From Octopus vulgaris (Eukaryota): DNA of 64,000 bases. The notes under the pieces are model-generated. The model was not told the origin of the DNA and made no database searches. It saw nothing but the letters and a program-made list of their open reading frames with translations. Below, piece by piece: positions 1 to 64,000 of this stretch. The position numbers and the translations under genes are program-made. Positions within the stretch are counted from its first letter, which is position 1; every line of letters starts with the position of its first letter. Where the stretch lies: contig OX597833.1 in the NCBI GenBank assembly GCA_951406725.2, positions 27,652,001-27,716,000 on the forward strand, read 5' to 3'.

Positions 1-61
1 TATTCATAAATAGCATACACACATGTATGTATGTATGTATGTATGTATGTATGTATGTATG

Positions 62-91
<30 letters not shown>

Positions 92-92
<1 letters not shown>

Positions 93-236
93 GCATGGTT
101 GTGTGGTTATAAAGGTCGTATTGCAAACGCGTGGTTTCGGATTCAATACCACTGCTCCACGCCTTCGGCAAATCTCTTCCACTGTAGCCCCAGGCTGACT
201 AATGTGAATTTGGTAGACGAAAACTGAGTGGAAGCC

Positions 237-240
<4 letters not shown>
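92..240 (+). mobile_element. tRNA-derived SINE family B, 5' half, diverged
   Basis: A/B-box-like head (gtgtggtta...ggattcaatacc) and body motif gaatttggtagacgaaaactga...gaagccc shared with many copies in the window. Confidence 0.7.
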
Positions 241-299
<59 letters not shown>

Positions 300-1226
300 C
301 AGGGGCATATCTAGAGTAAATGGCGCCCGGGGCAAGCACCGTGATTGCCCCCACCACCACCACCACCACCACCACCAAAACGTGGAAACTCGCATAGAAA
401 AGATGAATGACTGGTTTTAAAAAATTGCAATTAAAGATTTAATTAAAAAATGAAGAAAGATTACAATCTTATGTTCCGTTCCGTTAAAGAAAAATCCGTT
501 CTCTCAAATTCATCACTTCCCACTCTGAGAAGGGCGAGATCACTGAGTCGTTGTTGGCTCATGGAGGTTCTAATATACGAAAGTATTAGTTTCAGTTTGC
601 TGAAAGACCTCTCGCAACTGGCGATTGAAACAGAGATCGTCAGCATGATCTGTATGCTGATTCGCTAATTTTGGAAAAATGCATTCATCTCCATATTGAA
701 CGATGAATTCAAGGAGGGCTTCTGGCCTTGTAATCATTTTGGCGGTCCGAGTTGCCAGCAATGCTCTACAGTCCAATATTTCTTCGAAAAAGTGTTCTCC
801 ATTAATATCAGAGTTGTATAAGCCAGCAAGATAGTTGTACTTCTCCTTAAGGGTGAAGTTGTTAGAAACAGTTGCGTAGAGCAAACTATGGACATTGAGA
901 AGAGGACAAAACAGAGTCAGTTTCGTTAAGGCGAGTGAATTGTCCCTCCATTTCAGTTTGAAGACGATTTAGAGCATCCTACATTATTCTTTTAAACTCT
1001 TTCCTTGCGGTTAGTTTAGTGTCCTTGATATTTTCACCAGTGAACTGACGTCTTCGCTTTCTCTGAAAATCGACATTTCATTCCTTGCACAGAGCAAAGC
1101 CATTTTCAAGGGACTCACAGATCAAAGATTCTCCTTTGGCTTCAAAATATATTCGAAGAGCTTTGATATCAGCAGTAGCATCGTGGAAGTTCATACTTAG
1201 ATCTTGAAGTCTCTTTTGAAGTTTCT
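300..1226 (-). mobile_element. hAT DNA transposon 3' fragment (transposase C-terminus with dimerisation domain) and terminus
   Basis: Minus-strand translation LTISVSIASCERSFSKLKLILSYIRTSMSQQRLSDLALL is the hAT dimerisation motif; terminus CAGGGGCATATCTAG...GGCGCCCGGGGCAA at 300; frameshifted. Confidence 0.88.
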
Positions 1227-1243
1227 TATGTATATATATATAT

Positions 1244-2056
1244 TACTCCCAGTTCCTCCGCCTCCGACGTTTGTGCAGCTGCGACCAGGATTTCGAGACC
1301 CAATCTCAATACCTGGCCCGCATGTTCAGACTCCGAGGTTACCCACCCATACTCCTCTCTGATGCCCTCACCCGCGCCCGTCGCATCGACCGCACTACCG
1401 CCCTGTCTCCTTAACCCCGCCCACCCCCGCCCACCCCCAACCGCACCCCCTTCCCCCTCCTTTTCCACCCCTCTACCCTACCCCTTCGTCGCAAGATACT
1501 ACGTGCCTTCCGTCGCCTCCAGCTTGATCCCACCACCCGCCCCATTTTCCCTAACCCACCCCTGTCCTCTTTCAAACGAGCCCGCAATCTGCGTGACCTC
1601 CTGGTCCACAGCACCCTCTCTCCTTCACCCTCAGCCCCACACGGATCATTCCCTTGCTCTAGATCCCGCTGCAACACTTGCCCCTTCATCACCAACACCA
1701 CCGCTGTCACCGGCTCCAACCAGCATACTGTACGCATTAGGCACTCTTTTACGTGCACCTCGTCTGGCCTTATTTACTGCATTAAATGCAACCTATGCGG
1801 GATGCTGTATGTAGGACAGACGGGACGCCGGTTGTCCGACCGTTTCACTGAACATTTGAGGGACGTTCGCCTACACTCTTTTTCTCCCGTCGCACGCCAC
1901 TTCCGCTCGGCCAGCCATTCCCTAGATGACATCTCAGTGTTTGGTCTCGCCCCCCACAATGGTCGCCCACTTTCCAGGCTCCACTTGGAGCAACGCTACA
2001 TCTTCACCCTACAAACTACCACCCCACACGGACTTAACACAGCCCCCTCCTCTTGA
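1244..2056 (+). pseudogene. PLE RT thumb, Zn-finger linker and GIY-YIG endonuclease remnant
   Basis: One frame reads YSQFLRLRRLCS...FKRARNLRDLLVHS...FPCSRSRCNTCPF...LIYCIKCNLCGMLYVGQTGRRLSDRFTEH...EQRYIFTLQTTTPHGLN; one in-frame TAA at 1412. Confidence 0.92.
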
Positions 2057-2084
2057 GATTCGCTTTTTTTTTTTCCCGGATACA

Positions 2085-3570
2085 CCACCCACACACACCC
2101 ACCCACCTACCTCCCACACGCCTGTTCACACACACACATACGTAGACCCATCTACGTACATACATTCACACATATAATCACACACACTTATAGACATACA
2201 TGCACACACTAACATACAAACCAACATGCACATACACACACACATACATACATACACACACACATACATACTTACACACACACACACACAGACATACATA
2301 CACACATACATACACACATACATACGCACAAACATACACACACACTCACACACACACACCGCACGTACATACTTCACACACACACACATGCACACATACA
2401 TGTAGGCACACACATACATACATACCCACACATGCACACCCTTACACTGAATGCACACACACATACACCTTTTTGCATCCAGGCAGCCCCCCTCTTTTCT
2501 GCTTTCCGGTTTTGGCTGATGGATCCTCGGTTCCCGCGTAGCGGGCGTTCGAGGGCCTTTGCGCTCGCGCGCCTTGGCGCGCGCTGGGGGCTTGGTCGGC
2601 CCCTTGGGCTTGCGTTGTATTGCTTGTGCGTTGTGTGCGTGAGCGCGCTTCGTGTGTGTGGGCTTGCTTCGGATGTGCGCGTGCGTATGTATGCATACAT
2701 ACCCACACACTCGCATGCATCCCTACCCACATACATACACGCACACCTACTCACACACACACATACACACACACACACACATACCCGCACACACACACAC
2801 ATACATACATACACACACATACCTACTTCAGACATACACACACACAGACATACACCCATACACTCACACTCACACGCATACACACACACACATACACACG
2901 CACACGTACACATACACACACACACACACCTACATACATACATTACACTTGTACACACACACACTTACATTCATGCACACACACACCTACACAGCCATAC
3001 CCTCACTCAGACACACACACCTACCTACACACACACACAAACATACACAGACACACACCCATACATACATACATCTACACACACGCCTACACACATACAT
3101 ACACACATACATAAACACACACACATACACATACAAACACATACGCACACACACATATACTTATACACATGCACACACACACACATACATACATACACCC
3201 ATACACATACACACACACATACCTACATACTCCTATACGCACATACATACACACATACATTACTCTTACACACATTCAATCTACTCGCCATTAATACTAC
3301 CACGACACTGGACACACACACACACTACTACTCAACACACGCTGGCACGCTACATACGCCCCCACCCCTTCCCCTCCCTCCCTTCCTCCTTCCTTCTTTT
3401 TCTTACTACTGACCACTGTCTGCTATGCCTACTACTGTCTCGCCCTACCTCACACGCCTACACACAGACGCACACACTAACACATACATATATTTTTTGT
3501 TTTTTTATCTCGCCTCACACACACACATACACACACGCACACGCACACACTCACACATACACACACATCT
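2085..3570. repeat. Compound (CA)n/(CATA)n degenerate microsatellite with a GC-rich island at ~2470-2700
   Basis: Direct reading; source of the His/Thr-rich spurious ORFs. Confidence 0.9.
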
Positions 3571-3740
3571 GTTGCGTTACCAACCTTGTCTCCACTCTTT
3601 TGGCTTTAAAAACCTACTTTGCTCTTGTTATCGTAAACTTCCGCCTTTCACCATGTGTAACTCGTAAACACCAGTCGTTTTTTTCTCTATCTCCTGTTGC
3701 CCGCTTTGGGATCTTTCTTTCCTCTCTCTTCCTTCTTTAT

Positions 3741-3775
3741 GTTTCCGACGAAGAGCTCCGCTCGAAACGTCATAC
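3741..3775 (+). ncRNA. Minimal type I hammerhead ribozyme variant in the PLE pseudo-LTR
   Basis: GUUU-CCGACGA-A-GAGC(UCC)GCUC-GAAA-CG-UC-AUAC; U4C core variant, palindromic ACGU stem III. Confidence 0.65.
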
Positions 3776-3862
3776 CTTCCTGCTTCCATTTCCTGAGCGC
3801 CTATTAATAATAATACTGTAATTGTTCCATTGTTGTTGTTTTTTTGTTTTCCCGTTTGGATT

Positions 3863-3900
<38 letters not shown>

Positions 3901-3905
<5 letters not shown>

Positions 3906-5118
3906 TTAGATAAAACTTAGATATGTTTCGACCAGAGATTGGTCCAGGCCATGTCTAACTTAATAGCACCACCTGATAGGATTATTCGAATCAAGTCAAG
4001 TTTTGTTCAAGTAGTGAGTTCTTGTTGGGTGAGTTGTATCCAGTTTTGTTCAAGTAGTGAGTTCTTGTTGGGTGAGTTGTATCCAATTATGGGTGGCTTG
4101 TCTGGTATTCTTTGAAGGAATCTATCCAGACTCTGTTTGAAGTTGATGGGATCCTTTTCCTCTTTGATCTCCCTCGGGACAATGTTAAATAGGGCAGGGC
4201 CTGTTGAGGAAAAGAAATTATGTTGCAGTGTACATGTATGTTGTGATCTTGAATTTGGCAGGGGACGTATAGCCCGTGGTCCAAGTCTCGGATGAACCTT
4301 GAAGCTAATGTTTAGGTCGTTTGGGCAAAGTTGGCGGTATATTTTCCACATCGTACAAATGATGTACCGCTCACGGCGACGCTGGAGGGAGTAAGGTTTC
4401 AAGGCTTTAAGGCGATCCCAATAGTCGAGAGCAGCCATGCCTTCAATTTGTTTAGTGAGAGCCCTCTGGGGTGACTCAATTCTGGAGATGTTTTGTCTTG
4501 TGTGAGGAGACCACAGTGGGCAGCAGTATTCAAGGTGTGGCCGTACAAAGGATGAAAAAAGTGGTATGATGACACCTTGTTCTCTGGACCGGAAAGTTCT
4601 TAAGATCCAGGAACTCATCCTACGAGCTGTATCGACCTTCTTGTTGATGTGTGCACTCCAACTGAGATCGTCATCAACAATTACACCCAGGTCTCTGATA
4701 TTGTTAGAGGCTGTGAGCGGTTCCCCTGAAGGAAGAGAGTATGGTTGTTTTAGTGAGGAATTTCTTCCAAAATGCATCAGCTCAAATTTTCCCTCATTCA
4801 GTTGCATTTTGTTTCTGTCTGCCCATTGACTCACAGCATATAGGTCAGACTGGAGTTGAGTTCGGTCTGCTTCTTCATTGACGATTTGCTGGAGCTTAGT
4901 GTCATCAGCGAATATTTTCACTTTGCAGTGATGTACGACACTGGAAAGGTCGTTTACATAAATTATGAAGAGTAGCGGACCCAAAACAGTTCCCTGGGGA
5001 ACACCGCTGGTGACTTTTGCTGGGTTTGAGTGGACTCCATCAACTACAACATGTTGTGTTCTATTCGCTAGGAAATACTGAATCCAGTGTAGAACTTTTC
5101 CACGGATTCCAACATTTG

Positions 5119-5120
<2 letters not shown>
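3901..5120 (-). mobile_element. CR1/Jockey-group LINE, 3' fragment (RT C-terminus)
   Basis: ORF 4007-4984 GPLLFIIYVNDL...KIFADDTKL...IRDLGVIVDDDLSWSAHI...SFVRPHLEYC; SGVPQGTVLG upstream; 3' tail of tandem (aaacttagat) units. Confidence 0.93.
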
Positions 5121-5175
<55 letters not shown>

Positions 5176-5176
<1 letters not shown>

Positions 5177-5353
5177 ACGTAAAGTATAATAGCCATCTCA
5201 ATATGGCTAACCACTAAGGGTGGGTGTTACTGTAGCTTTTAGCTCCATCTACAGTAACACCCACCCTTAGTGGTTAGCCATATTGAGATGGCTATTATAC
5301 TTTACGTTGTCGAGCGGTTACTGTTTATATCTCGTTCAGAGATTTATTATTGC
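5176..5353 (+). repeat. Perfect 60-bp inverted repeat with 13-nt loop and 45-nt one-sided tail, inside (TA)n
   Basis: 5176-5235 is the exact reverse complement of 5249-5308. Confidence 0.95.
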
Positions 5354-6213
5354 TATATATATATACATATATATACATATATATACATATATATACATAT
5401 ATATATACATATATCACAGCTGCATCCTCGTTACATGAGAAAAGCCATTGCCAAGAAGACTTACTGAAATGATTCATCATTGTTGCCATGTGATGCCCTT
5501 ATATGACTTTTAAGTCCGGTCAAGCTTTTACGCATTTTATTACATACTAAACAACTGTGCTGGCTGGCAGGAGAAACAGGTGCCACCACATGCACTCTCT
5601 TAACATTTCTTTTAAGACCTACAAATGAGAGGCACACCCTTCCACATTTTACACATGTTCTGTTATAAAATTTAATAGCTACATCATTGTTTATCATGGA
5701 TCGATTTCTATGAGAACTTTGATGGCTCACCAGGCCTGCACGACTCAAACACCTCCGCCAACAAACCACAGACATAAAAAGCAACACTCTCACTTTCCAT
5801 AGGTTCCCTACTTCTAAGCCCCCTCCTAATTCTCTCATACTTCACTCTCTCCTTCTCAAACCTTGAACAGCTATCATGTCCTATCTTCTTCCATCCATCA
5901 CGGTCTTGTGCCTCCCTCTCCCAATTACCAACTGCAAATTCCTGTCTGTATTAGAACATTTTTAAGGCAATCCTTAAACCTTAGTTTAGGCTTATGCGCT
6001 GGTCTTCTGCCATCTTACAGCTGACAATACAATAGCTGCTTGGGCAGTCGCTCACCACTCATACTTACCAAATGTCCCCTGCCTCACCTCAAACGTCTTT
6101 GCAAAATCATTGACTCTATATTTCTACTGCTACTTCTCTCAAGCACTTCCACATTACTAATGGCCATTTTCCAGTTTATTCCCCAAATTTTTCTCAGACG
6201 GTATTGATGACAT

Positions 6214-6448
6214 GGCGGCGAGCTGGCAGAATCGTTAGCACGCCGGGCGAAATGCTTAGCAGTATTTCGTCTGCCGTTACGTTCGGAGTTCAAATTCCGC
6301 CGAAGTCGACTTTGCCTTTCATCCTTTCGGGGTCGATTAAATAAGTACCAGTTACGCACTGGAGTCGATATAATCGACTTAATCCGTTTGTCTGTCCTTG
6401 TTTGTCCACTCTATGTTTAGCCCCTTGTGGGTAGTAAAGAAATAGGTA
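6214..6448 (+). mobile_element. tRNA-derived SINE family A (Nin-domain-like core)
   Basis: ggcggcgagctggcagaatcgttagc head, gagttcaaattcc B box, gactttgcctttcatcctttcggggtcgat core; inserted in the RTE element. Confidence 0.88.
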
Positions 6449-7032
6449 TAGATTATGTTCTTTCCACAGATGCCTATCAAGCCTACCAAAAGCACTACTA
6501 ACCCTGCTGATTCTGTACGAAATTTCATCATCAAGACCAACAGTGCTCAAGGTACTTCCTAAATAAATAAATCTAGGTACAATCTCCAACCTTTGACCAT
6601 TCACAGTTATAAAAGGTTCCACATACATCTATGAAGGAGCGAGGTAGTACGTTATAACAGTTTTTTTTTAGATTAACTGTTAGACCCAATGCTGCACATG
6701 CTGCAGAAATCACATTCACCATGTGCTGCATAACTTTCTGAGAATGTGCCAACAGGTCACAATCATCTGCATGCAGAAACTCAACAAGGCGAGAAAGCAG
6801 AACTTTCGTTTTGGCACAGAGTCTTTTGAGATTGAACAGTTTTCCTGTTGTCCTATATCTTATACAGGCCCCTCGAGGGCAATCTTTAAAAGCTATTTGA
6901 AAGACTATTGCGAAATATATAGGAAACAGTGTAGGAGCAGGAATATCACCTGGCTTTACACCATTTTCTACAGAAATTGGATCTGATAAGGTACCTCCAA
7001 CATTAACTCTCATTTCCATCTTGTCATGAAAT

Positions 7033-7080
<48 letters not shown>

Positions 7081-7087
7081 GATACTT

Positions 7088-7225
7088 ACGACGGGCTTCT
7101 TTCAGTTTCCGTGGATTAAATCCATTCACAAAGCATTGGTCAACCTGCGGCAAGGTGTCACGCAGTGGGACTGAATCCGGAACCATGTGGTTGAGAAGCA
7201 AGCTTCTTACCACACAGCCACGCCT
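7088..7225 (-). mobile_element. SINE family B, 5' half
   Basis: Reverse complement of the family B head and body. Confidence 0.8.
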
Positions 7226-8214
7226 ATTGTTATATTCATTGTTGATTATTGTTTTCCCTTTTCCTGACTACTCCACATCCTGATTATTTTAGATTCTAAT
7301 CCATGTACACTGATTGTGTCTCCACCTCCTTCCCTACAGCAAAGAACATGGAATGTTTGTCTGAATTCATTGCCTTGGTCTCCTTTTTAGTTTGAAGAGG
7401 TGATTATAGCTAGGGTATTATCATATTTCATATTTGGTATATATGCGAAGAACACTTTACTGTTCATAGGGGGAAGTGTCGCATATTACCCCTGCCGACT
7501 TGATTATGTCTATGGATATAATCGGATTCTAGAAAGCGACGGCGAGCTGACAGAATCTTTAACACACTGAGCGAAATGCCGGTAGTTAATCAGTTACTAT
7601 CTGTAGCAGTTTTTAATTGTTTATCATCTACAGCGTACAACTTACGGTCGTCCATATTTTGTATCCGAATCCAGCTTGGATTCAGATGTTGGTTACAGAC
7701 TTTAGTATCAGGGAGAAAAAAGTAGAGAGAGGGAATAACGTGGAATATTCTTCTTCCGATGAAAATGGTGTTAGTTTTTAGAATTCCTTCAAGTATTTGC
7801 ATATTCTGGATTTTTATGAAAGAGTTTAATGTTTGATTGCTCCAGGAAACATCCGACTGGATTCGGCCAGGAGATTTAGCTGCTTCCAATAGCCACTCCA
7901 GGAGTCCTCAGGATACTGAAGCCGGTGATGCACTGCCACGTACTGATGCTAACATACCTACAGAGAATCCTGGACAATAGCTACTTTGAACATGTATCAT
8001 CACCGTTTGCGTGGTATGTTTTTCTCAGCTCGTCCCTTTCACCAAGCAGCAGTTGTAGATCAAGCACAAGGCCGAGATTGGGCTTTTGGCATTTGGAAAG
8101 TTGTGCTCTAAGAAAGTGTGAATGAGGTGCTGACCTACAATACACTTTGTGAATGGTGGGTCAGAGTGGGGTAATTGACGTGGATAAGTGGATCTAATCA
8201 ATCTATGTATTTTC

Positions 8215-8380
8215 AGGATGGCATAATCGATAGAGCGTAGAAAATCCCTTGCAGTATTTCTTACGCCTCTTTACGTCATGGTTTCAAATTCCACCGAGGC
8301 CAACTTTGCATTTCCTCCTTTCGGGGTCAATAAAATAAATTACCAATCAAGTAATAGAATTGATGTAATCGAAAACAATT
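8215..8380 (+). mobile_element. SINE family A, diverged
   Basis: tttcaaattccaccgaggccaactttgcatttcctcctttcggggtcaataaa core. Confidence 0.7.
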
Positions 8381-8384
8381 CTCC

Positions 8385-9182
8385 AAGTCTCACCCAGAGA
8401 CCTCAAGAGACAAGTTGGAAGTTCGTGTTGGTGTTATGCCTAGGGTGCCACATATTTGGTTTTGTACTTAGTGTTGTACTAGTGAATGTCTAAAAAAACC
8501 ATACGAAAATTATGTTTGTTTTAAAACTTGAGATTACATAGAAAGTATTTTGCGTAGGATATGAGCAGTTCCCATGAGCACTATCTTTTGAATTTCTGCC
8601 ATTTTGGGGTGTCCTGGTATCTGAGTTAGGTACCAATCAGCCCCTTTTGCTATCATTCCCAGGGCACCTATGACAACAGGTATTGTTTTAATATTCAAGT
8701 TCCACATTTTGCTGATTTCTATTTGAAGATCTTTATATTTGCTCAGTTTCTGGTAGGTCTAGACAGATACGTTTATATCGATTGGGACAGTCATATCAAT
8801 GAGGCGGCAGGTTTTTTGTCTGAAGTCTTTCAATATGATGTCTGGCCTATTCGCATCTATCTTTCTGTCAGTTTGAATGGTGAAGTTCCAGAGGAGTGAG
8901 ATGTTGTCATTTTCAAGCACTGGAGGTTGTTTGTCTTCCCACCAGTTTTTATCATAGGGCAAGTCCAGGTTTTTGCAAATTACCCAGTGAATATATTGTG
9001 CAGCTCTATCATGCTTATTGAGGTACTCTGTAGGCGCTAGAAGACTACATTTGGAGACAACATGATCAATGGTTTCATTGTGTTGTTGACGTACACGACA
9101 TGTTGGGCTACTGCCGTTCTTTAATATGCTGGCCTGGTAGTTCCTTGTAGGTAGGCATTGATCTTGAGCTGCTATGATAAAC

Positions 9183-9183
<1 letters not shown>
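8385..9183 (-). mobile_element. R4/Dong-like non-LTR retrotransposon 3' fragment (CCHC plus restriction-like endonuclease) at a (TAA)n tract
   Basis: AAQDQCLPTRNY...CRV...ETIDHVVSKC...HDRAAQYIHW...LWNFTIQTDRKIDANRPDII...LIDMTVP...KLSKYKDL...IPVVIGALG. Confidence 0.92.
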
Positions 9184-9237
<54 letters not shown>

Positions 9238-9355
9238 CATTATTATCATCATCATCATCATCGTCATCATCATCATCATTAACATTATTATCATTATTAT
9301 TATCATCATCATAATAATTATCATTATTATCATTATTATTATCATCATCATTATC

Positions 9356-9414
<59 letters not shown>
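9184..9414. repeat. (TAA)n/(TCA)n microsatellite
   Basis: Direct reading. Confidence 0.95.
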
Positions 9415-9415
<1 letters not shown>

Positions 9416-9733
9416 GAAAGAGCAGCGCAAGCCATCAAATTGACAGTGGGGTACAAATATACGAAGCCCAATATACTCATCATGATTACCCGTCTAATAA
9501 AGGTACACCAGGCACATGCATTACAACCATATGTGTGCGACATGGTGATTTCATATCAAGTCAACAGCGAATGACCTTGCAGTTCAAGCTGGTAATATTC
9601 CTAGGGTGTAATATATTTGGTTTTGCACATAGTATTGATCTAGAGAATGTTTAAGAAAATTATAGGTTTGTTTTAAAATTTGAGATTACATAGTCAGTAT
9701 TTTACGTAGGATATGGGCAGTTTCCATGAGCAC
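9415..9733 (-). mobile_element. Composite: end of the TAA-targeted non-autonomous element (9415-9582) joined to a Dong 3' fragment (9583-9733)
   Basis: 9415-9582 matches 9840-10010; 9583-9733 matches ~8420-8582. Confidence 0.75.
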
Positions 9734-9757
9734 TAATTGTTGTTGTTGCTGTTATTG

Positions 9758-9839
<82 letters not shown>

Positions 9840-9840
<1 letters not shown>

Positions 9841-10340
9841 GAGTGAGAGAACAGTGCATACCATTAAAGTGACACTGGGATAAAATATACGAAGCCCAAT
9901 ATATCCATTATGACTACCCGTCTGATAAGGGTACACCAGACACATGCATCACAACCATATTTGCGCGACATGGAGATCTCATATCAAGATAAACAGTGCA
10001 TGACCTTGCAGTAATTTTTTCAAGTCGAGTAGCCCATCCCGCTCAAAAGGTCCCTGAATAAGAGCTGTTTCAGGTTTCCAAAGAATTCCTTTCAACACAC
10101 ACGGCTATGATGCTCCCCCACTACTTCTGCTCATGATCAGAGATGCACATATCGTCAGCCACTAAGGGACAGGCTCAACTGGTTAAGGTCAAACAACTGA
10201 CAAGCAAATCTGTAGTATTGAGCAGAATATTTGTTGTAGCCCATCTTTTATACCAAGACAAAACAATGTACATGATAAGACTTCCAATCAGTTAAGATCA
10301 GAAGCCACGAGAGCCACTGCCTGGTACTGCATCAGGGTAT
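9840..10340 (-). mobile_element. ~500-bp non-coding repeat inserted in (TAA)n
   Basis: Colinear with 60980-61531; (TAA)n on both sides; strand is inferred. Confidence 0.85.
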
Positions 10341-10360
10341 TTATTATTATTATTATTATT

Positions 10361-10581
10361 CTCTTTACTCTTTCTTGTACTCTTTTACTTATTTCAGTCA
10401 TTTGACTGCGGCCATGCTGGAGCACCGCCTTTAGTCGAGCAAATCGACCCCGGGACTTATTCTTTGTAAGCCCAGTACTTATTCTATCAGTCTCTTTTTG
10501 CCGAACCGCTAAGTGACGGGGACGTAAACACACCTGCATCGGTTGTCAAGCAATGCTAGGGGGAAAAACACAGACACACAA

Positions 10582-10616
<35 letters not shown>

Positions 10617-10787
10617 CATATATACGACAGGCTTCTTTCAGTTTCCGTCTACCAAATCCACTCACAAGGCATTGGTAGGCCCGGGGCTATAGCAGAAGAC
10701 ACTTGCCCAAGATGCCACGCAGTGGGACTGAACCCGGAACCATGTGGTTGGTTAGCAAGCTACTTACCACACAGCTATTCCTGCGCC

Positions 10788-10788
<1 letters not shown>
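10361..10788 (-). mobile_element. SINE family B, full length
   Basis: tRNA-like head, internal (TA/CA) tract, conserved 3' half ending cagtcaaatgactgaaa; many copies in window. Confidence 0.9.
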
Positions 10789-10866
<78 letters not shown>

Positions 10867-10869
10867 TTA

Positions 10870-11085
10870 AAAGTGGAGTGTTGTCAGAATTGTTAACACG
10901 TCGGAGAAAATGTTTAGCGGTATTTCACCCGTCTTTACGTTCTGAGTTCAAATTCCGCTGAGGTCGACTTTGCCTTTCATTCTTTCGGGGTCGATAAATT
11001 AAGCCCCAGTGAAAAACTGGGGTATATGCAATCGACTCATCTCCTCCCCTAAAATGGCTGCCCTAGCGGCAAAATTGGAAACTAT
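10870..11085 (+). mobile_element. SINE family A
   Basis: gagttcaaattccgctgaggtcgactttgcctttcattctttcggggtcgataaa. Confidence 0.82.
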
Positions 11086-11635
11086 TATTATTATTAATAT
11101 TACAATAGTAGTACTAGGAGTGGAGGCGGCGGTGGCAGTGGTGGTGGTAGTGGTGGTGACAGTATTGGCGGCGGCGGTGGTAGTATTGGCGGCGGTGATG
11201 ATGGTGATGATGGTGATGGTAGTCAGAATATTCCAATTATAACTAGAAATTGAAGTTACGTCAAACAGAAGAGAAATTGTTTTTCAAAAAATGGAAATTT
11301 TATGAAAATTTGAAGAGATAACAATACAATCATTGCATGATAATGTCGACGACGACGATGACAAGGATGACAACATCCGATGATAATCATGATGCTGTGC
11401 AAGATTGTTGTTGTGATGTCGGATGTGGCAATTTTCAGGATCCTGGTGATGATGAAGGTGGAGACGGCCGTGAAGGTGGTAGCCATGGTGAAAAGATAAC
11501 GGGAGGCAAGAAGGAGGAAGAAGAAAAAGAAGACGAGCATGAGGAAGAGGAGATGCCGTAGGAAATGAAACAAGAACGATGGCTTTAACTGATGTCTGTG
11601 TGTATGTATATGAGAGCATGTGTAACTGTGTGTGC

Positions 11636-11689
<54 letters not shown>

Positions 11690-11758
11690 GTATATATATA
11701 TATACATATATATATATATGTATGTATGTATGTATATGCATGTATGTATATGCATTTA

Positions 11759-11807
<49 letters not shown>

Positions 11808-12003
11808 ATATATATATATATATATATATACACATACATATATGCATATTTATAAACAGATGTACACACATCTATACACATACACATATGTATCGCTATA
11901 CATTTGTATGAATGTATATGTATATACGTGTGTATGTATGCATACATGTATGCTTGTGTGAGTGTGTGTGTGAGTGCGTATGCGTTCTTGCTATATGTAT
12001 ATA

Positions 12004-12089
<86 letters not shown>

Positions 12090-12369
12090 ATATACATATA
12101 CATATATATGTGCGTGTGCGTGCGTGTGTATGTGTGCGTTCGTGTGTAATTGAATGGCTGCCATTGGCAGATGCAAATGTTAATTGGAACGGACAAATGA
12201 ACGTTTTTCTGGTACTCTTTAAACATACGCCGCCGCTCCATTGATCTACATTCCGACGACAACTTGCAAGCACACGCATGTGCGTATCGACGGGCACATA
12301 TACACATACACATGTATGCATACCTATATATATTATATATATATAAGTATATATTTAAGTATGTATGTG

Positions 12370-12403
<34 letters not shown>

Positions 12404-12949
12404 TGTATGTATGTATGTATGTATGAATATATATGCATACGTATATATATTGTTTTGTCTTTATTTAGGAAGGCTGAAGGTAGTCAGTTTATTTTTCATT
12501 GTTTAGGAATGGAGAGCGCGGTCTTTGGTTTTCCGGGCCTTGACCGCTCCAACATGTTAAGCCTTGTTTTTGTGTTTGTTATGGCATTTCAGAGGGCCCT
12601 AGAAATACTTGATGGTGCCCATCTCCTCTCTAAGCAGTCAGTCTTTCAGTCTCGAAGCTAAAAGTGGGAGTCAGATGGGAACCAGTGTACCCGTCCATCC
12701 TTAAGTATGGTGCTGCCGGAAATAAAGGCATTGTCTCCTAAAACATTGACGCTCAAAGCTTACCAAGGCACAAATAGTTAACTGTCAAGAGATATGGGAG
12801 ACGAAGCAGTGGTCAAAGGAGTAGATCCAATCGCCGATGATACCCATTCCCAAGAAAGGCAACTTAAGACTGCCAGAAATATAAAACAATCAGCCTAATT
12901 AGCCACCCAAGCAAGTTATTACTAAGGGTATAGACTTAAGGGAAGGCAG

Positions 12950-13995
12950 AAGAACAGGTAGAACAGAAGAAAAGGAGTACTGCAGAATAGATATTTAACA
13001 TTAGACTGCTCACTGAGAAACATCTGCAATACCAGTCTGACCTCTATCACTATTTCATCAACTTCAAAAAACTTTTTGGCTCTGTTTGGCATGATGGATG
13101 ATGAAGAATTACAACTTCGACAACAACTTCATTGAAGTAATCCAACAAGCAGTGCTATTCTCCTGAAGAACAACATTGGAGAATTCTTCAGGTCAACTGT
13201 GGGCATTCAACGGGGTTATCTCCTTTCTTCAGTACTTTCCAACATCTTTCTGAAGAACATCATGCAGGAGTTACTTCAAGACCCCCATTCCTCTATTTCC
13301 AACTTTGCTGATGATACCCACTTGTTAGAAAACAGAACTACAGGAGCTCACTATTAGACTGGAAAAAATCTCTAGAGTATACGGGAAGGAGATCAGGCTA
13401 GAAAAGAGCAAAATCATGGTTAACAGTAACAACCAACATTAGGTTAAATGAAGAGACTTAATGAAGTGGACACCTTGAAGTACTTAAGAGCCACTTTGAC
13501 CAAGGACAGCAGACCTCAAAGGGAGATGACAAGACTCAGTTTAGCCTCTGCTTCCATAAAGAAGCTGAACAATATATGGAAAAATAATTCCATTAGTTTT
13601 CCAATAAGACTCAGAATGTACAAAACGCTGATGATCCTTCTGTATGGGTATAAGAGCTGAACTCTTACAGGTGACATGGAGCGAAGAATCCAGGCATTTG
13701 AGCATATGTTCTTCGGAAGGTTGCTACACATTCTGTACAGCTTTGTCAGGCAGCAAGTCAACAAATACGCTACCAGACAAGAACCACTCCTTGTGCAGAT
13801 AAAAAGACGAAAGCTTGCCTGCTACCGTCATTTATACTGCTACAACTCCCTATTCAAAAACCATTCTTCAGAGAAAATCCTTGTTTGACAGTATCAAAGC
13901 CTGAACAGGGCAAAACACAACAAAGCTGCTATGCATGAAAGAGAAGAGAGACCAGTCGTGAAAGCGTCAAGAATGGCATCCCAATGGCTGGCTGC
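12950..13995 (+). mobile_element. RTE-like LINE remnant, heavily decayed
   Basis: Fragments NFADD, LKYLRATLTKD, ILLYGYKS*TL...ERRIQAFEH. Confidence 0.75.
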
Positions 13996-14131
13996 ATCTT
14001 TTAAGGGATTTTAATAATGATGTTAATGATGATGATGGTGATGATGACGACGACAACGACGACGGCGACGATGGTAATGATTATCATAATGATAATGATG
14101 ATATAATTATGTGCATATGTGTACGTATATA

Positions 14132-14650
14132 CAGGTGTTGGATAAAATAATGGGAACACCTAGCATCATAGCATCATAATTTTGAAATATCTATAAAACC
14201 ATAAAAAGCTTGTTCATTTTCATGTTTGTTGATTTATTATTAGTGTTGCTTAATATGTTTTTGCTAAAATTGTTGTTTCTTTTCAGATATCATCAGAAAA
14301 AAGCAATTAAAATTCATTAAAATGACAGATCTATCGGACATTCAAAGAAGTCAAATAGTTGGTGCTCGTATGGCAGGCGCTAGCGTAACGAAAACAGCAG
14401 AGATGTTTGGTGCATCAAGAAATACTGTCTCGAAAGTAATGACAGCCTTTGAGAAAGAGGGAAAACCCTCCTTATCGAAACAAAATTCTGGAAGAAAACC
14501 AAAACTCGGACTCTTAAGCGAATTGTTAGAAAAGATCACAAAAGAATAGCTCCCAGAATTACTGTAGGGCTTAATGACCACCTCGAGAACCCAGTTTCCA
14601 CAAAAACCGTTCGCCGGGAGATGCACAAAGCCGGATTTCACGGGAGAGCG
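14132..14650 (+). mobile_element. Tc1-like transposon 5' fragment (left TIR and HTH domain of transposase)
   Basis: TA-CAGGTGTTGGATAAAATAATGGGAACACC terminus; ORF 14322 MTDLSDIQRSQIVGARMAGASVTKTAEMFGASRNTVSKV...SGRKPKL. Confidence 0.88.
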
Positions 14651-14652
14651 GC

Positions 14653-14704
<52 letters not shown>

Positions 14705-14884
14705 TACAATGGTGATGAGTTATTGTGGTGATAGAGGTTCTGGTAATGATTGTGATTCTCGTGGCGGTTGCTTTGCTGTTGGCCCGGTGGTTATTGTACA
14801 GTCGCAGGTCAACTCTGATTGAGCAGAGCCATAACCTATCATGACGATCACGTGTTTTTGTGTATGTATTCTTATATAGACACA

Positions 14885-15030
14885 GGCGTTTGCTTCCCAG
14901 TCACATGATACCGGGTTCAGTTTCACTACACGGCACTTGGGCAAGTGTCTTCTACTATAGCACTGGGTTGACCAAAGCCTGGGGGCGGTATTTTTAGAGG
15001 ACGGACACTGAAAGAAGCACGTCGTGTGTG
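14885..15030 (+). mobile_element. SINE family B, 5' half
   Basis: gggttcagt...ttgggcaagtgtcttctactatagc...gacggacactgaaagaagc. Confidence 0.75.
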
Positions 15031-15034
15031 CATA

Positions 15035-15071
<37 letters not shown>

Positions 15072-15074
<3 letters not shown>

Positions 15075-15386
15075 TACGTTTAAATATTTGTTGTGCAAGA
15101 TTTTTTATGTGAAGTCGTGTGTTGAAACAGATATTGTTATATTTCGGAATGGTCATATTGCCAGTTTAGCCAATAAAAACACACGAACTATATATTTGGT
15201 GTTATTTTGCTTCAGTGATATTTATTTTTTACATTAATCTTAATCTTATTTCGGCCAAAGTTCTTTCGTCACACTCCTGTGACCGCATTAAGATTAATGT
15301 AAAAAATAAATATCACTGAAGCAAAATAACACCAAATATATAGTGCGTGTGTTTTTATTGGCTAAACTGGCAATATGACCATTCCG

Positions 15387-15393
<7 letters not shown>
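15072..15393 (-). mobile_element. Fold-back PLE-like insert in (TA)n with truncated hammerhead in the loop
   Basis: Arms 15138-15244 and 15287-15393 (one mismatch seen), tail 15072-15137; minus-strand loop GUCAC(AGGAGU)GUGAC-GAAA. Confidence 0.75.
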
Positions 15394-15449
<56 letters not shown>

Positions 15450-15450
<1 letters not shown>

Positions 15451-15819
15451 TTTCATTTGCTTCAGTCATTTGACTGCAGAGCACCCCTTTCGTCGAGCAG
15501 GACTTATTCTTTGTAAGCATAGTACTTATTCTATCGATCTCTTTTACCGAACCGCCAAGTTACAGGGACGTAAACACACCAGCATCGGTTGTCTAGAGAT
15601 GTTGGGAGGACAAACACAGACACACAAACACACACACACACACATATATATATATGTATATATACGACGGGCTTCTTTCAGTTTCCGTCTATCAAAGCCA
15701 TTCATAAGGTCGGCCCGAGACTATAGTCGAAGACACTTGCCCAAGGTGCCACGCAGTGGTACTGAACCTGGAACCATGTGGTTGATAAGCAAACAACTTA
15801 CCATACAGCTACTCTAGCG

Positions 15820-15822
<3 letters not shown>
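15450..15822 (-). mobile_element. SINE family B
   Basis: Colinear with 10361-10788. Confidence 0.87.
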
Positions 15823-15879
<57 letters not shown>

Positions 15880-15880
<1 letters not shown>

Positions 15881-16091
15881 TTTTTATTTTTTAAACTTTT
15901 TTCAGTCATTTGACTGCAGCCATGCTGGAGTACTGCCTTTTAGTCGAACAAATCAACCCCAGGACTTATTCGATTGGTCACTTTTGAAACCGCTAAGTCA
16001 CTGGGACATAAACACACTAGCACCGGTTGTCAAGCGGTGATGGGGTGCAAACACTGACACGACAATACACACCATAGATATATGTATACAT

Positions 16092-16172
<81 letters not shown>

Positions 16173-16335
16173 TCAGGCTTCCTTCAGTTTCCGTCTACCA
16201 AATCCTCTCACCATGCTTTGGTCGGCCCTAGGCTATAGTAGAAGACACTTGGCCCAAGGTGCCACGCAGCGGGAGTGAACCCGGAACCATGTGGTTGGTA
16301 AGCAAGCTACTTACCACACAGCCACTCCTGCGCCT
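15880..16335 (-). mobile_element. SINE family B
   Basis: Colinear with 10361-10788. Confidence 0.87.
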
Positions 16336-16469
16336 AATAAGCTGCAAGTGAGGGTTAAACAATTTGTTTTAGTTGAAGGAGATAACCAAACGTACCGATA
16401 TTTCTCGTAAAACGTGGGGAGATAATCCAATTTTTTAATGGGGGTGAGATAATCAAAAGTACCAGCGTT

Positions 16470-16670
16470 TGTTCCCACTACCTCTTGACAACCGGTTTTG
16501 GTGAGTTTACACCCCCGTAATGTAGCGGTTCGGCAAAAGCGACAGTTAGAATAAGTACCAAGCTTTAAAAAAAATAAAGTACTGCGGGCGATCAGTTCGA
16601 CTAAAATTCTTCAGGGTGATGCCCCAGCATGGTCGCAATCTAATGACTGAAACAAGTGAAAGATAAAGAA
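16470..16670 (+). mobile_element. SINE family B, 3' half
   Basis: cttgacaaccgg...gcggttcggcaaaag...cagcatggtcgcaatctaatgactgaaacaag. Confidence 0.8.
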
Positions 16671-17504
16671 ATTGAAAAGTGGCAGCTTAACAGAAATGAT
16701 CCGATATGTGTTTCGTGTGTGTTATATATATCTTGATATATATAATAACATTTTCCAATTTACCATTCCTTTTAATACGGTATTGCATGATTCAATAGAA
16801 ATTTGGCATGTTGGTGATATTTGTGGTCGTGGTAGATATGGCGGTAGTTGTGGTGGGAGCTGTACTGATCGTAGTTTTGTGGTAGCCGTAGTGTTTGTCA
16901 CTATCTCTTTTTCTTATCATCTATCTTACCCTCTCTCGCTCTCTCCCCATCTCTTTCTCTCTCTCTCTCTCACTATCCCTCTCTCTCAACCCTCTGTTTT
17001 AGTTTTATTCTTTATCTACCCTTCTCTCTACTTCTAATTCCTCTCTTTTGCTCCGCTGCTTTAACTCTAACCACTCCTTTCATTCATATCTTGAATTTAG
17101 TCTTCTTTCTCTCTAACTCTTTGTACTACTCATTTTACTCTTTCCCTTCACTCATATGTTAGTATTACTTTTTTTTTTCTACTGCCATTTAATAGCTGTG
17201 TCATTTCAGCAAACAGATGTGTAAATGTAGAATTAGGGACATGTCCCCACTTCACAGTTTCGTTAATTTGGAAGAGATGACTTGATGAAGAGACAATAGT
17301 GGGAGAACGGCGGCAGAAAATAGAGATTAACAATTGGTGAAGCAGCCATCTGGGCAAATGTTTGTCGTCTGCTCTCCGGGTTATCATTCATTACCCTCTC
17401 TCCACCTATTTGTCTCCCCTTCTCTCTCACCCTCTCTGTTGAAGATTCTCTTAAAGACTCGTATCTGTGTATCTGTCCGACTGTCGGCGAACGAAAGTTC
17501 CTAC

Positions 17505-17549
<45 letters not shown>

Positions 17550-17586
17550 GAGAGAGAGAGAGAGAGAGAGAGGGAGGGAGGGAGGG

Positions 17587-17624
<38 letters not shown>

Positions 17625-17726
17625 TCAACCTGTGTTATACACATGTTATTTAGAAATACATCTTAATACATACATACATACATACATACATACATACATA
17701 CATACATACATGCACACACATGTATA

Positions 17727-17790
<64 letters not shown>

Positions 17791-18650
17791 AGTTTCTAGT
17801 AAAATTGTTTCTCTTTCTGACTGTATAACTATCTATCTGGCCATCTATTTAGCTGTTTATCTCTTTTCGTCGCCGTTTATCTTTATTTTTCCTTCCCTCA
17901 CTTTCAGTCTATATGTATCTATTTCCTTCACCCCTCCATCCCCCCTCTCTCTCTCTCCTACGTCTCTAATCAGTGACATCTCTCCCTTCCACCAATATAC
18001 TATCTACACCTCTGCCTTCTACCACCGTGTTATCTACGCCTCTCCCTACCGCTTCCCTACTATCACTCTAATATCATTAGGTCGTCAGTTCGTGCCGACT
18101 TCTACAAGAGGTTGTATTCTCTATTCATTGACCCCTAACTGCCTGCTGTGTCTCTTAATTTCAAACCGTTAATCAGGCTCTCTTAGTTGGGTGACGGTAC
18201 AGGCGTGGACTGATGAAGGATGTAGGGAAGGGGTTAGAAATTCAGCAACAATAACTCACAGGGGTGCATTCTTCACTTAATGCTTATGAAGCAACTGTAC
18301 ATCTACGCCACCACCACAATTATTACTAATACTTCCACGACCATCACCACAACCACCACCACCAAAGTACAATTAACACAATAACAAATAACGTTTATAC
18401 CAAGACCAACACCGATACAAAAATCAACGCACTAAAAATACTACCACCACCACCACCACAACCAACCACAATGCCACTATCATCACCACCTCCACAACAA
18501 CACAATACCTTTATTTAAATAACAACAACACTTTTACAAAACCTAAACCAACAACACCTCCCAGTAGTACGGGTAAACGAGGGAGCTTCTCAGTAGACGG
18601 TCGATATTCTATAAATCATAGCCAAATATCCTTCAAATCACAATATATGG

Positions 18651-18879
18651 CAGTGGTTCTCAACAATTTTTGTCTATGGAGCCCTTTGATTCCTGTTTTA
18701 CTCTAATGGACCCATATAGTTATTCGTTGTTTAAAAATGCCCCGATATATTTTTATAATTAAAATATTATTAGGAATTGTATTAAAAAGAAAAGTTGAAA
18801 TATTTTAGAAGAGTTACCAATTTATTGTATGTAAATTTGAACAGCAAAATCTTTTATGGATCCCGGTCGAGAACCAACG
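18651..18879. mobile_element. hAT-type MITE
   Basis: Imperfect TIRs CAGTGGTTCTCAAC / GTCGAGAACCAACG; internal sequence matches 50216-51302. Confidence 0.75.
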
Positions 18880-18909
18880 AATTCTATGATCTTCAAAAAA
18901 TATATACAT

Positions 18910-19315
18910 TGGTGGTTGTGTTGTAAGAAGCTTGCTTCCCAACCACATGGTTCCGGGTTCAGTACCACTGTGTGGCAGCTTGAGCAAGTGTCTTCTACTA
19001 TAGCCTCAGACCGACCAAAGTCTTGTGAATCGAGTTGATAAACGGAAACTGAAAGAAGCCCTTCGTATATGTGTGTGTGTTTTTGAGTGTATGTCATTGT
19101 GTCTGAATTTGTACCCCACCACCACCACCATCGCTTGACAACCGGTGTTGGTGTGTTTACGTCCCCGTAACTTAGCGTTTCGACCAAATGACTGATAGAA
19201 TAAGTACTAGGCTTACTAAGAACAAGTCCTGTGGTCGATTTCTTCGATTAAAACCCTTTAAGGCGATGCTCCAGCATGGCTGCAGTCAAATAACTGAAAC
19301 AGCTAAAAGAATAAA
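18910..19315 (+). mobile_element. SINE family B, full length
   Basis: Colinear with other copies. Confidence 0.88.
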
Positions 19316-20109
19316 ACAATTTGACTTTTTAAATAGACGGGATGGTCAAGGCTGGAATGCTCAGTCATGGCTGACCTAGGGTTAAACAGCAACTATTACA
19401 ACATGAACAATAACAAGAAAAATCCACACTGCTCCAATAACAATTGAACCAACACTACAAACATCACAGCGACCAACACAAACTACCACTGCGACCACTG
19501 CAATGAAGCACCACCACCACCACAAATCACCATCACGACTACTAATAATACAACAACAATAACAACAATACTATAATTAACATCACCACCAACACCACCG
19601 TCACCGCTAAGATTGCAATACCACAACGGCAACAACAAAAAATAAAATAAAATAAAAACAATCGAAAGTATACCATAAGCAGAAACAAAACTACCATCGC
19701 GACTGCTACCAACAGTCAACCACCAACCACCACAATTACCTCCACCAACCACCAATACTTAATTAAAACCTTCACTAACCCCCTCCCACCATCACCAGTG
19801 CCATCAACGTCATCACTTTTCCAGCCACTCTAACATTTATTTCACAAAACAAAAATTACATTAAATAAACGAATTCTTAAATAGAATTAAACTAAGCGGA
19901 TGAGGTGAGGGGTAGGCTAATGGGGGTTAGGAGGGGGTGAGATCTGTGTGTGTGTGTGTCTGGGTACGTGTGTGTGTGTAACGTGTGTGTGTGTGCGTGC
20001 GTGTGTTCCTGCGTGTGTGTGTAAGGAGCTGAAGTAGCGTAAAAGACGGGTGAATTAGTAACATAGTTTAGAAGGTTAAATTAATGGTAGAGTGTCATAC
20101 ACACACACA

Positions 20110-20167
<58 letters not shown>

Positions 20168-20191
20168 CATGCAGACATACATACATATGTA

Positions 20192-20273
<82 letters not shown>

Positions 20274-20274
<1 letters not shown>

Positions 20275-21100
20275 CTTACCTATCTTGGCTCTACCGTCAC
20301 CTACAACCTATCCCTTGACGCTGAGCTCAATATACGCATTGGCAAGGCAGCTGCTGCGATGGCCCAACTCTCCAAACGGGTATGGGACAACAATAAGCTG
20401 ACCAAGACTACGAAAATGAAGATCTACCAGGCATGAGTACTTAGCACTCTACTGTATGGAAGTGAAACTTGGACGCTATACACACGCCAAGAGCGTCGCC
20501 TAAACATCTTTCATCTGCGCTGCCTCCGGAAAATCCTCCGCATCAATTGGCAGAATCATATCCCCTACAAAGATGTCCTCAAGCAAGCAGGAATACCAAG
20601 CATGTTTGCACTCCTCACACAAAGACGCATGAGATGGCTTGGGCATGTTAGCCGTATGAAAGATGGCAGAATCCCCAAGGACATACTCTACGGAGAGCTT
20701 GCTAGGGGTAGTAGGTCTGTGGGTAGACCGTTCTTACGTTACAAGGATGTTTGCAAAAGGGACATGAAGGCCTGCAACATCAATATTAGCGGTTGGGAAG
20801 CAATTGCCAGCAACCGTGGAGATTGGCGACGTACCGTAAAAGAGGGAATACAAAGGAGTGACAGAGAGGAGAAATGGAAAGACAAGAAAAGACGTCAACA
20901 AGAAACTATGACATTACAACCAGCCAGGAACAGTCTTCGCTACATTTGCGGTACCTGCCAGAGGGAGTGTTTGTCCAGGATAGGACTACACAGCCACAGC
21001 AGGAAGTGTATCAGGACATGAAATGTAAAAGCCGGACTGGACTATTTTATGCGCAACTCCATTGTCTCCCGAGACAAAAAGGATGCCAACAACAACAACA
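20274..21100 (+). mobile_element. RTE-clade LINE 3' fragment with a single C-terminal C2H2-like finger and (CAA)n tail
   Basis: YLGSTVT...LLYGSETW...RWLGHVSRMKDGRIPKDILYGEL...[23 protein letters not shown]. Confidence 0.92.
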
Positions 21101-21136
<36 letters not shown>

Positions 21137-21150
21137 TGTATGTATGTATG

Positions 21151-21225
<75 letters not shown>

Positions 21226-21660
21226 ACTTATACATATATGTGTGTGTGTCTATTAATATATGGTGTACATATGTACATACACTTTAGAGCACTGCCTTGA
21301 GTTTTGTCATCCTATTAACCCCACTTATCTTGACGGTCTAAATAACGCATGTACACATACAAATATATGCATACCAACATTCATACATACATACATACAT
21401 ACATACATACATGCATACACACAAACACATTTGCACTCATATGTGTGTGTGTGTGTGCGCGCGCGCGTATGTGTGTGTCAGTGTGCCTGTGTGTGCATAC
21501 ATGCACACATATACGCACACACACGTGACGGGCTTCTGCACAGTTTTGCGTTTACCAGTTTCACTCACAGACCATTGTTCAGTCCGAAGTTAAAAGATAC
21601 CTTTCCAACATGTCGCGCAGAGATTTTGGGGTTCACGTGGTTACGAAACTAAATCTACAG

Positions 21661-21725
<65 letters not shown>

Positions 21726-21914
21726 TGCGTGTGTGTGTGTGTGCGTGTGTATGTGTTTGTGTGTGTGTGTGCGTGCGTATGTATGTCAGTGTGTGAGTGT
21801 GTGTGTATGTGTGTATGTGTGTATTTATACACATCCACACACACATATATAAGCATACATGCATACATATGTACATATACAAATATCTATGTGTGTATGT
21901 ATATAAATATATAT

Positions 21915-22062
21915 TGTGGCTCTGTGGAAAGAAGCTTGCTTCCCAACCACATGAGTCCTGGTTCAGTTGAACTGCGTGGCACCTTGGAGCCGACCAAAGC
22001 CTTGTGAGTGGATTTGGTAGAAGGAAATTGAAAGAAGCCCATGTATATATGTGTGTGTCTGT

Positions 22063-22098
<36 letters not shown>

Positions 22099-22300
22099 TG
22101 TTTGTCCCCCCCACCACCATCGCTTGACAACCGATGTTGATGTGTTCACCTCCACGTAACTTAGCGGTTCGGCCAAAGATACCGATAAGAACAAGTACTA
22201 GGCTTACAATGAATAAGTCCTGCGGTCGATTTGTTCGATTAAAGGCGGTGCTCCATCATGGCCGTAGTCAAATGACTGAAACAAGTAAAAGAATAAAAGA
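21915..22300 (+). mobile_element. SINE family B, full length
   Basis: Colinear with other copies. Confidence 0.88.
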
Positions 22301-22327
22301 ATATATACACAGACATGTATGCATATA

Positions 22328-22435
<108 letters not shown>

Positions 22436-22436
22436 A

Positions 22437-22665
22437 AAGTTAATCCAAACAAGAAAACACAGAAAAAAAGAGAGAAAAAAACACAGCAACGCAGGACGTG
22501 GAACAATTAAAGTATTATTGACGCTCAGGAAAGAAGTGAAGGAGGGTTTAACGTTTCGAGCGGAGCTCTTCGTCGGAAACAAGGAGAAGGAAAGATCCCA
22601 AGGAGGGAAGACAGAGGGGACAATATTTGAGCTGGTGGTGCTTAAGAGATCACATGTTGAGATCA
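22437..22665 (-). mobile_element. Solo pseudo-LTR-like fragment of the Neptune PLE family, in (TA)n
   Basis: Reverse complement matches ~3708-3868 (gggatcttt...gtttccgacgaagagctccgctcgaaacgt...cctgagcg...gtttggattaa). Confidence 0.82.
22546..22580 (-). ncRNA. Minimal type I hammerhead ribozyme variant
   Basis: GUUU-CCGACGA-A-GAGC(UCC)GCUC-GAAA-CG-UU-AAAC; stems I and II fully paired. Confidence 0.7.
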
Positions 22666-22729
22666 CATATATATATATATATAATATAATATAAAATCTG
22701 TTCAGTCTGTCTGTGTGTGTATCTTCTAG

Positions 22730-24540
22730 GATCTTGAAGTTGACCGTCTTTAGTTCAGCGCAGGAAAAGTTAACCGTCATCAGTTCACTGCATGGAAAGG
22801 TCACCGCCATCAGTTCACCGCGGGGAAAGTTAAACGTCATCACTTCACCACAAGAAAAGTCCACCATCATCAGTTCACCGCAGGGAAAGTTTACCGTCAT
22901 CAGTTCACTACAGGGAAAGTTCACCGTCATCAGTTCACTGCAGGGAAAGTTCACCGACATCAATACAACGCAGGGGAAGTTCACCGTCATCAATCCACCG
23001 CAGGAGAAGATCTCTGTCATCAGTTCACGGCAGGGAAACTTAACCATCATCAGTTCACCGCAGGGAAATTTCACCATCTTCAACTCACCGTAGGGTAAGT
23101 TCACCGACATCAATTCAACGTAGAGGAAGTTCACCGTCATTAGTTCACCGCAGGGCAAGTTAACCGTCAGTATTTCCCCGCAGAGAAAGTTCACCGTCAT
23201 CAATTCACAGCAGGGGAAGGTCACCGTCATAAGTTCACTGCAGGGGTAGTTCAACTTCATCAGGTCAGCAGAGGGAAAATTTACCGTCATCAGTTCACCA
23301 CAGGGAACATTCACCATCTAGTTTCCAATCATTTTATCGGTCATGTTTGAGTCAGCATGTCCAGCAAAGTTAAATGCCATCAATTCACTACGGAAAGTTT
23401 ACTGTTGTCAAATCATCGTGGGATGAGTTCACCGTCATCAGTTCACCGTAGGGTAACTTCACAGATATCAATTCAACGCAGAAGTTCACTTTCATCAAAT
23501 CACAGCAGGGGAAGTTCACCGCCACCAGTTCACCGCAGGGAAAGTTAAACGTCATCACTTCACCACAGGGAAAGTTCCGCGTCATCAATTCACCGCAGAG
23601 GAAGTTCACCGTCATCAGTTTACCGCAGGGAAAGTTTACCGCCAGCAATTCACCACAGGTATAGTTCACCGTCATTAGTTCACCACAGGGAAATTTCACC
23701 GCCATCAGTTCGCCACAGGGAAAGTTTACCCTCATCATTTCACTGCAGTGGAAGTTCACCGTCATCACTTCACCGCAGGAAAAGTTCAACGCCATCAGTT
23801 CCATCAAGGAACTTCACCGGCATCAAATCATCGCAGGGGAAGTTCACCGTCATCAGTTCACAGCATGGGTATTTCACTGTCATCACTTCACCGCACGGAA
23901 AGTTCAGCGTCATCATTTCATCGCTGGGGAAGTCTATCGTCATCAGTTCACTGCAGGGAAAGTTTACCATCATGACTTCAATCAAGGAATATTCACCGGC
24001 ATTAAATCACCTCAGTGGACGTTCACCGTCATCAGTTCACCGCAGTAAAGGTTCACCTCATCAGTTCAGCGCAGGGGAAGCTCACCCGCATCAAATCACC
24101 GCAGGGGAAGTTCAAGACATTAATTCACTGCAGGGATAGTTCACCGTCATCAGTTCACCGCAGGGAAATTCAGCGTCATCGATTCACCGCAGGAAAAGTT
24201 CACCGTTATCAGTTCACCGCACGAAAAGTTCACCGTCAGCAGTTCATCGCTGGGGAAGTCCACCGTCATCAGTTCACTACAGGAAAAGTTCACCGTCATC
24301 AAATCACCGCAAAGGAAATTCACACTCATCTGTTCACCGTCATAAATTTGCCGCAAGGAAAGTTCACCGTCATCAGTTCACCGCTGGGGAAGTTCACCGT
24401 CATCATTTCACCGCTGGGGAAGTTCACCGTCATCATTACGCCACAGGGAAAATTCACCGTCATCAGTTCATCGCAGGCAAAGTCCACCGTCATCATTTCC
24501 TCGCAGGGAAAGTTAACCACTATCAATCAATTCACCGTTT
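22730..24540. repeat. 30-bp minisatellite array, roughly 55-60 units, consensus CAGTTCACCGCAGGGAAAGTTCACCGTCAT
   Basis: Two blocks (~22730-23318 and ~23365-24540); each unit has two AGTTCACCG half-repeats. Confidence 0.95.
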
Positions 24541-24627
24541 TTTGTTTTGTTTTTTAATTAAATAGGTTTTTGTTTTCAATAAAACAGTTTTCAAATATTG
24601 ATAATGAGATACTATAAGTATATTTTC

Positions 24628-24742
24628 TCGGTAAACTTTCCTCGCGTTGAACTATCCTCATTGTGAACTTTCCTCGCGGTGAAGTTTCTTCATGCTGAAC
24701 TCTCCTGCGATGAATTGATGGCGGTTAACTTACTTGTAATCT
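24628..24742 (-). repeat. Short inverted copy of the minisatellite motif
   Basis: gtgaactttcctcgcggtgaa...ctgaactctcctgcgatgaattgatggcggttaactt is the reverse complement of array units. Confidence 0.8.
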
Positions 24743-24917
24743 TCAATCAGTGCAAAATAGGAATTTTGAAAGAAGCATCGATGAAACTTGTTTTCAAACA
24801 TTGAATGACTGTAGGGATCCACTAGAATTGATTATTAATGAAAGGCGGCTATATGTAAAAGTGATTAATAACCATTTGTCTACATGAAAACTGGGTCAGT
24901 TCTTACATATTTAATTG

Positions 24918-25200
24918 AGAAGGCTCATAACTTAGTGGTTAGAGTATTCGGCTCACGATCGTGAGGTCGTGAGTTCGACCCTCGCCAGTGTTGTGTCTTT
25001 CAGCAACACACTTTATTTCACATTGCTCCAGTGCACTTAGCTGGCAAAAATGAGTTATACCTGTATTTCAAAGGGCCAGCCTTATTAGATTTCTATCATG
25101 CTGAATATCCTTGAGAACTACGTTAAGGGTCTGTGGAGTTCTCAGCCACTTGCATGTTAATTCCACGAGCAGGCTGTTCAGTTGATTGTCATCACTGGTT
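24918..25200 (+). mobile_element. tRNA-derived SINE family C
   Basis: cttagtggttagagtattcggctcacgatcgtgaggtcgtgagttcga head; body matches 28600-28893. Confidence 0.82.
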
Positions 25201-25574
25201 ATGTAGATTAAGAGCTGTATGTCTGTATTTTAGTTCAGTGAATGGCAGTCATCATGTTCATTGTTTAGCACCCGAGACACCTGGTTTCATTAAACATGTG
25301 ATGATATACACCCAAGCTGTAACCTGAACGTTTTTTGTTTTTTTTTACCTTGAGTTAGTGTATGCAAGAGCATACTATTCAATGTGTGATTTGGAAGGGC
25401 TTTTGTCTGATATGTCTTGCTAGTCACATAATGTTCACATAATGGCTTCTACATTGGCCTGTGCAACGCCATGTTTACTTCGGTCGAAAGACATCTATCA
25501 TTGTGTTTCCTTTCGATGATACTTTAAGTTTTCAAACATTGCTTATAAATATTTTTTCTACTCTAAGCACCATA

Positions 25575-25702
25575 TCCACTCACAAGGCTTTGTTCGGCCC
25601 GAGGCTATCGTACATGACACTAGCCCAAGGTACCACACAGTGGGACTGAACCCGGAACCATGTGGTTGGTAAGCAAGCTACTTACCACACAACCACTCCT
25701 GC
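25575..25702 (-). mobile_element. SINE family B, 5' half
   Basis: Reverse complement of family B head. Confidence 0.8.
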
Positions 25703-25705
25703 ATA

Positions 25706-26491
<786 letters not shown>

Positions 26492-26506
26492 ATGTATGTA
26501 TGTATG

Positions 26507-26554
<48 letters not shown>

Positions 26555-26558
<4 letters not shown>

Positions 26559-26718
26559 GAATTTACTAAAAAACAAAAGACGAAGACGTGTGTGTAAACA
26601 ACAAACATATGTATTAGTTTAACGCTCGGAAAGTGAGAAAGTCTTTTACATTTTGAGCCTACGCTCTTCGACAGAAAGGAAAACAAAAATAAATAGGGAG
26701 AGAAAATAGAAAATAGAA
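26555..26718 (-). mobile_element. PLE pseudo-LTR-like fragment in (TA)n with decayed hammerhead (26643-26678)
   Basis: CUUU-CUGUCGA-A-GAGC(GUAG)GCUC-aAAA-UG-UA-AAAG followed by ttccgagcgtt, paralleling 22437-22620. Confidence 0.65.
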
Positions 26719-26747
26719 TATATATATATATATATGATGTGTATATA

Positions 26748-26791
<44 letters not shown>

Positions 26792-26819
26792 TATACACAT
26801 CATATATATATATATATAT

Positions 26820-26998
26820 AGGCAAATAAGAAAATGGAGAGGATATACAATCGACAAGCATCACCCAGTAAACATTCAATTATATCTGTTTATTAAATGA
26901 TTACAAACATAAATTGGTAAATTGATAAATAGATATAATTGAATGTTTACTGGCTGATGTTTGTCGATTGCATATCCTCTCCATTTTCTTATTTGCCT
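26820..26998. repeat. Imperfect ~74-bp inverted repeat next to (TA)n
   Basis: 26820-26893 vs 26925-26998, few mismatches. Confidence 0.88.
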
Positions 26999-27054
26999 TA
27001 TAAATCCTGATAATTTCTAATTTACCCCCACCCATACCTAATACTCAATTGCGA

Positions 27055-28290
27055 TATTGCCATGCATCAGTAAGCACTTGGTTATAAATACTCAGCTACA
27101 CATCCGCATCCCTTCTGATTGCTCCTCAGTCCGCTTGTAGAAGTTTATGTTGTCAAATAAGTGCAATGGAGTGGGATTGGCTGGCTTGGTTTTAATATGC
27201 CGGAAATTAAAGTTGCAGAGCATCATATCGTGGTCTGAGAGGAGAGTTTTTTTCAACTGAAATACTGTGAACGGAGCTAGAGTGTTTGATTAATATTAGA
27301 TCCAAGATCGTTTTATTCTGTCTTGTTTGTTCGAGCACTAGCTGAGTCAGGAAAATTTATCCATTAGATTAAAGAGTAATTCTGCTGCTTTGTCTGGTGT
27401 AGAGCATTTGCCTGACTTCAGAGTATTTGTGGACCAGTTTATATAAGGGAGGTTAAAATCACCTATCACTAGTATGTTTCCGGAGTTGTAATTTTGAAGG
27501 AAGGACTTGATTTTGTTGAGGCATTCTTCAAAGCACATTAGAGGTGTTTGAGAAGGCCTGTAAAGACCAACAATGATTATGTCTTTGGACTGGTTGAATA
27601 GTGATATGGATTCACAGTATCCATTGGAAAATATATCCTTGGCATCAACTGAAAAAGAGTCATGGAGAAAGATAGCTGTTCCCCCTTTATTTCGGTCTGT
27701 GCGATCTGCACGGATGATGGTGAAATCTTTTATTTTCACCTCGGCATCCATGTGAGTGCTGCTAAAGTGAATTTCAGTAAGGATAAAGAAGGGGAAGCAA
27801 TATGCCGTTTCGGCAAGCTAACTCTCTATGTATGGAATCTTCCATTTTTGGGCAGTGAGTGATGGGTTGACACCACGTACATTTAACAGGAATGTCGAGG
27901 CAAGGGTAGGTTGATGTTTGTATTGTTCTAAGTGCTATGTTGTTCGGAGGTAGCAGTGAGGGTAGTTTTTGTATGGAGTTGTGCGTGTGTGATTTTCTAG
28001 TTGGTGGTGAGTGGGTGATCCTTGTGTTTTGCATAAATGGTTGCAAATAGCTCGTTGGATCTCCTGGCTCAGGTCGGCCTTCATATTTTCGAGATAAGTT
28101 AGAAAAAAAGAGTTGCCTCTTTGGTTTGCCACTTGGTCAGATGATACATTGTTCATGTTTAAGTTATTTGGCGTTATTGCTTTCCCATAGATCTGTCTTC
28201 GTTGTTTGGTTGTAGGAGGTGAAGTGTAGTTGTATTTTGTTTTTGTTGTTGCTGTTGTAGGTCTCCTCTGTTGCTGTTTATATTTATTTT
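27055..28290 (-). mobile_element. CR1/Jockey-group LINE fragment: ORF1 end and APE endonuclease
   Basis: LLNVRG...LTE...IIRADRTDRNKGGTAIF...VGLYRP...LVIGDFNLPYINW...SDHD; frameshifts. Confidence 0.88.
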
Positions 28291-28339
28291 TCGATCGTTT
28301 TGTGCCCTATACACACACACACACACATATATATATATG

Positions 28340-28382
<43 letters not shown>

Positions 28383-28433
28383 ACACACACACACATATAT
28401 ATACATATATATATATACATATATATGTATACG

Positions 28434-28477
<44 letters not shown>

Positions 28478-28502
28478 TTATATATATAATATATAATATA
28501 TA

Positions 28503-28593
<91 letters not shown>

Positions 28594-28599
28594 TATAGT

Positions 28600-28893
28600 G
28601 AAGGCACGTGGCTTAGTGGTTAAGGCATTCGGCTCACAATCGTGAGTTCAATTCACGGCGTTGCATTGTGTCCTTGAGCAAGACACTTTATTTCACGCTG
28701 CTCCACTCCCCTCAGCTGGCAAATACCTGTATTTCAAAGGGCCAGCCTTGTCACACTCTGTCATGCTAAATCTCTACGTTAAGGGTACACGTGTCTGTGG
28801 AGTGCTCACCCACTTGCACGTTAATTTCACGAGCAAGCTGTTCCGTTGATCGTATCAGTTGGGACGCTCGTCGTCATAATCGACAGAGTGCTC
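28600..28893 (+). mobile_element. tRNA-derived SINE family C
   Basis: ggcacgtggcttagtggttaagg head; tgtgtccttgagcaagacacttta core. Confidence 0.85.
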
Positions 28894-28912
28894 CTAATAC
28901 ATACATACATAC

Positions 28913-28960
<48 letters not shown>

Positions 28961-29026
28961 TGTGTGTGTGTATTGTGTGTGTATGTGTGTGTACCAGTAT
29001 GTATATATACCTAGTCATGATATATA

Positions 29027-29080
<54 letters not shown>

Positions 29081-29624
29081 CATTTACATATGCATATATC
29101 TATGTCTACATCTACACAGTTGAACACACGCATGCCTCTGTGCGTACGTCTTTGTGTAGTGTGTGTGGTGGGGCATGGGTGTGTCCGATTGAATGTAAAC
29201 CTCGAGGGTTTCACTAATCAGCTTAAGGGAGAGAGAGAACCCCTGATGATAAAAGTGAGCCATGGCTTAAAATCCCATAAGGGCGATAAAGCCAATGCAA
29301 TAAAACTTAACACTGAACGTCTTAATAAGTTTTAATATTCAATTAACCGCTGTTGTTGAGCTGCGTGGGTGGGAAGACAGGTGGTGGTGGTGGTGGTGGT
29401 GGCGGTGGTGGCAGCGGCGGCGGCGGCGGCGGCGGCGGCGGTGGAGTCTTTGGTAGCATCGGCAGTGGTTGTGATGACGTTGGTGGTGATGATGGTAACG
29501 GTGGTGAGAGTGCGCTATGGAAAATGGATCTGAAGGTGTTGATGGTTTGTAAGCTTGTTATTGTTGCAGTTGGAGTAACTTTAGATGTGCTTGTTTTTTT
29601 GTTTTTTATTTATTATTAGTTCGT

Positions 29625-29735
29625 CAAGGTGGCAGACTGTAGCGAGCTGGCGGAATCATTAGTGCGCCAGGAAAATTGCTTAGCGGCATTTCCTCAATAA
29701 TCTGAGTTCAAATTCCGCCGAGGTCAACTTTACCA
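29625..29735 (+). mobile_element. SINE family A, 5' fragment
   Basis: gcgagctggcggaatc...gagttcaaattccgccgaggtcaacttt. Confidence 0.75.
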
Positions 29736-29847
29736 GTCATGTATGTATGCATGCATGTATGTGTGTGTATGTATGTATGTATGTATGTATGTATGTATGT
29801 ATGTATGTATGTATGTATGTATGTATGTATGTATGTATGTATGTATG

Positions 29848-31205
29848 CTTTGAATCTTAAGAAGGTCTTGCAGAATTTTATTGTCCCAGTTATCGTGATC
29901 ACTTGTGTATGAACAACGGATTAGCGCTCTCTCCCCCAAGAATCCAAGGACAGCCATACCTCACTTCAGAAAGGTTTGTATGTATCCTGTTGCTCCAATG
30001 ATAATGGGTATGAACTGAAAGTGTATCTTGGATACTGGGTTTGAAAACTCATTATTAATAGTCCGTAGATGTACTCTTTCTCTTATACTTTTCGAACCAC
30101 ATTGGTGTCCAGTGGGAAGCTGATTTCCACAACTGAACATATCTTTTCCTTGTGGTCCCACAGGACAATATCTGGCTGGTTTTGTTTTACCTTGGTGGCT
30201 GTTTTAACTTTTAAGTTCCACCAATATTCTTTTGAGCCATCGGTCTCAATATAGTCAATTTCGTCTGCAGGTGTTTTCTTTTTCATCATCCTGCTCCAGA
30301 ACGTTCTGGCCACTGCGTCAATCCTCATGGGAAGATATCTGGAAGACACTCTAACAGTTGACAATAATGTGGTTCATGTCTTCAGTCCTGGACTACTACA
30401 ACCTACATTTGTTGTCTATCAACGTCTTCTGCCTTTTATGCTGTACATATACTTGGTGGGGATCTCTTGGTCTTGAACTGCATGGATGTAGCCTTCAAAG
30501 TAGCATGTTATAAACATGTCAAAGCTTCATGTCAAGCTTTTGACAGGATCAGTCCCTTCTATGGTTCGTATTTTTCTTCTGTCTTCTCGGTGAACCTGTT
30601 CATGTTCTGTCTTATCAGAGGACCGGTCCATTTTTTTAATGTTCTTCTTCTGATAAATAGCTTTTACCAATGCCCCTTGGGATGATATCTGTATCCGCTC
30701 TAATTTTATACCTCTCCTAAAGTTCATTAGCTATCTTAATTATGATGCTGATTTGATGGTCGCAAACTTGGGAAAGACAGTTACTGGTCTCTATCCTCTG
30801 CTGCAGATATTTCAGTGTCACAATATGTACTTCATATGACAACAATACAAATACACGATCACCATCCTTGCGTGTGAAGATCTAGCTTATCTACATCTCC
30901 ATTGATGTTGAGGTTCCCTGTAATATTTAGTGGCTTCCGAGTTCGGACATTTGTCTCATTGAGTTCTTAAAATGACCAGTTCAGAAGGGCAAACGTAGGT
31001 GTGAGGACATTTGATGGAACAGCAAAGCTGTTGTGGGCAATATGCGTGTTGTAAGCTAAGAGTTCTGATGGCCATATTCCTTTTTAGGTTTTCAGAGGAA
31101 AGCACTTTTCCATATTTTATTGTCGAAAATGCACATTTAGACTCACCAAATGTCATTCCAATACCTGTAGAAATTTTGGGTAATGAGATGCAATTGATTT
31201 TTAAT
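29848..31205 (-). mobile_element. R4/Dong-like restriction-endonuclease LINE fragment flanked by (TATG)n on both sides
   Basis: SSRYLPMRIDAVA...EYWWNLKVKT...NQPDIVLWD...VVEISFPLD...FIPIIIGATG; upstream IGMTFGESKCA. Confidence 0.85.
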
Positions 31206-31364
31206 GTACGTATGTATGTATGTATGTATGTATGTATGTATGTATGTATGTATGTATGTATGTATGTATGTATGTATGTATGTATGTATGTATGTATGCA
31301 TGCATACATGCATATATGTGTCTGTCTGTCTATATGTATGAGTGTATATATATATATATATATT

Positions 31365-31535
31365 ATAATAAAGGGTAAAATCATTAATAATTTTACCAGG
31401 TAAATAAAAACCCCTATAGGTAAATTTTACAAAATATATTATAATTATATACATAACTATAACAAGGGGTTGGCTTTACGCCTCACCACGCACTGTAGAA
31501 ATAGACGCGAAATGCTCTGTTACCACCTTAAAATT
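31365..31535. mobile_element. PLE-like non-coding fragment: inverted tail plus tail-less body
   Basis: 31368-31395 is a direct repeat of ~32510-32537; ~31440-31535 is an inverted repeat of ~32531-32615. Confidence 0.6.
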
Positions 31536-31544
31536 CTCCCAGAA

Positions 31545-31584
<40 letters not shown>

Positions 31585-32240
31585 GCAGGGTGTGTGTGTG
31601 TGTGTGTTTGTACGCGAATGTAATTTATGCACATCCACAAATTAACACGCATGTCGCTCCAGTTCTAGGAGGACATTCATTACGACCCTGTATTTTCGTC
31701 AAATTATTTTCCCCGAAGACACCAATGAATAACGGTAAAAATAAATTTTCAACCATAACTTAACAATTTTCACGGCAGAGAAATCCACCATTGTTTACAA
31801 ACATGAGTTAAGTCCCCTTCTAGCGACGGGTAAGTTTTTGTTGACATTTGTTTTTTTTTCCATCGAGGAAAAAAATGTTTTGTCGATATACGGGCAACAC
31901 ACACATACACACAACACACACGTACATACGTACACCCATTGCATACATGATTTTTGTACGCATGCATGTGCATGTGTGTGTGTGACTGAAGCCATTTACA
32001 CATAAATACATACAACCCCTCTCTCTCTTTTCATCTGTCAATCATTTACCAAAAAGACGAAAATAAAAAAACTGTTATCTATCGCTCTGTCTCTCTTCAC
32101 ACACACATTAACGAAACAACTTCTCATACACACTACACTTTCTGTGTTGCACACCCCATCGAACACGCACACACACACAGACAGACACGAACATGTATGC
32201 GTACAAAAAACATGTATGCAATAGATGAACTTTTCGATTA

Positions 32241-32309
32241 ACCGCGTGCAAGATCTTGTTTCAAGCTTAAAGTAAAGAAATATTACCTACTGCTCTCATC
32301 AGCGACGGT
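32241..32309 (-). ncRNA. Type I hammerhead ribozyme fold with one core mutation
   Basis: ACCGUCG-CUGAUGA-GAGC(25 nt)GCUU-GAAA-CAAGAUCUUG-CA-CGCGGU; stem I with one bulge, palindromic stem III, U16.1 replaced by C. Confidence 0.7.
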
Positions 32310-32775
32310 ATTCCATAGTATAAATTTACGAGTATCTCAAAATATGCATGCGAGCCGCGACGTCGCATAACCAATATCCATCCACACTCGTAGAAATATA
32401 CTACAAAGTAGAATTCACATCTTTCTTTTCTACCCTCGTGTAGTGTGTCAAGATCAAGGCCGCAGTTAATAGTTTCGATCAGGCAGTAAATTTTTCAAAT
32501 ATTATTTATAATAAAAGGTAAAATCATTAATAATTTTAAGGTGGTAATAGGGCATTTGGCGTCTATTTCTACAGGCGTAAAGCAAATCCTTTGTTATAAT
32601 TATGTATGTAATCATAAAATATTTAATATATATACTTTATTATTAAGCATTTTACTCTACCTCCAGCATTCGTGTATTATTTTTTCCATTTTCTTTCACA
32701 TTTATGTGTTTACTCTGGTGTGTATATGTGTGTGCATGTGTAACTTTATCTCTTTCTCTCTTTCTCTCTCCCTCC

Positions 32776-32847
<72 letters not shown>

Positions 32848-32914
32848 ATCCCTGTTTATACATGTCTGCATTTTTTGTTTTTCTGTAAATTTCAGCTATA
32901 TATATATATATATA

Positions 32915-33060
32915 TTGTTATATGTGGAGATGGTCATATTTGTTGCCGATTAACCACACGCACAACATACTCGTCCTTCACTTCAACTTTATTATTATTC
33001 TTATTTTAGTGTCCTTTGTCTGAAGTCTTTCGCGTCACATCTTGTGACCTCTTCAGCGAT
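32915..33060 (-). mobile_element. PLE-like fragment related to 15072-15393 with hammerhead-like motif (33018-33060)
   Basis: Shares attgttatat...atggtcatatt with 15133-15160; minus CUGAAGA-G-GUCAC(AAGAU)GUGAC-GC-GAAA-GACUUC. Confidence 0.62.
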
Positions 33061-34148
33061 TCTCCATTCCTAGCTCACTTCAGTTGTTTACAGCAATACT
33101 TAGAAGGAAGGTTTGTAGCGTGTGATCCTCGCACTGACCAGCTCAGAGTAAACTGAGCAGAGTATCTGCATCAAATTTTGCCAGAAGCTTGACGATATCA
33201 CCTCAGAGCCCTACGCAAATTTTCAGAAAGTGTATTGAGAGGAGTGTATGAGCCCTGTACAAGTGTACGAGTAGTTCAACCGTTTCCAAGATGGCTGAAA
33301 AATTCCGATAGTAACAAACGTTTTGGGAGATCCGCAACCAGCAGAACTGAGAAAACATCGCAGATGTGCGTGCAGCAGTAAGTGAAATTCGTCGAATCCC
33401 CATCCGTGAGTTATCAGAGGATGTGCAGATTAGTTACGGTTCAGTTCAGTCTATTATAACTGAAGATTTGGGTATGGGACGCGTGTCTGTCAAGTTTGTG
33501 CCAAAACTGCTTTCAATTAACCAGATAGGCACTCAGGTTTTAGTCGCACAAGATCTCTTTATGTCGTGAACGACGAAAACTTTTTGAAAACGGTCATAAC
33601 GAGTGATGGACCGTGCGTCGATGGTTATGATCCCGATACAAAGACCCCAACCACTCCGAAATCGAAGAAAGCACGAGTGAGTCGAAGTATGTGAAGACAG
33701 TTGACCATGTTCTTCAGCTACAAGGGGATTGTTCATGATGAATATGCTCCAACTGGTCAGACAGTAAACAAGGAGAACTACTGTGACGTTTTGCGGTGTT
33801 TGTGGGATGCTATTCATCGGGAAAGGCCACAATTGCACGCGTCCGGTAAGTGTCAATTGCACCATGACAAGATATCTGCCCATTCAGCGCAGCTTGTGCA
33901 GCAGTTTTTCGCTAGGCACAGCACTGGACCCAGGTCCGATAGCCACCGTATTCCCCAGATCTCGCCCCTTGCGATGTTTCCCTCTTTCCAAAAATCAAAT
34001 GCAACGAGGCAGATGCTGATTATCCGAGGAAACTAGTTCCATCAATGGAAACAGCGCTAGATTAAATGTGTGGCTTCCGAAGGGGACTACGTGTTGTAGA
34101 TTTGTTTTTATAACACCAGTCCGGATATTTATTGATCAAGCCGCGCAT
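33061..34148 (+). mobile_element. mariner transposon, decayed
   Basis: ICIKFCQKL...IRELSEDVQISYGSVQSIITEDLGMGRVSVKFVPKLLS...KGIVHDEYAPTGQTVNKENY...LHHD...AHSA; degenerate right terminus near 34140. Confidence 0.9.
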
Positions 34149-34453
34149 ACACACACGCGCGCGCACACACACACATAAAAATTGCATGTCCTTCTTAGAC
34201 GGAGGAAGAAAATTTAGCTAAAGGCCAGCGAAACTTGTACGCAATTGTTCCTTTGTCTGAACAAGTTTATAAAGATCAGAGTTTTCCATGAGCATCTAAA
34301 ATATTTTTGAGAAATTAATGATTAATGTCTTGAAATTATGTCTGTTTTCTTTAAAAGTTACCAGCTGATATATAAAACAAGAAGTTTGGATTTTGTCATT
34401 CAGTACATCATCCTTTTATTTATCTAAATCCATTCTTGGCATATTTACTCTTA

Positions 34454-34516
<63 letters not shown>

Positions 34517-35597
34517 TGTGTATTTGTCTGTGTATTTATATGTGTGTGTATGCATGTATGTATTATATAACACACATACACATCCATATACATAGACATA
34601 TATTTGCATATATACACCTAAATACATATGTACAAATATATACACATATACACGCACACACACGTATAAATATGTATATGCATATAAATATATATATATA
34701 TATATATGCATATAAACGCACATATACATACGTACAAATATGCACACACATTCACAGGCATGCGTATGCACATACATGCACAAGCACACACACGCACACA
34801 CGTTCATATATATTTACATACACCATGCATGCAAACATACGAGCGCGCGCGCACACACATACACACACACACACACACACACAGATATAAACAAAATTAC
34901 AGCTGATAAAATCTTAACAGCCGTTACTACCATCAGATTCTCAAATCCTTGTGATATTGCACGGATTTGAGTGTCTCCCCCGCTGTTATTTATTACTAAT
35001 CAACTCACTAATTCGATAGCCAGTTAATCTCTACACATGTTTTTGTTAAGCTGAACTAAGTGTAGGAAGCTGAGGAAAAGGAGGATGAAGGATGCTTTAA
35101 TTTTTAATGATAGCTAATTTCACTCAGAACTGCAATAAGACTTGAATATGTCTTAAGTGTTAGATAAATAAGCTGTAATTAAAAGAGCACCACAGTGCCT
35201 ACCACCATCACCCTCATTACAGTTCCAGACATCACCACTACCAACATCACAGTGTTGATTATCCCTCCAGCCACCACATTAGTTCTAGCTACCAGCACTA
35301 TAATGCTAGCTACTAACGCTATAGAACAAGCTACCATCGCTATAGTGCTAGCTACCACATGTTAGGTATGATCATTACCTCACTATTACCATTATTCCAT
35401 TACTACCACTACAGTGTTAGCAACTACTATACCATAATAGTGCTAATTATCATCACGAAAATCAACTCCGCCACCACAATTGTGATATTGTTAGCTAACG
35501 CTATCACCAACTCCACCAATATCACAGTTCTTGCTAACCCTAACACCACCATAATTGCGCTAGCTTCAACCACGACCGCTTTCTGATCATGCCGAGT

Positions 35598-36161
35598 CAG
35601 GGTAAACCCGGGCGCGAATTATTTTTTCCCAGGAGAGTTCCAGACCCCAGTAATGAACTCATTTGCATACTAGCAATCAGAGCTCACCTTGACCTTGTTG
35701 TCATGTTAACAAACACACTCTACCAAGTAAACTCAAGACGAAGAACGGTGTTGTAAGTCGACCGATCGCCAAACTATGCCTGATTTTAGGAGACAAGTAA
35801 TTAGATAGATTTGCATCTATACCTATTATCTAAACCATATGGTAAAGATGTGGGTGGGAAAAATGTGGGTAGGGTGTGATGTGCTAGCAACCCTCTCCCT
35901 TTACTGTTTTACAAAGTAAACAACAGCACAAATAACTACGCAGAGGCAGCCATGGTTGAAACAAGAACAAGAACAACAAGCATTATTAAAAGAGAAAAGA
36001 AGCATGGTCATTCCTTACCCAAGTGACCTCATCTTATCGCCCATCACTTGTTACGCGGTCATAAATCAGTTTGATAATTGGTTGGCTGTATGCAAATGAG
36101 TTCATAACTGGGGTCCGGAACTCTCGTGGGAAAAACTTTCGCAACCCGGGCATTACCCGTG
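35598..36161. mobile_element. MITE-like element with ~80-bp imperfect TIRs
   Basis: tttttcccaggagagttccagaccccagtaatgaactcatttgcatac is inverted at ~36088-36135; no ORF. Confidence 0.8.
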
Positions 36162-36343
36162 TTTCCAGCAGCCTTCCTGAATGTCAACTGAGCTTACAAA
36201 TTTAGTCTTAATGTGGCCCCCATACATATCGTATTCGTTCTACTTTCGTGATTTTACTTTCGCATCTTTCTCGAAGTATTTCTGTGCTAGATGTCTTATC
36301 AGTTTGTGAAACAGAGGTCAACTTTTTTACATTTTGGTTTCTC

Positions 36344-36915
36344 TCTCTTTAGTTTTTGGATTTTCTGCATTTCTACATTGCTTCACTTTCTACGATATAT
36401 ATATATATACCGACTAGAATTAAGCGCATATTACTATTATAGCAGAACTTTTTAAAATAAAAACACATATAAACAACCTGTTAATTTTTATTTCTTTTTC
36501 TTTTTTCTTTAATCAACTTCTGCACAGAATGGTATTTCTTCTCATCACAGTACTCCTTGGTTATGTGTACTTCATAGTCTGTAGAGCATGATGCACCTTC
36601 GTCACCCCTAACTGCTGAATCAAATTTTTATTGAGACGATAATAAATTCTACTGAAGCTGACATCTAGAGGACCTTTGGACTAGATGGATGTTCAGCATC
36701 TTCGGTAGTCGCAGCAAGCATCTTTTTTAATAAACTATCTTATAACCATTATATATTGATTAAAAAAAAGAAAAAGAAATAAAAATTAACAGGTTGTTTA
36801 TTTATGCTTTTATTTTAAAAAGTTCTGCTATAATAGCAATATGAACTTAATTCTAGTCGTTATATATAGAAAGTAAAGCAATGTAGAAATGCAGAAAATC
36901 CAAAAGCTAAAGAGA
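36344..36915. repeat. Long imperfect inverted repeat (arms ~160-170 bp, spacer ~240 bp)
   Basis: 36344-36516 vs 36756-36915. Confidence 0.88.
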
Positions 36916-37749
36916 TTTTCTGCATTTCCAAAGACATTAACAACTAAACGATTAACTCTCTCGGAAAATTTCCACAAATATTGTTTGGTTCAAGTTATCA
37001 GAATTTTAGTCCAGAGTTTTATAAATCACATGAATGATTAGAATATGGCTCGCCAAAGAATGCACTGTATTGTTTTTGCGGTCGACATTTTCCGGACAAA
37101 TCAAAAATAGGAGACTAGCAGGCGTTCTCTATAAGAGGATTCCACAACTGAAAGCATGCTGCTGCTGGGGAAAACACGGATATATGACAATCAATCAGAG
37201 GTCCCAACCCAACTTTTATCACAGCTGAATGGAGTGATTATCGTAAACTTTAAGCAAGAAATACATTTGTGCTGCCCATAGCCAACGAGCTTGTAGCAAA
37301 ACAAGTTCGTGAAAACAGAGATTTGCCAATCTACTTTGGCTCTGTTTTACAATTAAAGGCACAACAACAGGTGATACCAAGACATCATGAATATGATGAG
37401 CAAGGGTATGGTGATGAGTGAGAAATAGTGAGCCTGGTTTCGTACACATTCTATGACCACAGACCAAGTAATGGAGCGAAACTGATAGGCAAGATTTTTT
37501 ATCATGATATTCAGAACGAGTTTCTTTCTATCCGAATATCAAAAATCACAAAAGAAATAGCTGAATAAATGAATGAATTAGGTTTAATCATAGATGAAAC
37601 AGGACGTTTCGAAAACTAAACACATCTCACTTGTTTCGCATTCCGTTTTTAACAACGTTATTTGTAAGAAAGTTACTGGTATCGAACTGTTTCTGCTGTG
37701 CATATTATACAAGTGTTGACATCCAGTTATGTGCCACTCAATGATGATA

Positions 37750-38450
37750 TCACGATCTTAATCAAAGACACTGTCTGGCATTCGAGCAAAGATGTTTACT
37801 GTTCTCTACATAGTTAGAGTCTGGCGGGTTGTATATTTTGTCTGTAACGGGCATGTTATTAGCAAGAAAAGACCCATAACTTTACCTTGTGGTACTTTAT
37901 TTACTACCATAGACTTTGCAGGTGGGATCCGTTAGTTTCTGCCACCTGGCATTGTTCTTTTAGGAAATCAGAGACCCACATATCCAACCTTCAAGTTATG
38001 CCAATGTTATTCAACTTGAGATATAAAATTCCCTTAGTCGACCATGTCAAAGGCTTCGGTCGAGACCAAGGAAGGTATACAGTATCTATCTAAATTTCCG
38101 CCAAAGCTTATGCTATTCAGCAACAGACTCCTCAGAATTTGGTAGTGTTAGAGTGTTTATCCGAGGTAGAAGTCGCCTTCTGGTGTTGTTAAAAATGATT
38201 TTAATACGTTGGCTCCCGAGACTCATTTTACGTTTTATCCTAGGATCCCAATACGATATCTTAATTGATTTTCACATGAGCGGCAAGTGGGGCAAGGATC
38301 ACACAGGTAGTGTTAGATACCCATGTCCCACCGGAGAGTCGTGTGGTACCCTAGTTCATATCACATGCTAGATACAACACGACTTACTCATGGTCAATTA
38401 AAAATTTGGGGTATTTTCTATTGGAAGATCTCGAAATCTTTTCACAAAGA
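37750..38450 (-). mobile_element. Old CR1-like LINE RT remnant
   Basis: Minus-strand IDTVYL...EAFDMVD*G...KLNNIGIT*RLDMWVSDFLKEQCQV, frameshifted. Confidence 0.6.
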
Positions 38451-38894
38451 ATTATTCTGGTTTCCATGGCAAGTAAAATATTTTTCATTTCCTTCTGTTT
38501 TTATTGGAAAATCTAACAAGTTTTTCAAAAAGGAATAGCTATTTTTGTTTTAATGGCAAATAAAATTTTCTCAATACTCAGTCTTTTATTTTACCTCATT
38601 ACATGGTGAAATCAGAATATTTACTACCACAGACTTATGGTATGAGTAGTTCTGAAAATTTCGTCACAATTTTGCATATCCTAAGATGGTCGAGTAAAGC
38701 TTTCAATGATATGATATCAATAGCTTCACTTATATTGCCTTTGCTAATAAAGAAATATTGTGAAGCATTACATTCCGCTGGTCTCATCAGTTTGGTGAGT
38801 AGCGATCAGTTGTCTCAATTTAAACATCTTAGAAATAGTGTTGAATATTTGCAAGGAACTGTAGAGAAATTTATTTGTGAAAACCAATAGGAAG

Positions 38895-39680
38895 GAGGTA
38901 CGTCTATTTAGGTGACATCACCATATTTGGTAGCACCCAAGAGAAACGTATCTACAATTTATTTAAATTCCTAGAAGTTGGTCGTAACATTGAATAATAA
39001 TAAATGTAAATTTTCACCTAAGTCTACCTGTATTCTAGATTATCAAGTTAGCCATAACGAACTTCATCCTGACTCCTCACGTTTAACTCCACTTATAGAA
39101 CTAACCAGGCCTAATAATAAACCGTATTTTGTATAACTGATTTTATTATTTATTATAGGTTTCCTGCTTCTCTGAAAGAATAAGATACCTTCAATTTACG
39201 CCCAGTTTCTGCTTTCAGAGAAGGTTGTAACAGCAATCAGTGATTAAAGTAAGTATTACGAAGATGAAAATATGCTGTTAACCATCGAAACAGAAATCTA
39301 TGGGTAGGCTGTCGGGGCCAGTTTCTATAATAAAAATGAAGGCCAATGGCATTCACTGTTCCAACACTCATACCAAGAAAAATCATTATACGATAGAAAA
39401 AAAGAAGCTTATGTGATAGCTGAGGCTGACGAAAAGCGGCAACATTTCTTTACAGTAAATGATTCGCGCCTGAAACTGACTCATAGCTTATGCATTTATT
39501 ATAAAACACGAAAATTATGAGTAAAAATCGAAAATTATTACACTGACGAAAATTCGTGATGCTCTATCACGAAACGTTTCCTTGTCCTTGATTACTCAAT
39601 GCGGTTTACTATCACGTGACTTTTGTGATGTCAAGAGTACTCTGCTACCGTGGTGTTGTCAAGTTGACATAACCTCTCCT
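38895..39680 (+). mobile_element. Ty3/gypsy LTR retrotransposon pol remnant (RT, RNase H, start of integrase region)
   Basis: YLGDITIFGSTQE...NNNKCKFS...ILDYQVSHNELHPDSSRL; IETE...AVGA...KEAYVIAEA; DALSR at 39559. Confidence 0.72.
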
Positions 39681-39714
39681 TCTCAATAGATCACGTCAAA
39701 CATGACACTTTATC

Positions 39715-39925
39715 TTTTACCTCTTATCTTTAACTTGTTTCAATCATTTGACTGCAGCCATGCGAGGACACAGCCATGAAGTGGACTTATAATCATATTT
39801 TTTTCTAAATTTATTCTTTAGGTCTCTTTTACCGAATTGTTAAGTTACGGGAACCTAAACAAACCAACTACGGCTGTCAAGCAGTCTGGGAGACAACAAA
39901 GACGAACGCACAAAGACAGACACAC
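39715..39925 (-). mobile_element. SINE family B, 3' half
   Basis: acttgtttcaatcatttgactgcagccatgc...gctgtcaagc. Confidence 0.7.
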
Positions 39926-40161
39926 ACAATCGCACACACATAGACACACCTATGTGCGCGCCCGCGTGTGTTTGAAGGGGAGCAAACTACTTAGAACCAG
40001 CATACCTAATCTTCAAGTCCTTATTACCCATAAGTTGTTTACATTGTCGCGTGGAAATAAACAAAATCCTCTTTTGTTCATCTCCATGCGACAATATAAG
40101 TAAATTATAGGTAATAGGACCTAAGCTGGTTCTATGAATGTCTTAACTTATGCAATATCTG

Positions 40162-41194
<1,033 letters not shown>

Positions 41195-41282
41195 GCACAG
41201 CGTGGTTGTGGTAAGAGCTTGCTTCTCAACCATGTGGTTCTGGGTTCAGTTCCGCTTCTACTGAACCTGTAAAAGAATAAAA

Positions 41283-41409
<127 letters not shown>

Positions 41410-42174
41410 TACATACATATATACACACACACACATACACATATGTGGATGTGAGTGCTCGCACGCGCGCATATATAATAATAGGGATTCAAAGAATAAT
41501 GCAAAGCTCACATTAAGCTCCCAGCCAATTGCATGTCGAATAAGAATGAGCGACGTTAAGGGTAGGATAAACCTTTACAATGCTGGAGAATATGTATGCA
41601 AATAGAACAGAAGTGAGATGAGAAAATAGATGTTTATGTCATTCGTTTGGAACTGTTTTGTAATCTTGTTAGTTATATATAATAAATATGACATCATCAT
41701 TCGCATATATATAAAATATGTGCACACAAATATACAAGTATGTTGAAAAATATAGCAGAACAATCTCCAGAACGATTCTACAAAAAGGAAGCTATCTCAG
41801 TATATTTCACAGACGATAGCTGTATTCAGCGGGTTACCAATAATGTTCTGCTGTTAGGAGGCAATGCCCGTAGATCAGAACAAATACAGTGAAAGAAGCA
41901 GTAGATTATTACAATAAAGTAAAATTAAAAAATAAATAAATAATAAACAAAGTCAAGGAATCAGAAAAATATAAATATAAATAAGAAAAATAGGTAGAAA
42001 GTTATAAAGGTTACTCAATGGTCGAAGGTTTGGTGCATGAACCTTGTCAAAGTTTGATAAGGAGCATATTCAAAGCTCTCGGCCTTCGAGAGTTTTGTGG
42101 CCTGTAACTTACTGCCGATCAAAATTAATAGAATTATTTTGAATTCTATCACGTTGAGGGTTTTTTCTACTAAA

Positions 42175-42279
<105 letters not shown>

Positions 42280-42332
42280 ATGTATATATGAATGTATGGA
42301 TGGATGAATATGTATGTATGTACGTATGTATA

Positions 42333-43265
42333 TCATTATTCAGTTTTATTTCAAGATTTCTTGCTACTAGAGAAAAAGCTGGTTTCTAACCTAGATTCAA
42401 GGCTCCTTGGGAATTTCAACAACATCAATAGGATTTATGTATGTATCTATGTATGCATGTATGCATGTATGTATGCATGTATGTATGTATGTATGTATGT
42501 ATGTATGTATGTATGTGTGTATGCATGTATGTATGTATGTATGTATGTATGTTTTTACGTATGTATACGTGCACATTTGTATGCTTTGTTTTATGTGTCT
42601 TCCCATGCATATAGTTGCATGTCTAGACATGCTCAAATATATCTAAATGATAAATTTCTGGAAAGTTTTACAGATTTTTTAAGGTTCCAGTGTTGGCTTG
42701 GATCTATAGTCTTCGAATCAGTTTTCTCCTATCTGGTTTTGAGAAGCCTATTTCTTAAAGATTGGTATTTAGGCAGTGTGTTACATACCCCAGTGCCCCA
42801 ATAATTACAGGTATGAACCTAAACTTGTAATCTGGGTAGAGTAGCTGTAGATTTCTCAATAGTTCAGCATAGGTATTTTCTTTTCTGTTAATCTTTAGCT
42901 TTATGTTAACATCCGCACAACTACACAGTTTCTCTTCTCTAGCCCAAATCATTACATCAGATCTATTATGTTTACATTTTACTGAAATTTTCACAGGGAC
43001 ATTCCACCAGTATTCCTTTTTATTATGAGTGGCTATGGCTTCTATCATACTGTAGGTTCCTATTTCTTTGTCTTCGGGGTTATCCTTCCGACGGAACTCA
43101 TTAAACAGTTTCTTAGCCACATCATGTCTCATCGGTAGATAATACCGTGATGACATTTTCAGACAACTGCTTATGATGTGGGTGATATCTTCGGTGTTAA
43201 CTCCACTGAGTCTGCATCAGTTATAACACTTTGTTGCTTTTTCTGCGTCTCTGTCCAGCACTTCG
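42333..43265 (-). mobile_element. R4/Dong-like LINE 3' fragment in (TATG)n
   Basis: EDITHIISSC...SSRYYLPMRHDVAK...EYWWNVPVK...KHNRSDVMIW...KENTYAELLRNLQ...FIPVIIGALG; 3' UTR contains a (TATG)n expansion. Confidence 0.88.
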
Positions 43266-43348
43266 ACTCTTGGTGTCGAAGTGCGTATGTATGCATAGAT
43301 ATGTATGTATGTATGTTTTATGTGTATGTGTGTATGTGTGTGTGTATG

Positions 43349-43403
<55 letters not shown>

Positions 43404-44852
43404 TTAATTGTATGTATGTGTGTACGTGTGTCTACGCGAGTAAGTGGAGAAACGAAAGTGTCTCTCAAAATTTGGTAGGTGTTACATAAATTTTTGAATA
43501 ACATATTGATTCAGTTCTATATGGCTTAAAGTCCCAAGGGAAGCCTTTGGCTTTCCCTTCCAAAAGGGATTTTCACTGCAGTACTTTACATGGTACTCGG
43601 CTTCAGGTGCTTCCAGATTAATGGTGCGAGAAAAGAATTTGTTCACGTTCTCCCAAAAGTTTATAAATTCTTATGATGTCAATTAATGTGTGTGTGTGTG
43701 TGTGTATGTGCGTGTGTGTGTGTGTGTATGTGTGCGTGTGTGTGAGTGTGTGCGAACGTGCGTACGTGCGTGTGCTGTGACTAATAAATTAATAAATTTA
43801 TGACTTAATAGCTGAGAAAACATCTACGAAATTTTGAGGTGAAAAACTTACGTTAACGCGTAGTCCATATTTGAAATTGCGGCGAATACAATGATAATTT
43901 CAAAGTTTGTTGATTTTATTTTCATTCTGAAATATTCTTTCCATTGAATTGTTAATTTCCTACGCCTATATCAGACATGTTTTATGATGATTTATGTGTT
44001 GTTCAAATAATAATTGGCGTACCTAAGGCTATGCAGTGACCCAATAGCTATGCCGTTGCGTTCCTTGTCTATTGTTGAATTAAGAATAGGAAATAAGGTC
44101 TTGCTGTCATATTCGTTCGGAAGGCAGAAATGCTTATTCTTGTTCTTATAATAGTAGTTGCAAATGCTCATTTCCACATTGCTTCTCTTCTAGCTTTGTT
44201 GTTTTCTTGTGGTTGCTGCTGCTGCGGTTGATGATGATGATAATGATGGTGATAATGATGATGATGATGACGACTACGACGATCACGACGACGATGACAA
44301 CGACGACGGCAGCGGCGACAACGACAACGATACGACGACGACGATGATGATGATGATGATGATGATGATCAATATCACCATCATCATCATCATTGTCACC
44401 ATCATTGCAAATCATCGTCATCACCATCAACATCATCATCATCAACAACAACGTCATCATCATTATTATCATCTTGATTGCCATGTCCACGTTAACTCGC
44501 TAATGTCTGACACCATATGCCGTTGCTGGTGTTGAAGTGGCTTTCTGGGTTTAGGGGTGGTGTGTTGCCTGGTTGGTTGTATGTTGGGTAATTGAGAAGG
44601 TTTGGTGAAGAGATAGTCGTGAAGATGAGTGGTATTTGAATAACGAACGTCAGATGCACATATGTGCACCTTCACAATTACCACATGTGCATATGCAACC
44701 CGGCTTAAGGGTAAACACGTTAATATGCACATACAAAACACACACAATTATATATACAGCCAAAGAGAAATAGGGAAGAGAAAAAGATGGCGATAGATAG
44801 ATAGATATAGAGAGAGAGGGGGGATATAGCTAGCTCGGTAGCCGGTTATGTT

Positions 44853-44903
<51 letters not shown>

Positions 44904-46509
44904 ATGTATATGTAAAGAAACAGCGTACATAAACTTGTATGTTTGTATATGTCTATTTAAGCTTACAACGTATGTGTGTGTGTACGCGTCTGTATTTAAG
45001 CAATGTATACATGACATATGCACACACACACACACACACAGACACAAACACTCTCACACATGCACACAAACGCATACTTATATATCAGTTTAATAACCAG
45101 GTCTCCTGTGCTTGAGGTCCTTTAATGTCCATCTTGTCGAATGTTAATGTAGCAATTAGATGCCTGATACTTAGGGGAAAAGAGAGAGAGAATGACAATG
45201 AGATAGAGTGACTGAAACAGAGAGAGAAAGAGAGAGATAACAGAGATACTTGACAGATATAGATGGATTACAGATAGCAATAGGGTTGACAGTGGTGGTG
45301 GTGTGAGGGTCAGTGTTTGGTACAACTCCAGTTGCAGAACAAAATCTCAAGAAGACATATTCATTAGGTGCCATGTCGAGGTGTTGAGGAGGAATTTCAG
45401 AAGAATACGGTTTAAATGACAAAATTGGTCGAGGGCGTTATGTGTATGCGCGCGTATGTATGTATGTAGGTGTGTATGTATTTTTGTATGTATGTATGTA
45501 TTTATGTATGTATGTAGGTGTGTATGTATGTATGTGTGTATGTATGTATGTATGTATGTGTGTATGCATGTATATGTGTGTGAGTGAATGTGTGACTGTG
45601 AGTATATATATATATATATATATGTATATATCCATAATATGTATAACATATAAATGCATCATCGTGTATGCGTGTTTGTAAACACACACACACACACATA
45701 CATATATGTATGTATGGATGGATGGATGGATGGATGGAGGGAGGGAGGGAGGGATGTACGTATGTATGTATATATGTATAAGTATGTATACATTCAAAAA
45801 TATACACACACATATACAGACACGCACACACACACACACACGCATTGTTGGGTTTTCATTGGTCACACCCACATGACTCTTGTCAGCCTCATGGTGCTCG
45901 TTAAATTGATGAAAACTTGTATGTTTGACAATGTAAATGCAAAGAAGAACACTTTCAGCGCGGTCTTTATCAATTCATAACACCCGTAGGTCATTTCACT
46001 TCGGAAATCTATATTGGAGAGGGGAAGGAGATGACTGGAAGAGGGAGAGCAGAGCAGAGGAAGGTGAGGGGGGAAGACGAGGAGGAGGAGGAGGAAGAAG
46101 AAGAAGAAGAAAAAGATGATGATGAAGAGGACGTGGAGGAGGAGTATACGAAACGAGTGTCCATATTGTAAATTTTTGCTGACATGATAACAATATATAA
46201 ATACATTGATATATACGCATATATCTATTTGTGTGTGTGTGTATATATAATATATATATATGTATGAATGTATGTGCGTGTATGTATGCATATGCGTATG
46301 TTTATATATTCATATCTAAACACACACAAGCAAATTCATAGCCAGTATAGTCTAAAAATGCACACAAGCTCATATACAGATACTCTCGCTTATATACATC
46401 CATCCATCCATCTAACCGCCCATCCATACATGCGTGCATACATACATACATCCATATATATACAAAGACAGACAAACCGATCGATCGATATGTGTGTGTG
46501 TGTGTGTGT

Positions 46510-46542
<33 letters not shown>

Positions 46543-46543
46543 A

Positions 46544-46620
<77 letters not shown>

Positions 46621-47259
46621 CATTTTTGAAACAGTGGGTGGATTAAATCGACGAAAAAAAGCAAGTGACGGGGAAGTAGAAGTGAATAGTGTTAATGCTA
46701 ACGAGTCAGAAATACGTTCGTAAATGTTCGGGAAAGTACGGGGTTGGTAAGATAACAACAACAACAACAACGTCAGCAGCAGCAGCAACAAAATTAAATG
46801 AACCTGAATTAAGAATATGGACATATCACAGCAAAGAAGCGCAGTGGCAACTATAACGACAATAACAACACAGCAACAACACAACAGCTCTAGTCATTAC
46901 CGCCATAACTACAGCGGAGACGACGACTGTAGTTGCGGTGTCGACGGTGGCAGCAACAGCAAACACTGACGACGATAGGACATGGAAACAATGTAAACAG
47001 CATCGAAACGCCGCAAGGTCTCCGCTATTTAACGAACACTTTACCGGTAATAACTAAGAATTATCGTTATATAATATTCATTAGGAAGACATTTCCGCAT
47101 ATAAAAGGCACTACAAGAGAACAAGACATAAACCATAAACATCCAATTTATCAGTTTATACAATTGAAATAACAGTTTTCTCTCGCGTCAGCCATAATGT
47201 CGGACGAGTTACAAATACGCAAAGACAAATAGATTTAGAAGCAAGAGTTGTTTGCACAA

Positions 47260-47290
<31 letters not shown>

Positions 47291-47423
47291 TGTATGTATG
47301 TATGTATCTAAGTATGTATGTATGTATGTATCTATGTATGTATGTATGTATCTATGTATGTATGTATGTATGTATGTATATTATAAGGCACTAAAAGAGA
47401 ATGACTCTCCCCCAGACACAACA

Positions 47424-47488
<65 letters not shown>

Positions 47489-47701
47489 TATATATATATA
47501 TGCAGTATATATACAGACATACATACAGACAGACAGACAGACAGATACAATAAATGAGGGTTAGAAAGTTTCTTCACACAGACATCGGCAAAAAATGGCT
47601 CATTCGTCAAAAGAAATAGCATACTAATGAATCTTCGAGCATCTTGTGTATTTATTTATCTATCTTTATCTCTCTGTCTGTCTGTCTATCAATCTATCCA
47701 T

Positions 47702-47770
<69 letters not shown>

Positions 47771-48189
47771 CATCCATCCATCTATCTATCTATCTATCTT
47801 TCCATTTATCTATCTATCTATCTATCTATGTTTTTATTTGCTTTTTGTTACTTATTCTATTTCTATAAACACATACATACACCCGTGCACTTGAGCGCCT
47901 TTATGATGGTGCATGTGTGTATATGGAAGGGGATGTGTATGTGTGCCTGTGTGTGACAGGGTGCATATGTTGGTGTGTGTCATACTTTGAAGGTCACTGT
48001 CTGTCGTCGTTTATGTAATACCATCCAATAAAGGAAGGATGTTGCCAGTGCCTAACCTGGCACCGCCATAAACTTGTATATATACCTAGTGAAGGAAAAA
48101 GGTTTTAGGAATTGATGGTACACTGTGGTTTTAGGAACTCAGGGTTCAATTATATTGTCATTATTAATTTTTTTGTTTTTGTTTCTCAA

Positions 48190-48350
48190 GGTGGTGAGCA
48201 GGGTAGAATCGTTAGCACGCTGGACGCTACGTTCTGAATTAAAATTCCGCCGAGGTCGATAAATTAAGCAATAGGGAAACCTTGGGGTTGATGTAATCGA
48301 CTAGTACCGCCCAACCCCAAATTTCAGGCCTTGTGCCTTTAGAAAGAATT
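48190..48350 (+). mobile_element. SINE family A, internally deleted
   Basis: gaatcgttagcacgctgg...aaattccgccgaggtcgataaattaag...gatgtaatcgact. Confidence 0.7.
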
Positions 48351-48407
48351 ATTAATTTTTTTTTCGTTTATGGATGTGTGTGTGTGTGCGCGTGGGTGCG
48401 TGTGTGC

Positions 48408-48438
<31 letters not shown>

Positions 48439-48580
48439 TGTATGTGTGTGTGTGTATGCGCGTGTGTGTGCATAACCTATGCAGTTCCTATATAAACGGA
48501 GCTAATTAAGATGTTTCTCCATAAATTGAAAGAAATGATGAACAACCTTAATTGATTGTCGAATCTTATTGGATTCTCAC

Positions 48581-48710
48581 CTGAGGCATCCGCATCCATT
48601 TGACCAATCGCAGAGAAACAAGCAACCAATATATCAGTTCCTGACTATCCAAAGGACTATCCATTCTCTTCCGCAGTGTTTATATGCAATGTTGGCCCAA
48701 CATAGAAAAC
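48581..48710 (-). CDS. Candidate host exon with possible start codon (MDSPLDSQELIYWLLVSLRLVKWMRMPQ)
   Basis: tttttcag acceptor, CAG/gtgaga donor, agaATGG context at 48664, 28 codons ending in phase 0; no homology recognised. Confidence 0.35.
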
Positions 48711-48817
48711 CTGAAAAATCTATTTACAAACAATTTCGACTCTTCTGATAGAATGGTAATTTTTTTTTATTTGTTTAGTTTTCAGCTAAATATAAAAGTC
48801 AAAGCTATTATGTTATA

Positions 48818-49677
48818 CAGGGTGGTCCAAAAGTCACTGAGGGCTTTTAATTTTTAACAACTCCCTTATTTTTACAAATAAGTGTATGAAATTTGAATTC
48901 AATATAGAGAAGATAATGGAGATTAATTTGCTTTAGTGCTTTTTCATTATACCTCTAGATTACATATGAAAAATGACATCTTTTAAATGGCGTCCATTTT
49001 CAGCTTCACAAATTCGTGCCCTTTCCTGAATATGTTCCATGATAGATGTAAGGGTTTCAGGGTCCAGTTCCCTGACTTCCCCAGTGATATTCTCCTTCAA
49101 TTGCTCCAGGGTTTCTGGTTTGTTAACATAAACCTTCTCCTTGAGGTACCACCACAAGAAGACATCAGAGAGGTCAAGTCTGGAAAACACGATGGCCAGT
49201 TGACATCACAATAGCAAGAGATGATTCTCTCTCCAAAACATTGCCTCAGCAATTGTATTGTCTCTCTAACAGTATGAGCAGTGGCTCGATCTTACTGGAA
49301 CCACATATCAGGCCTATTTCGAATGGCCGGGCGCAAAAAGCTCTCGATTATAGCCCTGTACCGCTCACAGGTCACAGTGACAGCATTATTCTCATTGTCT
49401 CCAAAGAAATAAAGCCCGATTATCTCATCCACCGTAGTTGCACACCATACTGTACACTTTATGGCGTGCAATTCTCTTTGGTGCTCTCTGGGTTTGAATA
49501 ATAGATCCCCGATTTTGATAGAACAATTTCATGACTTGAGTACATTGTGCGGTGCCATGTTTTTCGATAATTAATTTCCAGTTCCTAGTCCATAAAATCC
49601 CTGAAAATAGAAGATTAAAGTAAAAAAATAAAAGAATTATCAGAGATTGCGACCTCTGTGACTTTGGGGATATTCTA
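48818..49677 (-). mobile_element. Tc1/mariner-superfamily transposon, internally deleted, both TIRs present
   Basis: TA-CAGGGTGGTCCAAAAGTCAC with degenerate inverse at ~49658-49677; DVFLWWYLKEKVYVNKPETLEQLKENI...CEAENGRHL. Confidence 0.87.
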
Positions 49678-50023
49678 TAGTATGTATTTACTTTAATAGT
49701 TTAACTTAGATTTATTCTACTAAACATTTTGAAGATACAAAAATAACATCTGAAGGTTTGGATGCTTCGGCACTGATATGAATTGAAAAAAAAATACAAC
49801 CAAAAGATTTCAAGGCATATGCATTTAAATAAGGAGTTTGTTTCCCAACTACATGGTTCCGGGTTCAATCCCACACTGCGCTGTGTACTACTAAGTATTT
49901 TCTACTATATTACCGACCTGGTAGATATAGTTTTATGGGTGGATTTGGTATACGGAAACTGAATGAAGCCCATCGGATATACGTATGTATGTATGTATGT
50001 ATGTATGTATGTATGTATGTATG

Positions 50024-50054
<31 letters not shown>

Positions 50055-50359
50055 GAAAGCACTTCATCTTTATGTTTATGTTTGTCCCCTACCACAGCTT
50101 GACAACCGGTATTGGTTTGTTTACGCCTCCGTAAACTAGCGGTTCGGCAAATAGGGACCGATAGGATATGTACCAGGTTTTAAAATAAGCACTAGGTTGT
50201 TTTGTTCGACTAAATCAGAGATTTTCAATCACATTTTGTGCCTTTGGTTACTATTTTATTCGGGTGGACCCTCACAAGTGGACCCTCACAACCATTCCAT
50301 GTTTTAAAAATCCTTATTATATTTTTGTAATTAAATATTATTAGGAATTGTATTTTTAA

Positions 50360-50748
50360 TCTTTTATCTTCTACTTGTTTCAGTCATCAGACTGCGGTCA
50401 TGCTGGGGCACTGCCTTAAAGAATTTTTTTAGTAGAATGAATCGACCCCAGTACTTATTTTTTTAACCTAGTACTTATTCTATCGTCCTTTTTTGCCAAA
50501 ACACAAAGTTATGTTGGCGTAAACACACCAACACCGGTTGTCAAGCAGTGGTGGGAAACACAGACACACACACGTGTATGTGTGTGTGGGGTAGTGTATG
50601 TATATATACGATGGGGTTCTTTGAGTTTCCGTCAACCGAATCCCCTCATAAGGGTTTGGTCGGCCCGAGGCAATAATAGAAGATATTTGCCTAAGGTGCC
50701 ATGCAGTAGGACTGAACCCGAAAGTATGCAGCTGGGAAGCAAACTTCT
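50360..50748 (-). mobile_element. SINE family B
   Basis: Colinear with 10361-10788. Confidence 0.85.
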
Positions 50749-51148
50749 TATTTCTTTACTGCCCATAAGGGGCTACACACAGAGGGGACAAACAAGGACA
50801 AAGGGATTAAGTCGATTACATCGACCCCAGTGCGTAACTGATACTTAATTTTTCGACCCCGAAAGGATGAAAGGCAAAGTCGACCTCGGCCGAATTTGAA
50901 CTCAGAACGTAACGGCAGACGAAATACCTATTTCTTTACTACCCACAAGGGCTAAACACAGAGGGGACAAACAAGGACAGATAAAACGGATTAAGTCGAT
51001 TATATCGACTCCAGTGCGTAACTAGTACTTATTTAATCGACCCCGAACGGATAAAAGGCAAAGTCGACCTCGGCGGAATTTGAACTCAGAACGTAGCGGC
51101 AGACGAAATACCGGTAAGCAATTCACCCGGCTTGCTAACGTTTCTGCT
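50749..51148 (-). mobile_element. SINE family A with tandem duplication of its 3' ~180 bp
   Basis: tatttctttact...gacgaaatacc unit occurs twice. Confidence 0.87.
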
Positions 51149-52600
51149 TTCTTACCACTCAGTTGCGGCTGCACCTATCAAAAGCATTGTTAAAATATTT
51201 TGTGTATTGTAGAAGTATAACCAATTTATTGCGCATAAACTTTGAAAACAAAATTTTATATGGACCCCCAAGGGTCAGGTGGACCCCGGTTGAAAACCAT
51301 TGGACCTAAGCCTTCAAAGCGGTGCTCTAGCATGGCTCCAGTCCAATGGCTGGAATAAGTAGAAGATAAAAGAGTAAATAGAGTGCGGAAGGATAGAGAA
51401 GCAAGTGATAGCGAGAAAAAGAATCAAGTGGATTGTGACAGAGGTTAGAGGTACGAAGGGGGTAAGGAAGGGAGAGCCAGAAGGACATAAAGGGAATAAA
51501 GAGAGAGCGTCATCAGAGACAGAGAGAAGAGGAGAGAGGCAGACAGGCAAACTGACATATAAACGCACAGTGAAGTATATGCACTACAGAGTAAATAGGT
51601 AGACAAACAGACAAACCGATAATTAGACAGACCGACAGGCAAACAGAGAAACAGATAATTAGACAGACCGACAGGCAAACAGACAGTCATTCGAACAGAC
51701 TGACCGATCTGCTGGCTAATTGACTGACAGACAAATAATCTGGCAGGGATATTTGCAACGTTCATGCATGCTCACAAAATTGTACGGGTGGGTAGCAGGT
51801 GTATGCTGGATCGAATCAACTTCAGTGTTTTGTTGTTAAGTGAATTAGTAGGTCCCCGGAGGGATAGAGGTTAATCTTGACTGAATCAAGATTTGAACTC
51901 GGTACGTGCAGATATGTAATTAAATACTATTCGAGAGGGAGCGAGACCACTCTATAGCAACAACTACAAGAACAACGACATTGATGACCATGATGATAAT
52001 AATAATAATAATAAAAACATCAAACAGAAAAGCAGAAATAAAGAACAAAAACAACGAAAGCCGCGGCAAAAAATAAAAACAGCTGTAACAACAGCAACAT
52101 CACAACAATTATTTTTACTAGTACAAATACAGTAAGGAAAGTCAACTACGGATATTATTTGAACCTAGAGCGTAAAGGGAAGTAACTCAACATAGGTTTA
52201 AGGATTTTTACCATTTACTGACCCCTCGCTTTTATGGTGACTACCACGGCGATGACGATAGACAAGAAGAAGAGTTAGTAGTGGTGCTGGTGATGGTGGC
52301 GGCGTTGATAACTGTGGTAAGATTTTTAAAAAAGAGCCGAGAGCACTTTCGAAACAGCGAAACGATGGAGTCAACATATTAAACATTATCGTCAGTCAAT
52401 GGCCGTCTTCTTAATGTTGTTTGTGATAGTGGCTTTCTCGTGGACTTCTGGTAATGGTTGCTTGTAGTATAAGTTTGTAATGACTTAGAATTGTACTGGT
52501 CGCTTGTATGCTTGCTTATAGAGTAGGCCCCTAATGAAAAGAAAATATTTTCAACGCATAGTGAAATACAAAACAAGAAAAATTTGATTGTGAAGAAACA

Positions 52601-52706
<106 letters not shown>

Positions 52707-52715
52707 GGATCAAAA

Positions 52716-52849
52716 CAGTTTGATTCAAATTCGGTAGCACCCTTGAGTTTCGAGCGCGTTGCTAGTCATCAGCCATTTCAAATTCAAAATCGCTGACGAC
52801 TAACATCACGCTTGAAACTAAAAGGTACCAACGAATTTGAATTAAATTG
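52716..52849. repeat. Imperfect ~58-bp inverted repeat between microsatellites
   Basis: 52716-52773 vs 52792-52849. Confidence 0.8.
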
Positions 52850-53114
52850 TATGTATGTTTCTATGTATGTATGTATGTATGTATGTATGTATGTATGTAT
52901 GTATGTATGTGTGTATGTATGTATGTATGTATGTATGTTTGTCTGTCTGTCTGTCTGTGTGTATGTATGTATGTATGTATGTATGTATGTATGTATGTAT
53001 GTATGTATGCATGTGTGTGTGTGTGTGTGTGTCATTATTCAGTTTTTATTTCAAGATTGTGTATGAATGTTCGAAAAACGAAAGGCATTGCATTCATTAC
53101 TAGCAAATGATTCT

Positions 53115-55475
53115 GACCAAAATAGAGCTTTTTTTCAAAGAGATGAAAGCAGTTGTGCAAAGAAAGAAGTGAACCATGCAGAATACTTGGTGGCGGAAGA
53201 AAGCAGAAGAAATAGAGGCTGCTTCCAATGTTAAGAACACTAAGTTATTATATACTCTCCTTCGTGAGGTGTAGGGGCCATCATGTCCTACTTTGGATCA
53301 TGTGAAGAATAGGGGTAGTGTTTTATTGAGGGAGCATAAAGACATTTTTAAACGATGGGAGGAACACTTCAATGAACTTCTGAATCGATCATCAATTGTT
53401 GATGAAAAAAGTATTGATATAATTCCACAGAATGCACCCATTGAGTGCTTAGATGATACCCCGTCAGTGGGAAAACAAAGTAGTATCAAAGCTGAACAAT
53501 GGCAAAGCACCGGGAGTTGATAGTCTGAATGTAGAACCAGTCAAGTTTGTTGGGGGGACTACTTGCTAGAAATGCTGACAGCAGTAATACAGAAGATATG
53601 GAAAAATGAAGTTATACCAAAATACTGGAAGGATTTAGTCATGGAAGTTGTGTTCAAGGGTAAGGGACAAAAGGATGAATGCAATAACTTTCGTGGTATT
53701 TGCCTGCTTGCTACAGCCAGTAAATTTTTATCACGAATAATGTTGAACTGGCTGCAGATATATGTGATTAATGGGATTCTTCCTGAATCACAGAGTGGAT
53801 TCAGAAATGGTAGGGGTACTGTGTATATGATCTTCTCTGCACGGCAGTTACAGAAAATGTGTGTGGAACAGCAAATAGGACTTTATCAGGTATTCATTGA
53901 TCCTACTTAAGGCTTTTGACTCTGTCAATCGAACTGCCCCGTGGGAGATCTTGAGGAGACTTGGATGCCCGGTAAAGTTTCTTACTATTCTGAAGCAGTT
54001 TCATGATGGCATGGAAGTAAGGATCAACATTGGTGGAAAGGTCTCGGAGCCTATCTCTGTCACGAATGCGGTAAAACAAGGTGACATATTAGCACCTACG
54101 CTCTTCACCCTCTATTTTACTATAGTTTTTCATTTGGCTTTCAAAAGCTCCTATGAAGGCATATATATATCAGATATCGCACAACAGGAAAACTCTTTAA
54201 CATCAGAAGACTGTCAGCTTAGTCAAGGATGTACTCAACTCTTATTAGAGACGTAATCTATGCAAATGATTGTGATATTGTGACTCATACCGAGGAGGAC
54301 ATGCAAAATTTTATGAATGCAATTTCAATGATTTGTGAGGCACTTGTATTAATCTTAAATCTAACCAAAACTGTTGTCATGTTTCAGCCAACACCAAGAA
54401 TGCCATACATAGAACCTGGTATCTTCGTGTATGGAAGAAAGATTGCTGTGGTTTCTAAATTTGTTTAATTAGGGAGCACACTAAACACATCAGCGAATCT
54501 TGATGAAATGTCACTACGCATTCAGAAAGCCAGTTTTGCTTTTGGCAAATTGGAAGACCACCTATGGTCTAGATATGCTATTTACACTGCGACAAAGGTT
54601 AAGTTATACAATACATGTGTCTTAACCTCTTTACTGTATGCTTGCGAAACCTGGACTGTGTATCGTAAGCACTTAAAACTTATGGAACGTTTTCATCAAA
54701 AATATCCCAGAAGGATTTTGGGGATCAGCTGGAAAATGTTTGTGAGTGATGATGAGGTGCTTGAAAGAATGAAATACTTCAGTATTGAAGCTTTGCTATT
54801 GCAGTACAGATTGAGATGGAGTAGACACTTAGTCAGAATGACAGACAACAGAATGCCTAAACAACTTTTTTTACGGAGAATTGGTGACAGGTTAGCCTGC
54901 GTCCCACAAACCAAAGATGAGGTACAAAGGTTGTCTGAAGTCGGGATTGAATAAGATAAATGTTCCAAGTGACAACTGGGAAGATTTAGCGCATTGCCGT
55001 GAAAAATAGAAAAAAGTTGTGTATGAAGGCAAAAATGAATTTCATTGGAAGAGAATGGAGCACACAAAGATCAAAAGAAAGATGCGAAAAAGAGACAGTA
55101 ATGATGTTCTAACAAGCATTAATGAACGTGATAATTTTACGTGTGATGAATGTGGAAAGATTTGTCTTAGTAAGGCTGAGCTAAAGAGCCGTATGAAATC
55201 AGACATTGCACAACCACACTTTGATTATAGATTGACAGATGATTTCGAATGCATACTCTGTCATAAAGTATGCAGATCAAAAAGTGGCTTGAAAGGCATA
55301 GTAAAGTTCATGGAGCTGTAAACTAAACAATCACCAAGTTTTCTTGCACAAATTGTCAAAAAAGCATGCAAGTCTTTGGCAGTCCTCAAAAGCCATATTC
55401 GTATAGCTCATCGATGATATTCTGGGGCATAAAGAAATCAGGCAATGGATCTTCTCCAAATCGAGTTGGCAACCA
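53115..55475 (+). mobile_element. RTE-clade LINE, decayed, with three C-terminal C2H2 fingers
   Basis: RWEEHFNELLN...CNNFRGICLL...LPESQSGFRNGRGT...KAFDSVNR...VKQGDILAPTLF...YANDC...LLYACETW; CDECGK, CILCHK, CTNCQK finger starts. Confidence 0.93.
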
Positions 55476-55547
55476 TCACGTATGTATGTATGTATGCATG
55501 TATGTATGTATGTATGTATGTATGTATGTATGTATGTATGTATGCAT

Positions 55548-55741
55548 GTTCTCTTTCTACTTTTAATTTTAAAATTGAGTTTTAACCGGTCACCTACTTG
55601 GTAGTAATGTCTTGAAGAAAAGCATCTTTTGTTCATCATACTTTTAATTTTAAGAAGTATTGCAGATTTTTATAGTCCCAGATATCGTGATCATTTAGAA
55701 CATATGAATTATGGATTTGCATTCTCTCTTCAAGTTCCCAA
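55548..55741 (-). mobile_element. Short 3' fragment of the (TATG)n-associated R4-like family
   Basis: Minus MITISGTIKICN parallels VITITGTIKFCK at ~29860-29900; (TATG)n on both sides. Confidence 0.65.
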
Positions 55742-56160
55742 TGTATGTATGTATGTATGTATGTATGTATGTATGTATGTATGTATGTATGTATGTATGT
55801 ATGTATGTATGCATGTATGCATTTCCTGTGTATGACTTTAAACTGCTTCCCGTACGGGGTTCCTGGTTCGGGAGTTCCTGTGTTTGAGGAATGTGGAACC
55901 ACCACTTAGTCGTTCTTGTTGGTAGGTCTACTCTGACCTGGATGAGTAGCACATGTCAGAGTCCCAGATATGGGTCAACTATCATGTGACCCATTGGGAG
56001 TGAAGTACATGTAGTTCCCTTTCGAACTTTCTTCTAAGAATCTATGTAACTATGTAAGTATATTTAGATGAATGCATGCATTTGCATAAAGTCGAAGATA
56101 TGGCGCTTTATTAAAACACTATGCCGTTAAATACTCACTTTCTCGTTTGTTATTTAAAAC

Positions 56161-57390
56161 TAAGTATCATCCCATAAATAATGCGGATTTTTTCAGTTGC
56201 ATGAACAAAAAGTCGGAAGGGGCAGGATAAACTACCTGTATCAACTTGCTATAAATGCAGCTAGTGATTTTACCTTGTTATTATTCTTAGTGTATGTTTT
56301 GAAGAGTACCGTTCGATTTTAACAGTTATTTTTTCAAAGCTATAATGGAAGTGGCAAAGAAGCATATTCGGTATATTTTGCTTTTATGAGTTCAATAAAG
56401 GCAGCAACGGAACGGAAAGTGCGAGAAATATTAATGCAGTGTATGGGGATCGGAATATATGCGTAAGCCAGTTCTAGAAATTTCGAGCCAGAAACTACAG
56501 GCTAGAAGATGAGCCTTATCCTAGAAGATCTATAGAGCTCGACAATGATGTCCTGCACACCATGGGGGAACAAAATCCTGTCGTAACTGTTGAGGAACTA
56601 GCAGAGAAGCTTGGATTTGGTCATTCCACCATTCATCGGAAAAGTCAGCAAATTGGATCAATGGGTTCCTCACAAATTTTCCGAGTCTAATTGTGTGCAG
56701 AGAGTGAATCTGTGCTCTCTTTTGCTGACAAGTTTCACGAAAGAATCTTTTTTTTAGACCGAATAGTGGCTGGTGATGAGAAATGACAAGCGCCGAAGAC
56801 AGAGGACAGAAAAAAGGAAAAACACCGGCAACCCAAGTTAAAGAAGGTCTTCACCTACGTAGGGTGTTGTTATATGTTTGGTGATATATAAAAGATTTAG
56901 TTCACTTTGAACTTTTAAACCCAAACCAAATGATAACGAAGGAGATCTACCGCTTAAGTCAGCGCTAGAAGAAAAACGACCATCTTTGGTCTCAAGACAA
57001 AAGATGTTCTTCCATCAGGATAATGCTCGACAACATACAGCGAGGATGACATTCCAAAGGCTGGAGCAGTTTGAATGGGAAACGATGCCCCACCCACTAT
57101 ATTCGCCGGGCATTGCCCCATCTGATTATTATTTATTCTGCAGTCTTCAAAATCATTTGGACAGGAAAAATATGAATTCTGTAGACGAGGTCAGAACAGT
57201 ACAGGAGGAGTATTTTTCGTAACAGACAAGTGAATTTTGGATGAGATGCCTTGTAAGTCTACCAGATAGATGGAAGAGCATGTGGAAAATGAAGGGAAGT
57301 ATATTTTAGATTAGAAAAAAACTTAGTTTATCTTAATTTTCAAAAATATAAGAAGTATTAAAAAACTGCATTATTTATAAGATGACCCAA
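56161..57390 (+). mobile_element. mariner transposon (DD34D type), near full length, pseudogenised
   Basis: TIRs tcatcccataaataatgcgg / ctgcattatttataagatgacccaa; WVPHK, IVAGDEK, HQDNARQH, HPLYSPGIAPSDYYLF. Confidence 0.93.
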
Positions 57391-57404
57391 TATACATACT
57401 CACA

Positions 57405-57479
<75 letters not shown>

Positions 57480-57484
<5 letters not shown>

Positions 57485-57782
57485 GTCTGGGGAGTCATTC
57501 TCTTTTAGTACCTTTATTATTTAACACACACACCGGTAAAATTTCCACTTATTTCGTCTTTTTACTTTCCTAAAATTTTCGTCAAGTCTCTGTCAAGACT
57601 ATTGAAAAGGTTGCAAGACGCAACGAAAATTTTAGGAAAATAAAAAGACAAAATAAGTGGAAATTTTACCGGTGAGTGTGTTTGATAAGGCACTAAAAGA
57701 GAATGACTCTCCCCAGACACAACAGAATATGCTTCAACACACGAACTCATATAAAGAATCTTGCAAACCAAATCAAAAAACG

Positions 57783-57785
<3 letters not shown>
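57480..57785 (+). mobile_element. Fold-back PLE-like insert in (TA)n with decayed hammerhead (57598-57635)
   Basis: Arms 57480-57582 and 57623-57723, tail 57724-57785; CUA-uUGAAaA-G-GUUGC(AAGAC)GCAAC-GAAA-AU-UU-UAG. Confidence 0.75.
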
Positions 57786-57821
<36 letters not shown>

Positions 57822-57863
57822 TGTATGTATGTATACACACATACATATATATGTATGTATATA

Positions 57864-57922
<59 letters not shown>

Positions 57923-58193
57923 GTATCTATGTATGTGTATACTACTAATATAGGATAAAGTTTTTTTCTCTACAGAAAAGAATTCCATCAAGAAATGTGG
58001 CACTATATTAAAAATACATTTACGGTTAAAATTATAAACAACTTTTATAAGCAATGGCAAAAGAAGAAATTTAAATATTCTAACGGTTAGTTTGCCCGAT
58101 TTCAGTTCAATTTTTCTGTAGCAGGTGGATTATATGTGGAAAATCAGTATATTGGCTTCAGAATATTCTTCTTTAGCCCTTGCTTATAAGTAT

Positions 58194-58234
<41 letters not shown>

Positions 58235-58405
58235 CATATATATGTATGTATAGCTACAATCTTAAATGATATATATCTAAATAAACATATATCAATAAAA
58301 ACAACATACACATGCATATGTACATACGTGTGTGTGTGGGGGGGGTAGGTGTAGATGTGTAAATACATATAAATATGTATATACATATATCTATATACAT
58401 TTATG

Positions 58406-58450
<45 letters not shown>

Positions 58451-60577
58451 AAGTTGTGTGCATGTATATACACATACATACATACATACATACATACATA
58501 CATACATACATACATACATACATACATACATACATACATCTGTACATGTTTTTATGTACGTAAGTATACACGCATGCATGCACGTATGAATGCGGTACAA
58601 TGTAAATAAGTTAATTGGTCGTACGATACTTTATTAAAAGCTCTCTACTTCAACTGTGTCACCTCCCAGCAACTTTATTTCACAACGCTAATTACTCATG
58701 AAATTATATAAAAGACTGCAAAAGCAATTTCCACCATTTTGTTTTCTTTTATTTATATATGTATGGGGTGGATGGCGTGTGACTGGCTTGTTTTTGTTTT
58801 TGTTCTTTTATATTTGCTATAGTTGTTTGCTGGTGTCATTGGTGTTTGTTTATGTTGTATCATTGTTATCTTCTCTTGTTAGTATATATACATGTGTGTT
58901 TCTTTTTCATCATAGATATTGTTTCTCTTTCTCATCACGTTTGCATCGTTTTGCTTCTTCATTCCCTTTCTCATTCTCCGTCTGTCTACTTGCCTGTGTC
59001 TCTCCCTTTCTCTCTCTTTCTTTCTCACTCTTCCTCTCTATATCCCTTCTTTCTGTTTTTCTCCCGCAAGCTCTTACACCCCATTTGTTCTCTCTCACTA
59101 CCTCTCTTTGTATTTCTCACCCTCAAGCTCTTATTCCCTTTACTGATTTCTTTATTTCAAGCTCTTATTCCCTTTACTATCTACTCCCCGTCGTCCGTCT
59201 TTTCTACGCTGTTTCACTCGTCCTTCTTGCCTGTCTTCACTCTTAACTATTGTGCCCCCGCCTCCTCTTCTATCTTCCTCCTTTCATTTCACTTCTTCAC
59301 CCACCAACCTTTTACTACTTTGTCTGTCTTCTTTCTTTACGTCTGTCCTCTTATCCCTTCATCTCTCAGTCTTTCCTTTGCTTTCCTTTTGCTTCAATGA
59401 TTCCCGTCTTCCCTCTCCTTTTATTTATGTGTCCCTCTCCTTCATTCCCATGTCTTTCTTTTTAGTTTTCCTCACTTCCTTTCTTTATCTTCAGTCATTT
59501 TTCTCTCTCCCTCTCTCACTCATTTCATTACAACTCCTTTTTTCTTTTGTTACAAATGTCGAAAACCTTGTAGTGTTTTTACGTTTACGCTTTCAGTTCA
59601 AATCCTGATGAGTTTCCTTTTCATCCATTACTAATCGATAAAAAATTATACCAGTCAAGTACTGAGGTTGAGTTAATCTGTAATACTCCAACCCCCAAAC
59701 ATGTGTGCTTTGGTTCCTATGCTATTTTTATTTAGGTCCTCATCTACCTTGAACCTATGATTAAAAATATTCTATTCAGGCCACTCGGTTTTTTTAGACA
59801 CCTTATCAGAGACTAGATTATCAAGTATATCTTTACGATTTTGTTAAAGAAGCAGAGTATGATTTCAGCGTGAGTTGGGTGTAATTTCTCGCAAATTGAA
59901 CAACCACATAAAGCTTCCTTCAAGGACTCGTGTGCTGTGGTCACGGGCCGTTGTCGATAAGGGGGTACACTGAGTAACATTTCCCCTCACATTTCAATGG
60001 TGTACCCTCAGATCTACAGTGATACACGTATTTCGAAACTCCACTTTAGCATTATTACAAACTAGCTGGCCCCGTGCCGTCAAATATTTTATATATAAAT
60101 AAGGTACAAAATAAGGTACATAGTAATCACAGATACAAACATTCAAATACTTCCCTTGTACACGCGCATACATGCACACATATACTCACACAGAGTTGAA
60201 ACGTTGATTTTTTTTCACCCCTTCCGTCGTTATTCATCTTTCAATCCTTCCTTTCTCTCACTCCGTCTCAGTCATGGCTATTACTCACACTACTTCTCCT
60301 TCACTGAATTACTATTTTCTCTCCTCTCCCTTCACTCATACTACCCTTTCTCCTACTCTCTTCTACGTGATTTTGGGCATATATATATATATATATATAT
60401 ATAACCAGCTTAGAGAAGAAGAAGAAACGAAACCAAACCAAACAAATCGAATCGAATCGACGCGAAGGCGATCAGTCGTACAATAGTGTAATAAATAAAA
60501 TATATGCATACATACAAACATATATGTACGTACATACATCTACATGTATATATACATGCATATATAAATATATATAC

Positions 60578-60634
<57 letters not shown>

Positions 60635-60864
60635 CACCCAGAATGTTCTGAAGTACCACAAGGCACTAAAGTTTGGCGACAGTCCTGGTAAGGGAACAGC
60701 TGAATTGCTAGAGTAGACACAAATTGTAACCAGTCTTTGTAGAGTCTCTCTTAGCTGACATACTTGTGACAAAATGTACGACCATCATCATCATCATCAT
60801 CGTCACCATCATTATATTACTCTCTCCATCCTCAACATCACAGTCGTCGTCATTGTTGTTGTTG

Positions 60865-60895
<31 letters not shown>

Positions 60896-60912
60896 CATCG
60901 TTGTTGTTGTTG

Positions 60913-60955
<43 letters not shown>

Positions 60956-60979
60956 CATTATTATTATTATTATCATTAT

Positions 60980-61531
60980 TGAGTGAGAGAGCAGTGCATG
61001 CCATCAAAGTGACGCTGGGGTAAATTATACGAAGCCCAATATACCCATCATGACTACCCGACTGACAAGGGTACACTAGGCACATGCATCACAACCATAT
61101 GTGCGCGACATAATAATCTCATATCAAGATTAACAGCTCATAACCTTGAAGATGAGAACCAGTTAGAATTTTCTTCAGGTCGATTATCCCATCCCGCTCA
61201 AAAGGTCTCTGAATAAGGGTTGTTTAAGGATGATAAACAAAACACCCATGTTTCCAAAAGGTAAATTATCCAAACCTCCAAGAATCCTTCTCAACACATG
61301 GCTATGACGCTTCCCCCACTACTTCTGCTCATGATCAGAGATGCACATATCGTCAGCCATTAAGGGACATGCTTAACTGGTTACGGTCAAACACCTGACA
61401 AGCAAATCTGTGGTATTGAGCAGAATATTTGCTGTAGCCCATCTTTTATACCAAGACAAAACAATGTACAAGATAACACTTCCAATCAGTTACGATCAGA
61501 AGCCAGGAAAGCCTAGTACTGCATCAGGACA
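60980..61531 (-). mobile_element. ~550-bp non-coding repeat inserted in (TAA)n
   Basis: Colinear with 9840-10340; TAA repeats on both sides. Confidence 0.85.
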
Positions 61532-61569
61532 TTATTATTGTTGTTGTTGTTGTTGTAGGCGAGTTAAGA

Positions 61570-64000
61570 CATGTTTTCAGCGCTCCGTGAGTTTGGATTT
61601 TCTTGTGGCTTTTTTCAAGTTTCTTGACAGTTTTGTTTGTTTGTTTTTGTTTTCTGAACCCCTTTTGGTGTGCTGAAGGGGTTCTTTTGCTGAAAGTTCC
61701 CCGCTTTAGGGGCGAATTTTGGACTTTTTGTCCATTACAAATATTTTTTGTCTTTTCGTCTAACGAAAAACAAGATGGCGTCCTCTGTCGAGGGGAGTCG
61801 CGGTGGATTTTCTGGCAGCCAGTGCAGCCAAGATTTTCCCCCTCTGAACAGCACAAGTACGAACATCACCAACAGTACCAGCACCGCAATTAATATAAAA
61901 AAATGTCAAATAAACACCATCAACGTCACCACTGACATGAACAAAGGAGCTATTAGTGAGACAAAGCAATAATATCCCACTAAATATTCCAAAAGAAATT
62001 ATAATGGACACAAACCGTAAAACAATTACAAATTATAAACAAAAAAAAAATGACTTTAGAACGAGCAACACAACACAACTAGAACTAATACTGAAACCGA
62101 TTTGGAAAGATAAAACTTATGTGACACGGGGAAAACGATTCGGTACTGTAGAAATGCGCTTCGCAACGGAGGAAGAAGCAAGAAAACATTCCACAATGCC
62201 ACTACTATCGGAAGACCTTATGCTCATGCCGAGGTATCTTGGTTGGCGCGTTACAAAAATTAAAGTTGGGGAGGCGCCTTCTGAAATAAATATATGCTGG
62301 CTGGTAGCGGCTGTCCTCTATGATATAAGAGAACACTGCTACAACACTGGAGGTGCATAAATTGCACCAAGAAAATTGGACGGGTCAGGGATTAGAGCTT
62401 CTTGCTCAAATTGAACAAGGGGCCCTAAATTCTATCCCTGACACCATACCAGACGGCACGAGACTACATGCAGCCGCGGAGGGCAGGTGGCCGAGATGCT
62501 ACTTTTGTGGAAGTGATCAGCATCTCAAGGTGGACTGCCCCTATTACAAAGAAATGCGACGAAAGCTGCAAGCGACAGCAGAAGCGGAAGAACCTCCAGT
62601 GCAGCCGCAACAACAACAGCAGCAGCAGAAACCAACCCCATCACTACCAGCAACAGCAACGCCGCCTCCATCAGTCAACAGGGCATCACCAGCACCAACA
62701 ACACTGGATGGAATACCACCACCAGTCGGAGTACCACCACCAGCCGGAATACCACCACCAGTCGGGGTACCACCACCAGCCGGAGTAACACTACCAGCCG
62801 AAGTACTACTACCATTCGGAGTACCTCCACCAGTCGGAGTACCACCACCAGCCGGAGTACCACCACCAGCCGGAGTAACACTACCAGCCGAAGTACTACC
62901 ACCAGCCGGAGTACCACCACCAGTTGGAGTACCACCACCACCACCACCAGTCAGAGTACCACCACCAGTCGGAGTATCACCACCAGCAACATATAAACAT
63001 CAGCAAAGCGAATAAAACAACTCGGACTGTTCGAGTATTGAGGCCGAGAAGGGAGAGTGGCAAACTGTTCCCCCCAACAAAGGGGAAAAAAGACAGTAGA
63101 AGAAAAGAGGGTGAGGCACAAACAGGAGAAATTTCTCAACAGCCGCAACAGCACACACAACAACCAACAACAACAACATCACTACCACCACCAATACCGA
63201 CACAGTACACAGCACAGACTGCACTAACACCACCAACCTCACAGCCATTGACACCGACAACACACACCTTGTTAAATACATCAGAGAACACACAGACACC
63301 ACAATTGAAGACTTAGTCTTCCCACACGAGGCACCACCACCACACATACAAAATTTAAAACTGAAACAGGACACCTACAACACAAAAATTATTTTTCCAA
63401 ATGCTGTTGGGTCATTTCAGAAAACATTTTCGAAAAGACTGTACAAAATCCACGTAGAAACGCCCACAACAAAAGCCAGGGTGTCACCCTTGCCAGACAA
63501 CAATGGTAAGTAGAGCTCTTCTCCATCCTAAATTTATTTAACATGGTGATGCTCAGAATAGTTTGTATAAAATGTCAGGGGCCTCGGGTCACCTTAGAAA
63601 CAAGGTCACCTTTTAAATGACCTGAAGGCCCTTAGTTGCAGCTATTAGTGAATCCAGACGATCCTATCTACAGACCTCATCACCTTTTTCGGCGGATACG
63701 AAATTTTTCTATCTCCATATCGGTCGGTGGTGGTACTGTGGTGCTTTTCCGGAAGTGTCTGGATTTGAAAATAAAGGCGGTCTTTCTGGATCCAGAAGGT
63801 AAGTTGGTGGTCCTAGATGTGAGCAGCCGTGACGGCGGTGCTTTCAGACTGGAGGCTATCTATGCAGGGCGGTCTTATTACTTCAGGCGTCTGGAGGTTT
63901 TCCTCGGAACGTCTCGGGCTTTAGTATTAGTAGGGGATTGGAACGCTGTCTTAGATGAACGTTTCGATTGCGTGGGAGTATCTGATAGGAGAGGTGGAGT
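61570..64000 (+). mobile_element. Tx1/L1-clade LINE 5' part: ORF1 (CCHC knuckle) and start of ORF2 APE endonuclease, frameshifted, runs off window
   Basis: caagATGGCG at 61771; PRCYFCGSDQHLKVDCP; from ~63543 MLRIVCI...AISESR...GGGTVVLF...VLVGDWNAVLD. Confidence 0.85.
62710..62990 (+). repeat. 18-bp tandem repeat in ORF1 encoding PPVGVP/PPAGVP
   Basis: accaccaccagtcggagt-like units, about 15 copies. Confidence 0.9.

Follow-up and report, generated by a model that had tools for sequence, protein, structure and literature searches.

Hammerhead-bearing Penelope-like elements (PLEs), the retrozymes and the PLE origin of the retrozymes are already published. In the metazoan non-LTR retrozymes, for which a Penelope origin has been proposed, a non-coding unit with one type I hammerhead is present in circularly permuted copies (PMC7229834; 10.64898/2026.07.22.740005), and the proportion of monomers among the families ranges from 0 to 1 (Li, Clavereau and Pollet 2026, 10.64898/2026.07.22.740005). 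PLEs and their non-autonomous derivatives such as MRC1 form partial tandems, are truncated at the 5' end, stand beside an adjacent inverted 5'-truncated copy, carry a tail at one end and are biased towards TA microsatellites (Craig et al. 2021, PMC8557442). Their hammerheads have a type I fold with a long helix II and a palindromic helix III, and regulated cleavage, by way of the palindrome or with the help of a protein, has been proposed for them (Cervera and de la Pena 2014, PMC4209133). In Anolis Poseidon the hammerhead is protein-assisted and the start sites of reverse transcription lie downstream of the cleavage site; the PLE protein cuts both strands of AT-rich DNA, and two internal start sites define the tail (Frangieh et al. 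2024, PMC11167929).

The repeat described here, a family with a unit of 517 nt, resembles the retrozymes and the PLEs in the structural features listed above, the PLE hammerheads in fold and helices, and Poseidon in the placement of the presumed reverse transcription starts. On the other hand, its unit is longer than the roughly 300 nt typical of retrozymes (PMC7229834; 10.64898/2026.07.22.740005), no dimer or multimer with two ribozymes was found (the longest run is 704 nt), and the family is old, decayed and known from genomic copies. The tail of about 80 nt exceeds the 30-40 nt described for PLEs (PMC8557442), and, unlike PLEs, the family has no ORF; a comparison with one young PLE family did not yield an autonomous partner with a common 3' end. 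In contrast to the PLE hammerheads described in PMC4209133 and PMC11167929, the ribozyme lies clear of any ORF start. Nor is it a minimal hammerhead, since in the monomer a 3-bp hairpin could arise within the 10-nt stem III insert; the exception is one subfamily with a 4-nt palindrome, whose stem III is of the minimal type. To judge from its copies, the family would act like a non-LTR retrozyme while falling short of the two-unit tandem that serves as a criterion in Li et al. (10.64898/2026.07.22.740005), and we file it as a non-autonomous Penelope-type element. The literature found on octopus hammerheads, cephalopod retrozymes and octopus non-autonomous Penelope elements or SINEs does not describe it; Repbase, Dfam or the supplements of Li et al. 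may contain it. The 517-nt repeat is a new, old family of a known parasite type. It offers an older, sub-dimeric example for the proposed copying of animal hammerhead repeats by Penelope enzymes, and its subfamilies form a natural series with altered but still paired or self-complementary stems I and III, on which the idea of dimer cleavage becomes testable.

We consider it very probable that the locus holds a point-mutated type I hammerhead within a protein-less 517-base repeat, likely inserted in trans by the reverse transcriptase and endonuclease of a PLE, and that this copy, as predicted, does not cleave. The features of the window, the whole 64-kb stretch of Octopus vulgaris DNA that was analysed, are collected in table 1. 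Unit coordinates carry the prefix m (m1-m517); the ribozyme core falls at m216, the cleavage site at m271.

Table 1. Features of the window and their positions in the 517-nt unit.
Feature	Window position	Strand	Remarks
Type I hammerhead motif	32241..32309	minus	m209-m277; sequence, descriptor scan, covariation in 38 copies
Stem I, 5' strand	32309-32303	minus	read from sequence
CUGAUGA box	32302-32296	minus	read from sequence
Extended stem II	32295-32263	minus	read from sequence
GAAA box	32262-32259	minus	read from sequence
Stem III, 10-nt palindrome	32258-32249	minus	read from sequence
C16.1	32248	minus	read from sequence; family triplet GUA changed to GCA (32249-32247); NUH rule broken in window copy
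A17	32247	minus	read from sequence
Stem I, 3' strand	32246-32241	minus	pairs with 32309-32303; one bulged U (1-nt bulge)
Long hairpin just 5' of ribozyme	32316..32403	minus	kept in six of six subfamily groups
TATA-like box	32425..32435	minus	commonest family form in 16 copies; window copy mutated T to G
Segment starting at the supposed second half-motif	32449..32482	minus	complement of stem III and of the stem I 3' strand
Main insertion piece	32228..32545	minus	m486 through the seam to m290; identity to consensus 93%; broken at 32228
Inverted 5'-truncated partner	32533..32624	plus	m346-m448; ends at short fixed 3' end
Foreign interval, 682 nt	31546..32227		replaces m291-m335; microsatellite-rich
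3' piece with tailed fixed end	31356..31545	minus	m336 to m17; runs into TA repeat
Pyrimidine tract ending CAG	31493-31505	minus	m~376-387; kept in 5 of 6 subfamily groups, tract sequence varying
Very young autonomous PLE, fragment with GIY-YIG end	1238-2053	plus	at least 150 matches at 96-100% amino-acid identity
Presumed LINE RT/endonuclease-like open frame	4007-5119	minus	
Presumed LINE RT/endonuclease-like open frame	6573-7085	minus	
Presumed LINE RT/endonuclease-like open frame	20437-21021	plus	
Presumed LINE RT/endonuclease-like open frame	25717-26196	minus	
Presumed LINE RT/endonuclease-like open frame	27347-27817	minus	
Presumed LINE RT/endonuclease-like open frame	54469-54954	plus	
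Long degenerate tandem repeat	22268-24557		repetitive open frames on both strands

The earlier note had read on the minus strand two canonical core boxes and three stems able to pair, with U16.1 as the only altered core base, and all of this holds: 6/6, 4/4 and 3/3 pairs are possible over the three helices (13 of the 13 scored), helix I being open, and the other core bases are intact. A relaxed descriptor, drawn up after the motif had been seen, matches it as the single occurrence in the 64 kb, and 1 of 200 block-shuffled windows matched at similar stringency (9 of 200 at a looser setting). The loop I-loop II tertiary contact and self-cleavage are putative.

The surrounding DNA, which had been thought apparently unique, is in fact repetitive, with at least 48 matches at about 40 genomic places when 40 of 219 candidates were scored. 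The genome searched comprises 2.8 Gb in 227 contigs, and each of the DNA searches scored 40 candidates out of 219-905. A single non-coding unit of 517 nt that closes on itself (circular permutation) accommodates all pieces. In total 81 loci were mapped, with same-place repeats dropped; the ribozyme half served to sample 43 of them, the 3' part 23 and the tail 15. Both L002 and L005 are retained in the counts; they lie on the same contig about 190 kb apart, and their common flanks and private changes point to duplication of a segment more than to two separate insertions. The 34 occurrences of an exact 19-mer fall at 32 loci, 10 of which are among the 40 matched places, and from this overlap the number of ribozyme-bearing copies is put at roughly 130, likely an underestimate; short 3' fragments are commoner (824 candidates). 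Identity to the consensus has a median of 87% and a range of 77-95% in 66 loci, so that the family is about 13% diverged and appears to be old and no longer spreading. Parts of a family copy are present in 20 public runs from 14 studies under six organism labels, none of these runs being listed as RNA. Four runs guessed to be RNA gave 15 contigs, all less than 95% alike to the query copy and without a splice or circle joint, and are silent on expression.

The conservation of the ribozyme was followed in 38 copies that span it, three of which were sampled by a pattern containing core bases. The entire core is intact in 24 copies, each position of the CUGANGA and GAAA boxes is kept in 34-38, A17 in all 38 and U16.1 in 34. 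The 11 invariant core sites have mismatches in 18 of 418 cases and the non-CpG background sites in 1005 of 8861 (base-matched P = 0.00045), and variants common to at least four copies are found at none of the 11 core sites against 52 of the 246 background sites. In the 38-row alignment 86.6% of the stem cells are paired and 11 of 20 pairs have changed on both sides, with a covariation score of 0.268 against at most 0.092 for slid partners; part of this covariation sits at CpG pairs, whose decay looks like compensation (243 of 640 CpG cells are TG/CA), and the copies are related and hence not independent. Stem I differs in sequence between subfamily groups and still pairs. Stem III stays self-complementary in most subfamilies, its inserts comprising two different wobble palindromes, a palindrome of 4 nt and a form that is only partly self-complementary. 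The palindromic stem III of the earlier note is true of the window copy, where the 10 nt form a perfect palindrome, and does not extend to the family in that perfect form: this copy is the only one of the 38 to have it, and G-U wobbles are present in the commonest form (13 of 38). The computed self-duplex of stem III is -14.2 kcal/mol for the window copy and -14.8 kcal/mol for the commonest form. To judge from the alignment, the perfect palindrome of the window copy (1/38) is a decay change, as is C16.1 (2/38). We read these patterns as probable selection on the ribozyme during the active period of the family, with neutral decay later.

The insertion footprint was drawn from 127 pieces at 66 loci. 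Two 3' ends are fixed, one near m448 (49 pieces end at m432-460) and one near m13 (48 at m510-m31), and the remaining 30 pieces end elsewhere; the fixed ends lie about 80 nt apart, which gives the length of the tail. A microsatellite follows 35 of the 49 short ends, 37 of the 48 tailed ends and 2 of the 30 other ends, so TA/TAA runs after fixed ends (72/97) as against other ends (2/30) reveal a bias towards insertion into microsatellites. An inverted partner is joined 5'-to-5' at 46 of the 66 loci and at 7 of the 15 further loci. Among the 24 pairs with both ends intact, 22 combine a short with a tailed end, two are short with short and none is tailed with tailed; the set sampled by the ribozyme half, and not by the ends, contains 10 short-tailed pairs and two others, and the 15 further loci have the same combination in 6 of 7 pairs. 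The 5' ends are ragged through 5' truncation, and no excess of them was found at the predicted start or at the cleavage site (2 and 4, respectively, against 3.7 expected). A possible 5' cluster at m335-354 was unconvincing on the 5'-end histogram. Pieces longer than one unit, which are partial tandems, number 14 of the 127.

The window copy has the same anatomy, its inverted partner and its main piece meeting back to back with a short overlap. The foreign interval beyond the break contains about 200 nt that resemble another repeat (75%). The 3' piece on its far side may be the remainder of this insertion or may have entered a TA run separately. At three other loci (L109, L112 and L127) another short repeat, probably a SINE, abuts or splits the unit.

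A chance occurrence of the motif within unique DNA could be argued from its folding and from Rfam: minimum free energy folding of the window motif is no better than that of shuffles (z = -0.28), stem III is absent from the predicted fold (pair probability 0.01), and among 83 Rfam matches at E<=10 in 30000-35000, mostly microsatellite-driven miRNA models, there is no hammerhead, while the six RF00163 matches among the 73 candidates scored in the genome all belong to families other than the 517-nt unit. The family alignment nevertheless refutes this explanation, as the motif belongs to a multicopy family with U16.1 restored, a conserved core and covarying stems, and the probability left to it is negligible. 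A different question is whether domestication has made the window copy, with its variant NCH core, into a working ribozyme or structured RNA. Its remaining core bases and its scored pairs are intact, its palindrome is perfect, and identical letters are found in runs bearing two organism labels: two runs, each from its own study, have contigs that agree with 32228-32286 at every letter, for which reason C16.1 is not an assembly error, although one of the runs may be the source sample. Against domestication, a divergence of 7% from the consensus is nothing unusual in this family, the copy has a mutated TATA-like box and a break in the unit 13 nt past the motif, and the C16.1 change recurs in one other copy, L005, as expected from decay (T 34, C 2, G 1 and A 1 at this position among the 38 copies). 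Moreover, C16.1 opposite A15.1 violates the NUH rule, under which NCH cleavage sites require inosine at 15.1 (PMC8879150), and the window copy is predicted to be inactive for this reason. Domestication is thus highly improbable. Since the family keeps U16.1, C16.1 is likely a decay mutation that leaves the window copy unable to cleave, and this copy is likely an inert fossil.

The other two explanations concern the origin of the pieces. They could be what is left of the pseudo-LTRs of an autonomous PLE with overlooked ORF-bearing copies; such pseudo-LTRs have type I hammerheads with a palindromic helix III (PMC4209133), the DNA searches scored only part of their candidates, and four copies, none of them with an inverted partner, start close to the seam (m3-14). 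However, copies that cross the seam run on into the unit's own 3' part, the upstream DNA of the four seam-starting copies, read by eye, is unrelated, and the copies have no common flank outside the unit except for one other short repeat. The absence of a nearby ORF, claimed earlier, extends to a PLE ORF at the 81 loci: tblastn with a young PLE protein of the same genome against the 66 and 15 loci with 1.5-kb flanks gave no match, and a scan for PLE motifs gave one match, which is trivial. Remnants of this kind are accordingly improbable. The young PLE itself, of which the window holds a fragment, was rejected as the autonomous partner because it shares no sequence with the 517-nt unit; this comparison covered one young PLE family. 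Another locus, L134, has an 883-aa frame for reverse transcriptase and endonuclease, in tandem with a period of about 6.2 kb, and a relaxed regular expression detected no sense-strand hammerhead core in it. Five motifs of the unit are absent from one supplement file of PMC8557442, in which TA-targeting octopus Naiads are listed. Finally, the repeat could be a SINE-like or viroid-like RNA that entered the genome through a LINE enzyme or in some other way independent of Penelope. LINE-type reverse transcriptase fragments, as we take them to be, occur in the window, and twin priming of the L1 type, which also yields inversions, would be an alternative source of the inverted pairs. Yet neither poly(A) nor a fixed 5' head was seen, and the two asymmetrically used fixed 3' ends, the circular permutation and the TA targeting match PLEs (PMC8557442 and PMC11167929), which makes a LINE route very unlikely.

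The insertion in trans by a PLE would proceed as follows. The 517-nt unit would be transcribed, perhaps from the TATA-like box, and a Penelope protein would bind the unit RNA and cut both strands of a TA run. Reverse transcription could then be primed from the two DNA ends at two internal sites of the RNA and would run short, and the two cDNAs would meet to give an inverted pair. The template is expected to be longer than one unit because copies run across the unit seam; it could be a circle, cut by the ribozyme and re-ligated, or the uncleaved read-through of a rare dimer, the two being about equally probable. No source of an RNA circle was seen, because no locus holds two same-strand ribozymes (0/66, 0/15 and 0/32 exact-pattern loci, with diverged copies covered non-exhaustively), and a tandem partner ribozyme, envisaged in the earlier note, is lacking in the window as at all 81 loci. 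Cleavage was likely regulated, through a palindrome-paired dimer or protein help, and dimer cleavage by the family ribozyme is plausible. Counting against the scheme are the failure to find the autonomous partner, the lack of a two-ribozyme locus, a tail longer than the one described for PLEs and the absence of any accumulation of 5' ends at the cleavage site. The idea that the motif is the relic of a non-coding ribozyme-bearing retroelement family is borne out by the copy number, U16.1 in the family, the covarying stems and the Penelope insertion structure.

A possible second half-motif (GAUC-GAAAC-UA, ~32465-32485) had also been suspected. As a ribozyme half it is ruled out by the missing G8, A9 and stem II, and its equivalent of C3 varies among copies. 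The complementary segment that starts with it lies directly upstream of the TATA-like box, which in turn stands 30 nt before the long hairpin; judged by its sequence only, the box might be a promoter. The hairpin has z values of -2.4 to -4.6 against 200 mononucleotide shuffles per subfamily group. It is conceivable that the segment, by pairing with stem III and with stem I on its 3' strand, acts as a promoter-gated off-switch, so that new transcripts would cleave and the read-through or circular template would be protected, and if true this would explain how the ribozyme is kept without destroying the insertion template. In G1, the group of the window copy, the duplex between segment and ribozyme is calculated at -28.6 kcal/mol and the segment raises the fold cost of the ribozyme from 3.7 to 7.8 kcal/mol; the rise is slight in G1c and G4 and absent in G1b, G2 and G3. 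The duplex is equalled by none of 1000 shuffles in G1 and G1c, by 4 in G2, 15 in G1b, 56 in G3 and 414 in G4; G3 and G4 are the groups in which it does not beat shuffles. Support for the switch is weak or absent in three of the six groups. The upstream complement did not follow the sequence changes in stems I and III and so gains no compensatory support; as a conserved switch it was rejected on this ground and on the lack of support in G3 and G4. We regard the switch as unlikely, and the simpler reading of the complement, an old captured inversion, is the more likely one.

Further observations concern neighbouring sequences and other families. The CAG-ending pyrimidine tract in the 3' piece resembles, by its letters, a splice acceptor. 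PLEs often have an intron in the 5' UTR; an intron across the ribozyme is unsupported here, and no spliced joint was seen. In the run X12, which bears another organism label, the depth over 32305-32359 of the window is about 1500 on the 3' arm of the hairpin against some 20 on the ribozyme, a difference that suggests a related family in that organism with the hairpin kept and a different ribozyme. Three more short hammerheads (L031, L034 and L035) score above the Rfam RF00163 cut-off and belong to other families. A second hammerhead family, unrelated in sequence and with a very long stem II (L032, L033, L036 and L138-L149), likewise ends in TA runs with inverted partners.
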